Source: an uncultured Gammaproteobacteria bacterium
GTDB lineage: Bacteria; Patescibacteriota; Patescibacteriia; Magasanikbacterales; GWA2-37-8
Direction: 5' to 3'
NCBI GenBank assembly: GCA_964510885.1
Contig: CAZEDL010000004.1
Span: forward strand, 3,182-67,181
Length of the DNA stretch: 64,000 nt
Shown: one piece after another, positions 1 to 64,000 of the stretch
Position numbering within the stretch: position 1 is the first letter of the stretch
Layout of the letters: each line of letters begins with the position of its first letter
Made by a program: the position numbers and the translations under genes
Notes under the pieces: generated by a model
Seen by the model: only the letters and a program-made list of their open reading frames with translations
The model's database searches: none
What the model was told of the DNA's origin: nothing

Positions 1-161
1 CGGCGACACTAGAGACCTGCACTTGATTTTCCAAGATGTTCTCCTTTTTTTCTTCAACAAAAAACTGAACACTATCTCTATAATAGAGATAAACCTCCAT
101 TACACAGACAGAGATCAGGCAATTTTCAAGGATAACCAAAGAGGCGCATCTACCATGCTAG

Positions 162-243
162 TGGGCAAGGAGGGACTCGAACCCTCAAGCCTTGCGGCAT
201 TAGTTCCTAAGACTAACGCGTATACCAGTTCCGCCACTTGCCC
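162..243 (-). tRNA. tRNA-Leu (anticodon TAG), class II with long variable arm
   Basis: The reverse complement folds as a cloverleaf: acceptor GGGCAAG/CTTGCCC, anticodon loop CTTAGGA, long variable arm GCCGCAAGGC, T-loop GGTTCGAGTCC. Confidence 0.85.
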
Positions 244-393
244 AAAAGTAGGCATATCTAATCATATGAAACTAAAAAAAGCAATAAAACAGACCTGCCA
301 AAATAGCGATCTTAATATATTCCCCTAAAAATGGAAATTCCTGCTCGGGAGAGCAGGAACAGAGGGGGGTGGGCCGTGCCAGAAGGTGCTGGA

Positions 394-1035
394 TCAAGCA
401 GCGCGATGGTAGGCGTCGACAAGCTGGGCGACGGCGCTGACGACCGCTCGGATCTTGTCGGCCACGTCAGGAAAGGACTTGACCACAGTGAGGCGAGGAT
501 GGTCCTTCCAGGCCAGCTCGCTAGCGCGAGCCAGCTCGACTGCACGCTCATACGGCTCAAACCGAACGCCGTTATTAGCGCGCTGGCCGGCCTCATAGAG
601 TGTCCGGTCTTCAAGGTGAGGTGGGGTCAGTAGGAAGACGGCCCGGTAGCGAGCGAGCTCAGCCATGAGATCGACATGATAGCGCGCTACGAATTCTTTC
701 AGGCCACCCGGGAGATAGGCCGCTGCACCCACGATGCCACGATCACAGAGGACGAACGGAACGCCGCGCTCCCGAGCCATGTCCAGAAACACCGCTTCGA
801 GTGGCCGCTGCACTCCGACCACCGCATCCTGGAAGTTAACCTGCCACTCCGGCGTCCACTCGAGATCGCGACCAGGGAGCGGAAAGCCGCCATTTAAGAG
901 CATGGTCGCTACCTCTGGCATCTCCAGGAACATGTTCGGGAACTGCTGTAGGACGAGATGACTGATCGTAGTTTTGCCTGAGCGTGGGCCACCTTCAATC
1001 ACCACCAGCTTGGGTTCTACAATCTTTTGACTCAT
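394..1035 (-). CDS. P-loop NTPase, AAA_28/NadR-like ATPase family
   Basis: Walker A motif GGPRSGKTT near the N-terminus. The 213-aa product resembles AAA_28-type ATPases. The gene is visibly GC-richer than its neighbours. Confidence 0.5.
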   Translation of the reverse strand: MSQKIVEPKLVVIEGGPRSGKTTISHLVLQQFPNMFLEMPEVATMLLNGGFPLPGRDLEWTPEWQVNFQDAVVGVQRPLEAVFLDMARERGVPFVLCDRGIVGAAAYLPGGLKEFVARYHVDLMAELARYRAVFLLTPPHLEDRTLYEAGQRANNGVRFEPYERAVELARASELAWKDHPRLTVVKSFPDVADKIRAVVSAVAQLVDAYHRAA

Positions 1036-1151
1036 GAAAAACCTCCAAAAAAACGTTTGGTTGAAAGATCGCAGTAATGGACCCTCGGCCCACTACTACC
1101 AGTTTCAAGGCAAAAAAATCCCTCTCACCAGTGGTAAAAGGGATTAAATAG

Positions 1152-3374
1152 TTATCGTCCGCCGCGGAAACCGCCACCGCCGCCACGACCACCAAATCCG
1201 CCCCGCTGTGGGCGTGGACCGCGCTCAAAGGCTGGTTGTTCCTGGTAGCCTTCCGGTTTCGGCAAGAGCTGTTTCATGCTGAGGTTAATGCGGCCAAGGT
1301 TATCAATTTCTTTAACCACAACTTTGACTTTATCACCGAGCTTCAAAACATCGCTTGGTTTATTGGTGCGTGTCCAGGCAATTTCACTCACATGCACGAG
1401 GCCATCCTGGCCAGGCAACACCTGGATAAAGGCGCCAAAATCTTCAAGGCGCACCACAGTACCTTCATACGTTTCGCCCGGGGTAACTTCGTGAGTTAAT
1501 TCCTCTACCCATTTTACTGCCTTCTCAAGGCCAACCGCATCACTCGAAGTGATACAGACGCGGCCATCATCTTCAATATCAATCGATACACCGGTTTCGG
1601 CAATAATTTTATTGATCATCTTACCACCAGGACCAATCACATCACGGATCTTGTCTGGATTAATCATAACTGTCACGATGCGTGGGGCATATGGCGACAA
1701 ATCGGGTCGCGGAGATGGCAAAATTTTAGCCATTTCGGACAACAAGGTTAAGCGAGCTGTCTTGGCTTGACTAAAGGTCTGATCCACAATCTCCCAGCTA
1801 AGACCGCTGGTTTTGGTATCCATTTGGAGCGCGGTAATACCATCAGCCGTACCGGCAATTTTGAAATCCATACCACCCGGGCCGTCTTCGATATCCTGTA
1901 AATCGGTTAATACTTTCCATTTGCCATTTGCATCACTCGCAAGACCCATCGCAATTCCAGCCACCGGCTTCTTGATTGGCACACCAGCGTCCATAAGGGC
2001 GAGCGTTGAACCGCACGTCGATGCCATGGAACTTGAGCCATTGCTGCCAAGCACTTCGGATACCACGCGAATCGCATACGGAAATTCTGTTTCTGGTGGC
2101 AACATCGGTACGAGGGCTCGTTCTGCCAAAGCGCCGTGCCCGATCGCGCGATTGCCTGGGCCGCGCAGCGGGCCAGTTTCGCCATAAGTTGCCGGCGTGT
2201 CATTGTAATGATGCATATAACGCTTGGTTCCCTCTTCTTCCATCGTATCAAGCGTTTGCACATCACCCGGCGCACCAAGAGTCGCGACCGACAGCACCTG
2301 CGTGTCGCCGCGCATAAACATACCAGAGCCATGGGTGCGTGGTAACAGCGCTACTTCAATATTCAAATCACGAATATCAGTGAGCGAGCGGCCATCCAGG
2401 CGCTGCTCTTTTTTCAAAATCTGTTCGGTAATATATTTTTCGACATAAATTTTGACGCGGCCAAGCACAATCTTTTTGATTTTTTCATCGAGCCCTTCTT
2501 TGGCCGACAGCATTTCATCAACAGCTTTGCTAAAGCGCTCTACCATCGCGACGCGCTCCATTTTACCTTTCTTTACCCCTTCAAAAATCCAGTCATCGAC
2601 ATGGCTCGCTACCAGTTGAATCGCTTCTTGCTCGGTAGCGCGCAGGGTCAATTCTTTTTCATCAGGGTTAGCCGACAAATCAAGTTTCGGCTGACCGACT
2701 TCACGCTGTAATTTGGTAATAAATTCAATGAGCGGAGCGAGTTCGGCGGCGCCATATTTAAGAGCTGCGAGCACATCCTGATCAGGCGCATCTTTACACC
2801 CGGCTTCCACCATAATCACTTTGTCTGGCGTACCAGCGACCACAATATCAACATCACTCGTTTCACGTTCGGCAAATGACGGGTTGATTTTGAAGGCACC
2901 ATTCACCCGGCCAACGCGAGCGCCAGCAATCGGGCCATTCCACGGAATATTCGACAGACTTAATACCGTAGCCGCAGCAATCAATGCCGGAACCTGCGAA
3001 TCATTTTCGCCATCCACCGACAGAGCCGTCAGAATAACCTGAATATCATTGCGCATCTGATCGTTGAACAGCGGGCGAATCGCGCGATCCACCAGGCGGC
3101 CTGACAAAATCGCATCTTCACTCGGGCGGCCTTCGCGCTTGATAAAGCGGCTGCCTTTAATTTTTCCAGCGGCGTATAATTTTTCTTCGAAGTTCACCAT
3201 CAGCGGGAAAAAATCGATGCCGTCGCGCGTATTTTTACTCATCACGACGCTGGCCAAAATCACCGTATCGCCATAACGCACGGTGCATGATGCATTAGCC
3301 TGCAAGCTAAAATGGCCGGTTTCCACCGTCAGGGTGCGGCCGCCCCAGTTGAGCGACCATTGTTTGATATTCAT
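1152..3374 (-). CDS. pnp: polyribonucleotide nucleotidyltransferase (PNPase) with C-terminal Gly/Arg-rich tail
   Basis: 740 aa with two RNase PH domains, KH and S1 regions (GETYEGTVVRLEDFGAFI) and a C-terminal RGGFGGRGGGGGFRGGR tail. Confidence 0.95.
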   Translation of the reverse strand: MNIKQWSLNWGGRTLTVETGHFSLQANASCTVRYGDTVILASVVMSKNTRDGIDFFPLMVNFEEKLYAAGKIKGSRFIKREGRPSEDAILSGRLVDRAIRPLFNDQMRNDIQVILTALSVDGENDSQVPALIAAATVLSLSNIPWNGPIAGARVGRVNGAFKINPSFAERETSDVDIVVAGTPDKVIMVEAGCKDAPDQDVLAALKYGAAELAPLIEFITKLQREVGQPKLDLSANPDEKELTLRATEQEAIQLVASHVDDWIFEGVKKGKMERVAMVERFSKAVDEMLSAKEGLDEKIKKIVLGRVKIYVEKYITEQILKKEQRLDGRSLTDIRDLNIEVALLPRTHGSGMFMRGDTQVLSVATLGAPGDVQTLDTMEEEGTKRYMHHYNDTPATYGETGPLRGPGNRAIGHGALAERALVPMLPPETEFPYAIRVVSEVLGSNGSSSMASTCGSTLALMDAGVPIKKPVAGIAMGLASDANGKWKVLTDLQDIEDGPGGMDFKIAGTADGITALQMDTKTSGLSWEIVDQTFSQAKTARLTLLSEMAKILPSPRPDLSPYAPRIVTVMINPDKIRDVIGPGGKMINKIIAETGVSIDIEDDGRVCITSSDAVGLEKAVKWVEELTHEVTPGETYEGTVVRLEDFGAFIQVLPGQDGLVHVSEIAWTRTNKPSDVLKLGDKVKVVVKEIDNLGRINLSMKQLLPKPEGYQEQPAFERGPRPQRGGFGGRGGGGGFRGGR

Positions 3375-3541
3375 ATGTGTTCCTTTCTTGAAGTTGCTAT
3401 GCGAGCTAAAGACCTACTAGCAGGTCTGTGTGTCTGCATACCAACCTCATTATAAATAAATTGTTACATTGTCATATTGTTAAATTGCTATCGGTGAAAA
3501 TCTCACAAAAAACAATTTAGCACTTTAACAATTTAGCAATT

Positions 3542-4120
3542 TTATACCTTCGGTGGAGCCGCCTTCTTCCGAGCCGGAGGCCGTGGGCTATACGTCGGAA
3601 TCAAAAACTTGCCTTTCTCAAGACTCAAATCCATAAAATCATCAGCCGCTTCTTTCAATTTACCAGACGTAGTGTTGCCAAAGGCCACCACTTCTACCTG
3701 TTTGCCCTGGTTGCGCAGATATTCAATCAGCGGCATATAATCACCGTCGCCACTGACCAGCACAATCGCATCAAGGCTCGGGCTAAGGCGAATCGCATCT
3801 ACCGCAATGCCAACATCCCAATCAGCTTTTTTCTCACCGCCATAAAAAATCTGGAGCGGCTTGTCTTTGGTTTCAATGCCAAGATTATAGAGCGCATCGA
3901 AAAACGGCTGCTCTTCTTTGCTTTCAGTTGATACCACATAGGCAATCGCCCGGATCAATTTCCGGCCTTCAGTCGCCGCTTTTACGATCGCCCCGAAGTT
4001 AACTTTCGCGCCATACAAATTCTTGGCGCTATAATACATATTCTGCACATCAATAAACACCCCAACGCGTTGGTCAGGGTGTTTAAGGGGATGATTTTTT
4101 TTGTTAGGCGACGCGTTCAT
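3542..4120 (-). CDS. NYN-domain (LabA/PIN-like) protein
   Basis: Motifs VGVFIDVQNMYYS ... VLVSGDGDY are typical of NYN/LabA nucleases. The gene lies between rpsO and pnp. Confidence 0.7.
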   Translation of the reverse strand: MNASPNKKNHPLKHPDQRVGVFIDVQNMYYSAKNLYGAKVNFGAIVKAATEGRKLIRAIAYVVSTESKEEQPFFDALYNLGIETKDKPLQIFYGGEKKADWDVGIAVDAIRLSPSLDAIVLVSGDGDYMPLIEYLRNQGKQVEVVAFGNTTSGKLKEAADDFMDLSLEKGKFLIPTYSPRPPARKKAAPPKV

Positions 4121-4475
4121 TGCCAGCATCTTTTAAATCCATGGCCTCGTCATCGAGCATCTCATCTTCGGTTTCAGCGCCAGTAGCGCCTGGTTTCGGG
4201 ATTGTGCGGCCACCTTTAATTTTAAGTTTTTTAAGAATCTGTTCGCAGCTTTCTGGATTTTCTTTGCGGAGATAACGGATCAAGCTGCGGCGCGTACTCA
4301 CTTTGCGGAGCAAACCACGGCGAGAAGAATGATCTTTCGGGTGAAGTTTAAGGTGCTCAATCAGCTCATCAATTTCAGCACTGAGAATGGCAATCTGGAC
4401 TTCGCTTGAGCCAGTATCGCCCTCATGAGTCTGAAATTTTTTAATAATACTCGCTTTTTTCTTGACGTCTAACAT
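4104..4475 (-). CDS. rpsO: 30S ribosomal protein S15 with acidic C-terminal extension
   Basis: The S15 core (GDTGSSEVQIAILSAEIDELIEHLKLHPKDHSSRRGLLRKVSTRRSLIRYL) is followed by an acidic tail of about 35 aa. The rpsO-pnp neighbourhood is classical. Confidence 0.85.
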   Translation of the reverse strand: MLDVKKKASIIKKFQTHEGDTGSSEVQIAILSAEIDELIEHLKLHPKDHSSRRGLLRKVSTRRSLIRYLRKENPESCEQILKKLKIKGGRTIPKPGATGAETEDEMLDDEAMDLKDAGNERVA

Positions 4476-4652
4476 ACGATATATGCGGTTATATCACCGA
4501 GCGCTTCCCGAGCATATTTCAGGAAGGTTCAGTTCTGGCTAAATCATAGGGCCGAGCCTGTGGTGGCCAGAATGAGTAAAGTAGGATCATCGTAGCCGAA
4601 TAGGCCAAAAAAGTCAAGCTTACAGATGAAGGGGTTACCTAGCCCCGCCAGA

Positions 4653-6980
4653 CTAAATTCGCACACCAGTCGCCTTAATAGCCGCTAAAAAAGGCTCCAG
4701 CTCCGTCTCAAGAGCCTCTAATTCAGCATACTGTTCACGCATCGCTTGACTATCCCGGCGGGTGTAGGCTTGCCCAAAAGCCAATTGAATTGTTTTAAAC
4801 CTGACTTCGCTAGTCGCCCAAATATCAACTGGCAGCTGCGCTCTTCGAGACAAAATCGTCAATTTATCAAAAGGAAATTTGTTCTGAAAAGTACGATTTT
4901 TCCCAGACGAAAATTCATCACCATACATCATGGTCATAAGGCTGGCGATGCGAGGATCTTTTTCCTCTGGCTGAGAGTCTTTTTTAGCTAAACCTCGCGA
5001 CGTATCGCGGCCTGCGTCTTGGGGCTGACCGACAAGCTGTTCCAAGTGGGCTTCAGCATCAAGTAACAGTTCCACTGAACCCGTATATGCTTCAACTTGA
5101 TGATTAAAACTGTCAAAATTGCTAAATAACGCAGGGATCCCGTCTCCCTGGCGATAATTTTTATCAAACTGTTCATAGGTTTTTCTCAGTCCACCAGCAC
5201 TCTTAAGCCGATTTCGCCACTCATCACGCTGCTCCCGATCCGGGTGTTTACTGAAATAAGCCTCGGCTTTTTTATCTAAAGAAACCAAGCCTTCTTTAAC
5301 TGAACCGTACAAATATTGCATCAATTCATACGCTTCTGTCAGAGCTTTATCATATGCCGGATAAAAGGCATTCTCGTCGTGGGCAACAGTTCGGACCACA
5401 CGAGCCAAGTTACGCAAAGCCTCTAAACGAGATTGGTGGCTTTTCCCACCTTTCGTTTCCCAGCGCGCCTTACTATCGACAATCGTACTCGCCAACCGCT
5501 CAGTAGTTTTGACAATATGTTCGGAAGCGCACAAATACGCAGAGCCGCGGGCTTCGGCCCGAGCCTCTTGATCAAGTTTCTCAAGTTCAGTCACAAGGCC
5601 CTGCGGTATGCCAACCTCTTTAGCCGTCTTCGGGCGCGCTTTGTCTCCGGGTGCCGGATGCACCAACAAAAAGTCATCTATTGAAACTGTTGGCGGCAAT
5701 TCTGTGAACACTTTTACCCAATATCGAGCAAAGTAAACTTCGCCAATAATTGGAGGGGCTACCGTTCGATCTAGCAGCGACCCATCTTCGCCAATTTCAT
5801 CATCAGCTTTTATAGGGAATAAATCATTGGGAAAATCAGCGTGGTCGCGGGCTTGTTGCAAAACTGAACGAGCACCCTCAAGTTCAAGTTTTATGAGCGG
5901 CACCTCTCTTCTGTTCGGATCTGGAGCGGTCGAAGATAGCGCCACATCCGGAGTGGCTGGAGCTGGCGACGATTTTGGAGCAGCTGACGGTGCGGCGGCA
6001 ACACTCGGCGACAAAACTGCCGCTACCGGTGGTGGTGAAACTGGTACTAGAGACGGGGTAGGTACATCCACTGGTTGCGGCGTTACCGGGCTGGCAGAAC
6101 CTGCTGCCGACTGAGGAGTCTGAGCTGGTGCCGATGTACCGGGCAAAGGCGGCGGCTCTTCCGGTGGATCCTTCAAAAGATACCCAGCCCCAACAAAATA
6201 GGCCTCAAGGTCGGCTTGAGTAGCAATAAGTCTAGATCCATATACCGGCTTATTCCCTGTTCCCTTAAGTAACTCTGCATCCAAGACTCCGCCTAACTTT
6301 CGCACAAGAATGAGGATGTCTTTGGGATATATTATTTTCACTTGCTGGCCATCTTTGCTGCCAGGAGCACTCTCAACAATAGGGGGTGTTACCGGCGCCA
6401 CCCCGTTGCGCAGCAAAGAAAAGAACACTTCACTGCGCACCCCATTTTTCCTCAAAGTTATGACTAGATTATTTTTTGGGTCTTTGGGCATTTTATCGTC
6501 AAATCCCAAATGTATGTCGCCTTCGATCTTTATCGAAGGCGGCGCACTTACCACTTCAGGTGTTACAATCGCAGGACTTACCCCAGATACTGGAGCGGCA
6601 ACAACGGCAGTTTGCTTATTGTCCCAATCGTTCGGCAACGGCTGATCATGGAGCGGGTATTTTTCTAAACTGAAACATTCTTTAAATAAGGGCCCTAGCA
6701 ATACAAACAGCTGACGATGTTTTTTATGTAAATTTCTAATCGCTTTATCTTTTTTTCCAAGATCAGTAGTAACGCCTACGGCTATCCGAAGGCTAGGAAG
6801 CTCAGCAAGTTTCGCCTCCAAATCCTTCTTCAGTTGAGGAGATATATGGGGCTCAAGTTTTGCAATATCACCTGCAATCTCCTGGTCCTCAACCCTAAAC
6901 GTAACACCGCTTTCTACTTCAAATAGAAACAAATCAACAATTGGTCGGGGTTGCGGGCCACCTTCACGATTTTTGGCCAT
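4653..6980 (-). CDS. large hypothetical protein (775 aa) with central Pro/Ala/Ser-rich low-complexity linker
   Basis: Long ORF with no transmembrane segments and a central PPEEPPPLPGTSAPAQTP...PSAAPKSSPAPATP region. I recognised no domain. Confidence 0.5.
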   Translation of the reverse strand: MAKNREGGPQPRPIVDLFLFEVESGVTFRVEDQEIAGDIAKLEPHISPQLKKDLEAKLAELPSLRIAVGVTTDLGKKDKAIRNLHKKHRQLFVLLGPLFKECFSLEKYPLHDQPLPNDWDNKQTAVVAAPVSGVSPAIVTPEVVSAPPSIKIEGDIHLGFDDKMPKDPKNNLVITLRKNGVRSEVFFSLLRNGVAPVTPPIVESAPGSKDGQQVKIIYPKDILILVRKLGGVLDAELLKGTGNKPVYGSRLIATQADLEAYFVGAGYLLKDPPEEPPPLPGTSAPAQTPQSAAGSASPVTPQPVDVPTPSLVPVSPPPVAAVLSPSVAAAPSAAPKSSPAPATPDVALSSTAPDPNRREVPLIKLELEGARSVLQQARDHADFPNDLFPIKADDEIGEDGSLLDRTVAPPIIGEVYFARYWVKVFTELPPTVSIDDFLLVHPAPGDKARPKTAKEVGIPQGLVTELEKLDQEARAEARGSAYLCASEHIVKTTERLASTIVDSKARWETKGGKSHQSRLEALRNLARVVRTVAHDENAFYPAYDKALTEAYELMQYLYGSVKEGLVSLDKKAEAYFSKHPDREQRDEWRNRLKSAGGLRKTYEQFDKNYRQGDGIPALFSNFDSFNHQVEAYTGSVELLLDAEAHLEQLVGQPQDAGRDTSRGLAKKDSQPEEKDPRIASLMTMMYGDEFSSGKNRTFQNKFPFDKLTILSRRAQLPVDIWATSEVRFKTIQLAFGQAYTRRDSQAMREQYAELEALETELEPFLAAIKATGVRI

Positions 6981-6984
6981 ATAA

Positions 6985-7356
6985 TTATCCTCCAGACAGC
7001 TTAGTTAATACAAACCGTGTTATAGCATATGATACTGTCACGATTACAACCCCGATAATCGCTGTTTGCATCGTGTCTTTGGCGTTACTGATTGCATCTT
7101 CATTACCTTGCGAAGTCAACCATCGGAAACCGGCATACAGCATAAGGCCAAAAAAAGCAAAAGACAACACGACAAATACCGTCGGAACCACTCGAGTTAT
7201 TATGCCAGAAAAGGTATTTTGATCCCCGGTCTCGAACCCCACCGCCTTGCTGGTTTCGGTTAAGCCATAATCTCCGGCCAGAACAGGCGCCGCCATCAAG
7301 AGCACGCTAAAAACGCTTAAAAAAAATAAAAATTTTTTAAGAAAAAAATGGCGCAT
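6985..7356 (-). CDS. TrbC/VirB2-like (T4SS-pilin-like) small membrane protein, paralog 1
   Basis: Signal/TM1, then LYAGFRWLTSQGNEDAISNAKDTMQTAIIGVVIVTVSYAI, a motif shared with the nine-gene array at 9.1-14.0 kb. Start placed at the internal MRHFF Met. Confidence 0.55.
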   Translation of the reverse strand: MRHFFLKKFLFFLSVFSVLLMAAPVLAGDYGLTETSKAVGFETGDQNTFSGIITRVVPTVFVVLSFAFFGLMLYAGFRWLTSQGNEDAISNAKDTMQTAIIGVVIVTVSYAITRFVLTKLSGG

Positions 7357-7454
7357 ATTTCTCTTATTTAAGACCTTTTTTGAAAAACTACAACCATAGT
7401 AGCACACCTTGCTTTTTCTGTAAAAAATCGATAGGATACGATCATTTCCTAAAC

Positions 7455-7526
7455 GTCCTTGTAGTTCAATGGATAGAACGAGAGCCTTCTAAGCTCTAAA
7501 TCTAGGTTCGATTCCTAGCAAGGACA
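7455..7526 (+). tRNA. tRNA-Arg (anticodon TCT)
   Basis: Cloverleaf with acceptor GTCCTTG/CAAGGAC, anticodon loop CTTCTAA and T-loop GGTTCGATTCC. Confidence 0.85.
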
Positions 7527-7665
7527 CACCGAACATCAAAAATCCTAATGACTGATATCAAAACTTGCCAAAAGCTTTTTTTCACTGTAGTATCTTAAAA
7601 CTAGGTTGTCTAATTTGAAATTAGATATTAGAATTTTTGGTACTCCTCGCGAAGCGAAGAGATAT

Positions 7666-7738
7666 GGTGGCCATGGTATAATGGTTATTACGCGAGATTG
7701 TGGCTCTCGCAATACGGGTTCAATTCCCGTTGGCCACC
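7666..7738 (+). tRNA. tRNA-His (anticodon GTG) with encoded G-1
   Basis: An extra 5' G pairs with discriminator C73, the tRNA-His hallmark. Anticodon loop TTGTGGC. Acceptor GTGGCCA/TGGCCAC. Confidence 0.85.
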
Positions 7739-7740
7739 CA

Positions 7741-7839
7741 CATTGAACCGGGGAAGGTCTGGAAACCGGGAGGTTTCCACCTCTGCCGGGGAGAGCGCAC
7801 GAGAGGGCGGAAGCCCTTTCGTGGGAGCGAAGCGACGGA
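7741..7839 (+). other. tRNA-trailer conserved structured element, copy 1 (after tRNA-His)
   Basis: Starts CATTGAACC, complementary to the tRNA-His T-loop. Core is GGGGAAGG-GGAAACC[GGGA]GGTTTCC-...-GGGC[GGAA]GCCC-TTTCGTGGGAGCG. It is followed by a direct duplicate of the tRNA 3' end. About 85% identical to the copies at 37495 and 44701. Confidence 0.7.
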
Positions 7840-7915
7840 AATTCCCGTTGGCCACCCACATTGAACCGGGGAAAGTTTGGGAAGAGATTCCTGGCAACTC
7901 CCAATAACAGTAAAA
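7840..7915 (+). repeat. 34-nt direct duplicate of the tRNA-His 3' end plus the element start, then a degenerate partial second element copy
   Basis: 7840-7873 is identical to 7722-7755. The following GTTTGGGAAGAGATTCC resembles the element hairpin region. Confidence 0.6.
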
Positions 7916-7961
7916 TCTCTTCACATAGAAGAGATTTTAAATTTAAGGACTAAACAGGTCT

Positions 7962-9038
7962 ATGGCGGCAGCAAAGCAAAAAGTACTTATTCTCTCCTGC
8001 ACTGGCGGCCTTGGCCATATTAAAGCTGGAACAGCGCTCTATGAGAGGGCTGTTCAATGTTACCCGAATATCGATGCCCGTCATATTAATGTTCTTGAAT
8101 ACCTGTCGCCTCTTCTGCGACGCCTAATTGGCGGATCCTACGATTTTTGGCTTCGGCTTACCCCGTCGCTATACCATTATCTGTACACCCTCGATGATAG
8201 CGGGCGAGGCACCATCTCGACGATCGCCCATTCATTGGTCGGGGCCATACTAAAAAAACCATTACAAAATTTGATTACCGACTGTCTCAATTTTAAACCT
8301 GATCGAATTATCACGACACATTATCTGATACCTTTTTTATTAAAGAATCGGATAACCGCGCCCATAGACGTCGTGATAACTGACTATCGAGCGCATCAAG
8401 TCTGGCTACATTCAAATGTGCGCCGTTATTTTGTAGGTAGCGCCGAGACTGCCGCTGGCATAAAAAATCAAAACCAACCAATTATAGTTAGTGGCATCCC
8501 TATCAGCCCAGATTTTATTAAAAAAAATACAGAACCAAATAGCGCTGAGCTCAGCCGTTCAGATTCACCAACCATCCTGCTATTGGCCGGAGGCAGCGGG
8601 CTTATCGACACCACGCCATATGCTAGAAATATTTTAGAAAATATTAAAAACGCTCGTGTCATCGCAGTCGCAGGGAAAAACTACGAGGCATTATTCAAAA
8701 AATTAACCGCCCTGTCAGCCCTGTACCCTAATCTAAGTGTCCATACCTACCTTGATCCGATTGCCAACTGGATGAAACAAGCCGATATCATTGTAACCAA
8801 ACCAGGTGGATTAACGGTGACTGAAGCCGTATTCCTAAAAAAACCGCTCGTGTTAATCGGGCCTGCTCCTGGGCAAGAAGCAGCTAACGTTCGATTCGTT
8901 CTGAGCCATGGTTACGGCCAAAAGGCAGCCGCCGCGAAAGACCTATCAAGAGTAATTACCACTGAATTAAAAAAGCTGCCAGGGCAATCACGCGCAGAGC
9001 AGCTATTTCCTAACGACATAATTTTAAACGCAAACTAA
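7962..9038 (+). CDS. diacylglycerol glycosyltransferase (MGDG synthase/UgtP-like, GT28)
   Basis: N-terminal VLILSCTGGLGHIKAGTALYE resembles the MGDG-synthase/UgtP signature. The C-terminal GT28 fold includes a KPGGLTVTE motif. Confidence 0.75.
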   Translation: MAAAKQKVLILSCTGGLGHIKAGTALYERAVQCYPNIDARHINVLEYLSPLLRRLIGGSYDFWLRLTPSLYHYLYTLDDSGRGTISTIAHSLVGAILKKPLQNLITDCLNFKPDRIITTHYLIPFLLKNRITAPIDVVITDYRAHQVWLHSNVRRYFVGSAETAAGIKNQNQPIIVSGIPISPDFIKKNTEPNSAELSRSDSPTILLLAGGSGLIDTTPYARNILENIKNARVIAVAGKNYEALFKKLTALSALYPNLSVHTYLDPIANWMKQADIIVTKPGGLTVTEAVFLKKPLVLIGPAPGQEAANVRFVLSHGYGQKAAAAKDLSRVITTELKKLPGQSRAEQLFPNDIILNAN

Positions 9039-9068
9039 AAAACGTCTCGCTACGGCGGGACGTTTTTT
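9036..9068. terminator. bidirectional intrinsic terminator hairpin
   Basis: AAAAACGTCTCGC-TACG-GCGGGACGTTTTT lies between convergent genes. Confidence 0.6.
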
Positions 9069-9089
9069 AGAAACATTATACCACTTTAA

Positions 9090-9536
9090 TTAAGGCAGAA
9101 CCTTAAACTGAAAACCAGGCAACAACGAACTCGGGCCCGTGGGTTTTGTCACATAGTTGCTGTACACAAGCCCATTGAAAACAAATACCGTTATACCATA
9201 AGACATCAGTACAATGGCGAGGCCGATAATAGAATTACGGATGATCATTTTGGCCTTGATGATCGGTTCTTCTTCGCCAGCCGACGTGACCCATAAATAT
9301 CCAGCATACACTATTAAAGCCAAAAATACCGTCCCCAGCATCCCAAGCGCCGCCACAATTATTTTGGCAGCCACGAGTCGCGGATCAGAATTGCCAAGAC
9401 CGCTCGGAGCGCCAGCTGCGCCAAGCTGAGCATTAATATCGGAGCTAAGGCTGGTTTGAGAATGAACCACAGTTAGTGGGGCGCCAGCCAAAAGAATCGC
9501 TATACCCATCACTACCGCAAAAAGGTGTCTTTTCAT
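9090..9536 (-). CDS. TrbC/VirB2-like pilin-family membrane protein, paralog 2
   Basis: Signal peptide, then LALIVYAGYLWVTSAGEEEPIIKAKMIIRNSIIGLAIVLMSYGI. Confidence 0.6.
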   Translation of the reverse strand: MKRHLFAVVMGIAILLAGAPLTVVHSQTSLSSDINAQLGAAGAPSGLGNSDPRLVAAKIIVAALGMLGTVFLALIVYAGYLWVTSAGEEEPIIKAKMIIRNSIIGLAIVLMSYGITVFVFNGLVYSNYVTKPTGPSSLLPGFQFKVLP

Positions 9537-9562
9537 AAAAAAATAATTATGGCGCTGGCACG

Positions 9563-10114
9563 TCAAATATCTTTCAAACACACATCAGAAGGATTCGCGC
9601 AGGATCCCGGAACCAACGGCTTCTCTTTCGATGGTTCTGTGCCAGCCGCATAACATCTCCCTCCATTATTCTCGCAGCTCACTACCGGGGCATTGTTGCT
9701 AGCCGATCCTCCCACCTGATTAGCTCCGGTAGCAGACGTAATGCGATCAACCACAAAAATAGTAATGGCGTACGCTGCCATGGTGATAGCCAGCCCTATC
9801 AGAGCGGATCGAATAATATTCTTACCAGCATCAATTTCTCCTTCATCACCGCGAGAATTCATCCAACGGATACCTCCATACACGGTGAGAGCCAAAAATA
9901 AGGTACCTGACAAAGATAGTAAGGCTCGGATAATTTTACCAATCGTGGTCGACAAAGCCGTTTCACCGTTCGTGGTATCGTACCCAGCTCCAGCGCCAAT
10001 CTTTTGTGCAAGCCCTCCTGCTTCAAACCCAATATTTGGGGCTGCTGAGGCAAAATTTATCGAACCGGTCAACAGGCAAAGTATAGCAACGAAAGAATAA
10101 ATAAATTTTTTCAT
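9563..10114 (-). CDS. TrbC/VirB2-like pilin-family protein, paralog 3, with Cys-rich C-terminal extension
   Basis: Core LALTVYGGIRWMNSRGDEGEIDAGKNIIRSALIGLAITMAAYAI. C-terminal tail SCENNGGRCYAAGTEPSKEKPLVPGSCANPSDVC has 4 Cys. Confidence 0.6.
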   Translation of the reverse strand: MKKFIYSFVAILCLLTGSINFASAAPNIGFEAGGLAQKIGAGAGYDTTNGETALSTTIGKIIRALLSLSGTLFLALTVYGGIRWMNSRGDEGEIDAGKNIIRSALIGLAITMAAYAITIFVVDRITSATGANQVGGSASNNAPVVSCENNGGRCYAAGTEPSKEKPLVPGSCANPSDVCLKDI

Positions 10115-10124
10115 ATAATTTTAG

Positions 10125-10646
10125 TTATCTAACCGGCCCAGCACAGCATACAGTCGCCCCATCTGAGCGATCGGTACAGGAGCCGAGCGATATGGTTGAA
10201 TCTGAGCAATTTTGCGAACAGACCCCGCTATAATTTTGACATTGGGCTTCAGTTGTAATTGAAGCCTTCTCTGCCTCACCAGATCCTCCTGCGCTAAGTC
10301 GGCTGCCCACAAATGCCGTAATGGCATACGCCGACATTACGATCACGAGCCCAATTATCGCTGCCTTGATAATCTCTTTACCTTTCTCAATCTCACCCTC
10401 GTCACCGCGCGCGAGCATCCAGCGAATGCCACCATAAATAGTAAGCAGTAAAAAAATCGTACCGACCAACGATAATGCGGCAGTTACGATCGTCGCCACG
10501 GCAGGCGTCAATTCGCGCTGGAGCCCTGCCCGGCTACTCGGGCCAACCGCGCTATCAAGCTGATTTAAACCATTCTTGAACTGAGCCTGGGCAGACACTG
10601 GCACCAAAAGCATGATTGACAGCATTGCCCAAAAATATTTCTTCAT
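10125..10646 (-). CDS. TrbC/VirB2-like pilin-family protein, paralog 4, with Cys-rich C-terminal extension
   Basis: Core LLLTIYGGIRWMLARGDEGEIEKGKEIIKAAIIGLVIVMSAYAI. Tail QCQNYSGVCSQNCSDSTISLGSCTDRSDGATVCC has 7 Cys. Confidence 0.6.
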   Translation of the reverse strand: MKKYFWAMLSIMLLVPVSAQAQFKNGLNQLDSAVGPSSRAGLQRELTPAVATIVTAALSLVGTIFLLLTIYGGIRWMLARGDEGEIEKGKEIIKAAIIGLVIVMSAYAITAFVGSRLSAGGSGEAEKASITTEAQCQNYSGVCSQNCSDSTISLGSCTDRSDGATVCCAGPVR

Positions 10647-10668
10647 AGCCCTTTATTATTTGTCGTAA

Positions 10669-11100
10669 TTAAATACTAATCGTTTCAGGACCTGTAGGTT
10701 GAGTCACGGTATCGGTAGTAGTTGCCCCTAACCTATCAAACACAAACCGCGAAATCGCGTACGACGCCATCACTATCACAAGCCCAATCAAGGCAGCCTC
10801 CATGATATCTTTGGCTTTAGTGACAGCATCTGAATTGCCGCGAGCGAGCATCCAAGTGATCCCGGCATAAAAAATCAGAATAAAAAAGATTATTGCAAGC
10901 AGGCTTAAGAGTGCGGCCACTACTTTACCAATCAGCTGTGGCACATTGCCGGCCCCAGCTAACGTTTTTGGCACTAAACCACCCGTGGCTTTTTGAGTAT
11001 CGCCGAGGCCATATTTATCGCCATTGTCTGCCTGCACCATCGCCACCGAGACAAAGAGGGTAGCAAATAAAAATACCCCTGCCAAAAATATGCGTTGCAT
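10669..11100 (-). CDS. TrbC/VirB2-like pilin-family protein, paralog 5
   Basis: Signal peptide, then ILIFYAGITWMLARGNSDAVTKAKDIMEAALIGLVIVMASYAI. Confidence 0.6.
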   Translation of the reverse strand: MQRIFLAGVFLFATLFVSVAMVQADNGDKYGLGDTQKATGGLVPKTLAGAGNVPQLIGKVVAALLSLLAIIFFILIFYAGITWMLARGNSDAVTKAKDIMEAALIGLVIVMASYAISRFVFDRLGATTTDTVTQPTGPETISI

Positions 11101-11233
11101 AAGTCTTAATCACTAAAAAACTAGTAGGCAACTAATTATTGAAAGAGAGAAATAGTTAAAATAATTATTTTTCTCTACCAACAAAAGTACCGCGAAGGGG
11201 AGAGTTGAAACTCTCCCCCACGATACGTATACA

Positions 11234-11668
11234 CTAGACAGGTTGAGTCGTAGCGCTTACCAAGCTGCTTACCACAAAGTTGGCAATAGCGTATGCTGAC
11301 AAAATAATCGCCAAACCAATGATACCGCTGAAAATCATTTTCTTAGCTTCACCAACTTTATCATCATTTCCACCCGCGGTCATCCAGGTAAAACCACCAA
11401 TCAAAATGATTACAACTGCGACGATACCAAGGAGACCCATGAGCACCTTGATAATGCGAGCAATAGTGATACGGATGTCAGTACTGGTGAGGCCGGTGTT
11501 GGCTCCGTATTGGATACCCAAGTCACTTTCGTTAATTGGCTTTACTGGGCCGCTGATGCCTGGCACCTGGTCGCCACCCTGGGCGAACGTCGCCACTGGC
11601 ACCGCCATACTGCCGATCATCATAGCTCCCATCGCGAAGCTGACTAAGAACTGTTTGAATCGTGTCAT
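11234..11668 (-). CDS. TrbC/VirB2-like pilin-family protein, paralog 6
   Basis: Start placed at MTRFKQ, preceded by RBS GGAGGTGAAGAT. Core ILIGGFTWMTAGGNDDKVGEAKKMIFSGIIGLAIILSAYAI. Confidence 0.6.
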   Translation of the reverse strand: MTRFKQFLVSFAMGAMMIGSMAVPVATFAQGGDQVPGISGPVKPINESDLGIQYGANTGLTSTDIRITIARIIKVLMGLLGIVAVVIILIGGFTWMTAGGNDDKVGEAKKMIFSGIIGLAIILSAYAIANFVVSSLVSATTQPV

Positions 11669-11765
11669 ATCTTCACCTCCTTCCCAGTAGAAACAAATTG
11701 TTTCATATGTGATGTTACAAAATAAACTGATCTGACCCCAGTATAACATACTGGCGCGAAACTTG

Positions 11766-12206
11766 TCACGAACCTTTGCTGAGAAAAACCAAATACTGAT
11801 CGAGCAAGAAATAACTAGCCAAAACTAGACCTAAGCCAATGGCTGCCCAGAGCATAGTCATAGCACCGCTGTGGACACGGTCGGGATTACCAAACGACAA
11901 TAACCACGAAGCCCCCCCTTTAATAAATACGATAAGGGCCACCGACCCAACAATTCCGAGCGCACCCTTTATGACGATGCCGAGGATAGTAGTCACTTCA
12001 ACCGGTCTCGCCCCATTTGCGCCTGGCGCCAATGGATTTTCTAAACATTGACGGTCTTTAGGGCAATCCTTATTTGCACCTGGTGTCTCGTCGCTAGTTT
12101 GAGCAAACACCGGGGCGGCCAACAAACCAACAGCAAGTGTTGCTAACAGCACCAAGAGCATCCATCGTCTAGAAAACTGCTGTGCCAGAGAAATCATATT
12201 AAACAA
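11766..12206 (-). CDS. TrbC/VirB2-like pilin-family protein, paralog 7
   Basis: The N-terminal region carries CPKDRQC. Core FIKGGASWLLSFGNPDRVHSGAMTMLWAAIGLGLVLASYFL. Confidence 0.55.
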   Translation of the reverse strand: MFNMISLAQQFSRRWMLLVLLATLAVGLLAAPVFAQTSDETPGANKDCPKDRQCLENPLAPGANGARPVEVTTILGIVIKGALGIVGSVALIVFIKGGASWLLSFGNPDRVHSGAMTMLWAAIGLGLVLASYFLLDQYLVFLSKGS

Positions 12207-12222
12207 CTGATAAAGATAAAAA

Positions 12223-13305
12223 TTATGACGCGCCGGTCAGCAATTGAAACACAAATCCAACTAGTACATAGCTCGCTAAAATAGCCACCACCCCAAGACT
12301 CGTCCATACCACCATTCTCTGGGCCTGCTCCACGCGCTCAGAATTTCCAGCCGCAGTCATCCAGAGCACACCGGCAACAATATATAATACCAGCGTAACA
12401 CCTCCGAGAATGGCCAGCGGCACCGAAATCAACCACCCAATCAAAGCCGCCCCTAGTTTCGAAGAATTACTATACGAATTAAACCGGCTCATCTGATTAA
12501 GCTCGGCCACTTGGTCCTGAATATCTTTCAGTGAACCGGGAGCATCTTCATCCTCACCCTCTGCCGCAGTTTTTTCCGGCGCCGGGAGCTTGCTAAAATC
12601 CATCAATGCGTCACAATCACTAATTATTTTGCCGCCTTCTTCACGGTCTTTCACGTCATACGCCTTGAGCCCTTCGCCGCAAATGCGCAGAGCTGGATCT
12701 TTTTGATTACCATTAAAGCCTTTAACAAATTCCGAATTATAGCGGCGGCGCCAATCTACATGGCGTTCGCAATCAGAGGGTACACCATTAGGTTTATCCG
12801 ATGGTTTACAGCAGCAAAACGGCGGATTATTAGCTACAGCCGGCTTCATCGTGTACTTACTTTTCATCTCTTCAAGCAAATCATCTTCTTGTTTTTGCAC
12901 GACCCCTTCATATTTTTCTTTGGCAATTTTTTTGGATTCGACCGTACAGGTTTTCCCATCATAATTCAGAACCATTTTACCCCCCAAATAAAATAACCGA
13001 TTTGGATATTCATCAAAACGATAAAAACCTGCCCACGAGAACAGCGGGATATCGAACTTTTTTTTATAAACGTCAATTTTATACGTTTTGTTAACTTTAA
13101 AAAAACCCGGATTAATGCCGACCATTACTGTACAAACACCAAGACACTCCAGCGACTCAGGATCATTGCAGGCATCACCCATGCCAACCAACTCAGGGGC
13201 ATACAATTCTTCAAACTGCGCCGCTGAAGCCGCGACAGGAAGCAGCTGAATAGTAGCCGCAATAAGCATCAAAGCAATAGCGTGCCAGTTAAAAAATCTT
13301 CGCAT
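12223..13305 (-). CDS. Cys-rich extracytoplasmic domain fused to C-terminal TrbC/VirB2-like pilin module, paralog 8
   Basis: N-terminal domain of about 270 aa with roughly 12 Cys (CNDPESLECLGVC, PPFCCCKPSDKPNGVPSDCERH). C-terminal LVLYIVAGVLWMTAAGNSERVEQAQRMVVWTSLGVVAILASYVL. Confidence 0.55.
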   Translation of the reverse strand: MRRFFNWHAIALMLIAATIQLLPVAASAAQFEELYAPELVGMGDACNDPESLECLGVCTVMVGINPGFFKVNKTYKIDVYKKKFDIPLFSWAGFYRFDEYPNRLFYLGGKMVLNYDGKTCTVESKKIAKEKYEGVVQKQEDDLLEEMKSKYTMKPAVANNPPFCCCKPSDKPNGVPSDCERHVDWRRRYNSEFVKGFNGNQKDPALRICGEGLKAYDVKDREEGGKIISDCDALMDFSKLPAPEKTAAEGEDEDAPGSLKDIQDQVAELNQMSRFNSYSNSSKLGAALIGWLISVPLAILGGVTLVLYIVAGVLWMTAAGNSERVEQAQRMVVWTSLGVVAILASYVLVGFVFQLLTGAS

Positions 13306-13324
13306 AACACTAAATAAAAGCCAT

Positions 13325-14035
13325 TTATTTAAGGATAAACTCAGGATCAACACCAACAGCCGAGGCCAAAAACTTAATCAAAATATAACCACCAAACGCA
13401 ATCAATAGCCCAATCACCACCGCTACCAAAATATCTTTGGCCTGGGAAATTTTTTCTTCATTGCCTTGGGATAAAATCAATATAAAACCACCATACACAA
13501 ACATCACGAGCGATACTCCACCAATAATAGAAAATAAATACTGCGTAATTTTAATAGCCAGCGTAATAAAAATATTAACACTGCGACACTGGTCAGTTAA
13601 CTCATTTTGTAAAGCACAATCCGGAATTAATCGGCTGCGGATAATTGTCGATGGCTGACTAGCGCCCCCCTCAGCACCCTCGGTAGTGCCAAGCAACTCT
13701 TTAAGACGAGTGGTTTTTTCCTGCTCCCAACCTTTCAGCGCTGCCTGACAAATATCATCGGTCTGTGCATAGTTACAATCAAAAAATCGCTTACTAGTGG
13801 CGGTGTTGGAATTTTTTTCCTTCGTACAGTCGCTCTGAGCGGCCACCGTCGAACACTGAGCAATAAACTGAGCCTGGTCTTTCACCGTTTCAGCCGTCAA
13901 TTTAGTCAAATTTTCAAAACAAAAACAGCTGCCAGCTGCTACTGCCGCTGGAGCTGGGAAAAACAAACCACCGCAGCCAGCAGCAAATAATAATCCGAAT
14001 ATAAAGAGGCGAATCTGTGAAGCCATAGTCTTCAT
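13325..14035 (-). CDS. Cys-rich N-terminal domain fused to C-terminal TrbC/VirB2-like pilin module, paralog 9
   Basis: Signal peptide, then about 10 Cys (SCFCFENL, QCSTVAAQSDCTKEK, DCNYAQTDDICQ, DCALQNELTDQC). C-terminal LVMFVYGGFILILSQGNEEKISQAKDILVAVVIGLLIAFGGYIL. Confidence 0.55.
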   Translation of the reverse strand: MKTMASQIRLFIFGLLFAAGCGGLFFPAPAAVAAGSCFCFENLTKLTAETVKDQAQFIAQCSTVAAQSDCTKEKNSNTATSKRFFDCNYAQTDDICQAALKGWEQEKTTRLKELLGTTEGAEGGASQPSTIIRSRLIPDCALQNELTDQCRSVNIFITLAIKITQYLFSIIGGVSLVMFVYGGFILILSQGNEEKISQAKDILVAVVIGLLIAFGGYILIKFLASAVGVDPEFILK

Positions 14036-15435
14036 AAGGTTTGCTGAATTTTAGCGGCCGCCCGATTTAAAATATCTTGACGCCACTCAAGTAGTCGATT
14101 GGGATCAGGTGGCGCTTGCAGCCATTCATGAATCATATCACGAATAGCCCGGCTAGCGGAATCATAATTTTGCCCGCGGTACCAATTATCAGCGATCAAA
14201 AGCTGACCGACAAATGGCGCCAAATCTGGATCTTCAGATTGTTTTTTAATATTAGACCTGAGTGCCGTCGGGCGCTTTGTTTCAGTGAGATAGGTTTCAG
14301 TCGCGCTCGAATGAGTCAAATAATTAATGAATGCCCACGCCGCCGACTGTTTTGTCGATTTAAGCGTCACCGCATCTACATAATAGTTGGCCACATTCAC
14401 CGGGCGGGCCGGATCGAGCTGTAACAAGGGCAAAACCCCTACATTTAATTGTGGGGCGCGCGCCCTGATGACCGGCAAATGATAGCTGTACCCAAAGAAA
14501 AAAGCCGCCGACCCGCTCGTAAACGCATCAAGAGCAGGGCCCATTGACTCATTCCACGTATAGGTGTCACGGGTCGGATTGGCAAAATCAGTATAAAAAT
14601 TCATTACCGTCATAGCCGGAGTTTCTTCACCATTCCGGTTGGCAGTAAGATTAAAAATTGGCTGATTGCCAGTTTTCGATATAAAGCTAACACCGCTCTG
14701 TTCGAACAACAAGTAAATCAAATCGTCGCTTGCGGTAATGTTATTTCCGGTGCCAAAAGCCGCTCCGGCCTGGGTGATTTTGTTGGCGTCTTTGTCGTAC
14801 TTAGAGATTTTTTTTACCGCCGCCTGGAATTCTTCCCATGTTTTTGGTGGCTCCGCCACTCCCGCCCGATCCAGCAAATCCTTATTATAATACAAAGCCA
14901 TGGTATCAAGAGATAGTGGCAGGCCGTACACTTTTCCATCCATCACCACATCTTTCTTAACTGTCTGCACATATTCCCGGTCAACCTGGAGGGCATTAGG
15001 CAGCGGCCGGGCTACAGTCGTAATCGTAGTTTTAGATCCAATCGTTCCTTCGGTAGTCACCATCGTCGTATCCGGAACGCTCTCTGGCATCGGGGCCAGC
15101 TTCGTTTTAAGTGCACGCATGCTGCGGTTAGACACCGACACAATATCCGGCCCACGATCTTCGGCCAACGCCTCTAAGAGGCGTGGATAAAACTCATCCG
15201 CGCGCAATTGGCGCAAATTGACGGTTATATACGGGCGGTTAGACCGGTAAGTAGCGATCATCTTCTGCAAGGCATCGACATCATCAAATACGGTCCAATA
15301 CTCAAGCGTTATCGGTTTGGTGGCCGCTTGTTCAGTCCCAGACAGGCCTTTACAGCCAAAACCTGTCAACAATAAACAAAAAAATATCGAGCCAAATAAA
15401 ATACGCGCGCGACTAAGCTGCTTTTTCGATACCAT
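14032..15435 (-). CDS. ABC transporter extracellular solute-binding lipoprotein (family 1, sugar-type)
   Basis: Lipobox LLTGFGC. The 467-aa product has periplasmic-binding-fold length and composition. No permease gene is adjacent. Confidence 0.6.
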   Translation of the reverse strand: MVSKKQLSRARILFGSIFFCLLLTGFGCKGLSGTEQAATKPITLEYWTVFDDVDALQKMIATYRSNRPYITVNLRQLRADEFYPRLLEALAEDRGPDIVSVSNRSMRALKTKLAPMPESVPDTTMVTTEGTIGSKTTITTVARPLPNALQVDREYVQTVKKDVVMDGKVYGLPLSLDTMALYYNKDLLDRAGVAEPPKTWEEFQAAVKKISKYDKDANKITQAGAAFGTGNNITASDDLIYLLFEQSGVSFISKTGNQPIFNLTANRNGEETPAMTVMNFYTDFANPTRDTYTWNESMGPALDAFTSGSAAFFFGYSYHLPVIRARAPQLNVGVLPLLQLDPARPVNVANYYVDAVTLKSTKQSAAWAFINYLTHSSATETYLTETKRPTALRSNIKKQSEDPDLAPFVGQLLIADNWYRGQNYDSASRAIRDMIHEWLQAPPDPNRLLEWRQDILNRAAAKIQQTL

Positions 15436-15457
15436 AGGTTTAAATGTCTAAACCCAA

Positions 15458-15528
15458 ATAACGAATGCCGAACAAAATTCCTAAATCTAAATTATCAAAA
15501 GGTCATTCGGAATTCGGATTTCGTCATT
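15458..15528. repeat. GTCATTCGGAATTCGGATTTCGTCATT repeat unit flanking galU (left copy)
   Basis: Shares acgaatgc...taaatcta...gtcattcgGaattcggatttcgtcatt with the block at 16455-16555. Confidence 0.6.
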
Positions 15529-15532
15529 CAAA

Positions 15533-16396
15533 TTATACCACACTCTTCAAATACTTCCTAAACTCGTCCTTCAAAGCCGGATCTTTAAGCGCAAAGTCAA
15601 CATTGGCACGCAGCCAGCCAATTTTAGAACCTGTGTCATAATAAATCGCGTCGTTAACTTCGCACGTATACACCGGGCGACGCTTCATCAGCGATTTTAT
15701 CGCATCTACCAGCCAAATTTCTCCTCCTTTGCCAGGTTTTAGCTTCTCTAAATCACCAAAAATATCCGGGGTCAGGACATAACAACCATGGGTTGCCAAA
15801 TTTGACGGAGCTTCACTTGGTTCGGGCTTCTCGACCAACGAAAAAATTTGGAAAATATTCTTTTCAATCTGTTTCACATCAGCAATCCCATATTTCGACA
15901 CCTCACTTTTCGGTACCCGGATCCCCGAAATCACGGGATCGCCATATTTTTCAAAGACTTCCAAGCATTGTTTGGTGCGTGGCGGATTCGAATAAATAAA
16001 TTCATCGCCCCAAATCACCACAAACGGCTCATCCCCCACCACGTCTTTGGCCGATAACACGGGCGTGCCATTTCCATACGGCCCCTTCTGGCGGATATAA
16101 ATAAAATTGGCCATCTCGGCAATCTCTTGAATCTGCTTACGTTGGCTGTCTTTTCCCTGTTTTTTCAGCCAATTCTCCATTTCGTAATTATAGTCAAAAT
16201 GATCCTCCACGGCCCTTTTACTGGCACCAGTGACCAAAATAATATCGGTGATACCTGATGCCACCAATTCCTCCACCACATACTGTATAATGGGCTTGTC
16301 AACAATCGGCAACATTTCTTTCGGTTGGGCTTTGGTGGCAGGTAAAAACCGCGTCCCAAACCCGGCCACCGGAATAACCGCTTTTCTAATTTTCAT
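15533..16396 (-). CDS. galU: UTP--glucose-1-phosphate uridylyltransferase
   Basis: MKIRKAVIPVAGFGTRFLPATKAQPKEMLPIVDKPIIQYVVEE is the canonical GalU N-terminus. Confidence 0.9.
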   Translation of the reverse strand: MKIRKAVIPVAGFGTRFLPATKAQPKEMLPIVDKPIIQYVVEELVASGITDIILVTGASKRAVEDHFDYNYEMENWLKKQGKDSQRKQIQEIAEMANFIYIRQKGPYGNGTPVLSAKDVVGDEPFVVIWGDEFIYSNPPRTKQCLEVFEKYGDPVISGIRVPKSEVSKYGIADVKQIEKNIFQIFSLVEKPEPSEAPSNLATHGCYVLTPDIFGDLEKLKPGKGGEIWLVDAIKSLMKRRPVYTCEVNDAIYYDTGSKIGWLRANVDFALKDPALKDEFRKYLKSVV

Positions 16397-16454
16397 ACAT
16401 ATTTTCTTTAAAAACAGGTAGCTGGAGTATACCAAATAGGCTTAAAAAGTCTAC

Positions 16455-16555
16455 GATTAATGACGAAATCAGAATTACGAATGCTAAATCTATTATTCAT
16501 GCCGAAACTTTCAGAAAAACAATTCGTCATTCGAAATTCGGATTTCGTCATTTTC
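16455..16555. repeat. inverted pair of GTCATTCG-family repeat units (right flank of galU)
   Basis: 16458-16484 aatgacgaaatcagaattacgaatgc is the inverted partner of 16526-16552 gtcattcgaaattcggatttcgtcatt. Confidence 0.6.
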
Positions 16556-16773
16556 ACCGCACCTCCTCCCAACTGAGTATCGTGTAATCCCCGCCAACCG
16601 GGAATCCCGGCGGGGGGGCACAGGTCAGATTAGCATCATACGTAAGGGTAGTATTTTTATACCCGGAATCGATAAATCCATTAAAGTATACCATAATAGA
16701 GCCAAGACAGACAGAAACAAACTCGACTTTTCAAACAACCTAGTAAATGCTAAAGTGGGGCCAATCATAGCTT

Positions 16774-17811
16774 ATGAACGATACATATAAACGACCTAAC
16801 TGGCTGGCCAGTCAGGAATCACACCCAGGTATATTTCATGCCACTCGAAATTTAGAAGAGTGCCAACACAAATTATCTGATCACGAGATTGTGTTGCCAC
16901 AGATATTCAGCGAACGACTCACCATCATGGAAACCCGCGAGAAACGTCACAGTGAATATGCCTACGAGAGCTTTGACTCCGCCACTCTTATTATTGAAGA
17001 ACTAAGGACTAATCCTGAATTCTTTTCCTCCGCGTTCCCACAACTGACCGAAGCTGAAAAAAATGCTTTTTTAATAGCCAGCTTAGCCAGCGATGTTGGC
17101 AAAACCGGATCTATCGATACATCACCCGAAGACAAAGAAAGGATTACTGAAATTTATAATCTTGATAGCGTACCGCGAGAATATTTGGCCCTGCCCGCAG
17201 CCACCGCTATCGATCGCATAAAAGCCACGGCCGCTGCCGAAAGCGCCAACGGCAAAACTCCCAAAAATAATTTAAGTGGGCAAGCAGCTGACTACCTGCC
17301 TATTTTCTGCCGACCAGCCAAACCAGGCTACGCCCCGCTTGACGCGGATACTATCACCCTCCGACAAGTATTTGATCGTCATATTTACTGGACCCATGAT
17401 TTATTTTCAATCGCCTATGGCGACTCTCATCCGGCCACGGTCAGCGCCTCGGCCCATCATTTTTTAGAAGGCGAAAATCCGACCAGCCTTGATTTATTAC
17501 AGCACAATCCAGCCGATGGTGTGGCCATGATCGCCAAGCTCACTATCCTGCTTGATAAAACCAATGCCCACATGCGCCGTGGTAAAAAAATCCTAAAACG
17601 AGCCTTTGAAGATGCGCTTAAAGAAATAAACACAAAAATTAGCACTATCACCACCGCCAAAGCTGAGGCTGACCCAGCCCATACCGCGGCCTATCGTGAC
17701 CAGGGAGCCCGTCTATACAGCGACTTTAACGCTTTGGCCGAAAAAATATACCCACTCGAAGAAGCTCGGCTACGTGAAGCACCGCGACCGACTCCCGAGG
17801 TTGCCGACTAA
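16774..17811 (+). CDS. hypothetical protein (345 aa)
   Basis: Long ORF with no transmembrane segments. I recognised no domain. Confidence 0.5.
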   Translation: MNDTYKRPNWLASQESHPGIFHATRNLEECQHKLSDHEIVLPQIFSERLTIMETREKRHSEYAYESFDSATLIIEELRTNPEFFSSAFPQLTEAEKNAFLIASLASDVGKTGSIDTSPEDKERITEIYNLDSVPREYLALPAATAIDRIKATAAAESANGKTPKNNLSGQAADYLPIFCRPAKPGYAPLDADTITLRQVFDRHIYWTHDLFSIAYGDSHPATVSASAHHFLEGENPTSLDLLQHNPADGVAMIAKLTILLDKTNAHMRRGKKILKRAFEDALKEINTKISTITTAKAEADPAHTAAYRDQGARLYSDFNALAEKIYPLEEARLREAPRPTPEVAD

Positions 17812-17842
17812 TTCCTTTTATGATACGATCAGGACCACTTTT

Positions 17843-17924
17843 GCCCAGGTGGTGAAATTGGTAGACACTCAGGACTTAAAATCCTGCGGCTTCGGCCATG
17901 CGGGTTCGATTCCCGCCCTGGGCA
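17843..17924 (+). tRNA. tRNA-Leu (anticodon TAA), class II
   Basis: Acceptor GCCCAGG/CCTGGGC, anticodon loop CTTAAAA, long variable arm CGGCTTCGGCCATG. Confidence 0.85.
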
Positions 17925-17925
17925 C

Positions 17926-18342
17926 ATGAAATCCCCTTCTTTTATATTCATTCTCACTTCACTACTCCTCTTTTCCGGTTGCACACAGGCTACTACCCCA
18001 ACGACACCTGCACCTCCGCCTTCAACAGCACCGGCCTCCCCTGACACTGACATCACCAATACCGACCGCCTCAAAGCCGCCGTGTTTGCCTTTGCCAACA
18101 AAAAAACAGCCGGCGATTGGAGCAAAGAATACACAATCACCGCTATACACGAAACAAATCAAGCGGCCCTAGGCACCTGGAAAAAAAATCAACATTATAA
18201 CTGGATCGCCTACAAAAAAACCAATGGCGATTGGCAGGTGCTGCTGGCCTTACCACGCTTTATGTGTTCTGAAACCAAACTAATCCCTTCAGAATTTAAA
18301 AATTTCTTCAAAGATCCGCTCGCTTTGAGCGGTTGTGAGTAA
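17926..18342 (+). CDS. hypothetical lipoprotein
   Basis: Lipobox LLFSGC followed by a Thr/Pro-rich linker. Confidence 0.5.
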   Translation: MKSPSFIFILTSLLLFSGCTQATTPTTPAPPPSTAPASPDTDITNTDRLKAAVFAFANKKTAGDWSKEYTITAIHETNQAALGTWKKNQHYNWIAYKKTNGDWQVLLALPRFMCSETKLIPSEFKNFFKDPLALSGCE

Positions 18343-18387
18343 GCGCTTTCTTCAGGGCAAAAATAACCGACTGAATAATACGAAAAA

Positions 18388-19722
18388 TTACTGTCGCGCA
18401 TCAACCGGCGTAGCAGTAAACAAAAAAGCTTCGGCAGCCGCTGGCTTTGCCTCTAAAAAATCTTTTAAAAATCGCAAATTAACAGCCAAAGGCAATGACA
18501 ATTGATCAGATGCTAAGAGTTGATCCACAACCTCAATGAGACGCGTCATAGTTGGCACGTAATACGACGTCAAGCCAGAAGTAAAACCACCTTTTACTTC
18601 TTGAGTATTAGCTTCAAAATCAATCACTCGGCCGCGCAGCTTTGTTAGGCCGGAAAATTCCGGCTTGCCACCACGCGCCAGCCAGCGGAAAAACCCGAGA
18701 ATTTTAGTTTCTCCAATTTTGTCTTTATCCAGCATTCCTTTCCCACTGCTTTCTTCGGCCAATTCTCGCTCCATAGTGCGGGTAATCGTAGCAAACAAAT
18801 TACCGTCTTTATCCCAATCGATCATTGCAGCTGAGCCACTGCCGGTCGGAATCAAATAATCGGTGCTTTGTTGGTCATGCCCATTTTGTTTCCACAACAA
18901 GAGATAATGATCTTCGGTAATCCCGAGGGTCGAAGCCCCGATATGGTTATTGAGAAGCGAAGTTGTAAGATCGGCGAAGCGGTGCACCCCCCGACTATCA
19001 GTAGCGATTGGTAACAAGTACGTAGCATCTGCCAATCGTTTGCCACTACTTTGGTCTTCCAGATACCGCCCGGCAATTTCATTGGTCAAAAAGCTATCGT
19101 AATACCCGCCAGCATGGCACACCGCCGTATGAGCCGCAATATCAAGGTCTTCCGACAGGCAGCATTTTAATTCATTGGTAAAATACTTGCGCGTCCGCCG
19201 CGACTGGTTGAATTGAAAACTTAAAAATTTGATAAAAAAATCATCATTTTCCTCTAAGTGATGGCGAATTTTGTGCGGCACTGCATCCGACAAGGTAGCC
19301 CGCCACTCTGGCCCCGTATCGATTAATATCGAATTGAGTAACTTAGAAAATAAAATATATTCGTGGCGCACCATCGGTTCAATCACAAATCCGCGCCCGA
19401 CTTCTTTGTCGGAGGGTTTCACCTCGGCCCAGGCAATCGGCACTGCTTTCATTTCTGCCGGTTCAAAATCAAAAAAATGCTTCACCTCGTGACCAAAATT
19501 AGTTATTTCACGCAGTACTTTGACCACGATCAGCCCAATCAAGAGCACAATCCACCATTCCTCCGAAAAATGGTGGACCAAATTCGGCCCCTCTACAAAA
19601 GTAAGGCTAATAGAAAAAATCAAAATACCCAAATTCAATAATAGCCCCCACAACTCATGCCGTTTAATCCGGCTAAGGTAAGAAATATAATCGCGGTACA
19701 TGACCACTGACATACTAAGCAC
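18388..19722 (-). CDS. membrane-anchored hypothetical protein (possible degenerate Nudix-like segment)
   Basis: Two N-terminal TM helices. ITRTMERELAEESSG loosely resembles a Nudix box. Confidence 0.4.
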   Translation of the reverse strand: MLSMSVVMYRDYISYLSRIKRHELWGLLLNLGILIFSISLTFVEGPNLVHHFSEEWWIVLLIGLIVVKVLREITNFGHEVKHFFDFEPAEMKAVPIAWAEVKPSDKEVGRGFVIEPMVRHEYILFSKLLNSILIDTGPEWRATLSDAVPHKIRHHLEENDDFFIKFLSFQFNQSRRTRKYFTNELKCCLSEDLDIAAHTAVCHAGGYYDSFLTNEIAGRYLEDQSSGKRLADATYLLPIATDSRGVHRFADLTTSLLNNHIGASTLGITEDHYLLLWKQNGHDQQSTDYLIPTGSGSAAMIDWDKDGNLFATITRTMERELAEESSGKGMLDKDKIGETKILGFFRWLARGGKPEFSGLTKLRGRVIDFEANTQEVKGGFTSGLTSYYVPTMTRLIEVVDQLLASDQLSLPLAVNLRFLKDFLEAKPAAAEAFLFTATPVDARQ

Positions 19723-19740
19723 AGTTAAATAATCAACATA

Positions 19741-20226
19741 TCATTGATCAGTACCAGCCTCCAGCCCCAGTCGCTTCACCCAATCTTCGGTCAGTGCAGC
19801 AGCGGCTTCTTCCACTTGCTTCGGCGTCCAATCAGCGTGCTCCGCTTCAATATCGCGCCGGTGTTCGGCAGTTAACACAGCTTTCAAGTCGCCAAGCTGG
19901 CTTTTCAAATCAAACATTTTTTTCTTCAGTAGATCGAGCGTCTTTTGGTCTTGCTCGACCGAGGGAATAACGCTATCTGCTTGGGGGGAGAGCTGCAATT
20001 GCGCCCGGATAGCGGCTACTGCTTTCACCACTTGCTGCATACTCCCCATCACCCGCTGAGCCTGCTGCTGCGTAGTCCGGACTTCTTTGGTTACCTGTTC
20101 GGCTCGCTCCCTGGCGCCAAGTTTTTTTTCAAGCTCTTCAGCCTGCTTTTCTTTGCTCGCTTCGACACCAATCTCCCTGCCCTCTGACCGGTTCACACGC
20201 TGCTGATTTTCTGATTCGAAAGACAT
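19741..20226 (-). CDS. coiled-coil hypothetical protein
   Basis: 161 aa rich in Glu/Lys/Gln with heptad-like repeats. Confidence 0.45.
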   Translation of the reverse strand: MSFESENQQRVNRSEGREIGVEASKEKQAEELEKKLGARERAEQVTKEVRTTQQQAQRVMGSMQQVVKAVAAIRAQLQLSPQADSVIPSVEQDQKTLDLLKKKMFDLKSQLGDLKAVLTAEHRRDIEAEHADWTPKQVEEAAAALTEDWVKRLGLEAGTDQ

Positions 20227-20441
20227 ATTGGTTTAACGTTGTCACCCCGAGCCCTAAACGGATTCTTTTGAAATAAGACTTTACAAAAAACGAAAGATCT
20301 TTATCCTGGTAATCGCTAACAATGTAACAATTTAGCAATATAACAGTTAACTTTTGAAACAAAAATTCCTCTTTTGACGTCGGAATGACAATTTAGAGAA
20401 ACATTGCCAACAAAAATAATCTCCGTTACAATACTAACATT

Positions 20442-21479
20442 ATGACCTACAAAAATCAAAGCGAATCGCCCGATCGGTTGGTTGAACCAGAGAGTGTTGC
20501 AGCCGAAACCAGCCTAGAAAATTCTCTGCGCCCCGGCCGCTTAACCGACTTTGTCGGCCAAGAGCATATCAAACAAAACCTGAATATCGCCATCCAGGCC
20601 GCCCAAAAACGAAGTGAGCCGCTCGAACATATCCTGTTGTATGGCAACCCTGGCCTTGGCAAAACCACCTTGTCGCATATTATCGGCAAAGAAATGAACG
20701 CCACCGTGCGGGTCACATCCGGGCCTACCCTCGAAAAAGTCGGCGACTTGGCTGCTATTTTATCCAATTTACAAGCCGGGGATATCTTGTTTATTGATGA
20801 AATCCACCGACTGAACAAAACTATTGAAGAAGTGCTCTATCCGGCGCTCGAAGATTTTTCATTAGACATTATTCTTGGCAAAGGCCCAGCCGCGCGCACC
20901 ATACGCATGCCGCTGAACCCCTTCACCCTGATTGGCGCCACCACCAAGCTCAGCCTGTTGTCGGCTCCGCTCCGCGACCGGTTCGGCCACACCTTTCATC
21001 TCAATTTTTACGAAGAAGCCGATATTAAAACCATCGTGGAGCGCAACGCCGGCATTTTGAAGGTGCGCATCGACACACCATCTTCCGCCCTCATCGCCAG
21101 CCGCTCCCGCCGCACCCCGCGCATTGCCAACCGCCTGCTCAAACGGTTGCGGGATATGGCTGAAATTGATAATAACGGCCACATTTCCGAAGCTGTAAGC
21201 AAAAAAGCCCTCAACCTCCTCGCTATCGACCAATTTGGGCTTGATGATCTCGACCGTCGCCTGCTCAGCACACTGATCGAAAAATTCAATGGTGGGCCAA
21301 CCGGCTTATCCACCCTCGCCGCCGCCGTGGCCGAAGAAATGGACACAATCGAGACTGTTTACGAACCTTTTTTGCTGCAAATGGGTTTTATCGAGCGCAC
21401 TCCACGCGGCCGCCTGGCCACGCTCCGGGCTTATGAGCACCTGGGGTTTGATCGACGAATCGAACCAACTTTGTTATAA
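20442..21479 (+). CDS. ruvB: Holliday junction branch-migration ATPase RuvB
   Basis: LRPGRLTDFVGQEHIKQNLNIAIQAAQKRSEPLEHILLYGNPGLGKTTLSHIIGKEM. Confidence 0.95.
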   Translation: MTYKNQSESPDRLVEPESVAAETSLENSLRPGRLTDFVGQEHIKQNLNIAIQAAQKRSEPLEHILLYGNPGLGKTTLSHIIGKEMNATVRVTSGPTLEKVGDLAAILSNLQAGDILFIDEIHRLNKTIEEVLYPALEDFSLDIILGKGPAARTIRMPLNPFTLIGATTKLSLLSAPLRDRFGHTFHLNFYEEADIKTIVERNAGILKVRIDTPSSALIASRSRRTPRIANRLLKRLRDMAEIDNNGHISEAVSKKALNLLAIDQFGLDDLDRRLLSTLIEKFNGGPTGLSTLAAAVAEEMDTIETVYEPFLLQMGFIERTPRGRLATLRAYEHLGFDRRIEPTLL

Positions 21480-21510
21480 TCAGCATACTATCTATTAGAT
21501 AATCATTGTT

Positions 21511-21765
21511 ATGTTTACGGTCGAACTGGCAGTTTTCTTCTATATCTACTTGGCTTTTATAACGGTGTTTGGCGTACTAGTTCTCACGAACCTGCTCCAT
21601 CTTGTTCATACTGGCACCATCACCCTACTCAGCTCCATAGTCACGGGCATAGTGGTAGTTTTCAGCTTTTTTATTATCTCCAGCACCTGGGGTTACGCTC
21701 AAACTATTGACTGGCACACGCCGATCACCCTTTGGGACAATGCCTGGATCGGCAGCTTATTTTAA
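21511..21765 (+). CDS. small membrane protein (2 TM)
   Basis: 84-aa hydrophobic ORF directly upstream of the PH-domain membrane protein. Confidence 0.4.
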   Translation: MFTVELAVFFYIYLAFITVFGVLVLTNLLHLVHTGTITLLSSIVTGIVVVFSFFIISSTWGYAQTIDWHTPITLWDNAWIGSLF

Positions 21766-21780
21766 CGGCTCGGCCCGTGT

Positions 21781-22338
21781 ATGAAATTATCCGAGTTTAT
21801 CCACCAAAAATCATACGAACGCGTAGAACTATTGGTTCGCCATGACTGGGTCACCTTTATTCCTTACGCCTTCATCACCCTAATTTTAGCGGTCATTCCA
21901 TTAGTCCTAAAAGTTCTACTAGACAACATTTTCCCTGGATTTTTGAATAATCCGGTGATCCTGACGTTGGCGATATTGTTTGGCAGCATCTATTATCTGT
22001 CGATCAGCTTATTTTTCTATACCTATTTTGTCACGTTCTATCTTGACCTGCTTATTATCACCAACGATCGTTTGCTCGAAGTGACTCAAACCAATCTCTT
22101 CTACCGATCGGTCTCAGAAATGGATATTTACCACGTACAGGATGTCACCTCTGAAACCAAAGGATTTTTCGGATCAATCTTCCGCTACGGCAACATTCTG
22201 ATCCAAGATTCAAGTGCGCTCACCAAATTCGATCTGCGCCAAGTGCCCGAACCCGATAAATTACGGGAAAAAATTCTGGAACTAGCCGAAATCGACCGCC
22301 GCTTCCATATGAAAAGACACGATATTGCTCCTACGTGA
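21781..22338 (+). CDS. bacterial PH-domain (YdbS/YdbT-like) membrane protein
   Basis: Two TM helices followed by a bPH_2-like domain. Confidence 0.5.
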   Translation: MKLSEFIHQKSYERVELLVRHDWVTFIPYAFITLILAVIPLVLKVLLDNIFPGFLNNPVILTLAILFGSIYYLSISLFFYTYFVTFYLDLLIITNDRLLEVTQTNLFYRSVSEMDIYHVQDVTSETKGFFGSIFRYGNILIQDSSALTKFDLRQVPEPDKLREKILELAEIDRRFHMKRHDIAPT

Positions 22339-22362
22339 TTTAAACTAAACAAACCAACACAT

Positions 22363-22391
22363 AAAAAATCCGGCCGCTAAGCCGGATTTTT
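22363..22391. terminator. bidirectional intrinsic terminator
   Basis: AAAAAATCCGGCCGCTAAGCCGGATTTTT lies between convergent genes. Confidence 0.65.
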
Positions 22392-22410
22392 AAACTCTAT
22401 AAAACAAAAC

Positions 22411-23958
22411 CTAATAAATCCTCTCGATCTTCGTCCCTATATAATAATGCGCCAAAATCTCGCGATAGGCCCACCCATCATTCCCTGCGCGTAGCATCGC
22501 ATCTCGAGCGCTCATCCCAACTCCGTGACCAAGGCGAGTCAGCCCTTTATCATGTATCGCTTCCACCGGCTGTAACCAGGGCTTGTCAGTGCCACCCCAA
22601 GCTGCACTCCACGAGCGAGTAGTGCCATTTGATCGGCTAAAATACGGAGTCACCACCGGCGCGCCATTATACGTAACTAGCTGCCCGGCCGTAGCGGTCG
22701 TAGCCGCTACAATTTTTGGCTGGTTAATTTCACCGTTGTATCCTAAATACAATTGATCGGCAGTGGTAGCCACCATATCAAATACGGGGCGGGGCTTGCC
22801 AGGGGCAGATAATTTCTGCCAAGCATACGATCGCGCCGCCACTTGCAGCGCCTTAGCATATTCGGTCGGCACCCCATCAGACGCTTCGGTTACACCCGCC
22901 ACATATCGCTCTAGCGGCAGCTCATTAATACCCCACACTTCACTCGTTTTTGGATTATAGGCAACAATGAACGTGTCACGATAGACATTAAAATTGCTTT
23001 TACGGCCAGACAGTGTGCGGGTGTATTCGGGCAATTCCCAATAGCTGCCGGGGTCAAGCGGCGAGAAATAAAGTGGAAAAGTGGTTTTTAAAACCTGGTC
23101 AGGCCAGCGAGCTTCATACTGACCATCTTTATAATAAACACTCACACGGGTGCCAGCGGGTAAAACAGCGAGCGTGGACGTGCCGGAAATCATCTGGTAA
23201 TCAAAGGGTGACGTCCATACGATCGGCTCTGCGCTTGAAAACAAATTAATCCTGACCCGCGGTTCTGCTACTAGTGGCCGCTCTGGCGGAAGTGCATCAT
23301 CCCAAAACCCGACAATTTCGGTAGTAGTGGCTGCAGTCTCGGTTGTTGGCAGGGCGCTTACAGCCGGAGTAGAGGTGATTGGTGTCGAGCTGGCTAATAC
23401 CGCTTGAACCGTACTCGTAACCACCGGCACAGCTGGCGCACTCACCGCCGCTGCATTTTTTACAACTTTAATAACAATATAAAAATGTGAATCATTAATC
23501 CAGGTGGTATTTTCCGCTGCCAAATAAAAATCTTCGCGATATATTCCTGGTGTCTGTGGTGCCGTTATTGTAAACGTCAGCTTGGCAGTCTCCCCAGAAG
23601 CCGCCTTGGCTACAATCCGCGCCGGACGACTGGAAGATAGCCAGGTTTTTCCCCGCAACGAACTGACATGGTAATTAGGATCGACTGTATAAGCTGATAC
23701 CTCTCTTGGGCCAGAGGCAGACCACAGCTCCCTACCCTTATTTTTAAAGGTAAAAGTCACTGTTTTGGAACCACCAGGTAAGAATGTCGTTCCATCCGGC
23801 AGCGACTGGCCCAAAAGCTCCGCGCTATAGCGAGTATTTTTTATCACCGGCGCGGTTATTTTGGCCGACGCGGGAGTAACTTGAGAAAAAATTACTAAAC
23901 TTAAAAGCACCCCCGTTAAAATCGCGCTACCGCGCGCTAATCGATTGAAAAAATGCAT
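22411..23958 (-). CDS. SpoIID/LytB-domain protein (secreted)
   Basis: C-terminal GHGVGMSARDAMLRAGNDGWAYREILAHYYIGTKIE is the SpoIID signature. Confidence 0.75.
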   Translation of the reverse strand: MHFFNRLARGSAILTGVLLSLVIFSQVTPASAKITAPVIKNTRYSAELLGQSLPDGTTFLPGGSKTVTFTFKNKGRELWSASGPREVSAYTVDPNYHVSSLRGKTWLSSSRPARIVAKAASGETAKLTFTITAPQTPGIYREDFYLAAENTTWINDSHFYIVIKVVKNAAAVSAPAVPVVTSTVQAVLASSTPITSTPAVSALPTTETAATTTEIVGFWDDALPPERPLVAEPRVRINLFSSAEPIVWTSPFDYQMISGTSTLAVLPAGTRVSVYYKDGQYEARWPDQVLKTTFPLYFSPLDPGSYWELPEYTRTLSGRKSNFNVYRDTFIVAYNPKTSEVWGINELPLERYVAGVTEASDGVPTEYAKALQVAARSYAWQKLSAPGKPRPVFDMVATTADQLYLGYNGEINQPKIVAATTATAGQLVTYNGAPVVTPYFSRSNGTTRSWSAAWGGTDKPWLQPVEAIHDKGLTRLGHGVGMSARDAMLRAGNDGWAYREILAHYYIGTKIERIY

Positions 23959-24129
23959 AGCACAAATCAGTATACCATGCGTTGCAGCAGGGTACAACGA
24001 ATGATATACTAAATAAAATTCCTAATTCACCTAATATCTAATATTAGCAGCATTTCCAAGGCCTCATTTCCAATTTAGTATTGGACACCATATTAGACAT
24101 TAGAAATTAAAATTTAGAAATTTAAAAAT

Positions 24130-24429
24130 ATGGGGTTCTTCTCAGTTCTATTTGGCGGCACCGAATACTCCACCACTCCCCACCCGCTCAGTACCGACGC
24201 CATGCAGCACCTCTTCTGGAAAATCGACCACCCTAATCTTTCAGTTCATCTAAAACAATTGGTGGAGGCCGAAGTTCTCAAAGGCCGCAGCGATGCCGGC
24301 CAAATTTCCCTGGCCCACATCCGCACCATCCTAATCGGGCTTGAACACCGTCATTTACTGACCGAATTTAATCGGCGGGATTTTTTTACCATTTTCAAAA
24401 ACTATTTCGAGACTCATTTTAAATCCTAA
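24130..24429 (+). CDS. hypothetical small protein
   Basis: 99-aa ORF immediately upstream of the flippase gene. Confidence 0.35.
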   Translation: MGFFSVLFGGTEYSTTPHPLSTDAMQHLFWKIDHPNLSVHLKQLVEAEVLKGRSDAGQISLAHIRTILIGLEHRHLLTEFNRRDFFTIFKNYFETHFKS

Positions 24430-24430
24430 C

Positions 24431-25846
24431 ATGTCCGTTAACCAGATCATTGCCAAGAACACCCTGTCCCAGGTCGGGGGTAAAATAATCAGCACGCTGC
24501 TCGGGCTCGTGGCCGTAGCCATCATGACGCGCAGCCTGGGGGTAGAACAATTCGGTTGGTATGTTACCGCCGTAGGCTTCTTGCAATTTGTAGGGATTTT
24601 AAGTGATTTTGGCTTCATCATTACCACCACCAGCCTGTTGTCCGAACCGGCCTTTGATAAAGACAAGCTATTTAACACCCTTTTCAGTTGGCGATTTGTG
24701 AGTGCTCTGATATTCCAAGGGTTTGCTCCACTGATCTTTCTCGCCCTGCCCTATCCGGCACCGGTAAAAATTGGCGTCACTATTACCAGCATCTCTTTCT
24801 TTGCTCTGGCTATCGGCCAAGTATTTATCGGCTATTACCAAGCTAAGCTGCAAAATTATCAACAAGCAATTAGTGAAATTGTGGGTCGGGCCGCTCTCGC
24901 CCTCGGCGTAGCGCTCGCGGCCATAAGCCAAGCCGGATTTGTAGCCATGATGGTCGCCGTCACCCTGGCATCGGTAATTTCCACCACCTATTTGATAATT
25001 AAACACGGCCGGGTCACCTGGAGTTTTGACCGAGCCATCTCACGGGCCATTTTTATCCGCATGTGGCCAACCGCACTCTCAGTAATCTGTAACGCCTTCT
25101 ACCTGCAGGGCGACCGAGTCCTGCTACCATTGTTTGTGAGCCAAACCACCGTCGGGCTCTACGGCGCCGCCTACCGCGTGCTTGACATTATCATCCAGGT
25201 GGCCGCTCTAGTGATGGGGGTCATGATGCCGCTAGCCACCTTTGCCTGGTCACGGGGCCAGCTAGCTGATTTCAAAAAATATTTTCACCTCAGTCTAACC
25301 CTAGTTGCCACAATTCTATTTCCAGCCGTGGCCGGAATCTTTATTTTGGACGAACCAATCATGTCATTTGTGGCCGGAGCCGAATTTGCTAGTGCCGGAT
25401 ATATGCTCCGCTACCTGAGTCTCGCTATTTTCGGGATCTGTTTTGGGTTAGCATTTGGCTATTTGGCCCTGGCGATCAACCGTCAGCGCCAGGCACTACT
25501 CATCTACTTCTCCGATGCCCTTATCAGCACTCTGGCCTATATTATCTGTATTCGCTGGTGGGGGGTGAAAGGGGCGATTGGCGTCACAATTTTTTCTGAG
25601 CTGTACGCCGGAATCGGCCTCGCAATTATAGTTATTTCCTATACAAAACTGCGGCCGAATTTATTGACACTCGGTAAAATTGCGCTGGCCAGCCTGATCA
25701 TGGCTGGCTGCACCGCACCCTTTGCCAGGGCCCCCTTGCCCATTTCACTTAGCATCGGCCTCCTTAGTTACTCCGCCCTGGTAGTTATATTTCGAGTTAT
25801 TTCCCCCGCCGCCCTACGAGAACTATTAGTTGCCAAAAAGACCTAA
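24431..25846 (+). CDS. MOP-superfamily oligosaccharide/lipid-II flippase (Wzx/MurJ-like)
   Basis: About 14 TM helices. N-terminal KNTLSQVGGKIISTLLGLVAVAIMTRSLGVEQFG is typical of polysaccharide-biosynthesis flippases. Confidence 0.65.
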   Translation: MSVNQIIAKNTLSQVGGKIISTLLGLVAVAIMTRSLGVEQFGWYVTAVGFLQFVGILSDFGFIITTTSLLSEPAFDKDKLFNTLFSWRFVSALIFQGFAPLIFLALPYPAPVKIGVTITSISFFALAIGQVFIGYYQAKLQNYQQAISEIVGRAALALGVALAAISQAGFVAMMVAVTLASVISTTYLIIKHGRVTWSFDRAISRAIFIRMWPTALSVICNAFYLQGDRVLLPLFVSQTTVGLYGAAYRVLDIIIQVAALVMGVMMPLATFAWSRGQLADFKKYFHLSLTLVATILFPAVAGIFILDEPIMSFVAGAEFASAGYMLRYLSLAIFGICFGLAFGYLALAINRQRQALLIYFSDALISTLAYIICIRWWGVKGAIGVTIFSELYAGIGLAIIVISYTKLRPNLLTLGKIALASLIMAGCTAPFARAPLPISLSIGLLSYSALVVIFRVISPAALRELLVAKKT

Positions 25847-25949
25847 TCTGGTAGAATATTGCTACATAAAACATCAAACGTAAAATACGGTAATCACAGA
25901 TAATCTATCAATCACATGTTTCATGTTTTAAGTTTAAAGCTTCATAGAT

Positions 25950-27002
25950 ATGGACTTTAGCAAACTCAAAAATTATCTGTTTCTCGGGCTCTTGATTGCC
26001 GTTACCGGGTTGTTCTTCTCCATTCTGAAGCCTTTTGTCTACCCCCTCTTCTGGGCAGCTGTCATCGCCACTTTGTTTTATCCCTTATTCAAAAAAATCA
26101 ACGACTCCTTTAAACGCCCGAATTTAAGTGCCGCTGCTTCTTTGGCCATTATCACGGTGAGCATACTCTTACCTATCAGCATTATCGGGACCTTGCTAAT
26201 CAAAGAATCGGTCGGTATTTACAGCGCCATCAACGATAATCGCGGCGAGATTAGTGAGTCGCTGCAAAAATTTTTCTCGGCCTTACAGCACAACCAATTC
26301 ACCGCCGGGCTACAGATCGACCAAGAGCTGATAAGCGAAAAAATAAGCGAGGTCAGCCGGAACGTGGTTACTTTTATCTTTAATATCGTCACGAACTTTA
26401 CACAAAATTCCCTCACCTTTATCGGGTTATTTATCATGATGCTCTATGCCTTATTTTTCTTCTTGCGCGATGGTGAGAGAATGCTAAAAAAAGTGATGTA
26501 CCTGTGCCCGCTTGGCGATCGCTACGAACAATTACTCTATAAAAAATTCACTTCGACTGCCCTGGCTACCCTAAAAGGTGTGCTTATTATCGGCAGTATC
26601 CAAGGGCTACTTGGCGGCATTGCCTTGGCTGTTGCCGGTGTGCAGGGCGCCCTTATTTGGGGAATCTTAATGGCCTTTTTCTCTATCACCCCCGGTATTG
26701 GCTGCGCCATCATTTGGGTGCCAGCCAGTATTATCTTGTTTTTAACGGGCGATATTACAGGAGGGTTGATTGTAGCCGGCGTCGGTCTTTTGCTCATCAG
26801 CACTATCGACAACCTGCTGCGCCCGGTGCTGGTCGGTAAAAATATTCAAATGCATCCGTTATATATTCTATTTTCAACATTGGGCGGCATTGCACTATTT
26901 GGCATTTCCGGCTTTGTAATCGGTCCTGTTATTACCGCTCTATTTTTGTCCTTCTGGGAAATTTACGAACAATATTATCACAGCGAATTAACTCAAAATT
27001 AA
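25950..27002 (+). CDS. AI-2E family transporter (UPF0118/PerM-like)
   Basis: 8-TM topology with the characteristic C-terminal GxxLxGxxGxxLxxP-like region. Confidence 0.7.
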   Translation: MDFSKLKNYLFLGLLIAVTGLFFSILKPFVYPLFWAAVIATLFYPLFKKINDSFKRPNLSAAASLAIITVSILLPISIIGTLLIKESVGIYSAINDNRGEISESLQKFFSALQHNQFTAGLQIDQELISEKISEVSRNVVTFIFNIVTNFTQNSLTFIGLFIMMLYALFFFLRDGERMLKKVMYLCPLGDRYEQLLYKKFTSTALATLKGVLIIGSIQGLLGGIALAVAGVQGALIWGILMAFFSITPGIGCAIIWVPASIILFLTGDITGGLIVAGVGLLLISTIDNLLRPVLVGKNIQMHPLYILFSTLGGIALFGISGFVIGPVITALFLSFWEIYEQYYHSELTQN

Positions 27003-27005
27003 TCT

Positions 27006-27470
27006 ATGCAAGCGAGCGCTCTCGGATTATTCCCCCTCTTCGACGCCAGCAGCTACCGGGTAGGAATTGTAGTCTCTAGTTTCAACCATGATCTAACCAG
27101 CGGGCTACTCGATCAGGCACTGAGTGAACTAGAGCGCTACCAAGTAAAAAAAACCAATATTACTACGATCACCGTAGCTGGCTGTATTGAAATCCCCGTC
27201 GTGATCGAGGCCATGGCGCACAAAAAATCATTTGATTGTCTGATTGTACTCGGTGTGGTAATCCGCGGCGACACCCCTCATTTTGAATACGTTTGTAAAA
27301 TTGTCTCCGAAGGAGTGCGGCATACCATGCAAGCTCACACCCTTCCAGTCGGGTTTGGCATTCTGACCTTGAATAAAAAAAGTCAGGCTGCCGAACGCCT
27401 GATAGCCGGAGCTTCTGCAGCTGCAGCGGCGTTACAAGCCGCCAAGGCAATCAAACAGATTATTGAATAG
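27006..27470 (+). CDS. ribH: 6,7-dimethyl-8-ribityllumazine synthase
   Basis: YRVGIVVSSFNHDLTSGLL ... IEIPVVIEAM ... VIRGDTPHFEYVC. Confidence 0.85.
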   Translation: MQASALGLFPLFDASSYRVGIVVSSFNHDLTSGLLDQALSELERYQVKKTNITTITVAGCIEIPVVIEAMAHKKSFDCLIVLGVVIRGDTPHFEYVCKIVSEGVRHTMQAHTLPVGFGILTLNKKSQAAERLIAGASAAAAALQAAKAIKQIIE

Positions 27471-27562
27471 CCAAAAATAATTAGGCCAACCATCTCCTTT
27501 CCCTGACCACCGTAATCTACTGTCTGGTTCCCAATTAACCATACTGATACTATGTCTACCGT

Positions 27563-28477
27563 ATGTCTTTAACAAATTATTGGTCCGGTTTACTAGGCAT
27601 AGTAATTATAATTGTCAGCTACCTTCTGTTTCGTTACTGGCAAAAAATTAAACAAGCGCCAATCATGTTAGATAATCTTCCCGGGATTAAGCGCATCACT
27701 ACCAGTTTTTTAAATAACTACAGCACGGACTTTACCATACTGGCCCGACAAGGAAGAATTGACCCGATCATCGGACGAGTCGAAGAAGTACGTAAGCTCA
27801 CCCAAGTACTGGCTCGACGCACAAAAAATAACGCTCTCTTAATCGGCGCTCCTGGTGTCGGTAAAACTGCCATTGTGGAAGGTCTAGCCCAGAGAATTAT
27901 AAAAAAAGACGTTCCAGAAACCTTACTTAATAAACGGGTTCTAGCCCTTGATGTGGCGACTATTATGTCTGGCACCAAATACCGTGGAGAATTTGAACAA
28001 CGCGCTAAAAAAATTATCCAGGAAATCAGCGCTTCTCAACGCTCAATCATACTCTTTATCGACGAAATACATTCCGTAGTTCAATCGCAAGGCAGTGAAG
28101 GCTCGATCAATCTTTCCGACATCTTAAAACCAGCTTTAGCGCGGGGAGATCTTCAGATGATTGGGGCGACAACTACTGAAGAGTATACTAAATACATAAA
28201 AACTGATCCCAGTTTTGATCGTCGTTTCCAACCCATTGAAGTTGTGGAAGCAAGTGAAAATGAAACCTTAGACATTCTTCAGGGGGTGAAAGAAAAATAT
28301 CAGGAATACCATAAAGTTACCTTTACCGATGCCGCTTTGAAGACTGCTGTTCAGCTAGGAAAGCAGCTTATTACTGACCGCAAATTACCAGACAAGGCTA
28401 TTGACGCCCTTGATGAAGCGGCCGCCATGGTGAAAGTAAGCAATATTTCTACCGCTGTCAGCACTGTCCTCTATTAA
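27563..28477 (+). CDS. Clp/Hsp100-family AAA+ ATPase, D1 domain only, with N-terminal TM helix (truncated)
   Basis: Walker A GAPGVGKTA and IDEIH as in the first AAA module of ClpB/ClpC. The ORF stops after D1 and has no Clp N-domain. Confidence 0.6.
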   Translation: MSLTNYWSGLLGIVIIIVSYLLFRYWQKIKQAPIMLDNLPGIKRITTSFLNNYSTDFTILARQGRIDPIIGRVEEVRKLTQVLARRTKNNALLIGAPGVGKTAIVEGLAQRIIKKDVPETLLNKRVLALDVATIMSGTKYRGEFEQRAKKIIQEISASQRSIILFIDEIHSVVQSQGSEGSINLSDILKPALARGDLQMIGATTTEEYTKYIKTDPSFDRRFQPIEVVEASENETLDILQGVKEKYQEYHKVTFTDAALKTAVQLGKQLITDRKLPDKAIDALDEAAAMVKVSNISTAVSTVLY

Positions 28478-28479
28478 AC

Positions 28480-28680
28480 CGCGGCTACTGCCACCCCGAA
28501 GTAGCGGAATTGTTGAAAAAAATTCAAGATTTGGACCGTCAAATCCTGACCGCAAACGATCACGAACTAACTATTTTGACGCAAAAAAGAGAAGTGCATG
28601 AAACAGAACTCAGCCATAGCGGAGTAGTCACGGTTGACTCAAGTGATGTAGAAAAAGTTATTAAAGAATGGACTAATTAA
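28480..28680 (+). pseudogene. out-of-frame remnant of the Clp middle-domain/D2 junction
   Basis: In the +1 frame after the D1 stop: LKKIQDLDRQILTANDHELTILTQKREVHETELSHSGVVTVDSSDVEKVIKEWT. This resembles the coiled coil and the VTEEDIAEVVSRWTGIP junction of ClpB. No D2 follows. Confidence 0.35.
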
Positions 28681-28798
28681 TTATTTCTGGAACCACTTCC
28701 AGAATTTTATTTTTAACAGCAAGTGTATACCTCTTAACACGAGCACACAAACCACGTCAAAAACAGGAACTAAATTAGCCGTAGCCGCGGCGGTACTC

Positions 28799-29182
28799 TT
28801 GATCGGAGGCGGAGCCTTCGTCATCGTCCCCCGGTTACGAATGCGCCCACCAACCTTAAATCAACCCCTCACTAACCAAGGCAGCAATCAAATAATACCC
28901 CCGAGCACTACTCCTAAATTACCATCTGATAACCCAACAAGCTGTACCGATAGCGACGGTGGTGGAAGCATTGCCGCTCAAATCCAAAAATTTGGTGAAG
29001 TGTCAGTCATGTTCCGCACTGGCAAAACGACCATATCCGACACGTGCAGCTCTACCCCGGTCAGTATCTTTGAGGCATCATGTGACAGTAGCGATATCAA
29101 TGGTTATAAAGTTCAAGAAGTAAGATGTGGATCATTGGTAGGTCCTGGATCAACCTGCCGACGTGGGGCCTGTGTAAGATAA
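28799..29182 (+). CDS. small secreted Cys-rich protein (6 Cys), non-ATG (TTG) start
   Basis: Upstream in frame is a hydrophobic LAVAAAVLLIGGGAFVIV segment with no ATG. The mature part carries 6 Cys. Confidence 0.35.
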   Translation: MIGGGAFVIVPRLRMRPPTLNQPLTNQGSNQIIPPSTTPKLPSDNPTSCTDSDGGGSIAAQIQKFGEVSVMFRTGKTTISDTCSSTPVSIFEASCDSSDINGYKVQEVRCGSLVGPGSTCRRGACVR

Positions 29183-29191
29183 AACAGTTTC

Positions 29192-29223
29192 AAAAAACTA
29201 CCCACTATTATGGGTAGTTTTTT
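29192..29223. terminator. bidirectional intrinsic terminator
   Basis: AAAAAACTACCCA-CTATTA-TGGGTAGTTTTTT. Confidence 0.7.
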
Positions 29224-29232
29224 ATTTCTGGT

Positions 29233-29303
29233 TGCGGGAATAGGACTCGAACCTATAACCTCCGGGTTATGAGCCCGGCGAGCTGCCAGTTGCTCCATCC
29301 CGC
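29233..29303 (-). tRNA. tRNA-Met or Ile2 (anticodon CAT), elongator-type
   Basis: Reverse complement GCGGGATGG...CCGGG-CTCATAA-CCCGG...GGTTCGAGTCC...TCCCGCA. G1-C72 is paired, so this is not an initiator. Confidence 0.75.
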
Positions 29304-29318
29304 TATATATTTATTCTG

Positions 29319-29391
29319 AGCGGCAGACCGGATTCGAACCGGCGACCTCTTCCTTGGCAAGGAAGCGTTCTACCAACTGAACTACTACCGC
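29319..29391 (-). tRNA. tRNA-Gly (anticodon GCC)
   Basis: Reverse complement GCGGTAG...CTTCC-TTGCCAA-GGAAG...GGTTCGAATCC...CTGCCGC-T. Confidence 0.85.
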
Positions 29392-29573
29392 GTGTTAATT
29401 TTTGGCAACAAATTTAAGGCTGGTCACAGTATAGCCGATCTGGTTTCCCTTGTCAATCTAGTGCAATTTCGCCTGTTCATTTCTAGCGGACTATTCCTTT
29501 TGGGGCCGAAAAACGACACCACAGCTCAACCAAAAATATCCCGCTGGCAGCGGGATATTTTTATTAAGAAGTA

Positions 29574-30392
29574 CTATTTGTTGAGAGCGGCGCGAGTTTT
29601 AGCACCGACATTAATTTCCACTATTTTCTTTGCCTTCTGATATGCTTTCACTGCTGCTACGGTAGTTGGCCCGTAGACCCCATTTGGCTTAACTGTTTTT
29701 GAGAAGTAGCCAAGTCCATGCAGCCTTCTTTGTAATTCGAGAATATCTCTAGCAAGCACAGTGCCCCGAGAGCTGGGACTCAAATTACGATTGAATTTAT
29801 AAAGAACAGGCGGTTTAACAACTGGAGTAGTCGGAACAGTCGGAGTTGTCGGAGTTGTCACCGGGATTGGATTAACTACCGGAGCTGGACTTGGTGTTGG
29901 GCTAGGAGTTGGGGAAGGGGGCAAAAGTGGACCGCCTCCGCCTCCATCATTTCGTGAAGGTGCTGAGCCGCCTGCTCCGCCTGGATCAGGCAAGCTACAG
30001 GTTGCGGTCGGAGTGACACGGATAGTATGAGAACTGTCTGTCTGTGAAGCAGGGTTGGTACAAGTAATGAGAACGGACGAATTGTTAGCGCCACAGGTAG
30101 TAGTGACCTGCGAGCAGGTGCTGTCAAAAGAAGTTCTAAAACCGCTTTTGTCAGTTGATTGAAGTAAAATACGAGAATTATCCGTCACCGTAAAATCGAT
30201 CGAATCTTCGTTAACTCGAAACGACTCTACTTTACTGCTCGAATCTATCGTATAGTACTTCTCTAAACTCGGCACATAGATCGATACTGTAGCATCACCC
30301 ATAGTCACAGTATCAAAGGCCGCCTGTGCGCCGCTAACCGGTAACAATAGTAATGCCCCAAGCACAATCACATATTGTAGTTTACTTTTCAT
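29574..30392 (-). CDS. secreted protein with C-terminal peptidoglycan-binding domain (PG_binding_1)
   Basis: Signal peptide, Gly/Pro/Thr-rich linker, then DILELQRRLHGLGYFSKTVKPNGVYGPTTVAAVKAYQ. Confidence 0.6.
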   Translation of the reverse strand: MKSKLQYVIVLGALLLLPVSGAQAAFDTVTMGDATVSIYVPSLEKYYTIDSSSKVESFRVNEDSIDFTVTDNSRILLQSTDKSGFRTSFDSTCSQVTTTCGANNSSVLITCTNPASQTDSSHTIRVTPTATCSLPDPGGAGGSAPSRNDGGGGGPLLPPSPTPSPTPSPAPVVNPIPVTTPTTPTVPTTPVVKPPVLYKFNRNLSPSSRGTVLARDILELQRRLHGLGYFSKTVKPNGVYGPTTVAAVKAYQKAKKIVEINVGAKTRAALNK

Positions 30393-30463
30393 AGGGTATG
30401 TGATGGACATCCTTTTTATCAAGCTAATTGAACAAAAGGACTGTCTAAATTAAAGGGGCTATT

Positions 30464-31672
30464 TTAATATTTCCAAACACTTACTCTCCAAGTACCATCG
30501 ATAGATCCAGGGTTGTCATTATCTCCACAAACTCGGATTGTTACAGTATTATTATCAGTCACAGCGGCAGACCATGAAGCATTGGCCAAATCAGCGTCTG
30601 CCTCAGCGGTACCAGGCGAAGCCACTGCTAAATCACCAACCTCTGCGCCAATTACGGTAACATCATTTGCAGCGTCACAATTATTGGCCCCAGCGTCAAA
30701 AGCAAGGGAACCAGTTAACACGCTAAAATGCTTCAGAACAGTAGTACCCGCGCCACCGATTTTAAGACCAGCATTAAATGTAGCAACACCTCCTACTACC
30801 ATAGTGCTGCTCACCGATGCCGTACCATCAAGCGCCAAGCGCTGAGCATTGATCGAACCATTGGCATAACTCACATCAAAGCTAGTAAGAGTTTGGCCTA
30901 CAGCCAAATAGTTGCTGGTAGTGGCGTAGGTAGAAGAAGCATAGTAAACTTTGTCGCTTCCGGCAAAAACCGTACCTGACGCATAAACATCCTTGAAAGC
31001 CTGGGTATACGAACCGATATCTGCAACATTATGCGCATCTGCCAGCACATTGCCGCGGAAAGTAACTGTACCGCCGACAATAAGCGTGCTACTCACGGCG
31101 ACTCCGGCATCAACAGATAACCCACCGGTTACATTTAAACTGCCATTGTCATAGCTGGCATTAAAACTTTGCGGCACGCCACCAACACTGATATATTTAC
31201 TACTTGTTACAATCGTAGAAGTGACCGAAGTCAGAGTGCCGGCGCCGCTTAAATTAAGCGCTGTTCCAAACATGGTGCCAGATGAATAAACATTGTTAAA
31301 CGCTTTGGTATAAGAACCAAGATTTGGAACCCCGTGGGCATCAGCAAGAAGATTCCCGCGGAAGGTTGCCGCTCCGCCTACAATGAGTGTGCTGCTTACC
31401 GAAGCAGCCCCATCCACGGATAATGGGCCGCTAGTATTCAGGCTGCCATTAGCATAACTAACATTGTGACTTACTGGCGAGGCACCGACGCTTAAATAAC
31501 CAGTATTAGTGGCGCTTGAAAACGACACACCCCCCGTCACCGATAAAGTCCCACCAATGCTGACATTGTGGCCGACGGTGGTAGCTGCCATTGCGGCAGG
31601 GGTACCAGCCAAGCACGCTACAACTGTAGTCAGTGACAGCAAGAGCCCGTAAGCTTTCTTTCCTCTTAGCAT
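30464..31672 (-). CDS. secreted beta-rich surface protein with three internal repeats of about 85 aa
   Basis: Repeat units Y[LI]SVG..P.S.N.SY.NGSLN..G.LSVD...VSSTLIVGG..TFRGN.LADAH.V...GSYT.AF..VY.SGT occur three times. Confidence 0.55.
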   Translation of the reverse strand: MLRGKKAYGLLLSLTTVVACLAGTPAAMAATTVGHNVSIGGTLSVTGGVSFSSATNTGYLSVGASPVSHNVSYANGSLNTSGPLSVDGAASVSSTLIVGGAATFRGNLLADAHGVPNLGSYTKAFNNVYSSGTMFGTALNLSGAGTLTSVTSTIVTSSKYISVGGVPQSFNASYDNGSLNVTGGLSVDAGVAVSSTLIVGGTVTFRGNVLADAHNVADIGSYTQAFKDVYASGTVFAGSDKVYYASSTYATTSNYLAVGQTLTSFDVSYANGSINAQRLALDGTASVSSTMVVGGVATFNAGLKIGGAGTTVLKHFSVLTGSLAFDAGANNCDAANDVTVIGAEVGDLAVASPGTAEADADLANASWSAAVTDNNTVTIRVCGDNDNPGSIDGTWRVSVWKY

Positions 31673-31738
31673 ATACATTGAGTTAATAAACATCTTTTTT
31701 ATCTCTGATTATTCTTGAGACAAAAGGTCTAAATAAAA

Positions 31739-32212
31739 TTATTTTAAATTTCCACCGCCAGCAGGCGAAAAATGCATCACATCGAGCACTAAATCAACAA
31801 TCGGATCATACAAAATTGCCTGCGTCGGATAAATAACTACGCGATCACCTTTTTTGGCAAACTGGTAAAAAATGGGATTTTCTTTTCGCAAAGCGTCGAC
31901 ATCAACGATTGTAGTCACAGTTACCCGCCCGGTCGGTAAATAAATATGCTTACCAAGTTTTTTTATCAAATCGTTAATGGAAGCATCTTTCCCAGCCACT
32001 TCTACCAGCTGCTGATTTAATTTATTTGTGCCAGTAGTTAGCAATTGTTCCTTGGCAATTGGAACAGGGGTCTGCCGCACGTCATGTTTATTTTTAAAAT
32101 CAAAGGCAAAAAATGCCCCAATTAATATGATTAAAAATGATAAAGCAAGTAACCAGAGAAAAAAAGTTTTGCTCGCTTGTGTTTTATCTGATACCGATTT
32201 TTTTTTAAACAT
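31739..32212 (-). CDS. membrane-anchored hypothetical protein
   Basis: N-terminal TM helix followed by a 130-aa domain of about 130 residues. Confidence 0.45.
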   Translation of the reverse strand: MFKKKSVSDKTQASKTFFLWLLALSFLIILIGAFFAFDFKNKHDVRQTPVPIAKEQLLTTGTNKLNQQLVEVAGKDASINDLIKKLGKHIYLPTGRVTVTTIVDVDALRKENPIFYQFAKKGDRVVIYPTQAILYDPIVDLVLDVMHFSPAGGGNLK

Positions 32213-32405
32213 GTTTGCTGCTATAAAAAAAGAGCTGGTAATGTATTTTAAAATACAGGCTATTTACTTATTGTAAATCTAATTATACAGTTTTTTTCTT
32301 TTTCTTTAAAGAAAATGTCAATAGAATGCAGTGTGGACAACTGAAAAAGCGTAGTACCCGTTGCCAAAACCAGACAAATAAAATATTCTATAGTCACTAA
32401 ATCGT

Positions 32406-33425
32406 ATGTCACAGCTCAAGCACCTCATTGTCATTCCACTTCTTGTCATCGGGATTTCCTATCTTACCATTAAACCTCTCCCGGTCCACGCGGAAACCGC
32501 TACCAGCACCCTGGAAGCTGGTTTTGCCAGCGGCTTTCGCTATTCTAAAAGCCCGCTTGTCACAAGCAATACCATCATCCGTATTTACGTCACCTTACAA
32601 AACCAATCTACCGCCGATATTCTTGGCACGGTACGCATTTTTGACAATGACCAGCCAATTGGCGACATACCATTCTCGATTGTAGCCAATCGCCTCATAG
32701 AAGTCTGGATCGATTGGACAGCCACCCCTGGTCCGCATTCTATTCGCGCCACTATTATTGACGCTAGAATCTCAAAAGCCGGTGAGTCGCCCGTAGCTAT
32801 CGCCCTTAGCATCCCAAACTCAAGTATCGACCTACAAACAGTGCCACTACCTGCACCGCCAACACCCACCTCCACCCCGACTGAATCGTCAAGCCGCCCA
32901 ACATCTGACCAGCCCGACCCGCCAGATACCGTCGGCGCTGCATCCACGACTTCGACCGACACTAAAAATGATCCTGCTGTCACAATTACCACTTTACTCG
33001 CAGCCGCTTTTGAAAAATTGCTGGCACTTGGTAAATCTAATACTACTTCTTCCACTAATTCTCAAACAGCGACCGTTTCGAGCAGCGATCAAAGCCAGCC
33101 GGATTCCATCGGGCAGCAGTTCAACGCCATTTTAAAGAGTCTAACCTCCGATCTAACCACCAAAAATAACAGTTTAAAAGCTGCTATTACGAGCGGCCAA
33201 GGCACCGAGCCGATCTTAACCGAACCTATCAACGCTCTCGAAGACAAAACTTTTATCAAAATCCCTGATAACAAAAAGCCAACTAAACAGCTGGTATATA
33301 GTTGGCTCATTTCCATTGCCATTACCATCCTGAATACGTGGTGGCTGATGGTAGTTATCTTTCTTATTATTCTGCGCGCTTTATACAAACTCTGGAAAGC
33401 GGTGCGCGAACAAGATGACGATTAG
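32406..33425 (+). CDS. Ser/Thr/Pro-rich surface protein with signal peptide and C-terminal TM anchor
   Basis: Signal peptide, PAPPTPTSTPTESSSRPTSDQPDPPDTVGAASTTSTD low-complexity region, and a C-terminal hydrophobic helix. Confidence 0.5.
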   Translation: MSQLKHLIVIPLLVIGISYLTIKPLPVHAETATSTLEAGFASGFRYSKSPLVTSNTIIRIYVTLQNQSTADILGTVRIFDNDQPIGDIPFSIVANRLIEVWIDWTATPGPHSIRATIIDARISKAGESPVAIALSIPNSSIDLQTVPLPAPPTPTSTPTESSSRPTSDQPDPPDTVGAASTTSTDTKNDPAVTITTLLAAAFEKLLALGKSNTTSSTNSQTATVSSSDQSQPDSIGQQFNAILKSLTSDLTTKNNSLKAAITSGQGTEPILTEPINALEDKTFIKIPDNKKPTKQLVYSWLISIAITILNTWWLMVVIFLIILRALYKLWKAVREQDDD

Positions 33426-33433
33426 GTAAATCA

Positions 33434-33907
33434 CTAATAAGCGATCACACTGATAGCCAGTGCTGGATTAAGGTGGTCATGAAAAAAGTAGGTACCGGCT
33501 TGTTTGAACGTCACTTTATAACCTTCATCAGCGCCAAAGGCTCCTGATTCTACTCCAGTGCCAGGGTCGGTATGACCATGATTTCGATCATAATCATCGC
33601 CTTGGCCTTCGGCGATATTATGAGTTTTGCCATCTTTACTATTAAACTGGACTACGCCACCAACCGGAATCAAAACCGTGTTTGGCTCGGCCCGATCAGG
33701 CAGCAAATCAACCGTTTGAAATAGCGGACGGGTCGGAACCGTAGCGGATGGCTGCAACTTAGCATCTGCCGCACTCGGGCGCTGGTAGGCATGTCTTGCC
33801 CCCACAAACCCTACCCCCATGGCCAACAAAAGGAGCGCCAGATATACTCCTCTTTTTTTTATTAGATCAGTATAGTCAGTCACAAACAATAGCAGCTTAT
33901 TCGACAA
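33434..33907 (-). CDS. cupredoxin-like protein lacking the Cys ligand (FHDHLNP in place of HCEPHPYM)
   Basis: TM anchor. C-terminal GTYFFHDHLNPALAISV aligns with the copper-site loop of the neighbouring cupredoxin, but Cys is replaced by Asp. Confidence 0.4.
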   Translation of the reverse strand: MSNKLLLFVTDYTDLIKKRGVYLALLLLAMGVGFVGARHAYQRPSAADAKLQPSATVPTRPLFQTVDLLPDRAEPNTVLIPVGGVVQFNSKDGKTHNIAEGQGDDYDRNHGHTDPGTGVESGAFGADEGYKVTFKQAGTYFFHDHLNPALAISVIAY

Positions 33908-34283
33908 CTTCTACCGTTCCTTTCATATACGGATGCGGTTCACAGTGGTATGGGAAAACTCCCACAGTGTCAAAGGTATAGCTATACGTTTCGTTCTGTC
34001 CGAAAAAGGCGCTGGCTGGGCCGGTGCCACTATCTACCGTCACCGTGTGTTTGGCCACATCTTTGTTGGTCCAGGTCACAGTCGTGCCTTTCTTCACCGT
34101 AAGGGTAGCTGGGCCATAGGCATACTTTTCAATCGTCACCGCATTCGCTGCCTGAGGAGCGGTGGCAGTCGGCGCGCCATCCTCTGGCTGCGTAGTCGCC
34201 GTCGGAGCAGTTGCGCCACAGCCGCTCATCACGAGCATCAAACCAAACATTGCAACCACACTTAAGCTTTTAGCATTCATCAT
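33897..34283 (-). CDS. blue-copper (plastocyanin/amicyanin-like cupredoxin) lipoprotein
   Basis: Lipobox LMSGC. Type-1 copper ligands occur at AKHTVTV ... YHCEPHPYMKGTV. Confidence 0.65.
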   Translation of the reverse strand: MMNAKSLSVVAMFGLMLVMSGCGATAPTATTQPEDGAPTATAPQAANAVTIEKYAYGPATLTVKKGTTVTWTNKDVAKHTVTVDSGTGPASAFFGQNETYSYTFDTVGVFPYHCEPHPYMKGTVEVVE

Positions 34284-34389
34284 ATAAAAAAATAACTATA
34301 AATTAACAAGATGATAATACCACACCCATAAAAAAATTAACAACTAAAAACCTCCCCATTTACGAGGAGGTTTAGCGCTCATTCAGAGC

Positions 34390-35115
34390 TTAGAATTTGT
34401 CCGGGTTCTGTTTTACGATCGCTCCAGCAATTGCATCAGCGATCTTGCCGATCTGAGCTTCGGCTTTGACCTGGTTGTCATACGAACCGGCATAGTCCTT
34501 TGCGCCATAGGTATCAACGGCCGCTTTCAGGAGTCCGACGTGTTCGTTAACCAGCGTCTTCACCGCTTCGCGCGGCAAATTTGGGTTGGCCTGCGAGAAG
34601 AAATCCGAGATCGCATCGACATATCCGCCGAGGTTAGCTACGGCTTTGTCCATGCCAGCTTTATCGCCAGCCTTGGCGGCTACCGTGTAATCAACGAAAA
34701 AGCCGATGTGGCTGCGCCAGATAGCCAAAAATTTAGTGCCGGCTTCTTTGCCGTATACGCTGCCGACCGCTTCAGATAATTGAACCGAATTAGCATCAAG
34801 AGCTTTGGCTGCCGCTTCAAAATCAGCCCGGCCATCAAATCCAGCGCGCACCGCCGTGGCTGCCAAGCTAACATGCTGGCGTTCCAAGGCGTTCAAAAGA
34901 ACGCGCAGATCAGCTGCTGCCGTATCCGTCACCGGAGCCGGTTTGGCCATCATAGTATCCCCCATTTTTTCCATTCCCATTTTATCCATTGCCATGTCAT
35001 GGCCCATATCTTTTTTCCCGGCCGTCAGAGTGGCCGCGCCATAACCGACCACTAGGCCGATTACTACCATTACTACTCCGACCATTACGGCCGAACCGCT
35101 TTTGTTAGACATCAT
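34390..35115 (-). CDS. membrane-anchored protein with Met-rich (MxxM-type, copper-binding-like) N-terminal segment
   Basis: GHDMAMDKMGMEKMGDTMM precedes an alpha-helical domain. The gene is adjacent to the cupredoxin genes and the stretch is visibly GC-richer. Confidence 0.45.
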   Translation of the reverse strand: MMSNKSGSAVMVGVVMVVIGLVVGYGAATLTAGKKDMGHDMAMDKMGMEKMGDTMMAKPAPVTDTAAADLRVLLNALERQHVSLAATAVRAGFDGRADFEAAAKALDANSVQLSEAVGSVYGKEAGTKFLAIWRSHIGFFVDYTVAAKAGDKAGMDKAVANLGGYVDAISDFFSQANPNLPREAVKTLVNEHVGLLKAAVDTYGAKDYAGSYDNQVKAEAQIGKIADAIAGAIVKQNPDKF

Positions 35116-35222
35116 GTTTGCATCTTGCATAGGTGCGAAAAAATTAAACAAGTTAATTAACAATCTTCGACCTTTCTTAAGGTGCTTTTAGTATAGCAAA
35201 GCAAGAAAAAAAATGCCACCCT

Positions 35223-35843
35223 CTAAGCCCTCTTCATTTGAGCCAAAAAATAGCGATGCCACACAATGGTGGTAAGCTCCGGATGAAAGGCCAGAGCCAG
35301 ATAATACTGTCCTTTCGACCGCTGTTCCGCCGCTACAATTTCAGCATTATGTGAAGCGAGGGCCGCAACCCCAGATTCGATCCGTACAAACCGTGGTGCG
35401 CGAATAAACACCGCCTGGCACTCCCCAAGCATAGTGGCGAGCGACGTTTCAAACGAGGCAGCCTGGCGACCATAGGCATTGCGATCCACCGTGATATCCA
35501 TTAATTCGAACGTCCGCTGATCAGCCGTTCTATGCAGCACCTTTTTAGCGAGCAAAATAGCCCCCGCGCAGGTCCCCATGATAGCCGGAATTTTTTTCAT
35601 GGCAGCGAACATATCTTCACGTTCTAATAATTTGTGCAGCACCGTACTTTCCCCGCCCGGCACAATAAGGCCGTCGAGCTCTGCTAAATCTTGCTTATTT
35701 CTGACCTCGATAATCTCTATCCGTAATCCTAAATCAACTGCCGCTGCCATCAGTGCCTGCACGTGCTCAACCACTCCGCCTTGCAGACTCAAAACACCTA
35801 TCTTTAAAAATGTCGCACTGTTTTTATGTTTTAATGTTTTCAT
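35223..35843 (-). CDS. pdxT: pyridoxal 5'-phosphate synthase glutaminase subunit
   Basis: LKIGVLSLQGGVVEHVQAL...GLIVPGGESTV...MGTCAGAILLAKKV. Confidence 0.85.
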   Translation of the reverse strand: MKTLKHKNSATFLKIGVLSLQGGVVEHVQALMAAAVDLGLRIEIIEVRNKQDLAELDGLIVPGGESTVLHKLLEREDMFAAMKKIPAIMGTCAGAILLAKKVLHRTADQRTFELMDITVDRNAYGRQAASFETSLATMLGECQAVFIRAPRFVRIESGVAALASHNAEIVAAEQRSKGQYYLALAFHPELTTIVWHRYFLAQMKRA

Positions 35844-35852
35844 GCTTTAAAG

Positions 35853-36743
35853 TTACACTCCCCTTTCCGCCATTTTCACTGCCAAAGTTCTAATCTCCTG
35901 CCCCGGCATCGCCTGTCCTAACCCCTCACTCGCCAGCGCAATTTTTTTAGCATCCCTAAAATGCGCCACTGCATCCACCACTGCCTTGGCCCGCACCGCC
36001 GGATCACTGCTCTTAAAAATTCCCGACCCCACAAATACTCCATCCACACCCAGCTGCATACACAGTGCTGCATCAGCCGGCGTAGCAATCCCGCCTGCTG
36101 CAAAATTCACCACTGGCAGCCTGCCAAGTTTGGCGGTAGTCAGCACCAGTTCATACGGCACTCGCATGGCAATCGCCATTTTTTTGAGCGTCGCCATTTT
36201 TTTCTTATGCAATAACTCTTGAATTTCAATCACACCCTGATTCATCGCCCGAATATGGCGAATCGCTTCCACGATATTCCCACTCCCGGCTTCGCCCTTG
36301 GTGCGAATCATCGCTGCCCCTTCGTGTATCCGGCGGAGCGCCTCACCAAGATTACGCGCCCCACACACAAACGGTGCCGTAAACGGTGTTTTATTAATAT
36401 GAAACTCTTCATCAGCCGGCGTCAGCACCTCACTTTCATCAATAAAATCAAGCTCGAGCGCTTCAAGCACCTGCGCTTCTACAAAATGTCCGATGCGACA
36501 TTTTGCCATCACCGGAATCGTCACCGTGCGCTGAATCTGTTTAATCATCGCGGGATCGCTCATCCGCGCCACACCGCCTTCAGCCCGGATATCAGCCGGA
36601 ATTTTTTCAAGCGCCATCACCGCCACCGCCCCAGCAGCTTCGGCGATCTTGGCTTGCTCGCTGGTCGTGACATCCATAATCACGCCACCCTTCAGCATTT
36701 GAGCCAAACCGGATTTAACCGTAAAAGTTCCTGTCTGTTTCAT
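35853..36743 (-). CDS. pdxS: pyridoxal 5'-phosphate synthase lyase subunit
   Basis: [45 protein letters not shown]...[16 protein letters not shown]. Confidence 0.9.
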
Positions 36744-36949
36744 AGAGTAAGATCGAAATAAAATATCTTGCCGCTCGGGCGAAAAAGCCTAGATATATAA
36801 CACCAAAAAAATCGCTTTGTCTATTGATTAAAATCGTAAAACTATCTTGACAAAATTATAATTCTACGTTATTATTGCCTGTTTTCACTATACCTAAAAC
36901 GAGACCCTAAACGCGAGAACGGTGTATTGACAACACCAAAGGAGACCCT

Positions 36950-37204
36950 ATGGCTCAGTACCTACGACTTACGATGCTGCTCTTTGTATTTATCAACGGC
37001 TGTGCCAGCGCACGACCAGATCGGCTGCGGATCTGTCGCCTGGTAGACCCCAACTGCGGACTGACCACGCTTGAAGTGGTCACAGTCAAGGTCAACGGCT
37101 GCGCGAAGGCCACCGAGATTCACGAAGTTGGGCCCGCACGCATCGTGCCCGGTGGCAGCCGCCGGATCACCGGCTCATGCCACGTCATCGGCGACACGCA
37201 ATAG
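36950..37204 (+). CDS. small Cys-containing lipoprotein (hypothetical)
   Basis: Lipobox FINGC. 84 aa, GC-rich. Confidence 0.35.
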   Translation: MAQYLRLTMLLFVFINGCASARPDRLRICRLVDPNCGLTTLEVVTVKVNGCAKATEIHEVGPARIVPGGSRRITGSCHVIGDTQ

Positions 37205-37236
37205 CTCGCCCCTCCCACCCAAAGGATGGAGGAGGG

Positions 37237-37312
37237 CGCTCGCTGTCCCGTTCTCCTCCATCCCTATTCACTATTTCACTGTTGGAATAATGAATAGAGA
37301 GGAGAACGGCTA
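37237..37312. repeat. nested inverted repeat (long hairpin)
   Basis: CCGTTCTCCTCcatcc-CTATTCACTAtttcactgttggaaTAATGAATAG-aGAGGAGAACGG. Confidence 0.5.
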
Positions 37313-37421
37313 AAAACCAGGCACTATCTGCCTGTTTTTTAATTAAAAACTAAGAATCCTTTAAGATATTGACCAACCTCAACATTTTTGTTAGAGTAGC
37401 GGACGACTTTTTAAAAAGTAC

Positions 37422-37493
37422 GCCGCGGTAGCTCAGTGGTAGAGCGCAGCCCTGAAGAGGCTGGCGTCGTCAGTTCGATTCTGACCCGCGGCA
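37422..37493 (+). tRNA. tRNA-Phe (anticodon GAA)
   Basis: Acceptor GCCGCGG/CCGCGGC, anticodon loop CTGAAGA, T-loop GTTCGATTC. Confidence 0.85.
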
Positions 37494-37494
37494 C

Positions 37495-37620
37495 GCGCCC
37501 CCGAATCGAACGGGGAAGGCTTGGGAATCGGGAGGTTCCCACCTCTGCCGGGAAGAGCACACAAGAGGGCGGAAGCCCTTTGGTGAGAGGTTCTGATTCG
37601 CATCGGAACCAATTTTGCTT
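37495..37620 (+). other. tRNA-trailer conserved structured element, copy 2 (after tRNA-Phe)
   Basis: Begins GCGCCCCCGAATCGAAC, where GAATCGAAC is the reverse complement of the tRNA-Phe T-loop. Core GGGGAAGG-GGGAATC[GGGA]GGTTCCC-...-GGGC[GGAA]GCCC. It is followed at 37621-37634 by a duplicate of the tRNA 3' end CTGACCCGCGGCAC. Confidence 0.7.
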
Positions 37621-37820
37621 CTGACCCGCGGCACAAGACGAGTGAGTTGATTGTAATTAGGGAGTGCAATTAGTAGTTTGGATAAAATAAAAGAGCGGAT
37701 TCACATTCCTCTGTCCAAATTATTAACTACTAAATACAAACTACTCAATTACGGGGTATACTATGGTATATCCCTCAACGCTCGGAAAACCCAAATAAAT
37801 TTGGTTTTTCCTCACTAATT

Positions 37821-37894
37821 CGGGGTATGGCTCAATTGGCTAGAGCGCCTGGTTTGGGACCAGGAGGTTGTGGGTTCAAGTCCCACTACCCCGA
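37821..37894 (+). tRNA. tRNA-Pro (anticodon TGG)
   Basis: Acceptor CGGGGTA/TACCCCG, anticodon loop TTTGGGA, T-loop GGTTCAAGTCC. Confidence 0.85.
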
Positions 37895-37896
37895 CA

Positions 37897-37928
37897 AATA
37901 AAATATCCGGCAACAAGCCGGTTATTTT
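37897..37928 (+). terminator. intrinsic terminator after tRNA-Pro
   Basis: AAAATATCCGGC-AACAA-GCCGGTTATTTT. Confidence 0.6.
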
Positions 37929-37970
37929 AATTGACCCCGGCCAAGTATCCAGGTATCGTAGAAAATACCT

Positions 37971-38600
37971 ATGGAAAAACCTTCTTACCAACCAAGCCCA
38001 GTCCGTCGGACGGCCGAACGAGCCGGCCAAATTTTGGCCGCTGCTGCCGCCTTGTCTGGAGGGACAGAAAACTTGGCCCGAGCCGACGAAAAAGCTGCCG
38101 CACCAGCACCAGCTGAAGCGGCGCAAACTGAAAAGCCTAAAGCCAATGATACCGAGGACACACCCGAGCCCGCCCCCAATAAACTGATCCGTGCTGCCCG
38201 TATTGTCGGTGAAGGTATATTAGAATTTAAAAATGCCATCGGTTCAGATGGAAAAATAGTTAAAAAAACTATCGACGATGACTATGCCGAAGATGGTGGC
38301 AAATATGTGATTCATATTCAACCATACGTCTTCACTAATCCAGCCTTTAAAGATAGATTCCTCAAAGAGGGCGGGCAAGCATCGACCACCGAAGTCGCGG
38401 TGTATGTAACCAAAAAAATATTCAACTTGGTCGAAGAAGGTCGATGGGTAAAATTCCAAATGGAAAAATTTGGCCCCAAAGACCCAACCCCGGAGGTACA
38501 ACGATTTTGGCTCACCCCCGCAGGCCACGAGCCACCACCGGCCATCGACATTACAAGCAGTAAACAAGGCCCAAAAGACAGTCGTGCCCAAAAAAAATGA
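37971..38600 (+). CDS. hypothetical protein (Ala/Pro/Glu-rich N-terminus)
   Basis: 209-aa ORF followed by a strong terminator. Confidence 0.45.
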   Translation: MEKPSYQPSPVRRTAERAGQILAAAAALSGGTENLARADEKAAAPAPAEAAQTEKPKANDTEDTPEPAPNKLIRAARIVGEGILEFKNAIGSDGKIVKKTIDDDYAEDGGKYVIHIQPYVFTNPAFKDRFLKEGGQASTTEVAVYVTKKIFNLVEEGRWVKFQMEKFGPKDPTPEVQRFWLTPAGHEPPPAIDITSSKQGPKDSRAQKK

Positions 38601-38640
38601 ACCTTCCGAAATTCCGGAACACCTAAAATTATTCACAAAT

Positions 38641-38675
38641 AAAAAATCCCCCGGCGCATGGTCGGGGGATTTTTT
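38641..38675. terminator. bidirectional intrinsic terminator
   Basis: AAAAAATCCCCCG-GCGCATGGT-CGGGGGATTTTTT. Confidence 0.7.
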
Positions 38676-38711
38676 CTCTTCTAAGAGAACTCTCCTAAAA
38701 TGTTAAACCTC

Positions 38712-39746
38712 CTACCAATCCAGCGTTCCACCCACTTTATATTCCGTCACGCGCGTTTCAAAGAAATTCTTTTCTTTACTCAAATCAATCGCTTCACTCA
38801 TCCACGGGAATGGATTCGGCGTGTTGTACTGAGCCGGCAATCCAATACGAGCCAAGCGGCGATCAGCAATGTGCTCAATGTACTGCTTGAACCCTTCCGC
38901 ATTCATCCCAAAGATCCCTTTCGGGAACACTTCCTGGGCAAACGTATACTCAAGCACCACTGCCTTCTTCACCAGGTCAATAATATGCTGCTGGAACTCA
39001 GCCGTCCATAATTCTGGCTGCTCTTCTTTAATAGTGTTGATCATGTTGATACCGAAATTCAGATGCTGCGATTCGTCACGCATGATGTACTGAATCTGTT
39101 CGGCGCTCCCAATCATTTTATTCAAACGCTGGAATCCAAACATCACCGCAAACGAACTGTAAAAGAAAATTCCTTCCATAATCAGCGAAAACACACACAT
39201 GTTCTCAAGGAACTTCTGATCATTGGCAAAGGTGCCAGTCTTAAAAGTCGGGCTGAAGATACCATCATTGAAACCGAGGATAAATTCATCTTTGTTATAG
39301 ATAGCATCTACCTCTCGATACATGTTGAAGATCTCACTTTCATCCATGCCCAGGCTCTCCACAATATACTGATAGGCATGCGTATGAATAGCTTCTTCAT
39401 ATCCCTGGCGCAACAGATACATGCGACATTCCGGACTCGTCACATGTTTGTAGAACGCGAGCACCACATTATTAGCCGCCATCGAGTCAGCCGTGCTGAA
39501 AAACCCGAGCACCGTTTTCAGCGCTTTACGTTCATCTTCACTCAAAAAGGTTGGTGATTTCCATTGCTCGATATCTTTCTGCATGCTGATTTCAGTCGGT
39601 AGCCAATGATTGGCATTACCAGCATTATACGCATCCCAGGCAAAGATATGTTTCATTGGATAGAGCTGAATCACATCCGCATCCTCCCCATTGATCACGC
39701 GCCGCTTGTTGATATCAACGCGCTGACTGGTTTTTTGAATAGGCAT
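38712..39746 (-). CDS. nrdB: class I ribonucleotide reductase beta (R2) subunit
   Basis: Di-iron ligand regions EEAIHTHAYQYIV and ...MRDESQHLNFG. Ferritin-like fold. Confidence 0.9.
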   Translation of the reverse strand: MPIQKTSQRVDINKRRVINGEDADVIQLYPMKHIFAWDAYNAGNANHWLPTEISMQKDIEQWKSPTFLSEDERKALKTVLGFFSTADSMAANNVVLAFYKHVTSPECRMYLLRQGYEEAIHTHAYQYIVESLGMDESEIFNMYREVDAIYNKDEFILGFNDGIFSPTFKTGTFANDQKFLENMCVFSLIMEGIFFYSSFAVMFGFQRLNKMIGSAEQIQYIMRDESQHLNFGINMINTIKEEQPELWTAEFQQHIIDLVKKAVVLEYTFAQEVFPKGIFGMNAEGFKQYIEHIADRRLARIGLPAQYNTPNPFPWMSEAIDLSKEKNFFETRVTEYKVGGTLDW

Positions 39747-39765
39747 AGAAGTTTTTTACCGTCAC

Positions 39766-39800
39766 TTGTCATTCCCGCGTAGGCGGGAATCCAGACAATT
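39766..39800. repeat. GTCATTCCCGCG-family palindromic hairpin (single arm) in the nrdA-nrdB intergenic spacer
   Basis: TTGTCATTCCCGCGTAGGCGGGAATCCAGACAA. Confidence 0.65.
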
Positions 39801-39821
39801 ACCAAATTAAATCACGAACTA

Positions 39822-42668
39822 CTAACTCTGGCACGATTCACACGTCGGATCATTGATAGCACAGGCTTTCATCGTAGCAGCTGAAATCGGAGCAATTGGA
39901 AACGCTGCTGGCGGCTTCACTGGTTGCGGAGCCGGTGCTGCTTGTTCCGTAGCCGCTGGCGCGGAGCCCCCCGGAGCGCGTAGATGGGTCGAGCCAAATT
40001 TAGCCGTATCAACGGTAGATTTTTCTACCTGAGAAGCACCAAGAGTGCGCAGGTAATACGTGGTCTTAAGCCCCAATTCCCAAGCATACATATACACCTC
40101 ACTGAGTTCACGCCCACTTGTGCCATGGAAATAAATATTGAGCGACTGACTCTGGTCAATCCATTTGCCGCGATAGGCTGCCGATTTAATCAGCCAACGT
40201 GGATTAATTTCGAATACTTCTTTATGTTTAGCACGGATATGAGCTGGAATTTCCTGGATATTCGCAATACTACCATCGTGGTATTTAATCTTGCCAAGCA
40301 TTTCGTAATCCCAGAGATTCAATTTTTTCAGATCATCGACAAGGTATGGATTGATGACAATAAAATCTCCGGCCTGATTAGATTTTACATACAAATTCTT
40401 ATAGATCGGCTCAATTGTTGGCAAACAGCCGACGATATTTGCCGTCGTGGCGGTCGGCGCCACAGCCAAACAGTTCGAATTGCGCATGCCATGTTCTTTG
40501 ATTGCAGCGCGCACCACATTCCAATCCATTCGTGCCGTGCGGGCCACATCGATTTTTTCACCCCGTTCCTGTTCGAGCAAATCAAGCGTATCGAGCGGCA
40601 AAATTCCGCGATCCCATTTTGATCCGCGATAGGTTTGGTACGCCCCGCGTTCTTTAGCCAGTTCGGTCGAAGCGAGAATCGCATAGTAAGCAACCGCTTC
40701 CATACTATAGTCAGCGAATTCCACACACCCTTCGGAATCAAAATCAATTCCCATCATATACAGCGCATCCTGAAATCCACGGATACCAAGACCCACCGGG
40801 CGATGACGGAAGTTACTGCGGCGCGTATCTTCGGTCGGATAAAAGTTAATATCAATGACATTATCAAGCATGCGCATCGCGATCGGCACCACTTCTTGTA
40901 CCAATGCAACATCGTATTTACCGTCCTTAACGAACTTGGCAAAGTTAAGTGAACCGAGGTTACACACCGCCGTTTCATCTTCGGAGTTATTAAGCGTAAT
41001 TTCGGTGCAAAGGTTAGAATTGTGCACCACGCCGACATGATCCTGCGGCGAACGCACATTGCTCGGATCTTTGAACGTGATCCACGGATGACCAGTTTCA
41101 AACAGCATCGCCAGCATCTTCTTCCAGAGGTCACGAGCTTTAATTTTTTTGAACAACGTAATCTTGCCTTCGGCAGCCAGCTGCTCGTATTTTACATATT
41201 TCTCATCGAATTTCTTGCCATAGATATGATGCAGATCTGGCGTTTCATCCGGACTAAACAATGTCCAGTCTTCATCCGCACGCACGCGCTTCATGAACAA
41301 ATCTGGAATCCAGTTAGCCGTATCCATATCATGCGTGCGGCGGCGTTCATCACCCGTATTTTTGCGCAGTTCGAGGAACGCTTCGACATCATAATGCCAG
41401 CATTCGAGGTACACACACGCGGCGCCCCGGCGGCGGCCACTGCGGTTGATAGCCACCGTGACATCATTTGCAATTTTGAGGAATGGCACTACCCCCTGGC
41501 TCTCTACACCAGTACCTTTAATATAGGCGCCAGTGCCACGAATATTCGTCCAATCAGTGCCAATACCACCAGACCATTTAGATAGCTGAGCATTGTCGCT
41601 ATAGGTTTTAAAGATATTATCGAGCGAATCGGTAACGGTGTTCAAATAGCACGAAGCCAGCTGCGGTTTGTGCGTGCCAGCGTGGAACAACGTCGGCGTC
41701 GACGGCGTGTACAACAATTTCGACATGATGTCATAAAACGCAATCGTGTGTTCGAGCCGATTTTCTTTTTCAGAAATCGCCGAACCCATCGCAATGCGCA
41801 TCCAGAACATTTGTGGTGTTTCAAGCACGCGCTTGGCATCATGATCACTCAAGAAATAGCGGTCATAAATAGTTTGAAGACCAATATAGGTGAACAAATC
41901 ATCGCGCTCAATTACCAAGGCTTTGGCCAATGTATCGAGGTCAAACGTGAGCATCTTCGGATCAAGCCGTTCAATTTCTACCCCGCGGCGAATATTAGCG
42001 ATAAAGGCGGCACGATACTGCGCTTCGATATTTTTGTAATCAATCACGTCACGACCAATTACTTCTTGGTAGTTGAGAGAAAGGAGTAAACGAGCGGCAA
42101 CTTTTCCATAGGCTGGATCCTGCTCAAGCATCGCGCGAGCGGTCATGATCAAACTGCGAGAAATGTCGGTCGTCTTAATCCCTTCGTATAATTCCGAGCG
42201 CGATTGCTGCAAAATCGCTTCGGCATTTACCGCTGATTCGAGGCCAACCACTGCATAGCTAAGCGATTTGCGTAGTTTATCCATGGAAAACGGTTCCATT
42301 TTGCCCGAACGCTTCGTGATCATGAGTGCATTCTTTTCAATTTTGGCAATCGTGGCACGCTTTTTCTCTTCACGCTCTTTGGCATGTTCGTAGCGGTAGA
42401 GAATGTAGGATTTGGCAATATCAAACAAACCTTCTTGCATCAGCGAGCGCTCTACAAAATCCTGCACCGCTTCCACCGCCGGGGTGGTGTTCTGAAACGA
42501 TTGCTCGAGCTGATCGACCACCATGGTGGTAATAGCTGCAACTTTGGCATCATCCGCCTGGCCGCGCACTTCGATGCACGCTTTGCGGATAGCCGCTGCA
42601 ATTTTATCCGGATCAAAATCAACCACCGATGAATCACGTTTTTTAATTTTTAGTATCGTCGACGACAT
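39822..42668 (-). CDS. nrdA: class I ribonucleotide reductase alpha (R1) subunit with N-terminal ATP-cone
   Basis: 948 aa. ATP-cone (VVDFDPDKIAAAIRKA), catalytic NLCTEI and AVAPTATTANI regions, C-terminal CESC redox pair. Confidence 0.95.
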   Translation of the reverse strand: MSSTILKIKKRDSSVVDFDPDKIAAAIRKACIEVRGQADDAKVAAITTMVVDQLEQSFQNTTPAVEAVQDFVERSLMQEGLFDIAKSYILYRYEHAKEREEKKRATIAKIEKNALMITKRSGKMEPFSMDKLRKSLSYAVVGLESAVNAEAILQQSRSELYEGIKTTDISRSLIMTARAMLEQDPAYGKVAARLLLSLNYQEVIGRDVIDYKNIEAQYRAAFIANIRRGVEIERLDPKMLTFDLDTLAKALVIERDDLFTYIGLQTIYDRYFLSDHDAKRVLETPQMFWMRIAMGSAISEKENRLEHTIAFYDIMSKLLYTPSTPTLFHAGTHKPQLASCYLNTVTDSLDNIFKTYSDNAQLSKWSGGIGTDWTNIRGTGAYIKGTGVESQGVVPFLKIANDVTVAINRSGRRRGAACVYLECWHYDVEAFLELRKNTGDERRRTHDMDTANWIPDLFMKRVRADEDWTLFSPDETPDLHHIYGKKFDEKYVKYEQLAAEGKITLFKKIKARDLWKKMLAMLFETGHPWITFKDPSNVRSPQDHVGVVHNSNLCTEITLNNSEDETAVCNLGSLNFAKFVKDGKYDVALVQEVVPIAMRMLDNVIDINFYPTEDTRRSNFRHRPVGLGIRGFQDALYMMGIDFDSEGCVEFADYSMEAVAYYAILASTELAKERGAYQTYRGSKWDRGILPLDTLDLLEQERGEKIDVARTARMDWNVVRAAIKEHGMRNSNCLAVAPTATTANIVGCLPTIEPIYKNLYVKSNQAGDFIVINPYLVDDLKKLNLWDYEMLGKIKYHDGSIANIQEIPAHIRAKHKEVFEINPRWLIKSAAYRGKWIDQSQSLNIYFHGTSGRELSEVYMYAWELGLKTTYYLRTLGASQVEKSTVDTAKFGSTHLRAPGGSAPAATEQAAPAPQPVKPPAAFPIAPISAATMKACAINDPTCESCQS

Positions 42669-42979
42669 ACGATAACACGTTAGTGAAAAAAATCCCCTCG
42701 CTACTTAGATGCTGTTTACAGCAGCGGCACACAGCGGTATCGCGTGAAGTCGAGCACTCTTATGACCAGACAAACAGGTAGATCTAAGACTGCTCCACTA
42801 GGGCGGCACGTAGGCGGCGTAGTAAAAAACAGAAAAGTCCCGGGTGGGACTTAGAAGTATAGCACAGCGTAAATACTAGATATAGGGATGTTATCCACAG
42901 TTATACCACAATATGTTGTTTTTATAGTAAATTTCGGTGTCAGCGCACGCTGACGGAAAAATCCGCCAATAAATCCGGG

Positions 42980-43693
42980 CTATTTGCCCTCTCTGCGCTC
43001 CGAGGCAGCATAAAAATCAAGGGCTTTTTGAAACTCGGCCGGTGAAAAATCGGGCCATAGCGTCTCTGTAAAATACAACCGGGCCTCCGCTACATCCCAC
43101 ATCATGAACCCGGTCGAAAAATGCGGCTCGCCACCGGTGCGGATAACCAGGTCTACTGGGGGGAGATCGCGCGTTGCTAAATATTGTTTGATGGCCTGCT
43201 CCGTAATGGCCGCACGTTCCGCATCTGGCAAAGCTGCAATATGCTTAATCGCCGCTGTCATTTCTGCCGTACCACTATATGCAAGGAGCAAAGTCAAATT
43301 AAATTTCTGATGACTCGCAGTCTTGTCGATAACGGTTTGAATAGCCTTCTGACAGGAGGGCGGAAAATACGTTTTCCACTCCCCGATCACCCGCACTCGC
43401 ACCTCATTATCAAACAAGACTTTAGCCGAAGCCATTTTTTTAAAATACTGCTCAAATAAAGTAAATAAAAATTTCACTTCAAGCGCGCTACGCTTAGTTA
43501 CATTACCAACTGAACAACCCCACACCGTCAGACACGGAATCTTGAGATCAAGCGCGGTTTGCAAAATTGTCTCTACTGCCTTCGCTCCTTCCTGATGCCC
43601 AAAAAAGGCTGGTTTACCAAGCTGCTTGGCCCAACGGCGATTCCCGTCTGGAATAATGGCAATATGGGCAGGAAGCATGTTTTCAGTCACCAT
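42980..43693 (-). CDS. uppS: undecaprenyl-diphosphate synthase (cis-prenyltransferase)
   Basis: HIAIIPDGNRRWAKQLG ... conserved UPPS motifs. Confidence 0.9.
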   Translation of the reverse strand: MVTENMLPAHIAIIPDGNRRWAKQLGKPAFFGHQEGAKAVETILQTALDLKIPCLTVWGCSVGNVTKRSALEVKFLFTLFEQYFKKMASAKVLFDNEVRVRVIGEWKTYFPPSCQKAIQTVIDKTASHQKFNLTLLLAYSGTAEMTAAIKHIAALPDAERAAITEQAIKQYLATRDLPPVDLVIRTGGEPHFSTGFMMWDVAEARLYFTETLWPDFSPAEFQKALDFYAASERREGK

Positions 43694-43771
43694 AAACAGT
43701 CTCTAAACCTAAAAATAAAGCCCCCTAAAAATAACATAAAAGACTAGAGAGAGCAATCGTTAAGGAAATTT

Positions 43772-43893
43772 GAGCTTGGTGAAAAACTGTCATTCTGAGT
43801 GAAACGAAGAATCCCTTAACGCTAACTTCAGTAGCAATGTTGACTATAAGGGATCCTTCGCTCCGCTAAGGATGATAGGTTACCGTGATTTTT
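43772..43893. repeat. MITE-like palindromic element (TGTCATTCTGAGTGAAACG family) with perfect 15-bp outer terminal inverted repeats (TIRs)
   Basis: Outer TIR GAGCTTGGTGAAAAA/TTTTTCACCAAGCTC. Inner CTGTCATTCTGAGTGAAACGAAGAATCCCTTAACGCTAAC...TATAAGGGATCC. Confidence 0.75.
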
Positions 43894-43975
43894 CACCAAG
43901 CTCAGGCAATTTACAGATCGCTATTTTTATATTACGTTATAGTTAGTCAAAAATTTATAAAGACTAACCTTTTTT

Positions 43976-44620
43976 ATGAATGATTTTAAAACCAGAGATC
44001 AACTGGCAGTCGCCGCTAGTGGAGCTGGCCAAGAACACGACCCTGAAGAGATGAGCCCGCTTGAAAAACAGCTCTACGGCAAAACTCTAGCTGAAATTCA
44101 AAACGCCCTAGGGCCAGCCGGAAGTATTGGTAAAAATGAAATTTTTGTCGAAACGTATGGGGCAAACGGCAAATTTGAAGCCGCCATCCTGGCGATTGCC
44201 GAAGCGGTGGCTGCCAAAAAACAAGGGCTAGTTCCCGGACCAAAATTTGTGAGCCAATTTTCTGAGCTCGACCTCGAATTTCGTGAAGTGATTGGCGAGG
44301 CCCTGGTTCAGGAACTCGACAATGATCAAATTCTCGAGGGGAAAAACCTAGCCGAACTAACCGACGCCCTCCTGAAGCTTAACGCTCTGCAAAAAGCCCT
44401 GCCTGCTTCCAGAAAGATGCTAAACCAAGGCACGCCGATTGACTTCAAATTCCTACTCGAAAATTACGTAAGAAATATTCCTGGTCTAAAAGCTGAAATC
44501 TCTAATCAAGACCACCTAAACAACATGGCCTACTCGCATCTCCCCCAAATCTTTGGTCTCCGATCTGCCGCCGAAAATCTCGCAGCAGACACTGCCATAT
44601 CTCTTGATAAAGCAGCCTAA
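43976..44620 (+). CDS. hypothetical protein
   Basis: 214-aa ORF. I recognised no domain. Confidence 0.45.
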   Translation: MNDFKTRDQLAVAASGAGQEHDPEEMSPLEKQLYGKTLAEIQNALGPAGSIGKNEIFVETYGANGKFEAAILAIAEAVAAKKQGLVPGPKFVSQFSELDLEFREVIGEALVQELDNDQILEGKNLAELTDALLKLNALQKALPASRKMLNQGTPIDFKFLLENYVRNIPGLKAEISNQDHLNNMAYSHLPQIFGLRSAAENLAADTAISLDKAA

Positions 44621-44683
44621 GAAAAGGCAACAAAAAAACAAGCTTAATAAGAAGCTTGTTTTTTTGTATACGAGTTATCTGTG

Positions 44684-44700
44684 TGGACCAATGGGGACTC
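44684..44700 (-). repeat. 17-nt direct duplicate of the tRNA-Ala 3' end (distal to the element)
   Basis: TGGACCAATGGGGACTC is identical to 44810-44826. Confidence 0.7.
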
Positions 44701-44809
44701 TCAGTCGCTACGCTCCCACAAAAGGGCTTCCGCCCTCTCGTGCGCTCTCCTCAAAAAAGGTGGAAACCTCTCGATTTCCAAACCTTCCCCGTTCGAGTCC
44801 ATATACTAG
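44701..44809 (-). other. tRNA-trailer conserved structured element, copy 3 (after tRNA-Ala, minus strand)
   Basis: Minus-strand sequence: CTAGTATATGGACTCGAACGGGGAAGGTTTGGAAATC[GAGA]GGTTTCCACC...GGGC[GGAA]GCCCTTTTGTGGGAGCGTAGCGACTGA. GGACTCGAAC is the reverse complement of the tRNA-Ala T-loop. Confidence 0.7.
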
Positions 44810-44882
44810 TGGACCAATGGGGACTCGAACCCCAAACCTTCGCCTTGCAAAGGCGTTGCTCTACCAATTGAGCTATTGGCCC
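44810..44882 (-). tRNA. tRNA-Ala (anticodon TGC) with G3:U70
   Basis: Reverse complement GGGCCAA...ACGCC-TTTGCAA-GGCGA...GGTTCGAGTCC...TTGGTCC-A. The G3:U70 wobble is the Ala identity element. Confidence 0.85.
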
Positions 44883-44956
44883 GTCAATTTATACGGACAC
44901 ATCGTACCAGGTCGTACCATAAAAGTCAATCTAGTGGTATAATTAAGCCAGACTTC

Positions 44957-45463
44957 ATGGCGGCACAAAACTTTTCATATATGGACCCCATCTTTCTTAA
45001 CACCGAGCTGTGCTACCTCGGCCAAATTTTCCTTGCTCTCGTACTCGGCAGTTTTCTTGGCTGGCAACGCGACCGCTCCGGTAAACCAGCCGGCATTCGC
45101 ACCTACGCGCTAGTAGCAGCCGGCTCTGCCTTTTTCACCTTATTGTCCCTGTATGCCTTTGGCACTGACAGCCCGAGCCGAGTCGCCGCACAAATTCTCG
45201 TCGGTATTGGTTTTATTGGTGCCGGCACCATTTTGCATAAAGCCGATCATATCGAAGGACTCACCACGGCCGCCGGCCTCTGGATCGCCGCCGCCATCGG
45301 CATGGGTGTAGCGGCTGGTTGGTACCTGCTCTCTACCACTACCACCCTCCTCGTTTTTATCTACCTACTCATCGATGAAAAAAAATGGTTCGTGAAAACC
45401 ACTAATACTTCCCTACCAATCAAATCTAACCGTTCAAAAAAAACTAATGAAAAAACGGGTTAA
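44957..45463 (+). CDS. MgtC/SapB-family membrane protein
   Basis: LVLGSFLGWQRDRSGKPAGIRTYALVAAGSA...GIGFIGAGTIL...AAGLWIAAAIGMG. Confidence 0.7.
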   Translation: MAAQNFSYMDPIFLNTELCYLGQIFLALVLGSFLGWQRDRSGKPAGIRTYALVAAGSAFFTLLSLYAFGTDSPSRVAAQILVGIGFIGAGTILHKADHIEGLTTAAGLWIAAAIGMGVAAGWYLLSTTTTLLVFIYLLIDEKKWFVKTTNTSLPIKSNRSKKTNEKTG

Positions 45464-45477
45464 CGACCCGTTTTTTA
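45450..45477 (+). terminator. intrinsic terminator overlapping the MgtC stop codon
   Basis: AAAAAACGGGT-TAACG-ACCCGTTTTTT. Confidence 0.65.
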
Positions 45478-45611
45478 TTTTTACAATACCCGCAGTATTT
45501 CACCCGCTGAATTGCACTTTTCATGAAAATGACAACAGCCACTCAACAGCCTGACGCCATTTTCTTCCAGTGCATCGGCCGCTTCATTATTTTTTAAAAT
45601 ACACTATCAAA

Positions 45612-46112
45612 TTACTGCTTCAACCAATACGCCAAGAGTGCCAGAAACCCCGTATACAAAAAATGTATATGCCAGCGCTTTAATAGATTCAAAAAATACA
45701 ATGCCACTACCAACGGTAACGCCACGACCACCAAGGGATTATGCCAAAACCGCCGCCCAGTCGCCCGCCACAGCGCTTCAGCATCACCCGTAGAAGGAAT
45801 CGCATGCAATCCAATCGCAATCGCGAGCCACCCATACACCGCCGTATGATAATCCACATACGGCATTTTTATGCCAGCGAACAGCACCATGGCCACGATA
45901 GTATTCACAATCAACGGGCCGAACGACACCAAGATGTGCTGATAAAAATACTGCGGATCGTCATGCCGCACATACCCAGCCACCTGGCCGAATTGAAATA
46001 ATTTTATTTTGTGGATCTTGACCCCAGAAAGCCAACAAAACAAAGCATGGCCAAGCTCGTGCATGGCCACTCCCGGTGCCGTGATAAGGGCGTATAAATA
46101 GGCAAAAAACAT
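45612..46112 (-). CDS. membrane-embedded HExxH zinc-metalloprotease-like protein
   Basis: VAMHELGHALFCWLSG with 4-5 TM helices (DUF3267/M50-like). Confidence 0.5.
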   Translation of the reverse strand: MFFAYLYALITAPGVAMHELGHALFCWLSGVKIHKIKLFQFGQVAGYVRHDDPQYFYQHILVSFGPLIVNTIVAMVLFAGIKMPYVDYHTAVYGWLAIAIGLHAIPSTGDAEALWRATGRRFWHNPLVVVALPLVVALYFLNLLKRWHIHFLYTGFLALLAYWLKQ

Positions 46113-46150
46113 ACAAAAAACTTTTTCAACACCTCAGTAATTTAAAATAT

Positions 46151-46257
46151 TGTCATTCCCGCGCAGCAGCGGGAATCCACAATCAAAATGTTCAATTTAT
46201 AATTTGTAATTATTGAACAGTACAGTGCTGGATTCCCGATCTTGGTCAGGAATGACA
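46151..46257. repeat. GTCATTCCCGCG-family palindromic MITE-like element
   Basis: TTGTCATTCCCGCGCAGCAGCGGGAATCCA ... TGGATTCCCGATCTTGGTCAGGAATGACA. Confidence 0.75.
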
Positions 46258-46307
46258 CAAGTTGGTTTTGACATGAGTTCACTGTAACAATAAAATTGCC
46301 TATATTA

Positions 46308-47609
46308 TTAAGTGCTAGACTGTTTTTGATACAAAAAGATGAGTGCGCTCAAAATCCACCACTCCATCGCCAGATCATTTTTAAAATAGGGCACATCAAG
46401 CATACCGTGGACAATAAACGCAACTAAGAGAGCCGATAAACCCGCCCCCAGCACCACTTCCTTCCGCTTATATATTCCATACGCCACGCGGAGCAAATAT
46501 CCATACATCACTACAAATGCCACCATCCCAAACAAGCCAATCTCTGTCCAAAAATTCAACACCACATTATGCGGATAAATAATCCGCTCCATTTGTTTGG
46601 GATTATAAAACGGCTTTTGAATCTTACGAAAAAACTGGCGAATCCCCGTGCCGAGGATAAAATGGCTCGGCGACTCGGTGAGATAATTGATCGAATACGT
46701 CCACAGTCGCACCCGATTACCGCCCGACTGATAATGAATTGGCAGTGCATTTGGGAAAAAAGCGACCATTCCTGCCAGCATCACTGCCAAGGCAGTTACA
46801 GCCAACACTATTTTTTTATAACCGACCAGAAATAAAAATACCATTCCGCCCACCGCCAAAGCCAAAAACCCGCCCTGCGAACGAGTAAACACCGTGGCCA
46901 CCAGCGCCAGTCCAAGTGCTACCCAAAATAATACTCGCACCTGTCGGCTTAACGGCTCAACGGTACTGACTCCTTGCGTTATCTTAAAAAACTTCCGCTG
47001 AATCGAGGGAAACAGCGCGGCTGCAAGCAGCATAACAATCGGCCCCAAGTACAACGTCACCGCATTTGGCGACGTAAAAAAAGCTGTTACCCGGCGCGTC
47101 TCCGGGTTAGTCCATTGTTCCGTAGCAATTCCGAGACCCGTAAACTGCTGCACGATCGCATATATACTAATACTTAATGTTGATAGCACGAGCGCCGTCC
47201 GAAGATCACTCCACGCTAATTTATTTTTTAAACTGATCAAGATAAAAAACAAAACAATTGGCTCCAAAAAATAGGCCCGCCATTGCCCAAGTGACGCAAT
47301 CGCCATATCGCTCACCCAAATACTGCTGGCCGATGAAATCAAAAATAGCAAGATAGCGGTTACAAACACCCGATGTTGCTTACAAAATTTCCACAATTCT
47401 GGCACTACTTCTCGCGCCTGAAAAATAAGCCAGCCGCAGGCAATGCCGCCAAATCCGGCTTCTAGCATTGTCGAAGGCAACGGGCCGAGCTTAAAGCGGA
47501 TTAAATAGGTTGGCAGGCTAATAATAAACAAGCCAATCGCATAAGGCACATGGCGTTTCATGAGCCAAACGAGGAGTAAGAAATAGATTACCAGAAAAGC
47601 TAAAACCAT
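46308..47609 (-). CDS. O-antigen ligase/polymerase-family membrane protein (Wzy_C-like)
   Basis: About 11 TM helices with a large extracytoplasmic loop. Typical Wzy_C architecture. Confidence 0.55.
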   Translation of the reverse strand: MVLAFLVIYFLLLVWLMKRHVPYAIGLFIISLPTYLIRFKLGPLPSTMLEAGFGGIACGWLIFQAREVVPELWKFCKQHRVFVTAILLFLISSASSIWVSDMAIASLGQWRAYFLEPIVLFFILISLKNKLAWSDLRTALVLSTLSISIYAIVQQFTGLGIATEQWTNPETRRVTAFFTSPNAVTLYLGPIVMLLAAALFPSIQRKFFKITQGVSTVEPLSRQVRVLFWVALGLALVATVFTRSQGGFLALAVGGMVFLFLVGYKKIVLAVTALAVMLAGMVAFFPNALPIHYQSGGNRVRLWTYSINYLTESPSHFILGTGIRQFFRKIQKPFYNPKQMERIIYPHNVVLNFWTEIGLFGMVAFVVMYGYLLRVAYGIYKRKEVVLGAGLSALLVAFIVHGMLDVPYFKNDLAMEWWILSALIFLYQKQSST

Positions 47610-47713
47610 ATAGATAAAGTTGCTTAACTATAACAAAAGACTAGAAATTGGTCTATAAAAATCACAATAAAACAGGTAATTAATATCAGAGCTAGGCGAA
47701 AAATCACCCCCAC

Positions 47714-47842
47714 CTGTCATCCTGAGCGGAGCGAGGGATCCCTTACAGCCAATCTCCCTGGTGAAGTTAGCATTAAGGTATTTTCCTTAAGGTGGCCCTT
47801 TAGGGTTCGTTTCACTTAGAATGACAGTTTTTCACCAAGGTC
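47714..47842. repeat. MITE-like palindromic element (TGTCATCCTGAGC...GAATGACAG) with right outer TTTTTCACCAAGGTC
   Basis: Internal GGGATCCCTTACAGCC...TTAAGG...GGGTTCGTTTCACTTAGAATGACAG is the reverse-complement partner of the 43787 copy. Confidence 0.7.
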
Positions 47843-47915
47843 TTAATATATCACTTGGATTGACGAAAAGGTCGTAAATTCAGTATTATGCAAGCAAGTT
47901 AAAAGGAGACAAACC

Positions 47916-48944
47916 ATGCCTAAGCGTCATTTTCTCCTGGCTTCACCTACCATGTTGGAGACCGCTCTGGAAACCCAGCAGTCACTGATTGCCATGGGCG
48001 ACGAGCGTTTCGAAGTCGCAGAAATCGAATGTGCAACATTCACCGATCGTGAAAGATGGGTCCGGGTCCCAAAAGGTCTACAACTATCGACTGCCGTACC
48101 CATACTTGAGAGCTGTACTGACCCCAATGCAGACCTGTGGCAACAGCTCTTCACGATAGATGCACTAGAAGGTGCCGGGGTCAGCCACACCATCCTGTGC
48201 ACACCTAAACTAGTTTACGACCGAGCTGACCGAGTCGCGAACCCAGGGGAAGCTCTCAGCATGGCAGTGGTAGCCGGATGCTTCAAGCAGTTCCGAACCC
48301 TACGATCCATCGTATGCGTAGAGCCGCACGCCCTACAGATCGCCGGTTTCTACCGCCCCATCACACTTGTGCCTGTGAAGAGCTCCGATATCATGGCTCG
48401 GTACTTCACGGAGTTATTAGGGGGCGACCTAAACCAGGTTGCAGTCGTGTCCCCTGACGCAGGCGCGCTCAAGCGGGCCAGAAAATTCAGGAACCGCCTG
48501 AAGCTGCGCACTGCTGTAGGGAGTTTGGACAAAGATCGTATCGATGCCACCACTGTGGTGATCCTCGGCTACTCCGGCGACCCAAAAGACATCATGGGCA
48601 AAATCGTCATCCTCTATGACGACATGATCGCGAGTGGGAGCACTGCCATCGAAGCAGCCCAATACCTGATGGAGCTTGGAGCTCGTCAGGTCTACATCGT
48701 GGCTACCCACGGCATCTTCACTCCAAGTCAACGCAAAGACGAGGAGAGACTCTACACCGCCGAAGAACGATTTGAAGCAGCAGGCTTCCCTGTGGTCTTC
48801 ACCAGGACTGTCCCCAAAAAGGAAGGCTGGTATGCAGCGAACCGATGGGCAACAGCACTCCCCATCGGCCAACTTCTAGCCAAAAACATTCACAATATGA
48901 CCACTCCTGGCGGAAGCAACCGCGAAAACTTCGCAGCCCACTAG
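47916..48944 (+). CDS. prs: ribose-phosphate pyrophosphokinase-like (PRPP synthetase family), divergent
   Basis: PRPP-binding loop VILYDDMIASGSTAIEAA and N-terminal Prs-like R5P region (TIDALEGAGVSHTILCTPKLVYDRADR). Visibly GC-richer. Confidence 0.55.
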   Translation: MPKRHFLLASPTMLETALETQQSLIAMGDERFEVAEIECATFTDRERWVRVPKGLQLSTAVPILESCTDPNADLWQQLFTIDALEGAGVSHTILCTPKLVYDRADRVANPGEALSMAVVAGCFKQFRTLRSIVCVEPHALQIAGFYRPITLVPVKSSDIMARYFTELLGGDLNQVAVVSPDAGALKRARKFRNRLKLRTAVGSLDKDRIDATTVVILGYSGDPKDIMGKIVILYDDMIASGSTAIEAAQYLMELGARQVYIVATHGIFTPSQRKDEERLYTAEERFEAAGFPVVFTRTVPKKEGWYAANRWATALPIGQLLAKNIHNMTTPGGSNRENFAAH

Positions 48945-49000
48945 CCCCAGCTCATTCCCCCGGTCGAGCCTCCGTCCCCTCCCACCCCTCGACCAAAACC

Positions 49001-49031
49001 AAAAACACTCCGAATGATTCGGAGTGTTTTT
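49001..49031. terminator. bidirectional intrinsic terminator
   Basis: AAAAACACTCCGAA-TGA-TTCGGAGTGTTTTT. Confidence 0.7.
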
Positions 49032-49045
49032 GTATTCTAACAAAA

Positions 49046-49603
49046 TTATTTTAACCGACCGTGTCTAACCATATACGCCAAGCGCACCACCGCATACGCG
49101 ATAAAATTATTCTCTATTTCTCCTTCAAGAGCCATTTTTTCTGCCTGCTTTATCGGTACAAACCGCCTCTCCAAAATTTCTTCCCCGACATCAAGTGGCA
49201 ACGGGCTCAGCGACAAATCCGTCGCCAAAAAAAGATACACCGGCCAAATCATTTTATCCGAATCCACCGCCTGTTTCCATTGCACCCATTTTTTGGCAGC
49301 ATAGCCCCCTTCTTCGCGGAGCTCACGTTGCGCCGCCTTGCGTGGCAGCTCCTTTTTTTCTACCTGACCAGCGGGTAAAAACCACTCTATCTTTCCATTC
49401 CCAGCGCGACGCTCTCGAATCAATAACAACTCTTGCTTAGTGTTCAGCGCCAAAATGAGCACGCTCGCCGGCCGACTGCAATATTCAAACGTGTCCTTTT
49501 TTCCATTCGGCAACACCACCGGCCGCTGATAAATTGTAAAAATTTTTCCCTGGTACTTTTTCTGTAGTGACCCAAATTTAATTTTTTTAACCATAAAAAT
49601 CAA
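49046..49603 (-). CDS. NUDIX hydrolase
   Basis: Nudix box AGQVEKKELPRKAAQRELREEGG. Confidence 0.7.
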   Translation of the reverse strand: MIFMVKKIKFGSLQKKYQGKIFTIYQRPVVLPNGKKDTFEYCSRPASVLILALNTKQELLLIRERRAGNGKIEWFLPAGQVEKKELPRKAAQRELREEGGYAAKKWVQWKQAVDSDKMIWPVYLFLATDLSLSPLPLDVGEEILERRFVPIKQAEKMALEGEIENNFIAYAVVRLAYMVRHGRLK

Positions 49604-49691
49604 ATTGTCATTCCCGCGTAGGCGGGAATCTACAATTCAAAACGAGAAGTAAAGCGACTGGATTCCCGCCTACGCGGGAATGACACCAATT
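49603..49691. repeat. GTCATTCCCGCG-family palindromic MITE-like element (near-perfect 25-bp TIRs)
   Basis: TGTCATTCCCGCGTAGGCGGGAATC ... GGATTCCCGCCTACGCGGGAATGACA. Confidence 0.8.
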
Positions 49692-49734
49692 TTTATTATT
49701 TCCTATTCCTTGTTCCTTGCTCTTTGTTCCTTTA

Positions 49735-51030
49735 TCAATACCGATAATGCCCGGGCTTGAACGGCCCATTCGCCGGTACACCCAGATACTCGGCCTGTTT
49801 TTTGGTCAACGCGGTCAACTTCGCCCCTAATTTATCCAAGTGCAACCGCGCCACTTCTTCATCCAGCTCTTTCGGGAGTACATACACTTTCCCCTGTTCA
49901 TATTCCCCTTTATTATCCCACAGAGCAAGCTGCGCCAAGACCTGATTGGTAAACGACGTGCTCATCACAAAACTCGGGTGCCCATGCGCATTTCCGAGAT
50001 TCACGAGCCGACCTCGTGATAATAAAATCAGCGCTTTACCATTGTCCCAAATAAATTTATCTACCTGAGGCTTAATATTTTCTTCCGTAATATTTTTTTG
50101 GCTGGTGAGCCAAGCCACATCGATTTCACTATCAAAATGACCAATATTGCACACAATCGCGCCATCTTTCATAGCAGTCATATGTTCGCCCGTAATCACA
50201 TCACAGCAGCCAGTTGCCGTGACAAAAATATCCCCGACAGCGGCCGCCTCATCCATAGTGACCACTTCATACCCTTCCATGGCAGCCTGAAGCGCATTGA
50301 TCGGATCGATCTCAGTGACCAGCACCCGCGCCCCAAACCCGTGCATACTCTGCGCACAGCCCTTGCCCACGTCGCCAAATCCGGCCACCACCACCACTTT
50401 CCCCGCAATCATAATATCCGTGGCGCGCTTGATACCGTCGGCCAAACTTTCGCGACAGCCGTATTTATTATCAAATTTCGATTTGGTTACTGAATCATTC
50501 ACATTGATAGCCGCCGTGCCGAGAGTCTTCTTTTCCATCATCTGGTACAACCGGTGCACGCCAGTGGTCGTTTCTTCCGACACCCCTTTAATATCCTTCA
50601 GCATCTCTGGATGCTTCTCATGCACGAGCACAGTCAAATCACCACCGTCATCAAGTAGCATATTCGGCCCTTTGCCGCCGGCAAACTTCAAACTCTCCTC
50701 GACACACCGCCAATACTCGGCTTCACTTTCACCTTTCCAGGCAAACACCGGGATGCCGGCTGCCGCAATCGCTGCTGCCGCATGATCCTGGGTCGAAAAA
50801 ATATTACAGCTACTCCAGCGCACTTCGGCACCAAGCTCCACTAATGTTTCGATGAGCACGGCCGTCTGAATTGTCATATGCAAACAACCGGCAATTCGCG
50901 CCCCCTTCAAAGGCTTCTTTTTCCCGTGCTGCTGGCGCAGAGCCATAAGCCCAGGCATTTCCTTCTCGGCTAAAATAATCTCTTTGCGCCCCCAGTCGGC
51001 CAGCTTAATATCTGCTACTTTATAATCCAT
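49735..51030 (-). CDS. ahcY: adenosylhomocysteinase
   Basis: [32 protein letters not shown] ... NAD-binding GxGxxG ... C-terminal YRY. Confidence 0.95.
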
Positions 51031-51066
51031 ACATTTTAATTTTCAATTTATAATTTACAATTTTCA

Positions 51067-51741
51067 CTACCTTACCCGATGCGCACTATGATGCACCCGA
51101 TGCGGAGCTACAGCGCGACGCGGCTTTTTGCCAGATTTCGCAGCTCCCTTTGCCGAATCACCCGAGCGGGTAAATTCTTCTTTAAAAATCCGCACGATAA
51201 AAAAACTGCCAAGCACGGACATGACCCCCACCGCCACAAACAAAAACCGGAATGAAAATTGTTCGGCAATATACCCCCCGAGCCCAGCCGCAGCAGCCGT
51301 TGCCAAACTAATAATCGTATCGTAGACCCCCCATTCATAACCCTGCCGGTCGCGGTTCATGAACCGGGTAAAAATGATGCGCCAACTCGGGAACGACAAT
51401 GCCCCACCGAGCCCGTACAAAAATTGAATCAAATACAATTGCCACAAGGTGGTAGACAGAGCATACCCAAATGGCACAATCGAAATCAAGAGTGACCCGA
51501 TAAACAAAGTTTTTAATTCCCGCCGGTGCCCCTTGTCTTCATCATCCCATTTCCCCACCAGCACCTGAAACGCCGCTTTGGTAAACAACTGAATGGTGAG
51601 CGCCATACCGACCGAAGTCAGCGTGGTACCAGCAATCCCCTGCACCACAAACACGGCAAAAATGGGCTGCAAGAGACCAAAGCTGCCCAAAATAAAAATA
51701 TCCGAAATGATGAGGGTGCGTAAAACACTATGCATTCTCAT
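51067..51741 (-). CDS. MFS-transporter N-terminal half (6 TM), apparently truncated
   Basis: Motif-A-like GKWDDEDKGHRRELKTL between TM2 and TM3. Only 6 TM helices. The C-terminal half is absent, since the upstream gene abuts. Confidence 0.45.
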   Translation of the reverse strand: MRMHSVLRTLIISDIFILGSFGLLQPIFAVFVVQGIAGTTLTSVGMALTIQLFTKAAFQVLVGKWDDEDKGHRRELKTLFIGSLLISIVPFGYALSTTLWQLYLIQFLYGLGGALSFPSWRIIFTRFMNRDRQGYEWGVYDTIISLATAAAAGLGGYIAEQFSFRFLFVAVGVMSVLGSFFIVRIFKEEFTRSGDSAKGAAKSGKKPRRAVAPHRVHHSAHRVR

Positions 51742-51750
51742 AGCTAATAA

Positions 51751-52695
51751 TTACCAAGTGAGTTCATGACCATATGCCCGCTTAAACCGGGCTTTAAATT
51801 CATCGATTGTAAAGGTGTGTTTCTGCGTGCCATACGTTTCAATCGCATAGCTGGCCGCCACGCTGCCAACTTCGGCGCACTCTTTCCAGCCGAGTCCCTT
51901 TTGCTGCGCTGCCCAAAAACCAGCGCGATACGCATCCCCAGCTCCGGTCGGATCATCGCACGATTGCGGCGCGCACGCCGCCACCTGGATTGGTTCCTGC
52001 CCGCGCACAGTCACAATCGATCCCTGCTCGCCAAGCGTAGTAATCAAAACTTCCGTCTGCTCGAGCATTTCTCGCCCACTCCAACCCGTGCGCTCTTCGA
52101 GCAGTTTCATTTCATAATCATTCCCAATCACCGCATATGATTGCGACACCATTTGCTTCAATTCCACTTCGTTAAAGGCAATAATTTGCTGACCCGGATC
52201 AAACACTGTTTTTATTCCGAGCTCCTTGGCTTCTTTTAAATGCTTAGTCATCACATCGCGGTGGGTAGGGCTCACAAACGCGAGTGTCGGCCGGGGTGTA
52301 ACGGTGGAAAGCGCAACATCAGCCGCACTCTGTAGCGGCCCCGGAAAAAAGGCCGTGATCTGATTGTCATCGCGATCGGTAGTGATGTATCCAGCAGCCG
52401 AAAACACATTAGGGTCTGTGACTATATGTTCGGTATGAATGCCCATCTGCTCAAAATGATCGCGATATTCAGCCGCATCTTTGCCAAGTGCCGACACAAT
52501 GATCGGCTCAGCCCCTAGGAGTTTCAGGGTATAGGCAATATTGCCAGCGGTGCCACCCCGGCTCTGTTCCAACCGATCCACCATAAAACTCACATTCAGG
52601 ATATGGATTTGTTCGGGCAGAATATGATTTTTGAAACTGTCCGGAAAGCCCATGATGTAATCGTAGGCGAGCGAGCCAGAGACCAGAATAGACAT
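51751..52695 (-). CDS. PfkB-family carbohydrate/nucleoside kinase (adenosine-kinase-like)
   Basis: GGTAGNIAYTLKLLG ... DPTGAGDAYRAGF. Adjacent to ahcY. Confidence 0.8.
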   Translation of the reverse strand: MSILVSGSLAYDYIMGFPDSFKNHILPEQIHILNVSFMVDRLEQSRGGTAGNIAYTLKLLGAEPIIVSALGKDAAEYRDHFEQMGIHTEHIVTDPNVFSAAGYITTDRDDNQITAFFPGPLQSAADVALSTVTPRPTLAFVSPTHRDVMTKHLKEAKELGIKTVFDPGQQIIAFNEVELKQMVSQSYAVIGNDYEMKLLEERTGWSGREMLEQTEVLITTLGEQGSIVTVRGQEPIQVAACAPQSCDDPTGAGDAYRAGFWAAQQKGLGWKECAEVGSVAASYAIETYGTQKHTFTIDEFKARFKRAYGHELTW

Positions 52696-52812
52696 ATCAT
52701 GAATGATTAAAAAATTGTCGATTTCGCCCTCAGCATATCAAAAAGAGTAAACATTGTCTAACAAAAATCTTCCAGTTTAAGTCTCCGAAAATGGCTAAAC
52801 GGAATTGGTTCG

Positions 52813-52897
52813 GTGTCATTCCCGCGCAGGCGGGAATCCAGAAAAGCAAGGCCGGGGTTAAAAGTGACCGTGGATTCCCGCCTGCGCGGGAATGACA
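52813..52897. repeat. GTCATTCCCGCG-family palindromic MITE-like element
   Basis: GTGTCATTCCCGCGCAGGCGGGAATCCA ... TGGATTCCCGCCTGCGCGGGAATGACA. Confidence 0.8.
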
Positions 52898-52991
52898 ATT
52901 AAAAAATCTCTCCAATTAAGGAGAGACGACAATCAGTTGGGGAACCCGCGGGCGACGATGGTCGCCCGGGGTGGGGGTCAGGTGGGTGGGC

Positions 52992-53321
52992 TTAAGCGAA
53001 GACGGGAGAGAGGAACCTGGCCTCGATCTCAGCAATCTGCGCCTCGAGGAGGAGGCGGACACGCGGATCGTAGGTGTGGCGCTTCAGGTTGCGGCCAGCG
53101 GTCAGCAGACCAATGTCGGCCTTGCGACGCTGCTTCGAGGAGCGAGCACACAAGGCATCCTTCTTAGCCCGCTCGAACCGAAGAGTGAGGATCTCGAGGT
53201 GGTTGGCACGAGCGACCACCTCACTGATCCGTCGGCGACGGCGCTGGTCCCGACGACCTCCGACCCGAAAGTCAGACGAGGTGCAACGACTGTTTCCTGA
53301 ACTTCCATTATGACGTGGCAA
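52992..53321 (-). CDS. small highly basic hypothetical protein in a very GC-rich patch (TTG start after AAGGAGG)
   Basis: RBS AAGGAGG, 5 nt, then TTG. Product MPRHNGSS...RRDQRRRRRISEVVARANHLEILTLRFERAKKDALC... The local GC is far above its surroundings. Confidence 0.35.
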   Translation of the reverse strand: MPRHNGSSGNSRCTSSDFRVGGRRDQRRRRRISEVVARANHLEILTLRFERAKKDALCARSSKQRRKADIGLLTAGRNLKRHTYDPRVRLLLEAQIAEIEARFLSPVFA

Positions 53322-53580
53322 AAGCGCCTCCTTATAAAAACCGGCTATAGCCGGCGACACAAATTGCATAAAAAAACTCTATATCATTTGTATCACCGAC
53401 TATTTTCACCTGATTATAAAGCAAAAAACCTCTTTGATAAGGGATTTTTTAGCATTTATAACAATAGAGTGTGACACATTTAAAGAATTTTGTCAACCCA
53501 TAAAAACGCACAGCCAAGCCTAAATAATTCTTGACAACCAAGTACAGTTAGATACCATATGAGAAATAAAAATTTACATT

Positions 53581-53949
53581 ATGCTTCCTTATACCTTCAC
53601 CGCTCCAGTGGTCGCCGGCCACGGCAATGGCGACAAACTAAACGCCCCCACCGCCAATTTTGATCTTTCGTTTGCCACCTCGCTCCAGCGCGGGCTCTAC
53701 ACCTGCACCGCCGCCATGAATGATCAAACTTTCAACGGCCTACTATACTATGGCCACAACTCACTTACCGGCACAGACTGTTTCGAAGTACACTTACTGA
53801 ATTTTTCAGGAAACTTATACGAAAAAAAAATAACGGTCACCGTTGACCGTTATATTCGGCAAGAAAAAAAATTTACTGACGAGGCCAGTCTCAAAGCTCA
53901 AATCGCTACCGATCTTAGCACTGCTGCAGATTATTTTTCCAAAAAATAA
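53581..53949 (+). CDS. riboflavin kinase (monofunctional flavokinase domain)
   Basis: APVVAGHGNGDKLNAPTANFDL ... EVHLLNFSGNLYEKKITV matches the RibF C-terminal kinase domain. Confidence 0.7.
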   Translation: MLPYTFTAPVVAGHGNGDKLNAPTANFDLSFATSLQRGLYTCTAAMNDQTFNGLLYYGHNSLTGTDCFEVHLLNFSGNLYEKKITVTVDRYIRQEKKFTDEASLKAQIATDLSTAADYFSKK

Positions 53950-54606
53950 TTAAAACCGGCCGCCGACTCCACCCACCACGATCGCTCCGCCCGTCACTCC
54001 GTTATGGTCACTTTCGGCTCCAGGCACGTTAGCCCCTTTCCCCACCACACCTTTTACATCGGCACCAAGCACCAATTTATCGCCAACCAAGTGGGCTTCG
54101 GCACGCACACCGAGAAAAGCTTCTCCCCCCGGAGCTGTCATGCCTGGCCGTAAATCAAGCACTCCTCCAGCTTTTGGCCCCACATAAATCGGAGCTTTCC
54201 CAGTTTTAAATAAAATCGAGGCTTCTGCCCCCACTTCACCGCCGCCAACACCATTTTTATCAAATTTAACTCCACCAAGCACTGCTCCCCCAACGAGCGC
54301 TTCGCCCGGCTTGCCTGGTCGAACATGGGTTTCGGCCCCGACCGCTGCCACGAGCGCACCACTTCCGTGGGTGCTCCCCTCCAAATTAAGATCGACGGTT
54401 ACAGTTGGCCGATGTTTCTCTTTGTGATGACCGGCCTCAGACTTCTTGGCAACTGTCTCCGTACGAGCAGCCGGATGCGTTTCGGCTTGGGCCTTGCTTA
54501 CCTCACCTCCGCTAAGAGCAGCGGCGAGGGCGGCAGCCGCAGCAAATTCTGGTCCTCGTCTCATATAGTTAAAAATAAAGGATAAAAGCATCCTACTATT
54601 CCACAA
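53950..54606 (-). CDS. secreted Gly-rich repeat protein (hypothetical)
   Basis: Signal peptide, then GG/GxG-rich repeats. GC-rich. Confidence 0.4.
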   Translation of the reverse strand: MWNSRMLLSFIFNYMRRGPEFAAAAALAAALSGGEVSKAQAETHPAARTETVAKKSEAGHHKEKHRPTVTVDLNLEGSTHGSGALVAAVGAETHVRPGKPGEALVGGAVLGGVKFDKNGVGGGEVGAEASILFKTGKAPIYVGPKAGGVLDLRPGMTAPGGEAFLGVRAEAHLVGDKLVLGADVKGVVGKGANVPGAESDHNGVTGGAIVVGGVGGRF

Positions 54607-54662
54607 AACACCGCATTTGTCAATCTATTTTTTAAAAAATACCTGTAATTAGGGCCTTTATT

Positions 54663-55439
54663 CTAAAAAATAAACCACCAAAGTGCCAGCGCCGCCACTA
54701 TCCGATAGATTCCAAACACTTGAAACGAATGACTGCGCACATACCTCAAAAGCCACTTCACCACCCCGAGAGCTACTACAAATGACACTATAAATCCCAC
54801 TGCCAAGACCAATCGCCCCTCAGGAACCAACAGCTCTTTATAATTTTTAATCACATCAAGGCCGCTTGCCGCCGCCATCGTCGGAATTGCGAGTAAAAAA
54901 GAAAATTCCACCGCTGACTCCCGACTAAATCCAAGTGCCATCGACCCCACAATCGTGGCCCCCGAACGCGACACCCCCGGAATCATTGCTACTGCCTGGC
55001 TAAGGCCAATAATCACTGCCTGCCGATAACTCATCTCGCCAAGCGACTTGGGGGCAACCTCCTGCTTCCGTACCAGCCGCTCAAAAACGATTAATACCAC
55101 GCCCCCGATAGCCAAAGCGCCAATCACCACCGCCACATTTCCGAGTAAGTACTGTTTAATTATTTTATAAAACAAGAGACCCAGTGCCCCCGTTGGTAAA
55201 AATGCGACCGCCACTTTTTTTAACAACGGCCAATCAACCAAGAGGCGTCGCGCATACAACACCACGATCGCCAAAATCGCACCCAGCTGGATCACCACCT
55301 CAAAGCTCTTCATGAATTCCGAATTCGGCAGCTTGAGTAGCGCTCCGGCAGCAATCAAATGTCCAGTCGAGGAGATCGGCAAAAATTCCGTCACTCCTTC
55401 TATTATCCCCAAAACTACTGCCTGAAAAATAGATGGCAT
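54663..55439 (-). CDS. uppP: undecaprenyl-diphosphatase
   Basis: AVVLGIIEGVTEFLPISSTGHL and 8 TM helices. Confidence 0.85.
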   Translation of the reverse strand: MPSIFQAVVLGIIEGVTEFLPISSTGHLIAAGALLKLPNSEFMKSFEVVIQLGAILAIVVLYARRLLVDWPLLKKVAVAFLPTGALGLLFYKIIKQYLLGNVAVVIGALAIGGVVLIVFERLVRKQEVAPKSLGEMSYRQAVIIGLSQAVAMIPGVSRSGATIVGSMALGFSRESAVEFSFLLAIPTMAAASGLDVIKNYKELLVPEGRLVLAVGFIVSFVVALGVVKWLLRYVRSHSFQVFGIYRIVAALALWWFIF

Positions 55440-55485
55440 ATTTAAAAATTTTATAAACTTCTTAGTCCCGATGGACTTAGTCAAA

Positions 55486-55631
55486 ACTTACGCGCTTGGG
55501 ACAATTGTCATCCTGAACGTAGTGAAGGATCCCTTAACGCTAACTTATTACTACTGTTAACTATAAGGGATTCCCCCAAAGGGACGGCTCCGGGGTTCGT
55601 TTCACTCAGAATAACAGTTGAACGGGTAAGT
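55486..55631. repeat. MITE-like palindromic element (TGTCATCCTGAACGTAGTGAAGG family) with outer AACTTACGCG/CGGGTAAGT TIRs
   Basis: TGTCATCCTGAACGTAGTGAAGGATCCCTTAACGCTAAC...TATAAGGGATTCCC...GGGTTCGTTTCACTCAGAATAACAG. Confidence 0.7.
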
Positions 55632-55645
55632 CGTGTTAGTAAAAA

Positions 55646-56257
55646 CTACTTATTCAAAATCTTCTCCTCTTTCCGTGCGATCAAAATCGCCGCCACCGCC
55701 ACTATCAATCCCAAAAACAAGACTTGCAGCGTCCCCGTCAAATGCCGCGCCCGCTCCCACGCCTGCCCAAAAAAATAACCAAACAAAATATAGGTCGGCG
55801 CAAACAGCAGCGCACTCGTTATATTATACAAAAAAAATTCCCGGCTGCGCATCTTGGTAAGCCCGGCCACAAACGGAATCACCGGCCGGAGCGGCCCGAT
55901 AAACCGGGCCAGCACCACACTCTTGTTACCATTCCGTTCAAAAAATCGCACCCCTTTATCGAGATATTCTAGCTTAAACCAACGGCTACCCGGCGTAAAC
56001 CACACTGTCCCCTGGCGGCCCAAATAAAAGCTAATCGCATCCCCAATCACGCTCCCGATAATAACCGGGATCATCAAATCCACCACTCCCACCCGGCCCT
56101 GAGCTGCAAAAATTCCGACCACAATAATAATGGTAGTACCCGGTACAAACAAGCCAATAAATGCCAACGACTCCAAGATTGAAACAAAAAACAACAGGCC
56201 GTAAATCCACGGGCCGGCCTGTTGAAAAGTAGTCAGTAAAAAATGAATCGGACGCAT
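55646..56257 (-). CDS. DedA/SNARE-associated family membrane protein
   Basis: FFERNGNKSVVLARFIGPLRPVIPFVAGLTKMR. Confidence 0.8.
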   Translation of the reverse strand: MRPIHFLLTTFQQAGPWIYGLLFFVSILESLAFIGLFVPGTTIIIVVGIFAAQGRVGVVDLMIPVIIGSVIGDAISFYLGRQGTVWFTPGSRWFKLEYLDKGVRFFERNGNKSVVLARFIGPLRPVIPFVAGLTKMRSREFFLYNITSALLFAPTYILFGYFFGQAWERARHLTGTLQVLFLGLIVAVAAILIARKEEKILNK

Positions 56258-56283
56258 AGGCTACGGTGTCGGCACAATTACCG

Positions 56284-56838
56284 CTACCGCTCACTTCTAT
56301 TAAAACGTTCCTGCAACCAGCGAAACAACCCCTGGTATTGTTCATCATGTGGTACTAGGCTCTCATCTCGGTCACCAACTAATCGAGCCAATTCTTCATG
56401 ATGCACAAACCGCACCGCCGCCACTTCGTCGGCCTGAAGCACACATGCTTCAATCGGTGTATCTATTTCTGCCGCATACACGTGGGCCAATTCCCGGGCC
56501 GGATGCAGACGATCAGGAAACGGAAAAATCTCTTTGGTAGTAAATAAAAAGGTAAACGCGTCTTCTGGCACATCAAGGCCAATCTCTTCGAGAGTCTCCT
56601 GCCGGGCGGTAGCCAGAGGCGTCGCCCCAGCCACCACATGCCCCGCACTCGAGCTATTCCACTTCAGCGGATTACCATCTTTATGCACCGAACGCTGCTG
56701 AATTAGCACCTCACCGTGCCGGTTAAACAACCATACATCCACAGTCAGATGCCAATCACCATCGCGATGCACCTCATGACGCGGTTTTACCTCTCCCGTT
56801 GGGTTCCCCGCTTCATCACACACTTCTAGATATTCCAT
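56284..56838 (-). CDS. NUDIX hydrolase (candidate dihydroneopterin-triphosphate pyrophosphatase by context)
   Basis: Nudix box GHVVAGATPLATARQETLEEIGL. Divergently adjacent to the folate cluster. Confidence 0.6.
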   Translation of the reverse strand: MEYLEVCDEAGNPTGEVKPRHEVHRDGDWHLTVDVWLFNRHGEVLIQQRSVHKDGNPLKWNSSSAGHVVAGATPLATARQETLEEIGLDVPEDAFTFLFTTKEIFPFPDRLHPARELAHVYAAEIDTPIEACVLQADEVAAVRFVHHEELARLVGDRDESLVPHDEQYQGLFRWLQERFNRSER

Positions 56839-56987
56839 ACCATTATACTCGACGTTCCGGAGCGTAAATAAAAATAACGCTAGACATTTTTTAACGTTAT
56901 CACACCCGCACCTAGAATACTAGTCAAGCGCTTGTCAGAGATACCTAAATAAGCTATATTTCCGCTTGTAATTCTTAGCCTTTTTCT

Positions 56988-57674
56988 ATGCAAAATAGCG
57001 ATCTCGTCACCAGACTACAATCCCTCATTGCCGACAAACACCTGCTCCAGCACCCCTTCTATCAGCACTGGGAAAAAGGCACTCTCCCCAAAGAAGTACT
57101 GGCCAAATATGCCGAACAATATTACCACTTAGAACGCAACTTCCCCCGCTTCCTCAGCCAGATCCACACCAACTGCGATGACCCAGCCCTCCGCCAGACC
57201 ATTACCGACAATCTATACGACGAAGAGCATGGCCAGAATAACCACCGCGAGCTCTGGCTGCGCTTTGCCGAGGCCGTGGGTGCATCCCGGGCAGAAGTAG
57301 AAAATTCTGTTCCGCTGCCAGAAACGGAGGCCACCCTCCACACTTTCACCACGCTTAGCCAAACGTCATCTTTGGCCGGCATCTCTGGCCTCGCTGCCTA
57401 CGAACACCAGATTCCAGCTGTCGCCACCAAAAAAATCGAGGGCTTAGAAAAAAATTACGGTATTACCGATGATCGCGGGCTAGCCTTCTTTCGAGTACAT
57501 GGCATAGTTGATGTCGATCATGCCAATGCCTGGTGGGACGCGATCGCTAAAGACGCCACCACTCCGGAACAAGCCGCGGAAGCAGAGCAGAGCGTGATCA
57601 CTGGACGCGATGCCCTGTGGAATTTTTTAACCGGTGTCTGCCGCGCCTATTTCCCACAAGCTTTGGCTTGTTAA
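56988..57674 (+). CDS. CADD/PqqC/TenA-like haem-oxygenase-like di-iron protein (candidate self-sacrificing pABA synthase)
   Basis: All-alpha 228 aa with E..H pairs (EEHGQNNHRELW, AAYEHQIP, HGIVDVDHANAWWD). Lies directly upstream of folP, as CADD-type pABA synthases do. Confidence 0.55.
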   Translation: MQNSDLVTRLQSLIADKHLLQHPFYQHWEKGTLPKEVLAKYAEQYYHLERNFPRFLSQIHTNCDDPALRQTITDNLYDEEHGQNNHRELWLRFAEAVGASRAEVENSVPLPETEATLHTFTTLSQTSSLAGISGLAAYEHQIPAVATKKIEGLEKNYGITDDRGLAFFRVHGIVDVDHANAWWDAIAKDATTPEQAAEAEQSVITGRDALWNFLTGVCRAYFPQALAC

Positions 57675-57695
57675 GAGCTTGAAGAGCTATACAGC

Positions 57696-57750
57696 TGTCA
57701 TTCTCGCGCATCCGCCTCCGCCATTTGGCGGATGGCGGAGGGAATCCAGC
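57696..57750. repeat. GTCATTC-family palindromic hairpin element
   Basis: TGTCATTCTCGCGCATCCGCCTCCGCCA-TT-TGGCGGATGGCGGAGGGAATCC. Confidence 0.65.
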
Positions 57751-57779
57751 AATCACCATAGACGTCGAAACTAAAAAAC

Positions 57780-58586
57780 ATGGACTTCTCTCCAAAAAAA
57801 ACCCAAATCATGGGGGTGCTCAACGTCACCCCCGATTCTTTTTTTGATGGCGGACAGTGGCACGGTGATCTCGATCGAACCCTCGCCCATGCTGAAGAAT
57901 TGATTGCCGCTGGCGCCGATTACCTAGATATCGGCGGCGAAAGCTCACGCCCCGGCGCCACTCCAGTCCCGGAAGACGAAGAATTACAGCGCGTAATTCC
58001 GCTTATTGAGAAGCTCAGGGCCATATCGCACGTTCCTATTTCTATCGACACCTATAAACCAAGGGTGGCCAAAGCCGCATTGGCGGCAGGAGCTAGCATC
58101 ATCAACGACATCACTGGCCTCACCGATCCAGCCATGCGCAAAGTAGCTGCTGAATATAACGCCCCGGTGATTATCATGCACATGCTCGGTCGCCCGCAAA
58201 CCATGCAACAAAACCCTACCTATACCGATGTCGTGGCCGACATCTCGCACTTCTTTACTACCCAAATTAAACTGGCTACAGTCGCCGGCATTACCAACAT
58301 TATCCTCGATCCCGGGCTCGGCTTTGGCAAAACCCTTGAGCACAACCTAACGATTATAAAACGCCTGCACGAATTCACCGCTCTTGGCTATCCTGTTCTC
58401 ATTGGCCCCTCACGTAAATCATTCATTGGCACAGTAACTGGCAACCTCCCACCGGCAGAGCGTCTTGAAGGCACCATCGCCGCTGCGGTTATGAGCGCAT
58501 TAAACGGCGCTAATATTATTAGGGTCCATGATGTAAAAGAATGCAAACGAGCACTGCAGGTTGCGGATGCGGTAAAAAATTATTAA
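57780..58586 (+). CDS. folP: dihydropteroate synthase
   Basis: IMGVLNVTPDSFFDGG ... DIGGESSRPGA ... DPGLGFGK. Confidence 0.9.
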   Translation: MDFSPKKTQIMGVLNVTPDSFFDGGQWHGDLDRTLAHAEELIAAGADYLDIGGESSRPGATPVPEDEELQRVIPLIEKLRAISHVPISIDTYKPRVAKAALAAGASIINDITGLTDPAMRKVAAEYNAPVIIMHMLGRPQTMQQNPTYTDVVADISHFFTTQIKLATVAGITNIILDPGLGFGKTLEHNLTIIKRLHEFTALGYPVLIGPSRKSFIGTVTGNLPPAERLEGTIAAAVMSALNGANIIRVHDVKECKRALQVADAVKNY

Positions 58587-58590
58587 TACC

Positions 58591-58686
58591 TGCCATCCTG
58601 AACGAAGGCTCACGCGGCAGTGAAGGACCCCCTGGTATTAACCTTACTCTTGCTACGAGGGGGGTCCCTCGTATCTCGGGATGACA
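58591..58686. repeat. MITE-like palindromic element (TGCCATCCTGAACGAAGG...CGGGATGACA)
   Basis: Imperfect TIRs, central GGACCCCCTGG...GGGGGGTCC. It occupies the folP-folB spacer and creates a spurious N-terminal extension on the folB ORF. Confidence 0.7.
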
Positions 58687-58694
58687 AAAAACCT

Positions 58695-59048
58695 ATGGAC
58701 AAAATAATTCTCTCTGACTGTCACTTTCTCGCCTGCATTGGCGTCACCACCGCAGAACGGGGAGCCCCCCAACCAATCAGCATCGATCTCGAACTGAATT
58801 TCGACACCCGCCTCGCTGGCCAGTCTGATTCATTATCTGATACTATCAACTATAGTGCTATTCATAGCACACTGCAGGCATATATCACCTCTCATTCATT
58901 TCAACTGATCGAGGCGCTGGCCGAACATCTAGCGACAGAGGTGATTGCCAGCTTCCCTATCAAACAACTAACACTGCGCCTCAAAAAACCCGGCGCACTG
59001 AATAAAAAAGGCGGCGCCTACGCGGCCGTCGAAATCACTCGTCCTTAA
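58695..59048 (+). CDS. folB: dihydroneopterin aldolase
   Basis: MDKIILSDCHFLACIGVTTAERGAPQPISIDLEL. T-fold of about 118 aa. Confidence 0.75.
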   Translation: MDKIILSDCHFLACIGVTTAERGAPQPISIDLELNFDTRLAGQSDSLSDTINYSAIHSTLQAYITSHSFQLIEALAEHLATEVIASFPIKQLTLRLKKPGALNKKGGAYAAVEITRP

Positions 59049-59062
59049 TAGTTACCTTACGT

Positions 59063-60157
59063 ATGAAAAAAACCCTCCTCGCACTCAGCGCACTTTTGAT
59101 TTTAACCGGGCAAGGCTGCACTCTGTCCGGCATCGATTCTGCCAGCAGCACACCCGTTGGATCTGTCGCACCAGCCAGTGAACCAGATCAACATGTCGAC
59201 CTATCGCGGCTCGATGGTAGCAACGGCCTGTTCCGTTTTTTTGCCACACTGCCAGCAGGATGGCATGCCGAATATTCAAGTGACGCAAAAGCTCTGTTGA
59301 TTTACGATCATATAAATCCGCAGGCAAAGTACACTCAAGATGAAGCGATTATTTTTATTAACACCTTCACAGCCAAATCATTTCTTACTCTAACCACTGT
59401 CGACATTACCAAACGCTCCCCCACCACCATTGCTGGGCGTAGCGCCATGATCTACGAAATTACCAAAAAATCTACGGCGCCTGCATTCGCCAATCAGCCA
59501 GCCTGGCGAAATGAAAAACATGAAGTTACCGATATTCGCTTTACCAAAAACAATCCCAGTATTTTTTACGTCATTGCCCGCAATCCGAAATTATCCGTCG
59601 ACACCTTTGGCACTATTCTAAACTCATTGCAATTTCATAATGACCCAGCTACCTTTGTGCCCCCACTGCCAGATGCCAAAGCCCGCCTCACCAAAAAACC
59701 GTTCGGCATCCTGATCAATAAACAAACCTCTCCTGTCGTGCCCGAACGATTCTCCGGCTACCACACCGCTGTTGATTTTGAAATCCTTGATAAACACGAA
59801 TTTGTGACTCGTATACCAGTCGCTGCAGTGTGCGGCGGGCCAGTAAAAAAGAAAGAAGCGAAAGCCGGATACGGTGGCGTATTGATACAAGAATGCATGA
59901 TCAATGATCAACCTATCACAGTAATCTACGGCCATTTATCCTGGTCAAAAACCAAAGTGAAAGCCGGCGACTACCTCTCGCCCGGCGAAGAATTCACAAC
60001 CCTTGGCGAATCACCCAAAGAAACCGACAGCGAACGCAAGCATCTACACCTCGGCTTCCATAAAGGCACGGCGATTGAATACCGGGGATATGTAGCGACG
60101 AAGTCTGCTCTGTCTGCTTGGCTTGATCCGTGCGCGTATAACGTCTGCGGACAATAA
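59063..60157 (+). CDS. M23-family metallopeptidase lipoprotein
   Basis: Lipobox LTGQGC. C-terminal HTAVDF ... YGHLS ... HLHLGFH as in LytM-type M23 peptidases. Confidence 0.75.
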   Translation: MKKTLLALSALLILTGQGCTLSGIDSASSTPVGSVAPASEPDQHVDLSRLDGSNGLFRFFATLPAGWHAEYSSDAKALLIYDHINPQAKYTQDEAIIFINTFTAKSFLTLTTVDITKRSPTTIAGRSAMIYEITKKSTAPAFANQPAWRNEKHEVTDIRFTKNNPSIFYVIARNPKLSVDTFGTILNSLQFHNDPATFVPPLPDAKARLTKKPFGILINKQTSPVVPERFSGYHTAVDFEILDKHEFVTRIPVAAVCGGPVKKKEAKAGYGGVLIQECMINDQPITVIYGHLSWSKTKVKAGDYLSPGEEFTTLGESPKETDSERKHLHLGFHKGTAIEYRGYVATKSALSAWLDPCAYNVCGQ

Positions 60158-60191
60158 ACAGCGTCATGCCAAAACTGCTCAAACACCGCCT

Positions 60192-60689
60192 ATGACCGCA
60201 CCGTCAACTCACACCGCCTACCTCGGCCTTGGCTCCAATCTCGGAGATCGGGCTAGCTATATTAATCAAGCAAAACAGGCGTTAACCGGCCTCGGGCAGC
60301 TCGTAGCTGAATCATCGCTCTACGAAACTGCTCCGCAAGGCTGGGTTAACCAACCTGCTTTTCTCAACTGCGCAGTAGCTCTCGCCACTGACCTATCTCC
60401 GCGCGACCTGCTCGCTGCTGCTCTCACTATCGAAAACCAGCTGGGCCGCGTGCGCACCATGCTGCTCGGGCCACGCATCATCGATATTGATATTTTATTA
60501 TATGACGACCTGGTCGTGTCTGAAAAAAACCTGACCATCCCCCACCCTAGCCTGCATAAGCGGGCCTTTGCGCTGATCCCGCTATTAGAAATTGACCCTG
60601 ACATATCTCACCCGGTGCTGCAGCGGAAAATGTCCGAACTACTCAGGTCTCTGCCCGACCAATCTGTTACCAAACTGACCTCGCACTAA
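60192..60689 (+). CDS. folK: 2-amino-4-hydroxy-6-hydroxymethyldihydropteridine pyrophosphokinase
   Basis: AYLGLGSNLGDR ... LYETAPQGW ... GPRIIDIDILLYDD. Confidence 0.85.
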   Translation: MTAPSTHTAYLGLGSNLGDRASYINQAKQALTGLGQLVAESSLYETAPQGWVNQPAFLNCAVALATDLSPRDLLAAALTIENQLGRVRTMLLGPRIIDIDILLYDDLVVSEKNLTIPHPSLHKRAFALIPLLEIDPDISHPVLQRKMSELLRSLPDQSVTKLTSH

Positions 60690-60690
60690 T

Positions 60691-61446
60691 ATGACCAAAC
60701 CCTCCACCTCTTGGGGCCCCGTCGCCGACTGGTATGACAGTCTGCTCTCCGCGCCCGGCACCTACCAGCAAGATGTAATCCTGCCGAATTTGCTACGCCT
60801 GCTCGACCCAAAAAAATCAGACACCCTGCTCGACATCGGCTGTGGACAAGGCTTCTTTGCCAAACACTTCAGCGCTCGCGGAGCCGCTGTCACCGGGCTT
60901 GATATCTCACCCGAACTAATTGCCATTGCCGAAAAAGCAGCTCCGGATGCCGGCTTTTTTGTTGGTTCGGCCGAAAACCTGTCGACCATTAAAGACAAAT
61001 CCATTACTAGCGCCTATAGTATCCTGGCCATTCAGAATATCAAAAACACCGGCGCCGTATTCGCCGAATGCGCTCGCGTTCTGAAAGCCAATGGCCGCTT
61101 AGCACTGGTGCTCAATCATCCCGCGTTCCGGATTCCCAAACAGAGTGCCTGGGGCTGGGATGACACGACTAAAACCCAATATCGACGGGTGGACAGCTAC
61201 TTATCCGAAATCAGTGTACCAATTGACATGCATCCCGGTAAAAAAGATTCAGTCGCTACCATCTCATTCCATCGCCCCCTGCAATATTATTTCAAATTAC
61301 TTGCCAATAATGGCTTTGTAATTACTCGCCTTGAAGAATGGATATCGCACAAAAAGAACGGCCCAGGGCCCCGCGCAGCGGCTGAAAATAAAGCCCGCCA
61401 CGAATTCCCGCTATTTTTATACCTTGAAGCTAAAAAATCTACATAA
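60691..61446 (+). CDS. class I SAM-dependent methyltransferase
   Basis: Motif I LLDIGCGQGFFAKHFSARGAAVTGLDIS. Confidence 0.75.
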   Translation: MTKPSTSWGPVADWYDSLLSAPGTYQQDVILPNLLRLLDPKKSDTLLDIGCGQGFFAKHFSARGAAVTGLDISPELIAIAEKAAPDAGFFVGSAENLSTIKDKSITSAYSILAIQNIKNTGAVFAECARVLKANGRLALVLNHPAFRIPKQSAWGWDDTTKTQYRRVDSYLSEISVPIDMHPGKKDSVATISFHRPLQYYFKLLANNGFVITRLEEWISHKKNGPGPRAAAENKARHEFPLFLYLEAKKST

Positions 61447-61455
61447 TAATGCAGC

Positions 61456-62220
61456 ATGCCAGACGCTTCACTCCAAAACATATTCGATTCGCTCTCCCAC
61501 CTCGAACACTCACAAATCTTTTGCGGCGCTACCAACCACACCGCTACCTGTAGCGACGAGCGGATTGTCATTGGTTCAATCCATATCCCTGGAGCCGGGA
61601 TATTAACTCGCGACCCGGTGGCCACGGCGCGCCTGCTAAAAAATATCGGCATCACCGAATTAACCTCTCACGAAAACTGCGGCGCCGCGGCGGCTGCCCA
61701 CACCGCTATCACCTTTGAATTAAAAACCAGCCCAGACCTCCAACCACCAGCATGGTTTGTGGCGAGCAGTAGCGAAGAAACGGCGCGACAATTTGTAGCC
61801 AAAACGGTCGAATCCTTAAAAACCATAGGTGTGCCAGCAGTAGAGCACCATCTGACCTTCGACAACGGCGGCATGGTTGGCGACTGCACTGTTCACCATG
61901 CTACCGTCATTTACTACGACATCGCTGGCCGCGGCTTTAACCAATACGCGGCCCCTGGCAAACTGCCACTCGGATTTGTAATCACCGCCATACCAAACGA
62001 AGAAACAACCAACCTCGGGAATATCGAGGCCGTCGTTGGCATTGCCTTCGGCAAAAACGGGAAGCCCAAATTCTACCAGCACACTCCGCTCAAAATCGCC
62101 CTCCTCACCACCGAACAAAACACACCAGACATCCTCCCCAAAATTAACCACGCCCTAGCTGCCAAATTCCCCAAACAAATCAAACAAATTACCGTAGAAA
62201 CAGTTCAAATCCACTTCTAA
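61456..62220 (+). CDS. hypothetical protein in folate cluster (possible divergent FolE/T-fold-like)
   Basis: 254 aa. VEHHLTFDNGGMVGDCTVHHATVIYYD resembles the GTP cyclohydrolase I CEHHLVPF...HVAYIP region, but the first Cys is absent. Confidence 0.4.
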   Translation: MPDASLQNIFDSLSHLEHSQIFCGATNHTATCSDERIVIGSIHIPGAGILTRDPVATARLLKNIGITELTSHENCGAAAAAHTAITFELKTSPDLQPPAWFVASSSEETARQFVAKTVESLKTIGVPAVEHHLTFDNGGMVGDCTVHHATVIYYDIAGRGFNQYAAPGKLPLGFVITAIPNEETTNLGNIEAVVGIAFGKNGKPKFYQHTPLKIALLTTEQNTPDILPKINHALAAKFPKQIKQITVETVQIHF

Positions 62221-62284
62221 TTTCCAATCTCTAACACATAATCGCTTCACTCAACATCACACCCCGAACCATTGCGCAGCGATT

Positions 62285-62432
62285 GCCACTCGACACGGTA
62301 AGGAGAAGCGGTCCAGAGGACGGGCCCTGCTGTTTGAGGAGCTCCGCCGGAGGCGGAGTGACGAGTTCAGGGCCCGAGCTTCGACGCGCCGATGTGAGTG
62401 GCAGAAGCGGAGCACCGGTTCGGTGGTTTTTT
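62285..62432 (+). ncRNA. candidate structured small RNA ending in an intrinsic terminator (identity unknown)
   Basis: Nested helices GCCACTC/GAGTGGC, GGGCCCTG/CAGGGCCC and CTCCGCC-GGA-GGCGGAG, then CACCG-GTT-CGGTG-G-TTTTTT. GC-rich, in a convergent intergenic region. Confidence 0.35.
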
Positions 62433-62491
62433 GGTCACTTTTTTGCCACCAAAAAAGTGACACACTCAACCGCTCACAAAAAACACAAACA

Positions 62492-62519
62492 AAAAACGTA
62501 CACCATAGTGTACGTTTTT
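62492..62519. terminator. bidirectional intrinsic terminator
   Basis: AAAAACGTACAC-CATA-GTGTACGTTTTT. Confidence 0.65.
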
Positions 62520-62534
62520 AAAATTTTCTAAATA

Positions 62535-63248
62535 CTACTGCTTCTCTTCCACCACAACACTTTTAATCTTCATCGGCTGCACCGGCCGCGAGCCCTCCCC
62601 ACCCGGCTGCGTTGGTGCCTCAACTATTTTATCCACTGCTTCCATACCACTAAGTACGTGCCCAAAAATCACATAATTCGGCGGCAACGGATAATCCGCA
62701 TGCATAATAAAGAATTGGCTGCCATTGGTATTCGGGCCGGCATTCGCCATCGCCACCGTACCGCGCGTATACTGGCCGGTAAACGGTTCATCATCGAAAC
62801 GATACCCCGGGCCGCCACCTCCGGTGCCGGTCGGATCCCCACCCTGAATCATAAAGCCCGGAATAGTACGGTGGAAAATCGTGCCGTCATAAAATTTCTG
62901 CTTCGCTAAATTCACAAAATTCGCACTGGTCTTTGGGGTTTGCTGTGACAAGGCAATCACAATATCTCCAGCTTCAGTCTGAAGCGTTACCATAGTTTCC
63001 ATGTCTGGGGTAGCCATACGTTTATCTGAATTAGAATTAATCGGGGTGTTTGGTTCATTTGCCACAGTATCTTCGGGCTCCGCCGCGGTTGTGGCCGACC
63101 CAACAGAATCATATGGCATAGTATCGACAGATGTATATGCGTCCACCGGCACACCACTCTGAGCACCATCCCCACACCCAGGGAGGAGTACTATACTGAG
63201 TAAGACTAAAAAATTCAAGCCTAGTCCTAATGTTTTACTTTGTTTCAT
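62535..63248 (-). CDS. cyclophilin-type peptidyl-prolyl cis-trans isomerase lipoprotein
   Basis: Lipobox LLPGC. FHRTIPGFMIQGGDPTGTGGGGPGY ... GSQFFIM. Confidence 0.85.
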   Translation of the reverse strand: MKQSKTLGLGLNFLVLLSIVLLPGCGDGAQSGVPVDAYTSVDTMPYDSVGSATTAAEPEDTVANEPNTPINSNSDKRMATPDMETMVTLQTEAGDIVIALSQQTPKTSANFVNLAKQKFYDGTIFHRTIPGFMIQGGDPTGTGGGGPGYRFDDEPFTGQYTRGTVAMANAGPNTNGSQFFIMHADYPLPPNYVIFGHVLSGMEAVDKIVEAPTQPGGEGSRPVQPMKIKSVVVEEKQ

Positions 63249-63265
63249 ACACTAAATTATTTATC

Positions 63266-63369
63266 ATGACTTACGCGCCATGACTTTTCCCTGAACGGGT
63301 TCGGCCAATAAATGGCCGCCCTGAGGCCTCGCGGGCGAGGAGAGTGAAGGGAAATGTCATGGCGCGTAA
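63266..63369. repeat. MITE-like palindromic element with 26-bp TIRs (TTACGCGCCATGACTTTTCCCT)
   Basis: TTACGCGCCATGACTTTTCCCTGAACGGG...GTGAAGGGAAATGTCATGGCGCGTAA. Shares the CCTGAACG/GTGAAGG core with the 55486 and 58591 copies. Confidence 0.75.
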
Positions 63370-63372
63370 ACC

Positions 63373-63987
63373 CTATTTATAAGCAAGACACGCTATAATT
63401 CCGGCCAGAATAATCAACGCCGCCCCAAAGAAAAATCCGCCCTTACGGAATTTTTTCTCAGCCGAAATTTTAATAAACCAGAATAATTGCCCGCCGAGCG
63501 CCAAGGCGACGATCGCGATCAAGAGCCAGCCTTCCGGATTTTTGAGCGCACTCGGATTGACCAGTGAAAAATGAAAGATTGAACTAAGATACGCCACATA
63601 CACCACGCGATGTAATCGTTTCCACCAAGTGGGAGTCAGCTTATCAACCGCCCAATCGGTAGAACTAAACGCCATCACCATAAACAGCGGCAGAGCGATC
63701 ACTCCAAATATCACCGGATTTTGTAGTGGGTTAAATGAATAGAACACCGCGCTGGTTTGCCACTGGAATAAATACTTCAGCACCGTAAATACATGCAGCG
63801 AAATCAGAATAAAACCAGACACGCCCATATAGCGGCGTAGTCGCCAATAGTCAGCGGTCCGCGGCCACCACCGAAATATGGCGCTCATTAACAAAGCCAA
63901 GCTAAATAACATTTCACCGGCAAAGGCAAAACTAAGCACCAGCGAGGTGCCAAGATCACCCCGGTTAAGGTGGTAGTAATTATACAA
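63373..63987 (-). CDS. ferric-reductase-like transmembrane haem-binding protein (MsrQ/YedZ-like)
   Basis: Six TM helices with conserved His pairs (HVFTVLKY, HRVVYVAYLSSIFH). Confidence 0.5.
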   Translation of the reverse strand: MYNYYHLNRGDLGTSLVLSFAFAGEMLFSLALLMSAIFRWWPRTADYWRLRRYMGVSGFILISLHVFTVLKYLFQWQTSAVFYSFNPLQNPVIFGVIALPLFMVMAFSSTDWAVDKLTPTWWKRLHRVVYVAYLSSIFHFSLVNPSALKNPEGWLLIAIVALALGGQLFWFIKISAEKKFRKGGFFFGAALIILAGIIACLAYK

Positions 63988-64000
63988 AAAGTGAAGCAGC

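Follow-up and report, generated by a model that had tools for sequence, protein, structure and literature searches.

Mobile DNA frequently inserts at tRNA genes, and to our knowledge the agents that do so are kilobase-sized and carry their own integrase or Cas1. Direct repeats of the 3′ part of the tRNA, beginning in the T-loop, are the classical outcome of insertion by tyrosine integrases at these genes. Casposons are many kilobases long. Members of the IS200/IS605 family recognise their target by base-pairing it with a short guide inside the element, adjacent to a hairpin. The IS110 bridge RNA is a structured RNA in which two short guide segments, far shorter than 18 nt, pair opposite strands of one target and overlap at the core, and in which a second (donor) loop is present. 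We know of no SINE-type retrotransposition in bacteria. The Cas1-type casposase duplicates 15 bp when it acts at the 3′ end of a tRNA gene and requires the T-psi-C-loop sequence (PMC5137440); the genes of casposons include Cas1 and a DNA polymerase, and the elements have terminal inverted repeats (PMC5137440). Insertion next to a GTTC or CTTG tetranucleotide is characteristic of the IS91 family, some members of which end in GTTC beside a subterminal palindrome, and neither the IS91 nor the IS200/IS605 family produces a target duplication (PMC13181058).

The window (the whole 64,000-nt stretch of DNA that was analysed) contains a hairpin-rich module of approximately 100 nt (about 100–125 bp) directly 3′ of tRNA-His, tRNA-Phe and tRNA-Ala, three of its nine tRNA genes. 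One further copy follows tRNA-Gly(UCC) in a Magasanikbacteria MAG (locus L009). The module has a four-part architecture, comprising an anti-T-loop segment of 7–10 nt, an 84-nt core with two GNRA-capped hairpins that is common to all copies, a variable linker, and a duplicate of the tRNA from position 57 to C74 (Table 1). A preliminary description, made from the letters of the window alone, had placed copies after the His, Phe and Ala tRNAs; all three are present at these places, and ARAGORN and Rfam confirm the tRNAs. Its view of a discrete, conserved, tRNA-linked unit with tRNA-specific flanks is likewise borne out. Our preferred reading, which we hold tentatively, is that the copies may be non-autonomous, non-coding insertion modules that colonise tRNA genes, use a guide complementary to the T-loop and duplicate 18 bp of the 3′ part of the tRNA. 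As such, the module looks like a previously undescribed miniature mobile element.

Table 1. Coordinates of the module and associated features at the three tRNA loci of the window.
Feature	Position	Strand	Basis or remark
tRNA-His(GTG), intact, CCA not encoded	7667..7739	+	ARAGORN; Rfam tRNA 62.8 bits
Anti-T-loop segment ATTGAACC, reverse complement of tRNA-His 52–59	7742..7749	+	8 nt; mirrors His-specific A57
Core copy 1	7746..7829	+	Covariance model R2, 107.4 bits; fold; four-copy alignment
Hairpin 1 of copy 1, loop GGGA	7755-7782	+	
Hairpin 2 of copy 1, loop GGAA	7798-7823	+	
Variable linker GGAGCGAAGCGACGGA, from hairpin 2 to duplicate	7824..7839	+	Alignments
Direct copy of tRNA-His 3′ end, position 57 through discriminator and next C	7840..7857	+	18/18 identical
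Partial second tandem copy	7858..7900	+	Anti-T-loop segment 7860-7867, GGGGAAAG, short hairpin GGAA-GAGA-TTCC 7880-7891; similarity then ends
12-bp hairpin after His array, T-rich tails on both strands	7911..7939	+	Scan scored − strand; on + strand, stem then AATTT
tRNA-Phe(GAA)	37422..37494	+	ARAGORN, Rfam
Anti-T-loop segment GAATCGAAC, reverse complement of tRNA-Phe 53–61	37503..37511	+	9 nt
Core copy 2	37508..37591	+	Covariance model R2, 105.2 bits
Extra terminator-like hairpin in Phe linker, then AATTTTGC	37589..37610	+	Arms resemble T-loop and anti-T-loop segment
Direct copy of tRNA-Phe 59–74, 16 nt	37619..37634	+	From 57 if A58 is read as C; 19/21 over longer span
tRNA-Ala(TGC)	44809..44882	−	ARAGORN, Rfam
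Anti-T-loop segment GGACTCGAAC, reverse complement of tRNA-Ala 53–62	44791..44800	−	10 nt, 100% complementary
Core copy 3	44711..44794	−	Covariance model R2, 105.6 bits
Direct copy of tRNA-Ala 57–74, 18 nt	44683..44700	−	100% identical
Strong terminator-like hairpin after Ala duplicate	44630..44667	−	Terminator scan

In all four full copies, which lie behind four different tRNAs, the module has the orientation of its tRNA. The internal boundaries are also the same, with GAAC directly followed by GGGGAAGG on the left and the start of the duplicate at position 57 on the right. The window cores are 82–88% identical. The 18-mer AGAGGGCGGAAGCCCTTT occurs exactly three times in the window against 0.06 expected occurrences, and the gapped motif pattern matches three times against 0.00 expected. 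Covariance models score the three window copies at 102–107 bits and the rest of the window at no more than approximately 15 bits, and two such models (R1 and R2) detected no further or diverged copies in the window or in the relatives' loci. The left spacer, between tRNA and module, measures 1–8 nt in the window copies and approximately 45 nt, including a terminator hairpin, in L009. The earlier placement immediately 3′ of the tRNA thus holds for the three window copies but not for L009, where this hairpin separates tRNA-Gly(UCC) from the element. Over a short stretch, the element resembles positions 39–59 of tRNA-Ala (17/21).

The anti-T-loop segment is complementary to T-loop positions 53–60, and its sequence tracks the variable positions 57 and 59. 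Complementarity to the module's own tRNA extends over 8 (His), 9 (Phe), 10 (Ala) and 7 nt (L009), compared with 4–6 nt for the other three carrier tRNAs (4–5 nt for the His segment); the 8–10 nt previously reported for the window copies were thus recovered. For each window segment, the match to its own tRNA is at least as long as that to any window tRNA, with ties for tRNAs of the same T-loop, and the His segment is also complementary over 8 nt to the D-arm of tRNA-Arg. The Phe segment sits within an 18-nt inverted repeat (78%) with the 3′ part of the tRNA. The two tRNA-specific segments of the module are of opposite sense, flank the conserved core and overlap by 4 nt (positions 57–60).

The duplicate starts at position 57 in all four copies (in Phe at 59, or at 57 with one mismatch) and ends at C74 in three of them, and two bases later in L009. 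These shared end points fit a fixed 18-bp target duplication. Perfect repeats of the tRNA 3′ end span 16–19 nt across the four copies (16–18 nt in the window), while the neighbouring linker and spacer are highly variable, and no copy of a tRNA 3′ end lies near the six window tRNAs that lack a core (0/6). The preliminary description had given duplicate lengths of 34, 14 and 17 nt; the duplicates and the 34-nt perfect run at tRNA-His are confirmed, whereas the Phe and Ala lengths are corrected to 16 and 18 nt. The His repeat extends beyond the tRNA (34 nt perfect, 44 nt at 93%, to position 7883), and the partial, degenerate second copy noted there is real. Of the two copies in this tandem array, the one next to the tRNA is intact, and the distal one, truncated or diverged, keeps its 5′ part and scores only 6.8 bits with the covariance model. 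The hairpin that follows the array is probably the terminator of the tRNA-His unit. The His linker is conserved with the Ala copy and differs in the Phe and L009 copies (alignments).

Some observations run against the preferred reading. In L009, the hairpin that directly follows the tRNA resembles a terminator belonging to the tRNA itself, which would place the module including its duplicate downstream and make the duplicate part of the module rather than a target duplication. The ends between the two tRNA copies are non-conserved, and no terminal inverted repeats were seen there by eye or listed by the repeat finder, unlike in ordinary DNA transposons.

The distribution of the element was assessed by pattern scans that covered 185,579 species genomes and JGI metagenome contigs. 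The motif pattern gave 11 matches in the species-genome collection, one of them real, and eight in the metagenome contigs, of which the single real one has the same sequence as the L009 copy. The pattern had no match in viral contigs, where 23 matches to a 16-mer were all due to chance, and blastn against phages and plasmids returned no match. A wide distribution was rejected on the basis of this single real copy outside the window in the pattern scans. The L009 genome encodes proteins 45–53% identical to those of the window, and the cores are 86–91% identical; so close a match between genomes might just as well result from purifying selection acting on a functional RNA. The element is found in two genomes, with one pattern match in the whole L009 genome and copies at three of nine tRNAs in the window, an uneven copy number that suggests lineage-specific expansion.

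Comparison of orthologous tRNA loci, as proposed in the preliminary description, revealed empty sites. In four syntenic relatives, the 3′ end of tRNA-His is identical and is followed directly by the terminator, with the element absent, and the covariance models found nothing at the relatives' tRNA-His loci. For the close relatives of L009, the sequence ends before the tRNA-Gly site; the locus compared from one Magasanikbacteria species is without tRNAs. Sequencing run SRR16481186 contains the window organism, whose Logan contigs are short and do not reach beyond the window. No polymorphic pair of filled and empty sites was seen between close strains. The case for mobility comes from distant comparisons, with two genomes carrying the element. 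Among the explanations offered earlier, a tRNA-targeting miniature mobile element fits best, because the His site is empty in four relatives, a different tRNA is occupied in the L009 genome and a second copy stands in tandem after tRNA-His.

In this lineage, the 3′ ends of tRNAs are hot spots for insertion. At one locus (L050), tRNA-His borders a large serine-recombinase island, foreign GC-rich ORFs lie at tRNA-His at two others (L046 and L048), and a duplicate of the 3′ half of tRNA-Leu is present at L012.

The copies might be scars or miniature derivatives of integrase-type integrative elements, the core representing the attachment-site flank of one family, although we judge this quite improbable. 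Direct repeats of the tRNA 3′ part that begin in the T-loop, the tandem copies at tRNA-His, and the occurrence of the L050 island and the L012 duplicate in the same lineage are consistent with such an origin. However, the four copies have the same internal boundaries and contain no coding remnant, whereas random deletion scars would differ. A unit of 110–130 bp is too short for duplex circularisation. The sequence to the left of the duplicate (GACGGA, GACTGA, GTGTGA and TTTTGC in the four copies) is unlike GGTTC, the tRNA half-site that would be required for a shared site of the core type. Moreover, one core combined with four tRNA specificities is atypical of integrase families, and the window is without an integrase. 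The classical integrase signature initially seen in the repeats is not upheld, given the missing integrase, a unit too small for an excised circle and the left flank unlike the tRNA half-site.

The structure of the core raises the question of function as RNA. On the tRNA strand, the loops of hairpin 1 are GGGA, GGGA, GAGA and GGAA, and the loop of hairpin 2 is GGAA in all four copies. In the four-sequence alignment, 98.9% of cells are paired, and variable columns are less frequent in stems (5/44) than in unpaired regions (12/31; Fisher p=0.01). The stem changes comprise one compensatory pair, three G–U changes and no A–C change. The compensatory A–U to G–C change in hairpin 1 is real (alignment columns 19/32), but as proof of an RNA fold it is weaker than first claimed, with one such pair alongside the three G–U changes and a covariation score that 67 of 500 shuffles reach (four sequences only). 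Minimum free energy (MFE) folds of tRNA, element and duplicate have z-scores of −3.5 to −8.4, and in the Ala, Phe and L009 copies they join the 5′ acceptor strand of the tRNA to the distal copy, and the T-loop to the anti-T-loop segment. In the Phe copy, a G–C to A–U change occurs in a predicted helix that joins GGGAG in the core to the 3′ strand of the duplicate's T-stem.

One rival explanation is a functional tRNA-trailer RNA that acts in cis. Co-transcribed with the tRNA, it would form a precursor that chooses between the cloverleaf and a tRNA body closed on the distal 3′ copy; its role could be to regulate maturation or stability, or to provide a spare 3′ end. The GNRA loops in every copy, the pairing-compatible stem changes, the greater conservation of stems than of loops and linkers, the predicted folds and the GGGAG helix all point in this direction, as do the perfect duplicates beside a variable linker and spacer and the absence of a terminator-like hairpin between tRNA and core in the three window copies. 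We nevertheless consider a trailer RNA somewhat unlikely. The orthologous tRNA-His of four relatives lacks the element, as do nearly all CPR genomes sequenced so far, and the element is hence dispensable. Terminator-like hairpins occupy different places in different copies: the L009 terminator precedes the element, the Phe hairpin splits core from duplicate, and in the Ala copy T6 directly follows hairpin 1. A common transcript of all parts is thus not conserved, and such hairpins inside or before some copies argue against an obligatory tRNA–element–duplicate co-transcript. The covariation is not significant, as the shuffles indicate, and the alternative fold is partly a trivial outcome of the duplication.

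Searches for known families returned no equivalent. With Rfam 15, the whole window yielded only tRNAs at gathering thresholds, and the region 7640–7960 at E<=10 yielded nothing on the element except noise below 12 bits; a known RNA family was rejected on these grounds. Literature searches for a comparable described element found nothing either, in line with the earlier remark that no described element of such an architecture was known to its author. A tRNA or tmRNA pseudogene was rejected because the element is scored by neither ARAGORN nor the tRNA model, and hammerhead and box C/D motifs, sought by eye, were rejected since the full box set is absent. A primer-binding site for tRNA-primed reverse transcription, which would lie on the opposite strand, was also rejected, the copy having the same sense as the tRNA and no CCA after it.

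The insert is non-coding. The approximately 65 ORFs of the window include no Pfam match to a transposase, integrase, Cas1, TnpB or reverse transcriptase, nor to an IS110-type (DEDD) recombinase, IscB, Cas protein, Y1/Y2 transposase or casposon DNA polymerase. NCBIfam searches of the ten ORFs without a Pfam match found nothing, the two unannotated ORFs that neighbour the Phe copy and the Ala copy share no relationship, and the neighbours of L009 have no recombinase match in Pfam or NCBIfam.

Another rival explanation is that the module is a guide-RNA gene, the product of which would direct a recombinase or nuclease encoded elsewhere to the two strands of a tRNA gene, comparable to IS110 bridge RNAs or TnpB omega RNAs. 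Opposite-sense tRNA segments with a 4-nt overlap flank a structured scaffold, and the scaffold is conserved while the guide-like segments vary with the tRNA. The near-universal GGTTC that, as read from the sequence, lies directly 5′ of the sense match in the tRNA could provide a fixed adjacent motif for any tRNA. The window, however, contains no IS110-type, TnpB, IscB or Cas gene, and the guide-RNA and omega-RNA families of Rfam are unmatched. In addition, at 18 nt the segment greatly exceeds the guides of bridge RNAs, the second (donor) loop is absent, the Phe hairpin would cut the guide off, and the L009 terminator would prevent expression by read-through. A cargo-less guide gene beside its own target would also have no obvious purpose, and we regard this explanation as very improbable.

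Less probable still, to the point of being extremely so, is an intron-like T-loop element, in which the anti-T-loop segment would be an internal guide that pairs on either side of the junction of positions 56 and 57, the core a small splicing unit, either catalytic or assisted by protein, and the distal copy the true 3′ exon; in trans, such an RNA could swap the 3′ end of a tRNA for its own. The anti-T-loop segment is complementary to positions 53–56 and 57–60 in the order expected of an exon-aligning guide, and the predicted folds place the 56/57 junction inside the helix that this segment forms, with the acceptor stem closed by the distal copy. Splicing would be unnecessary, however, because the upstream tRNA is complete, and in L009 and Phe the putative intron contains terminators. 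The 84-nt core is far smaller than any self-splicing intron, and Rfam intron and ribozyme matches are absent even at E<=10. Compared with group I introns, which have a P3–P8 catalytic core, the putative 5′ splice site has C–G at position 56 instead of a U–G pair, and there is no terminal G, the last base before the duplicate being A in three copies and C in Phe, never G.

A related possibility, which we regard as unlikely, is a self-programming RNA able to read the tRNA gene on both strands at the T-loop, which it would use either to guide its own insertion or to act as a T-loop intron or trans-splicing unit with a spare 3′ exon. Its anti-T-loop segment would pair with the coding strand and its sense segment (57–74) with the template strand. 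If true, either form would represent a class of tRNA-linked, RNA-guided elements undescribed in bacteria.

Returning to the preferred reading of a tRNA-targeting insertion module, a mechanism can be proposed. The module, as RNA or single-stranded DNA, would recognise a tRNA gene through pairing of the anti-T-loop segment with the T-loop, and a trans-acting enzyme encoded elsewhere would insert it, with the conserved hairpins serving as the enzyme's recognition structure. [quoted passage not shown] Such a repair duplication would leave the tRNA gene intact and make the downstream copy match the local tRNA automatically. The observations themselves comprise the anatomy, the tRNA-specific matches, the empty sites in relatives, the rarity, the high conservation between distant genomes and the lack of a mobilising gene nearby. 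From them we infer mobility, where the breaks fall, that the anti-T-loop segment acts as a guide, and what kind of intermediate is involved; the mobilising enzyme is purely hypothetical.

The T-loop sequence is present in every tRNA. A unit of approximately 100 bp behind four tRNAs, with two opposite-sense matches to each, points to target choice by base-pairing with the T-loop. If this is true, it would offer a minimal parasite a new, safe route of spread within a genome of very small size, and it might also represent a new principle of programmable targeting. If the module is instead a functional trailer RNA, it would reveal an unknown layer of control over tRNA maturation in CPR bacteria. 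Under either reading, the conserved core provides a handle for finding the partner enzyme.

Among known systems, integrative elements and prophages at tRNA genes likewise show flanking repeats of the tRNA 3′ end, an intact tRNA and tandem copies. In contrast to these, the present element has no integrase, is far smaller, uses one core for four tRNA specificities and lacks a shared half-site. The casposons (Aciduliprofundum boonei, tRNA-Pro) combine a site at the tRNA 3′ end with a long direct target duplication (14–15 bp), to which the 18-bp copy from the T-loop here may be a counterpart at a shifted position, although the L009 terminator argues against a target duplication. However, the casposon duplication overlaps the tRNA by only 5 bp, whereas that of the element starts inside the T-loop, and the element is approximately 100 bp, non-coding and without inverted ends, has a T-loop-complementary segment, and lies in a window without Cas1. 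tRNA-related SINEs and other target-primed retroelements are likewise small, non-autonomous and structured, with one precise and one variable junction and a flanking target duplication, and by its position the element could be transcribed by read-through from the tRNA gene promoter. Unlike in SINEs, no reverse transcriptase is present in the window, and the truncated His copy keeps its 5′ part, the opposite of the usual target-primed outcome.

The IS91 and IS200/IS605 families and their miniature derivatives share with the element a lack of inverted ends, subterminal hairpins and strict orientation. The core of the element abuts GAAC, which corresponds to GTTC on the opposite strand and to T-loop positions 53–56, in all four copies, a possible parallel to IS91, whereas the other flank of the module ends in ACTC, AGTC, AATT or AAGC and not in GTTC. 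A parallel to IS200/IS605 may lie in target complementarity beside hairpins: the element has two hairpins, and GAAC plus 4–6 more bases are complementary to the T-loop, although the target is 19–65 nt upstream and the tRNA end copy intervenes. Both families differ from the element in its 16–19-nt duplication, and the window contains no Y1/Y2 transposase or TnpB and no Rfam omega-RNA match. Compared with the IS110 bridge RNA, the element has no DEDD recombinase in the window and no donor-binding loop, one of its segments is 18 nt long, and it lies beside the site that it matches; its two tRNA-specific segments nevertheless share the opposite-strand, overlapping geometry of the bridge-RNA guides.

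The same GC-rich sequence lies on the 3′ side of three of the nine tRNA genes that ARAGORN and Rfam identify in the window, and forms part of a real, rare and undescribed tRNA-linked element whose anatomy is firmly established. The 18-mer AGAGGGCGGAAGCCCTTT occurs three times in the window against 0.06 expected, as does a gapped pattern built on the unpaired motifs (0.00 expected). Covariance models made from the copies score the three at 102–107 bits, and nothing in the rest of the window above ~15 bits. The core spans 84 nt and comprises, in order, GAAC-GGGGAAGG, hairpin 1, CCACCT, a variable stretch, GGAGAGC, hairpin 2 and GTG. Hairpin 1 has a GNRA loop on 8 bp, with a 3-bp extension beyond a 2-nt bulge, and hairpin 2 has a GGAA loop on 11 bp. 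The 5′ motif of the Ala element, GGGGAAGGTTTGGAAATCGAG (44770–44790), matches tRNA-Ala positions 39–59 (GGCGAAGGTTTGGGGTTCGAG; 44824–44844) at 17 of 21 nucleotides, a likeness that hints at a possible T-arm origin for hairpin 1; the element itself gets no score from the tRNA model.

Each core is flanked by tracts specific to its tRNA. The reverse complement of the upstream tRNA's own T-loop sits directly 5′ of GGGGAAGG, and a perfect copy of the tRNA's 3′ part follows the core, beginning at T-loop position 57 (59 in Phe) and stopping, in the window copies, at the C after the discriminator base.

Carrier tRNA genes of the window, each with the core downstream, and their tRNA-specific flanks
tRNA	Position	Strand	Anti-T-loop segment	Complementarity to own tRNA (nt)	Copy of tRNA 3′ part	Copy length
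His	7667–7739	+	ATTGAACC	8	AATTCCCGTTGGCCACCC	18 nt
Phe	37422–37494	+	GAATCGAAC	9	TTCTGACCCGCGGCAC	16 nt (19/21 across a longer span)
Ala	44809–44882	-	GGACTCGAAC	10	GAGTCCCCATTGGTCCAC	18 nt

This arrangement at the three tRNAs agrees with the preliminary description, apart from slight corrections to the repeat lengths: the 34-nt perfect repeat at His stands, and the 14 and 17 nt reported for Phe and Ala become 16 and 18 nt. The partial second copy after tRNA-His is also borne out. There the repeat, perfect over 34 nt and 93% identical over 44 nt, takes in the 3′-end copy, the anti-T-loop and GGGGAA, and the second unit continues as a shortened hairpin, GGAA-GAGA-TTCC, beyond which similarity ends. 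The six window tRNAs lacking a core have no 3′-part copy anywhere in the window. Eight of the nine tRNA genes end in the discriminator base and a single C, the full CCA being encoded only by tRNA-Met (29229–29304).

The anti-T-loop segments are complementary over 4–6 nt to the other three carrier tRNAs, among them the one that carries the copy outside the window (described below). They change in step with the variable T-loop positions, the unusual A57 of tRNA-His being one; window tRNAs that share a T-loop with the own tRNA tie with it, and the His segment has an additional 8-nt match in the D-arm of tRNA-Arg. The sole fixed left boundary is the junction GAAC|GGGG, of which GAAC complements GTTC at positions 53–56. 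Anti-T-loop and copy together could make the element a guide-RNA gene that directs an enzyme encoded elsewhere to both strands of the tRNA gene, a reading we consider quite improbable. An extra hairpin in the Phe linker (37589–37610) precedes a T-run and has arms resembling the tRNA-Phe T-loop (GGTTCtGATTC) and anti-T-loop (ATCgGAACC); it may be simply a terminator or a fossil of T-loop/anti-T-loop pairing. A further small repeat element may lie at 37665–37745, in the interval from the Phe duplicate to tRNA-Pro, which holds imperfect inverted repeats of 12–14 nt, spaced 46–50 nt, and a tandem 14-mer. The 9-mer GCGAAGCGA is common to a hairpin just 5′ of tRNA-His (7644–7662) and the element linker (7826–7835); in relatives the corresponding leader position is occupied by a hairpin with another sequence.

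Several features argue for RNA. Every loop is GNRA on the tRNA strand in four copies, paired cells in the alignment amount to 98.9%, and fewer columns vary in stems (5 of 44) than in unpaired regions (12 of 31; p=0.01). Stem changes comprise one compensatory pair, three G-U and no A-C. The conserved fold proposed in the preliminary description keeps its compensatory pair but gains no statistical covariation, which is not significant with four sequences (observed score reached in 67 of 500 shuffles). Minimum-energy folds of tRNA, element and copy pair the T-loop with the anti-T-loop; in Ala, Phe and L009 (the locus outside the window), though not in the His unit, the acceptor stem closes with the distal copy. 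Such folding would suit a functional trailer RNA whose precursor chooses between two 3′ ends, but in part it is a trivial outcome of duplication. A terminator 5′ of the element in L009, a terminator-like hairpin between core and copy in Phe, and T6 after hairpin 1 in Ala argue against an obligatory common transcript. We regard the trailer RNA as possible but rather unlikely, and a T-loop intron-like or trans-splicing unit as very improbable.

The window organism is a CPR bacterium near Magasanikbacteria, encoding clustered type-IV-secretion-like pilins; its gene order is common to one Magasanikbacteria contig at 45–53% protein identity. A pattern leaving both stems free was searched in 185,579 species genomes and JGI metagenome contigs. 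Chance hits in GC-rich genomes aside, one real match was found, after tRNA-Gly(UCC) in Candidatus Magasanikbacteria RIFCSPLOWO2_02_FULL_44_11 (L009, identical to L015). Its anatomy is the same, with GGGGGTCGAAC (7 nt complementary to its tRNA) 5′ of the core and GACTCCCGTCACCCGCTCA (positions 57–76) 3′ of it; a strong terminator hairpin separates tRNA from element, and the neighbours are copper-resistance genes. Core identity is 82–88% among window copies and 86–91% between window and L009, far exceeding protein similarity. Nothing resembling the element was found in the viral contigs, phage records and plasmid records searched.

Syntenic tRNA-His loci of four relatives (37–43% protein identity) were retrieved via the adjoining gene for an MGDG-synthase-like glycosyltransferase. 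In all four the tRNA 3′ end is identical and the element absent, with no covariance-model match; a terminator directly follows in three, and a hairpin lacking a clear T-run in L050. Other traffic at tRNA 3′ ends is also present in these relatives. In L050, tRNA-His is inverted and its 3′ end borders directly on an island (240–9774) with a large serine recombinase (Resolvase+Recombinase+Zn_ribbon_recom) and Phage_CRI, Peptidase_M78 and ABC-transporter genes; in the window this locus is where the element lies. L046 (8968–9504) and L048 (9357–9887) each have, in the interval separating the MGDG-synthase gene from tRNA-His, a GC-rich ORF of 176–178 aa with no Pfam match, whose composition looks foreign. 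In relative L012, a tRNA-Leu(TAG) 3′ half, from anticodon loop to 3′ end (2540–2610, minus strand), lies 9 nt past the intact tRNA-Leu; its acceptor strand matches the L048 allele, and this half gene looks like a remnant of integration or replacement at that tRNA. Two short Logan contigs from the window organism (run SRR16481186) terminate within tRNA T-arms: L064 starts at window position 37476, exactly the C56 of tRNA-Phe at which insertion is proposed, and L063 stops within the T-stem of tRNA-Leu(TAG). An assembly-graph effect or population heterogeneity may be the cause. Contigs L053/L057 and L055/L060 probably belong to one Magasanikbacteria species, because their AI-2E transporter proteins are identical; two additional small ORFs (113 and 218 aa) downstream of that gene distinguish them, a strain-level insertion or deletion unconnected with tRNAs.

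The element is discrete, dispensable, patchy, expanded in one genome, attached to different tRNAs per genome and tandemly arrayed at one locus. These are marks of a selfish insertion module, which we take, tentatively, as the best explanation. An 18-bp target duplication is consistent with the fixed copy start at 56|57 and the end just beyond the tRNA; it would leave the tRNA intact and account for the copy always agreeing with the local tRNA. The anti-T-loop would be a guide that pairs with the T-loop, which is nearly universal, and its precise fit to each tRNA would come from target choice or correction. Against such a module, the ends show neither conservation nor inverted repeats, and the mobilising enzyme is hypothetical: Pfam on ~65 ORFs, and NCBIfam on the ten ORFs without a Pfam match, revealed no transposase, integrase, Cas1, TnpB or reverse transcriptase. 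Integrase scars, another account of the tRNA-end copies, seem unlikely, and the remaining weight falls on something outside the explanations considered. In L009, the terminator right behind the tRNA points to a module that lies wholly, with its copy, beyond the native terminator; the copy would then belong to the module and have to be templated or selected. The selfish module may have either of two layouts, the copy being a target duplication or part of the module.

Among known systems, IS91-type elements (PMC13181058) resemble the element in their GTTC target and subterminal hairpins; identity with them fails on the duplication present here and the absence of a transposase. The closest precedent is the casposase, which requires the TΨC-loop sequence and duplicates 15 bp at the tRNA-Pro end (PMC5137440); the putative target duplication here would span 18 bp.

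Follow-up and report, generated by a model that had tools for sequence, protein, structure and literature searches.

Tandem arrays of VirB2-like pilin genes have already been published for Patescibacteria (Wang 2023, PMC10633639; Quinonero-Coronel 2025, PMC12102498). The survey by Quinonero-Coronel et al. (PMC12102498) listed 383 assemblies with a total of 441 arrays, each of 2-11 genes, and, according to the pilin passages of PMC10633639, the array of Southlakia epibionticum (SEML1_0006-0019 cluster) lies in the T4SS cluster of this bacterium and is essential for epibiotic growth. The locus studied here resembles the published arrays in being a tandem of PF18895 genes from a monoderm ultrasmall bacterium, with no relaxase context and with low identity between paralogues (23-44%, ca. 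25% in the published arrays). It differs from them in lying far from virB4, in a fixed galU-SBP...GT28...rpsO-pnp context, and in that most of its members carry position-specific Cys-rich extensions. Such extensions are not mentioned in the main text of PMC12102498, where "cysteine" gave one unrelated match, nor in the pilin passages of PMC10633639 and PMC12857230.

The window, i.e. the whole 64 kb stretch of DNA that was analysed, comes from a Magasanikbacteria-like (candidate phyla radiation) genome, a Patescibacteria origin being supported, and encodes in one conserved operon nine small membrane proteins, VirB2-type and pilin-like, that differ from one another. Nine consecutive genes and a tenth had originally been predicted; an HMM built from the family and run over the window detected exactly nine and no tenth, the array consisting of eight consecutive minus-strand genes (9090-14035) and a separate ninth (6985-7356), with strand and coordinates essentially as predicted. 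The names W1 to W9 mirror the paralog numbers 1-9 of the original prediction, which work only with 6985-7356 taken as number 1.

13325..14035, minus strand: W9 pilin; signal peptide, then an N-terminal alpha/beta module with 8 Cys, a linker and a VirB2-like helical hairpin (PF18895, 29 bits)
12223..13305, minus strand: W8 pilin; signal peptide, ~260-aa 10-Cys N-terminal domain, pilin module (PF18895, 24.7 bits)
11766..12206, minus strand: W7 pilin; pilin module with short N-terminal CPxxRQC(L)xNPLAP motif (PF18895, 29.3 bits)
11234..11668, minus strand: W6 pilin; plain pilin module, no Cys (PF18895, 38.6 bits; TrbC, E 6.8e-4)
10669..11100, minus strand: W5 pilin; pilin module, short Cys-free tail (PF18895, 31.8 bits)
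10125..10646, minus strand: W4 pilin; pilin module with C-terminal 6-Cys module (PF18895, 48.3 bits)
9563..10114, minus strand: W3 pilin; pilin module with C-terminal 4-Cys tail, C-x6-C ... C-x6-C (PF18895, 33.2 bits)
9090..9536, minus strand: W2 pilin; pilin module, Cys-free tail, closing the main block (PF18895, 22.9 bits)
6985..7356, minus strand: W1 pilin; detached ninth pilin module, plain here (PF18895, 27.3 bits)

All nine proteins matched PF18895 (T4SS_pilin) with E-values from 1e-12 to 9e-5, and seven passed its gathering score of 26.6 bits, W2 and W8 falling just under it; nine neighbouring matches to one small family exclude chance. The predicted assignment to this VirB2/TrbC-like family, abundant in Patescibacteria, is thus supported, and the shared core motif is confirmed, since alignment of the nine proteins rendered an invariant G, G, G and Y and the consensus ...YGG..WM.S.GNE..I..AK.I...A.IGL.IV..SYAI..FV. 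In the Pfam search of the nine, TrbC (PF04956) remained below its cut-off (best score 20.2 bits vs 27.9). Profile comparison and structural models point weakly to a relation with genuine VirB2: the hhalign alignment to Agrobacterium VirB2 is collinear along the entire mature pilin and pairs the W-M motif (P 3.5e-4), and Foldseek against the PDB placed T-pilus VirB2 at ranks 1, 2 and 4, at non-significant E-values of 1-5, and matched an archaeal conjugation pilin (8dfu) with a TMt of 0.64; a profile search of the PDB gave no match. In both AF2 models, of W9 and W4, the signal helix precedes a helical hairpin. The two-helix hairpin is a simple fold, at which unrelated membrane proteins can also arrive. 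As read from the sequence, the nine proteins carry ordinary Sec-type signal peptides. This bears on whether they could be part of a type IV pilus (T4P) system, as might be thought from relatives, where T4P-type modular pilins are encoded just upstream: the N_methyl motif is present in the genes preceding galU, and one of these also has CarboxypepD_reg domains. Those upstream genes are absent from the window, yet the array is retained, and the class III signal motif was found in none of the nine proteins and in no ORF of the window; the missing prepilin motif effectively refutes T4P membership, to which we give next to no credence.

Collinear, one-to-one orthologues of the array genes occur in the same order in ca. 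35 Magasanikbacteria-type species. In relatives, identity to the orthologue is 38-84% vs 23-44% between paralogues; W2 has a clear orthologue in the related loci L001 and L002 (61-67% identity). Fixed order and orthologues closer than paralogues imply that the array is not a fast-turnover cassette, and they do not support the "diversified cassette" of the original prediction; judged by sequence comparison, the subunits are distinct and form an old set that stays fixed, with variation in the extensions only. The same evidence makes improbable a variation cassette as proposed for Bartonella and Anaplasma VirB2, in which interchangeable major pilins would be alternatively expressed for host-defence evasion or a switch of host range. 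This explanation, offered for Patescibacteria arrays in the 2025 survey (PMC12102498), would fit the low identity between paralogues and the tails gained, lost and swapped between positions, but not the conserved order or the positional orthologue of each paralogue, far closer than any paralogue even in distant relatives. Moreover, the genes overlap or are separated by no more than 10 nt, and this tight packing favours co-expression over alternative expression. In passing, no invertible or recombination elements were noticed.

Between orthologues, the cores are 44-94% identical, vs 7-38% for most Cys-bearing extensions, which are occasionally swapped between positions. Cys makes up 4.9% of the residues of the extracytoplasmic extensions vs 0.06% of those of the cores, and the number of Cys in the C-terminal tail is even in 167 of 169 proteins, supporting the predicted extracytoplasmic, disulfide-rich nature of the extensions. 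Their side is set by position, N-terminal on the first three genes and C-terminal on the middle and last ones. The large N-terminal domains announced for paralogs 8 and 9, with "about 10-12 Cys", are present; W8 has 10 Cys, and mature W9 has 8, its signal peptide holding one more. Seven Cys of the W9 module are invariant among 12 homologues (median of 8 N-terminal Cys in 31 orthologues), and its AF2 model shows a sheet plus a helix over residues 35-119 (pLDDT 80-91), with the hairpin at 153-226. The W8 N-domain has, besides itself, three detectable homologues among 1.84 billion representatives, all of them W8 orthologues, which hold 6-24 Cys within 190-430 aa. The N-terminal CxxxxC of W7 was correctly predicted (CPKDRQC) and is kept in L001 and L002; in relatives, this extension reaches 234 aa and 26 Cys. 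Regarding the C-terminal side, W5 orthologues have tails with 4-12 Cys (4 and 6 in L001 and L002); the W3 tail, with 4 Cys as predicted, resembles the tails that W4 orthologues have in L001 and L002; and the W4 tail has 6 Cys rather than the predicted 7, spaced C-x6-C-x3-C-x9-C-x9-CC, in a module (C..GG.C...C...G.C...CC) that recurs in 31 proteins. Orthologues of W1 often bear very large Cys-rich C-terminal extensions (476 aa/30 Cys in L011, 358 aa/32 Cys in L023, 379 aa/26 Cys in L014), in which no Pfam domain was found beyond the pilin module. Neither Pfam nor further homology searches matched the Cys-rich modules to a known family, so that the original prediction is not refuted on this ground.

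It could be argued that the C-terminal Cys tails are released as defensin-like antimicrobial or host-modulating peptides, the pilin module being an export carrier. The spacing C-x6-C-x3/4-C-x7-9-C-x9-CC, which we take to be similar to the beta-defensin pattern, the W4 tail modelled by AF2 as a short helix and three strands (pLDDT 77-84), and Defensin_beta as the sole Pfam family surfacing for a tail (E 0.07) would agree with this. That match, however, comprises 11 residues of the four-Cys W3 tail, with 13.6 bits vs a cut-off of 21, whereas the six-Cys W4 tail is not cationic and gave no match; no cleavage site was identified, many tails contain 4, 8 or 12 Cys, or as many as 32, and the N-terminal modules would be left unexplained. 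We consider such release very unlikely and, beyond a Cys spacing, found no positive evidence for the predicted "bacteriocin-like cargo".

W6 stands apart within the array. It is the most conserved gene (83-84% identity to orthologues; core 81-93% across six relatives), is duplicated in several relatives and has putative expression signals of its own, including a GGAGG Shine-Dalgarno sequence 7 nt upstream of its ATG.

11740..11769, minus strand: promoter-like site before W6, GTGACA-18-TATACT with TG (10/12 matches; consensus match only)
11187..11226, minus strand: GC-rich hairpin after the W6 stop, attenuator- or terminator-like (GGGGAGAG/CUCUCCCC stem; region z-score -5.7)
9032..9071, no strand assigned: terminator-like bidirectional hairpin, AAAAAACGUCCCGCC...GAGACGUUUUUU (-18.7 kcal/mol), where W2 and GT28 converge

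Across loci, a strong downstream hairpin follows 54% of W6-type genes vs ca. 10% at most other positions, and the gaps flanking W6 are ca. 90 and 66 nt vs 10 nt or less elsewhere. W6 looks like the major subunit, since it is plain, most conserved and apparently separately expressed.

The neighbours named in the original prediction were all confirmed by their Pfam domains.

15533..16435, minus strand: GalU-like UTP-glucose-1-phosphate uridylyltransferase, upstream flank (NTP_transferase, E 3e-31)
14032..15435, minus strand: orphan solute-binding lipoprotein (SBP), SBP_bac_1/8, translationally coupled to W9 (SBP_bac_8, E 3e-25)
7962..9038, plus strand: MGDG-synthase/GT28 glycosyltransferase inside the array (MGDG_synth, E 7e-17; Glyco_tran_28_C)
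24431..25846, strand not given: flippase (Polysacc_synt)

Related loci have the context galU-SBP-[pilins]-GT28-pilin-rpsO-pnp: the GalU-like gene keeps its position in ca. 30 of them, the SBP gene, whose stop codon here overlaps the W9 start (TTATGA), is directly upstream of the array in all, and in most of the twelve long ones a GT28 homologue separates W2 from W1. The predicted lack of VirB4 and VirB11 was borne out: the scanned ORFs of the window gave no Pfam match to a T4SS ATPase or to any other T4SS domain. Likewise, T4SS components are missing up to 10 kb from the array in all of 39 related loci, so that the array can be linked functionally to a T4SS only in an indirect way. GW2011_GWA2_37_8 (locus L014) encodes VirB4, TrsD and VirB3 (KKQ41280-82; Table S3 of PMC12102498) on a contig other than that of its array genes (KKQ40372-79, contig US58_C0021), which are absent from the rows of this genome in that table.

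It is conceivable, albeit doubtful, that the proteins do not polymerise, the hairpin being a membrane anchor for small disulfide-rich ectodomains in a T4SS-independent cell-envelope operon with GalU, SBP and the glycolipid synthase. The absence of linkage to T4SS genes in every examined locus, the embedding among envelope genes with the SBP coupled to W9, the UniProt name of the orthologues (only "integral membrane protein") and the weak homology to genuine VirB2 are consistent with this. It leaves unexplained, however, why there are eight to twelve hairpin paralogues in fixed order, with cores up to 94% identical, and why the extension-free W6 is the most conserved and separately expressed one; moreover, in the pilin passages of PMC10633639, Saccharibacteria members of the same family lie inside a T4SS cluster and are essential.

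The explanation we favour, to which we give about an even chance, is that the nine proteins are distinct pilin-like subunits of VirB2/TrbC type, two-helix and Sec-exported, from which an unlinked T4SS would build a single heteromeric filament or stalk on the surface, displaying the modules. After signal-peptide cleavage, the hairpin would lie in the membrane with both ends outside the cell, so that the N-terminal modules (W9, W8, W7) and the C-terminal ones (W5, W4, W3, W1, in this or related genomes) would be extracytoplasmic and able to form disulfides. A monoderm-type T4SS (VirB4-TrsD-VirB3), encoded elsewhere, would extract the subunits, with W6 as the putative major building block and the other eight as low-abundance "modular" subunits; N-terminal domains of ca. 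260 aa may be hard to place in a VirB2-type helical lattice except at the tip. We infer that the fast-evolving, disulfide-stabilised modules shown outside would serve in recognition of, or attachment to, the host cell surface. To our knowledge, a filament of the PF18895-type family has never been seen.

Although the kind of locus, a tandem VirB2-like array, is known, we found in the searchable literature no description of outer modules that evolve fast, are rich in disulfides and keep to fixed positions. Like Agrobacterium VirB2 and RP4 TrbC (T-pilus structures 8fai, 8exh and 8cue), the array proteins have a signal peptide followed by two hydrophobic helices, and the collinearity of their mature part with Agrobacterium VirB2 includes the G-I-x-W-M motif; the T-pilus structures are the top Foldseek matches, at 23-24% identity and with weak statistics. 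Unlike those systems, the array has no virB operon linkage and no sign of cyclisation and, as far as we know, one small gene lacking extra domains encodes classical VirB2. Bartonella and Anaplasma, with their VirB2 paralogue clusters, also have several divergent tandem copies, but these are thought to be interchangeable variants, whereas the copies here are positionally fixed orthologous subunits. With beta-defensins and small six-Cys knot modules, the six-Cys module shares a terminal CC, a similar spacing of the Cys and a prediction of three strands with a short helix. This is resemblance only, with no significant sequence match and with the module fused to a membrane protein. The modular type IV pilins PilB and PilC of Streptococcus sanguinis (Raynaud et al. 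2021, PMC8179133) likewise combine a small polymerisation module with a grafted display module, probably at the tip, in a system with a plain major and several minor pilins. Their pilin fold and assembly machine are unrelated to those of the array, and their modules are known domains (vWA, lectin), whereas those of the array are unclassified, disulfide-rich and located at either end.

The array lies on the minus strand and consists of eight back-to-back genes at 9090-14035, as given by the ORF list, with one further family member, W1, at 6985-7356. With an HMM made from the family itself, exactly nine members were found across the 64 kb window; in the original prediction, which gave nine consecutive genes plus a tenth, the eight and the one had thus been miscounted. 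The genes of the region are these:

4653-6980, minus strand, proline-rich ORF of 775 aa
6985-7356, minus strand, W1, detached member
7455-7527, plus strand, tRNA-Arg(TCT), between W1 and GT28
7667-7739, plus strand, tRNA-His(GTG), between W1 and GT28, inside the extended array
7962-9038, plus strand, MGDG-synthase/GT28 gene (GT28)
9090-9536, minus strand, W2, last gene of the block
9563-10114, minus strand, W3
10125-10646, minus strand, W4
10669-11100, minus strand, W5
11234-11668, minus strand, W6, plain member free of Cys
11766-12206, minus strand, W7
12223-13305, minus strand, W8
13325-14035, minus strand, W9, first gene of the block
14032-15435, solute-binding lipoprotein gene (SBP)
15533-16435, GalU-like nucleotidyltransferase gene

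A core of ca. 70 residues can be aligned across all nine proteins, with three G and one Y invariant, and the core motif previously read by eye is present in this alignment. PF18895 (T4SS_pilin) was matched by all nine (E 1e-12 to 9e-5). Seven of them score at or above its gathering score of 26.6 bits (27.3-48.3 bits), and W2 (22.9 bits) and W8 (24.7 bits) fall just under it, with an alignment that spans the same 60-70 residues. PF18895 is also carried by all of the 120 homologues of W4 that were listed, while in NCBIfam the sole matches were sub-threshold, to NF045849, a 'pilin-like conjugal transfer protein' of a Mycoplasma ICE. The locus is real, and the Pfam scan confirms that its family had been correctly assigned.

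Tandem VirB2-like pilins are already known in CPR from three sources. In Southlakia epibionticum, the T4SS cluster includes several predicted pilins that are required for epibiotic growth (Wang et al. 2023, PMC10633639). A survey by Quinonero-Coronel et al. 2025 (PMC12102498) counted 441 VirB2 arrays, each of 2-11 genes, among 383 Patescibacteria assemblies; mean identity was 25%, and the authors suggested that the arrays help to adapt to different hosts, a suggestion restated in a 2025 review (PMC12857230). An array in this sense is defined as at least two PF18895/VirB2-like genes of low mutual identity, in tandem or with one non-pilin gene between them. The present locus is of this kind, with eight genes in tandem and one past GT28 and two tRNA genes, and a paralogue identity of 23-44%.

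Beyond the Pfam family name, AF2 hairpins, Foldseek ranks without significance and a profile alignment lend weak support to a VirB2-like assignment. The TrbC/VirB2 model PF04956, also named in the original prediction, stayed under its cut-off, the best score being that of W6 (20.2 bits versus 27.9; E 6.8e-4). The family profile was aligned by hhalign with Agrobacterium VirB2, a query first verified against the PDB, with E 3.5e-4 and a probability of 37% over 71 collinear columns that cover the whole mature pilin. A sequence-profile search of the PDB with the nine paralogues rendered no pilin, only chance transmembrane matches. For W4, AF2 (46 sequences, mean pLDDT 76) predicts a signal helix, then a hairpin (residues 46-121), then a tail formed by a short helix and three strands (pLDDT 77-84). 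W9 was modelled from 12 sequences (mean pLDDT 74) as a signal helix, an alpha/beta module predicted with confidence over residues 35-119 (pLDDT 80-91), a linker without order and, at 153-226, the helical hairpin. When W4 was compared with the PDB by Foldseek, the Agrobacterium T-pilus VirB2 ranked 1, 2 and 4 of 350,542 chains (23-24% identity, not significant) and the Aeropyrum conjugation pilin 8dfu ranked 7 (TMt 0.64), these pilin matches having E-values of 1.1-4.9. The Aeropyrum pilin was also among the matches of W9, again without significance, and nothing significant was found in the PDB for the N-terminal module of W9. Signal peptides were assigned by eye from the sequence. It is unlikely that these proteins belong to a type IV pilus instead: the class III signal peptide of type IV pilins (G-F/M-T/S-L-I/V-E) is present in no ORF of the window, on which ground this identity was rejected, and none of the nine proteins matches N_methyl.

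When the W6 alignment was used to scan a single genome of each species, 39 related loci were found. Those with informative titles come from Ca. Magasanikbacteria, Magasanikiibacteriota or Patescibacteria, so that by these titles the array shares the patescibacterial origin of the published ones; the Magasanikbacteria lineage corresponds to GTDB class ABY1 (Table S1 of PMC12102498). Many contigs with a Patescibacteria-type locus (L003-L011 and other ENA TPA MAG records) are titled 'uncultured Gammaproteobacteria bacterium', which is almost certainly a taxonomic mislabel at the level of the records.

The original prediction regarded the array as a diversified cassette of pilin-like scaffolds that display variable domains. 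The two closest relatives hold strictly collinear, one-to-one orthologues of the window paralogues: the gene at the same position scores 132-241 bits with 38-84% identity, and genes at any other position only 30-110 bits. The order galU, SBP, W9, W8, W7, W6, W5, W4, W3, W2, GT28, W1, rpsO, NYN, pnp is kept in ca. 35 species, W6 being duplicated in some related loci. Given this strict orthology, a variation cassette is unlikely and was rejected; the array is a long-established set of distinct subunits whose membership is fixed, and not a cassette with rapid gain and loss. Directly after W1, where every related locus examined has rpsO, the window has the 775-aa proline-rich ORF, which starts 4 nt past the W1 stop and has no Pfam match, and which therefore looks like a lineage-specific insertion beside the array. 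On the other side of W1, a spurious 119-aa ORF at 7545-7904 overlies the tRNA-His gene.

Within W9-W8-W7 and within W5-W4-W3-W2 the genes are spaced by 10-26 nt, and the gaps that flank W6 are of 97 and 133 nt; these larger gaps are kept in related loci. W6 has signals of its own, namely a promoter-like site whose -10 element is extended, a GGAGG ribosome-binding site and a strong GC hairpin directly past its stop codon (z -5.7). Across related loci, a strong hairpin lies downstream of the W6-type gene in 54% of cases and of the W2-type gene, which ends the block, in 46%, compared with ca. 10% at most other positions. W6 is also the most conserved member and has no extension. Taken together, these signals, the conservation and the plain architecture are the pattern expected of the gene for the major subunit in a pilus operon.

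The remaining members differ by what is added to the core. In the window, the W3 tail has 4 Cys, the W4 tail 6, W7 the motif CPKDRQC, W8 10 and the mature W9 8; these numbers are near those of the original prediction, in which the 4 Cys of W3 and the CxxxxC of W7 are correct, 7 had been counted for W4 and about 10-12 for W8 and W9. Across related loci, Cys-rich N-terminal modules are found only in the first three genes, with almost always 8 Cys in W9, 6-24 in 190-430 aa in W8, and 2-26 in W7. Cys-rich C-terminal tails are found in W5, W4, W3 and the detached W1, their presence varies by genome, and the largest have 350 aa and 32 Cys. Cores contain 12 Cys in 21,291 residues, as against 4.9% of the residues of extensions, and the number of Cys is even in 167 of the 169 family members with at least two Cys in the C-terminal part, as would be expected under obligate disulfide pairing. 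Orthologues share 44-94% identity in the core and 7-38% in most Cys-bearing extensions.

Extensions also pass from one position to another. The W4 tail is like the tail of the W5 orthologue of L002, the W3 tail is like the tails of W4 orthologues, and the W7 orthologue of L001 (2329-3006; the same gene as L004:2329-3006) has gained an N-terminal module homologous to that of W9 (80 bits to W9; CFC...C...C pattern), which is evidence that modules are shuffled among paralogues. A six-Cys module, C..GG.C...C...G.C...CC, recurs in 31 proteins, at times in tandem. It is unlikely that the tails are defensins to be released: the Defensin_beta HMM, by which a beta-defensin would be recognized along with its C1-C5, C2-C4, C3-C6 disulfide connectivity, touched only the W3 tail, over 11 residues (E 0.07; score 13.6 bits, the cut-off being 21), and did not match the W4 tail at all.

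That the extensions might be common domains of known function, which would have spoken against the original prediction, was not borne out: outside the pilin core the window proteins have no Pfam match, and isolated tails and N-terminal domains rendered no credible Pfam family at E up to 10. The same holds for ten very large Cys-rich extensions of relatives save one, the N-terminal 26-Cys extension of a W7-type protein (L027:9018-9932), which has a match to DUF7107 (E 4e-8) and a weaker one to an EB module, and is the sole extension with a Pfam match. In several relatives the C-terminal extension of a pilin module spans 220-350 aa, contains 26-32 Cys and lacks any Pfam domain, as at L011:14209-15639, L023:14173-15249, L014:5284-6423 and L016:10839-11864. 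Among 1.84 billion representative proteins, the W8 N-terminal domain has, besides itself, three detectable homologues, all of them W8 orthologues; a single weak match (E 6e-6) joins its residues 64-108 to a stretch that is repeated five times in the giant protein P0019 (2911 aa).

The neighbours named in the original prediction (GT28, sugar-binding lipoprotein, galU and a flippase) are all in their places, the polysaccharide flippase 10 kb from the array. The SBP stop overlaps the W9 start codon (TTATGA), and SBP is therefore co-translated with the array. A Pfam scan of 39 window ORFs, the nine array proteins included, found no VirB4, VirB6, VirB11, T4CP or other T4SS domain, in agreement with the absence of VirB4 and VirB11 noted earlier, and no window ORF resembles a T4SS ATPase in size and look. 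No T4SS domain was found in the flanks of related loci either; T4SS pilins in the strict sense would be encoded with, and depend on, a T4SS (VirB4, VirB6, VirB3 and others). In the main rival explanation, the hairpin does no more than anchor small ectodomains, encoded in an envelope operon, in the membrane; we regard it as possible, at rather less than an even chance.

Relatives share three conserved genes that precede galU (L005:1425-5234, with counterparts at that position in L006, L011, L016, L017 and L034); these were considered as T4SS machinery and rejected. They encode a protein of ca. 600 aa with N_methyl and CarboxypepD_reg, a second that has N_methyl and ca. 205 aa, and a third of ca. 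460 aa without a Pfam match; the first two are type IV pilin-like, and these are absent here from the window genome. Elsewhere in the window, 33897-34283 (minus strand) encodes a copper protein that is secreted and resembles cupredoxin/plastocyanin (Pfam Copper-bind, E 4e-12); the lineage of this genome is usually described as devoid of a respiratory chain.

A T4SS is indeed present in the lineage, encoded on another contig than the array. For GW2011_GWA2_37_8 (GCA_000992085.1; L014), Table S3 of PMC12102498 lists VirB4, TrsD and VirB3 as KKQ41280-82 and only one VirB2 match, an unrelated one. The eight PF18895 array genes of that genome (KKQ40372-79, contig US58_C0021) are not in the table. 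This indicates that the neighbourhood-based survey did not capture this array type and that arrays far from virB4 are under-counted there; large conserved arrays escape surveys that look only near virB4.

We consider it about an even bet that all nine proteins belong, as subunits, to a single heteromeric surface structure of the VirB2 type. An unlinked T4SS of the monoderm type would assemble them, with W6 as the major subunit and the others as minor ones, whose fast-evolving modules, stabilised by disulfides, would face outward and plausibly serve to recognize a host. A further-reading version is more doubtful, and we put it forward tentatively: these would be the first natural 'modular' T4SS (VirB2-type) pilins, forming a Magasanikbacteria-wide, heteromeric nine-subunit filament built on W6 as plain major pilin; the rapidly evolving, recombining, disulfide-knotted modules of its minor subunits, including the recurrent six-Cys defensin-like knot, would be the host-recognition interface of an epibiotic CPR bacterium, with the assembling T4SS encoded elsewhere in the genome.

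Host recognition and attachment in CPR/Patescibacteria are largely unknown, and the sole genetic study, by which a T4SS that has a VirB2-like pilin array is required for epibiotic growth, does not give the role of the many pilins. The locus suggests a division of labour between a conserved plain subunit and a fixed set with variable, disulfide-stabilised outer modules; it supplies concrete candidates for host-specificity determinants and predicts the major pilin gene.

What is new with respect to known arrays is the nine-subunit order fixed throughout the lineage, the position-specific modules with even numbers of Cys, which evolve fast and recombine, W6 as candidate major subunit, and the conserved non-T4SS context. 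Among open-access papers, we found no mention of Cys-rich or disulfide-rich extensions on CPR pilins. Nearest in concept are the 'modular type IV pilins' that Raynaud et al. 2021 (PMC8179133) described for a pilin family without relation to this one; their examples include a Magasanikbacteria pilin with PF13620, of the same kind as the N_methyl and CarboxypepD_reg gene found just upstream of galU in relatives.

What the first reader, a model, noticed from the sequence alone, without database searches (positions are those of the whole stretch)
37422..37634. tRNA-trailer element copy 2 (tRNA-Phe) with 14-nt 3'-end duplication
Same element as at 7741. GAATCGAAC is exactly complementary to the tRNA-Phe T-loop GTTCGATTC. 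The core is about 85% identical to copy 1. CTGACCCGCGGCAC at 37481-37494 is repeated at 37621-37634. This copy has a longer, variable 3' portion (GGTTCTGATTCGCATCGGAACCAATTTTGCTT) before the duplicate, so the conserved part is the 5' 90 nt. The elements generate spurious overlapping ORFs on both strands with the shared peptide ASAL.CALPGRGGNLP, which could mislead automated annotation.
Basis: seen in the sequence. Interest (0 to 1): 0.7.

Follow-up and report, generated by a model that had tools for sequence, protein, structure and literature searches.

The report
Structured element clamped onto tRNA genes
Behind the tRNA-Phe gene sits one copy of an undescribed, roughly 100-140-base folded element, found only in one group of ultra-small (CPR) bacteria, that carries an antisense copy of its own tRNA's T-loop at one end and a duplicate of that tRNA's 3' end at the other; it looks like a tiny gene-less insertion element aimed at tRNA genes by base pairing.

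Summary
tRNA-Phe (37422-37494) is followed by a GC-rich element (37495-37618) and a repeat of the tRNA 3' end. The repeat is 16 nt, not 14 (37479-37494 = 37619-37634). Two homologous copies follow tRNA-His and tRNA-Ala; a covariance model finds no others in the window. About 35 further copies occur in Magasanikbacteria-like Patescibacteria MAGs and groundwater metagenomes, and none in viral, phage or plasmid collections. No Rfam family and no paper matches it.

Every copy has the same design:
- a 5' arm antisense to its own tRNA's T-loop and T-stem (p < 5e-5)
- a conserved core of three hairpins with purine-rich junctions; compensatory changes support P1, P2 and P4 (0 of 500 shuffles reach the observed scores)
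- a sense copy of the tRNA from about position 57 to its 3' end

The elements have no promoter, usually lie behind the tRNA's terminator, and form arrays in which the decayed copies are distal. Some have trapped cargo genes, and one orthologous site differs in presence or absence.

Best reading (confidence about 0.45): a non-autonomous insertion element aimed at tRNA T-loops that leaves the tRNA intact and its displaced or duplicated 3' end behind. Main rival: a functional RNA coupled to the tRNA. Copy 2 is a variant in which a terminator-like hairpin replaces P4.

The parts
37369..37397 (+). Sigma-70-like promoter (TTGACC-17-TAGAGT, with TG) that would drive tRNA-Phe and, by read-through, the element. 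This is context, not part of the element.
37422..37494 (+). tRNA-Phe(GAA), complete. The T-loop/T-stem sequence GTTCGATTC is at 37473-37481. The first copy of the direct repeat is at 37479-37494.
37495..37502 (+). Spacer GCGCCCCC between the tRNA and the element. There is no terminator here, so the element is co-transcribed with the tRNA in this genome.
37503..37511 (+). Left arm GAATCGAAC, the exact antisense of tRNA-Phe positions ~53-61 (T-loop plus the first T-stem base).
37512..37521 (+). Junction J1, GGGGAAGGCT. This purine-rich junction is conserved as GGGGARGGYU across the family.
37522..37541 (+). Hairpin P2, TGGGAATC-GGGA-GGTTCCCA, an 8-bp stem with a GNRA loop. All of its pairs covary across the family.
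37542..37559 (+). Junction J2/3, CCTCTGCCGGGAAGAGCA. The conserved family motif is ..YUGCCGGGGAGAGCN.
37560..37585 (+). Hairpin P3, CACAAGAGGGC-GGAA-GCCCTTTGGTG, an 11-bp stem with a GGAA loop. This copy has one A.G mismatch (37563/37582). P3 is fully compensated in the divergent relative L012:2646-2759.
37586..37618 (+). Copy-specific 3' part. A terminator-like hairpin GGTTCTGATTCGCATCGGAACC (37589-37610) plus AATTTTGC stands where other members have the P4 mini-hairpin (tandem G.A pairs, GNA loop) and the GUGA motif.
37619..37634 (+). Right arm, the direct repeat TTCTGACCCGCGGCAC. It is a sense copy of the tRNA-Phe 3' end (last two T-loop bases, T-stem 3' strand, acceptor 3' strand, discriminator, plus one C).
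7741..7903 (+). Copy 1, behind tRNA-His (7667-7739). The intact element runs from ~7741 to 7839. A 34-nt repeat occurs at 7840-7873 (identical to 7722-7755). It is followed by a degenerate, internally deleted older copy with a third, decayed tRNA 3' end (7874-7903).
44683..44808 (-). Copy 3, behind tRNA-Ala(TGC) (44809-44882, minus strand). The left arm GGACTCGAAC is at 44800-44791. The core carries a canonical P4 (GGAGC-GUA-GCGAC) and a UGAGAG motif. The 18-nt repeat GAGTCCCCATTGGTCCAC at 44700-44683 equals 44826-44809. A terminator follows at 44667-44630.

Best explanation
The feature is one copy of a small insertion element that has no genes and no promoter and is specialised for the 3' side of tRNA genes.

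**Anatomy.** The constant part is a folded core of three hairpins held by purine-rich junctions. It is bracketed by GAAC on the 5' side and GUGA on the 3' side. The 5' arm is antisense to the T-loop and T-stem of the target tRNA. The 3' boundary abuts a second copy of the tRNA from T-loop position ~57 to its 3' terminus.

**Proposed mechanism (inferred).** A trans-acting enzyme that is not encoded nearby recognises the folded core, as RNA or as the sense DNA strand. The 5' arm selects the site by pairing with the near-universal T-loop sequence. Insertion happens at the 56/57 boundary. It either duplicates the target from that point to beyond the tRNA end, or it supplies a replacement 3' end. 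Either way the tRNA stays intact and the displaced or duplicated 3' end remains as the direct repeat. The 5' arm pairs with that repeat to form the closing helix P1. Repeated hits on the same tRNA build arrays in which the newest copy is next to the tRNA. Recombination between copies traps ordinary genes.

**Shown:** the anatomy, the matching of each copy to its own tRNA, the structure conserved by compensatory change, the arrays and decayed copies, the absence of a promoter and of any protein gene, a presence/absence difference at one orthologous site, and the restricted phylogenetic range.

**Inferred:** that the element moves, how it moves, and which enzyme moves it.
For: **Same architecture at many tRNAs.** The design recurs at about 35 loci behind at least 13 different tRNA species, always in the tRNA's orientation.

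**The repeat goes with the element.** A direct repeat of the tRNA 3' end is found within 5 kb only behind tRNAs followed by the element, plus one locus with a variant core; none of the other tRNAs without the element has one.

**Repeat boundaries.** The left boundary is fixed near T-loop position 57. The right boundary varies, giving repeats of 13 to 61 nt, which sometimes include the tRNA's terminator.

**The arms match the cognate tRNA.**
- The left arm matches its own tRNA's T-arm over a mean of 8.8 nt, against 6.1 nt for other tRNAs (permutation p < 5e-5).
- The right arm matches over 14.5 nt, against 5.2 nt.
- A tRNA with the odd T-loop GTCCGA has the matching left arm TCGGAC.

**One core subfamily sits at different tRNAs with re-matched arms.** Examples are L044, L093, L066 and L122.

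**The structure is conserved by compensatory change.**
- 91% of cells are paired, against 81% in shuffles.
- 21 of 32 pairs have changes on both sides, and 0 of 500 shuffles reach this.
- G.U exceeds A.C by 71 to 23, so the fold belongs to the sense strand.

**No promoter of its own.**
- 1 of 32 loci has a sigma-70-like match upstream of the element, which equals the shuffle expectation.
- -10-like hexamers are not enriched.
- Most loci have an intrinsic terminator between the tRNA and the element.

**Truncated and degenerate copies.** These are window 7874-7903, L037, L066, L105b, L123b and L048-E2. In tandem arrays the decayed copy is the distal one.

**Presence/absence at one orthologous site.** The orthologous tRNA-Ala(cgc) carries the element in L074 but not in L055.

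**Cargo genes.** Ordinary genes lie between the tRNA and the left arm in L105, L123, L048 and L070.

**Copy 2 itself.** A terminator-like hairpin lies upstream of the repeat, so the repeat probably has no RNA-level role in this copy.
Against: - No mobility enzyme was found. Forty window ORFs are housekeeping genes, and no protein family recurs near the copies.
- No empty/filled site pair is close enough to read the junctions. The flanks of L055 and L074 have diverged.
- No circular or excised form, and no viral, phage or plasmid copy, was found.
- How the left arm comes to match each new tRNA is not explained by any standard transposition chemistry. It needs an added assumption: selection for P1, or templated correction of the inverted repeat.
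- In syntenic pairs (L014/L105, L055/L074) both arms track the substitutions of the local tRNA. Functional coupling explains this more simply than repeated re-insertion does.
- GNRA loops, tandem G.A pairs and conserved purine junctions are typical of functional RNAs.
Confidence: 0.45

Rival explanations
1. The element is a functional RNA coupled to its cognate tRNA. It is transcribed as the tRNA's trailer or by read-through. Its 5' arm pairs with the tRNA T-arm (positions 53-63). Its 3' arm can replace the tRNA's own 3' strand. Together these give an alternative precursor fold, a T-loop 'intron-like' or trans-splicing arrangement that joins positions 1-56 to the downstream 57-76, or a processing or quality-control device for the tRNA 3' end.
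For: - The fold belongs to the sense strand and has GNRA-capped hairpins, tandem G.A pairs and conserved purine junctions.
- The left arm is one continuous antisense stretch across the 56|57 boundary between the uncopied and copied parts of the tRNA. This resembles the P1/P10 guide of a group I intron.
- The right arm usually reads G-U-G-A where the tRNA reads G53-U54-U55-C56. The real tRNA therefore pairs with the left arm better than the element's own right arm does.
- The right arm ends at the tRNA's own 3' terminus, including CCA where CCA is encoded.
- In the predicted minimum-energy fold of the co-transcripts, the tRNA 5' acceptor strand pairs with the downstream copy and the left arm pairs with the real T-arm (z = -3.6 and -5.6).
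- In the window the element is co-transcribed with the tRNA.
- In syntenic loci the arms mirror the tRNA's substitutions.
Against: - Outside the window an intrinsic terminator usually separates the tRNA from the element, and no promoter precedes the element.
- The upstream tRNA is already complete, so no splicing is needed.
- The core of about 85 nt matches no ribozyme or other Rfam family.
- Many copies are truncated or decayed, and the right arm has drifted in about 30% of loci.
- Distribution over tRNA species is sporadic. Only 3 of the 9 tRNAs in the window carry the element, and L055 and L074 differ.
- In copy 2 a terminator-like hairpin precedes the right arm.
Confidence: 0.3
2. The copies are the att-proximal ends of conventional integrative islands that use a tyrosine or serine recombinase and target the T-loop-to-3'-end segment of tRNA genes. 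The small copies would be deletion derivatives, or cis-mobilisable elements that have lost their recombinase and cargo. The core would be an attP arm.
For: - A repeat running from the T-loop to the tRNA 3' end, with restoration of the tRNA, is the classical footprint of integrases that use the T-loop sublocation (own knowledge: Williams 2002).
- Dehalococcoides ssrA islands show that serine recombinases can leave ~20-nt repeats (own knowledge: McMurdie 2011).
- L070 has a 4.2-kb island with a large serine recombinase next to tRNA-Ala, and the element plus repeat lie at its far end.
- Cargo always lies between the tRNA and the left arm.
- Tandem arrays have the older copies distal.
Against: - Only 1 of about 35 loci has a recombinase. 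In that locus the left arm is aberrant and a fragment of a different tRNA lies next to it, so the locus may be rearranged.
- One core family serves at least 13 tRNA species, several within a single genome (8 loci in MAG CAYMTE). An integrase, by contrast, is specific for one site.
- Hairpins kept by compensatory change, with G.U pairs on one strand only, are not what arm-type binding sites look like.
- No copy was found in viral, phage or plasmid collections.
- The inverted copy of the T-arm lies 90 nt from the crossover, which has no counterpart in known attP sites.
Confidence: 0.15
3. The feature is a chance repeat, a small protein-coding gene, or an assembly artefact.
For: ORFs of 80-130 aa overlap the copies on both strands and share a peptide.
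Against: - The length of P2 varies by amounts that are not multiples of three, and stem changes are compensatory.
- The shared 'proteins' are only translations of the element itself.
- The same architecture appears in independent MAGs and metagenomes from different studies.
- Shuffles give no chance expectation for the repeat.
Confidence: 0.02

Closest known systems
tRNA-integrating genomic islands and prophages (attL/attR repeats of the tRNA 3' end, T-loop sublocation; own knowledge: Williams 2002)
   Same: The direct repeat starts in the T-loop and ends at the tRNA 3' end. The tRNA is kept intact. Tandem accretion occurs at the same tRNA, and cargo lies between the tRNA and the distal repeat.
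   Different: No integrase is present. The minimal units are only 100-170 bp. One conserved core serves many tRNA species within one genome. The core is a structured, covarying fold on one strand. An inverted copy of the T-arm sits at the other end of the core.
Folded single-strand recombination sites: CTX-phage attP(+) hairpin and integron attC (own knowledge)
   Same: Two target-like sequences in inverted orientation lie about 90 nt apart and pair into a stem with central mismatches. The site sits at the end of the inserted DNA next to the regenerated target. The elements have no promoter or genes and form arrays. Unit length is 60-140 nt.
   Different: The stem is only 9-13 bp, enough for one half-site. 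The AAC/GU(U) motifs lie at the inner end of the stem rather than the outer end. The interior is highly conserved in sequence and carries GNRA hairpins. The target is a tRNA gene rather than dif or attI. No XerCD or IntI link could be tested.
Group I intron internal guide sequence (P1/P10) and engineered trans-splicing ribozymes
   Same: A 5' guide is complementary, in one continuous stretch, to the last bases of the '5' exon' (53-56) and the first bases of the '3' exon' (57-63). The '3' exon' is attached to the 3' end of the folded core.
   Different: The core is about 85 nt and lacks the P3-P9 architecture. Rfam group I models give no hit. The upstream tRNA is already complete, and terminators often separate it from the element.
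SINE-like or target-primed retroposons, and MITEs
   Same: These are also non-autonomous, gene-less and multi-copy. Target duplications have one fixed end and a variable length. Truncated copies occur. Some eukaryotic elements target tRNA genes.
   Different: There is no reverse transcriptase or transposase partner, no internal promoter and no A-tail. The terminal inverted repeats are target-derived rather than element-specific. Duplications reach 61 nt.
REP/REPIN elements
   Same: These are also short, structured, extragenic, multi-copy and long-lived, with compensatory evolution.
   Different: REPINs are not tied to tRNA genes, carry no target-matched arms and no duplication of a gene's 3' end, and depend on a RAYT gene that was not seen here.

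Membership tests
Any Rfam 15 family (ribozymes, tRNA-like RNAs, sRNAs) | Match to a covariance model at or near the gathering score | tested here: not met
   cmscan of the whole window at gathering thresholds returned only the 9 tRNAs. An E-value-mode scan of 37400-37700 found nothing in the element with E < 3. Related loci gave only tRNAs.
Integrase-mobilised tRNA island | Direct repeat of the tRNA 3' end beginning in the T-loop or anticodon loop, with the tRNA gene restored | tested here: met
   Repeats of 13-61 nt start near position 57, and the upstream tRNA is complete.
Integrase-mobilised tRNA island | Integrase or recombinase gene inside the element | tested here: not met
   There is no ORF inside the 100-170-bp units. 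No protein family recurs near the copies. Window ORFs are housekeeping genes. Only L070 has a serine recombinase.
Integrase-mobilised tRNA island | One element family targets one tRNA species | tested here: not met
   At least 13 tRNA species carry the element. Three are in this window, and eight loci lie in one MAG.
MITE / IS-derived element | Element-specific terminal inverted repeats and a target duplication of fixed length | tested here: not met
   The inverted arms are copies of the local tRNA's T-arm and differ between loci. The duplications vary from 13 to 61 nt.
MITE / IS-derived element | A related autonomous element with a transposase | tested here: inconclusive
   None was seen in the window or in about 30 loci of up to 8 kb. 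Whole genomes could not be searched.
Group I intron | Guide sequence pairing with both exon ends (P1/P10) | tested here: met
   The left arm is antisense to 53-63, spanning the 56|57 boundary. This is a resemblance in layout only.
Group I intron | Conserved P3-P9 catalytic core of about 200 nt or more; the gene is interrupted so that splicing is required | tested here: not met
   The core is about 85 nt with three simple hairpins. No Intron_gpI hit was found. A complete tRNA lies upstream.
Integron attC / CTX-type folded attP | Imperfect inverted repeats that fold on one strand into a recombination-site mimic, with the conserved AAC...GTT at the outer end of the stem | tested here: not met
   P1 folds on the sense strand. 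However, GAAC/GUGA lie at the inner end of the stem. The stem is 9-13 bp and the interior is sequence-conserved.
Integron attC / CTX-type folded attP | Dependence on IntI or XerCD | not testable with these tools
   No whole genomes or experiments were available.
SINE / target-primed retroposon | Variable-length target duplication with one fixed boundary | tested here: met
   The left boundary is at ~57 and the right boundary varies.
SINE / target-primed retroposon | Internal promoter, 3' A-rich tail or homology to a partner's tail, and a reverse-transcriptase partner | tested here: not met
   No promoter signal was found. There is no A-tail. No reverse transcriptase was seen in the window or loci. 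PMC13011429 reports that Patescibacteria lack group II introns.

The most novel reading that the evidence does not exclude
The core is an RNA, either catalytic or a scaffold for an unknown enzyme. Its two arms program it to a specific tRNA. The 5' arm base-pairs with T-loop and T-stem positions 53-63, and the 3' arm carries positions 57-76. On this reading the element either (a) directs its own insertion into whichever tRNA gene its arms match, as a retargetable nucleic-acid-guided insertion system with no cis-encoded protein, or (b) exchanges or splices the 3' end of its tRNA at position 56/57. Either would be a new class of tRNA-directed RNA in CPR bacteria.
Probability: 0.25. Interest if true: 0.9.

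Novelty: new variant of a known kind. Interest (0 to 1): 0.72.

Why it matters
- **A new kind of tRNA-targeting element.** If it is mobile, it would be the smallest known element that targets tRNA genes. Its site choice appears to be written in base-pairing arms that are re-matched at each new tRNA. That points to a guided insertion mechanism not yet described in bacteria, in a lineage (CPR) where mobile-element biology is almost unknown.
- **A new tRNA-coupled RNA.** If it is instead a functional RNA, it would be a new structured RNA class that pairs with the T-arm and mimics the 3' end of its neighbouring tRNA.
- **A practical annotation problem.** The copies generate spurious ORFs of 80-130 aa on both strands, together with tRNA 3'-end fragments, that mislead automated annotation of Patescibacteria genomes.
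- **Genome rearrangement.** The copies act as dispersed repeats that reshuffle genes next to tRNA loci.

Tried and rejected
**Known RNA families.** Rfam gathering and E-value scans found nothing. I also compared the junctions by eye with hammerhead, HDV-like, hairpin, twister, K-turn, box C/D and H/ACA layouts. None fits, but this rests on recalled consensus motifs, not on a formal test.

**Protein partner.**
- All-against-all comparison of ORFs within 2.5 kb of the copies returned only translations of the element.
- Pfam scans of cargo ORFs and of 40 window ORFs found no recombinase, transposase or reverse transcriptase.
- The L070 serine recombinase has no homologue in the window or in the other loci.

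**Own promoter.** Neither a -35/-10 scan nor a -10-only scan upstream of the left arm exceeds the shuffle expectation.

**Phage or plasmid origin.** Two viral-contig scans gave zero hits and one chance coding hit. BLAST against phage and plasmid collections gave none.

**Empty-site comparison.**
- The nearest homologue of the neighbouring glycosyltransferase is only 43% identical, so no close relative of the window genome was available.
- L055 and L074 give a presence/absence contrast, but their flanks are too diverged to read the junction.

**Literature.** Five searches, including one for the core sequence string, found no description. The Patescibacteria tRNA-intron paper concerns group I introns at position 35/36.

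**Unrelated hits to the 18-mer.** Many genome hits (Oscillospiraceae and Clostridia repeats, coding regions, the Parachlamydiales hit L058) are not members of this family.

**Derivation from mature tRNA.** A copy made from processed tRNA is unlikely. Where CCA is not encoded, the repeat does not carry CCA, and some repeats run into the terminator.
Full report
**1. What is in the sequence**

- tRNA-Phe(GAA) occupies 37422-37494.
- An 8-nt spacer follows. Then GAATCGAAC (37503-37511) is the exact reverse complement of GTTCGATTC in the tRNA's T-loop and T-stem (37473-37481).
- Next comes a GC-rich core with two GNRA-capped hairpins: P2 at 37522-37541 and P3 at 37560-37585.
- The following 9-bp hairpin with a U-rich tail (37589-37618) scores as an intrinsic terminator.
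- Last is a repeat of the tRNA 3' end.
- Homologous copies follow tRNA-His (7741-7839; repeat 7840-7873) and tRNA-Ala on the minus strand (44808-44701; repeat 44700-44683). Core identities are 82-87%.
- Core k-mers are not expected by chance: 0 of 100 shuffles reach the observed counts.
- nhmmer and a covariance model find exactly these three copies in the window. The other six tRNAs in the window have neither the element nor a downstream repeat of their 3' end.

**2. It is a family**

- A genome-collection scan with the invariant 18-mer of P3 returned many unrelated repeats. It also returned about 30 loci with the whole architecture.
- A metagenome scan added 7 loci, from groundwater and sediment.
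- Named hosts are Candidatus Magasanikbacteria/Magasanikiibacteriota and 'Patescibacteria group' MAGs.
- Several MAGs labelled 'uncultured Gammaproteobacteria' also carry the element. They share protein homologues with the window, so I infer that the label is wrong.
- The window's genes fit a CPR chromosome: arrays of T4SS-pilin-like ORFs, PNPase, RuvB and ribonucleotide reductase.
- No copy was found in viral contigs, phages or plasmids. No Rfam family matches. No paper was found.

**3. Common anatomy**

The order of parts is as follows.
1. A complete tRNA.
2. A locus-specific spacer of 0-70 nt, usually holding an intrinsic terminator. The window copies have none.
3. The left arm, the reverse complement of tRNA positions ~53-63(65), ending in ..UCGAAC.
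4. Junction J1, GGGGARGGUU.
5. Hairpin P2, of variable length, with a GNRA or GNA cap.
6. Junction J2/3, ..UUGCCGGGGAGAGCN.
7. Hairpin P3, with a CACGA/UCGUG base and a GGAA loop.
8. The motif RGAG.
9. Hairpin P4, a mini-hairpin closed by G-C plus tandem G.A pairs, with a GNA or GNRA loop.
10. The motif GUGA.
11. The right arm, a sense copy of the tRNA from ~G57 to its 3' end, with CCA where CCA is encoded.
12. A second terminator.

The left and right arms pair into a closing helix, P1. Where the tRNA reads U55-C56, the right arm reads G-A. P1 therefore carries a tandem G.A mismatch, whereas the left arm would pair perfectly with the real tRNA.

**4. Structure support**

- I built a covariance model from 23 hand-trimmed members and aligned 37 hits to it.
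- On that alignment 91% of cells form standard pairs, against 81% in shuffles.
- 21 of 32 pairs have changes on both sides, and no shuffle out of 500 reaches the observed measures. Slid partners drop to 38-54% paired.
- By helix, the pairs with changes on both sides are P1 7 of 9, P2 8 of 8, P4 4 of 4 and P3 2 of 11.
- P3 is under-sampled because my search pattern lies inside it. A divergent copy found by the models (L012:2646-2759) has a fully compensated P3, CACGAAAACC/GGUUUUCGUG.
- G.U cells outnumber A.C cells by 71 to 23, so the fold belongs to the tRNA-sense strand.
- One caveat applies to P1. Both of its strands derive from the same tRNA, so its covariation is not independent evidence of selection.

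**5. The arms are matched to the cognate tRNA**

- Across 22 loci with a detected tRNA, the left arm matches its own T-arm over 8.8 nt on average, against 6.1 nt for other tRNAs (p < 5e-5).
- The right arm matches over 14.5 nt, against 5.2 nt.
- The match tracks the tRNA-specific T-loop bases. Examples are His TTCAAT, Phe TTCGATT and Ala TTCGAGT in the window. An unusual GTCCGA loop is matched by TCGGAC in L074.
- Members of one core subfamily (the long P2 form ...ACAAGC..GCAUGU...) sit behind Leu, Met, Thr and another tRNA, each with re-matched arms. Retargeting with re-matching is therefore part of the family's history.

**6. Behaviour as a genomic element**

- *No promoter.* No promoter signal precedes the left arm. 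In most genomes a terminator separates the element from the tRNA.
- *Decayed copies.* At least six copies are truncated or degenerate. In tandem arrangements the decayed copy is distal to the intact one: window 7874-7903, L105, L101, L055 and L122.
- *Cargo.* Ordinary genes lie between the tRNA and the left arm in four loci.
  - L105 has an ABC transporter.
  - L123 has three genes on the opposite strand; by eye they look like metabolic enzymes, but they were not scanned against Pfam.
  - L048 has a GIY-YIG ORF fused into a copy, plus an unknown ORF.
  - L070 has a 4.2-kb island with a large serine recombinase.
- *Presence/absence.* The syntenic loci L055 and L074 differ at tRNA-Ala(cgc): L074 carries the element and L055 does not.
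- *Paralogous units.* L035 and L117 are paralogous tRNA-Ser units in one MAG. In L117 the arms keep the old T-stem after the tRNA's T-stem changed.
- *Syntenic pairs.* In L014/L105 and L055/L074 the arms follow each genome's own tRNA sequence.

**7. Interpretation**

I favour (about 0.45) a non-autonomous insertion element aimed at tRNA T-loops. The following features fit that reading:
- a repeat with a fixed left boundary in the T-loop and a variable right boundary
- restoration of the tRNA
- a spacer and terminator carried with the element
- cargo only on the tRNA-proximal side
- accretion with older copies distal, truncated members and one presence/absence polymorphism
- no promoter

Two chemistries fit equally well. 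One is recombination within positions 57-76, with the element supplying the new 3' end. The other is insertion behind the tRNA with a staggered or target-primed duplication starting at 56|57.

The structure would be maintained because the mobilising machinery reads it, as RNA or as folded sense-strand DNA. The left arm would act as the site selector, because the T-loop is the most conserved 9-mer shared by tRNAs.

Two things remain unexplained: which enzyme acts, and how the left arm is re-matched. Selection for P1, or templated correction of the inverted repeat formed with the nearby T-arm, are only proposals.

**8. Rivals**

*A functional RNA coupled to the tRNA (about 0.3).* This cannot be dismissed.
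- The guide-like continuity of the left arm across 56|57, the RNA-type motifs and the exact 3' boundary of the right arm all fit it.
- So do the mirrored substitutions in syntenic loci.
- So do the predicted minimum-energy folds, in which the tRNA 5' strand pairs with the downstream copy while the left arm sequesters the real T-arm.
- Against it stand the terminators, the missing promoter, the decayed copies, the drifted right arms and the sporadic distribution.
- In copy 2 the terminator-like hairpin also lies ahead of the repeat.

*Remnants of conventional integrase islands (about 0.15).* This explains the repeats and the L070 island. It does not explain one core serving many tRNAs without any integrase, nor the strand-specific covarying fold.

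*Coding or chance origin.* This is excluded.

**9. Verdict on the finding**

Copy 2 is an atypical member: P4 and GUGA are replaced by a terminator-like hairpin, P3 has one mismatch and P1 is only partial. The family fails at least one defining feature of every known family I tested (see the membership table). By function it is closest to tRNA-targeting integrative or MITE-like elements, so I rate it a new variant of a known kind. There is a substantial chance (about 0.25) that it is something categorically new: a tRNA-programmed RNA that guides insertion or exchanges tRNA 3' ends.

Noticed in passing
window 7874-7903 (+): Behind copy 1 lies a second, internally deleted copy. It starts with ACATTGAACCGGGGAAAGTTTGGGAA and then jumps to a decayed third tRNA-His 3' end (GAGATTCCTGGCAACTCCCA). 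This suggests two successive insertions or duplications at the same tRNA.
   Followed up: partly
window 37196-37345 (+): Three strong hairpins lie between the end of an ORF and the tRNA-Phe promoter. The last one is a bidirectional terminator at 37318-37334. The minimum free energy is -64 kcal/mol, against -35 in shuffles (z = -8.0). No Rfam family matches.
   Followed up: partly
window 6985-14035 (-), flanking copy 1: Seven consecutive small ORFs carry a T4SS_pilin domain (6985-7407, 9090-9581, 9563-10114, 10125-10646, 11234-11749, 12223-13356, 13325-14035). From my own knowledge, such arrays are a CPR hallmark. It supports a Patescibacteria origin for the window.
   Followed up: partly
L122:2024-2130 (+): Behind tRNA-Gly(ccc) the same left-arm/right-arm design appears (GGGAATCGAAC ... 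GATTCCCGTTACCCGCTCCA), but around a different core with no significant fold (z = -0.4). It is either a decayed copy or a second kind of insert that uses the same arms.
   Followed up: partly
L070:1395-5696 (-): A 4.2-kb island carries a large serine recombinase (Resolvase + Recombinase + Zn_ribbon_recom) next to tRNA-Ala(ggc). The element and the only other copy of the tRNA 3' end lie at its far end. A 3' fragment of a different tRNA plus a terminator sit just upstream of that element copy.
   Followed up: partly
L048:4300-6030 (+): This locus has an array: tRNA-Asn, E1, repeat, GIY-YIG ORF, E2, repeat, an unknown reverse ORF, E3, repeat. The GIY-YIG ORF (4787-5086) runs into E2 and replaces its left arm. 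E1 and E3 are near-identical duplicates that include half of the upstream terminator.
   Followed up: partly
L055:5890-5963 and L074:1723-1794 (-): The orthologous tRNA-Ala(cgc) genes have an unusual T-loop, GTCCGATT instead of GTTCGA. L074 carries the element with a matching TCGGAC arm, and L055 does not carry it.
   Followed up: yes
L002, L003, L006, L007, L010, L013, L015 and many others (Oscillospiraceae/Ruminococcus MAGs): A different high-copy repeat of about 110 nt reads GCGAAGCCAA..GCTGGTCGAGCTGAGCACAGCTCGTCAGGTGTCC-AGAGGGCGGAAGCCCTTT-GGTCGC..GCGAAA. It shares only the 18-mer GNRA hairpin with this family and is not next to tRNAs in the flanks inspected by eye.
   Followed up: no
L016, L050, L051, L059, L073, L077 (Clostridia MAGs): Another repeat family is built around the same hairpin: ..GACTGTCAAAA..GAGAGCGCGAGAGGGCGGAAGCCCTTTCGCG..TTTTTGC... 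It is unrelated in its flanks.
   Followed up: no
L005, L014, L035, L037, L040, L044, L055, L064, L070, L074, L084, L085, L093, L098, L117: These MAGs are deposited as 'uncultured Gammaproteobacteria'. They carry the element and share protein homologues with the window and with named Magasanikbacteria loci, so the taxonomic label is probably wrong.
   Followed up: partly
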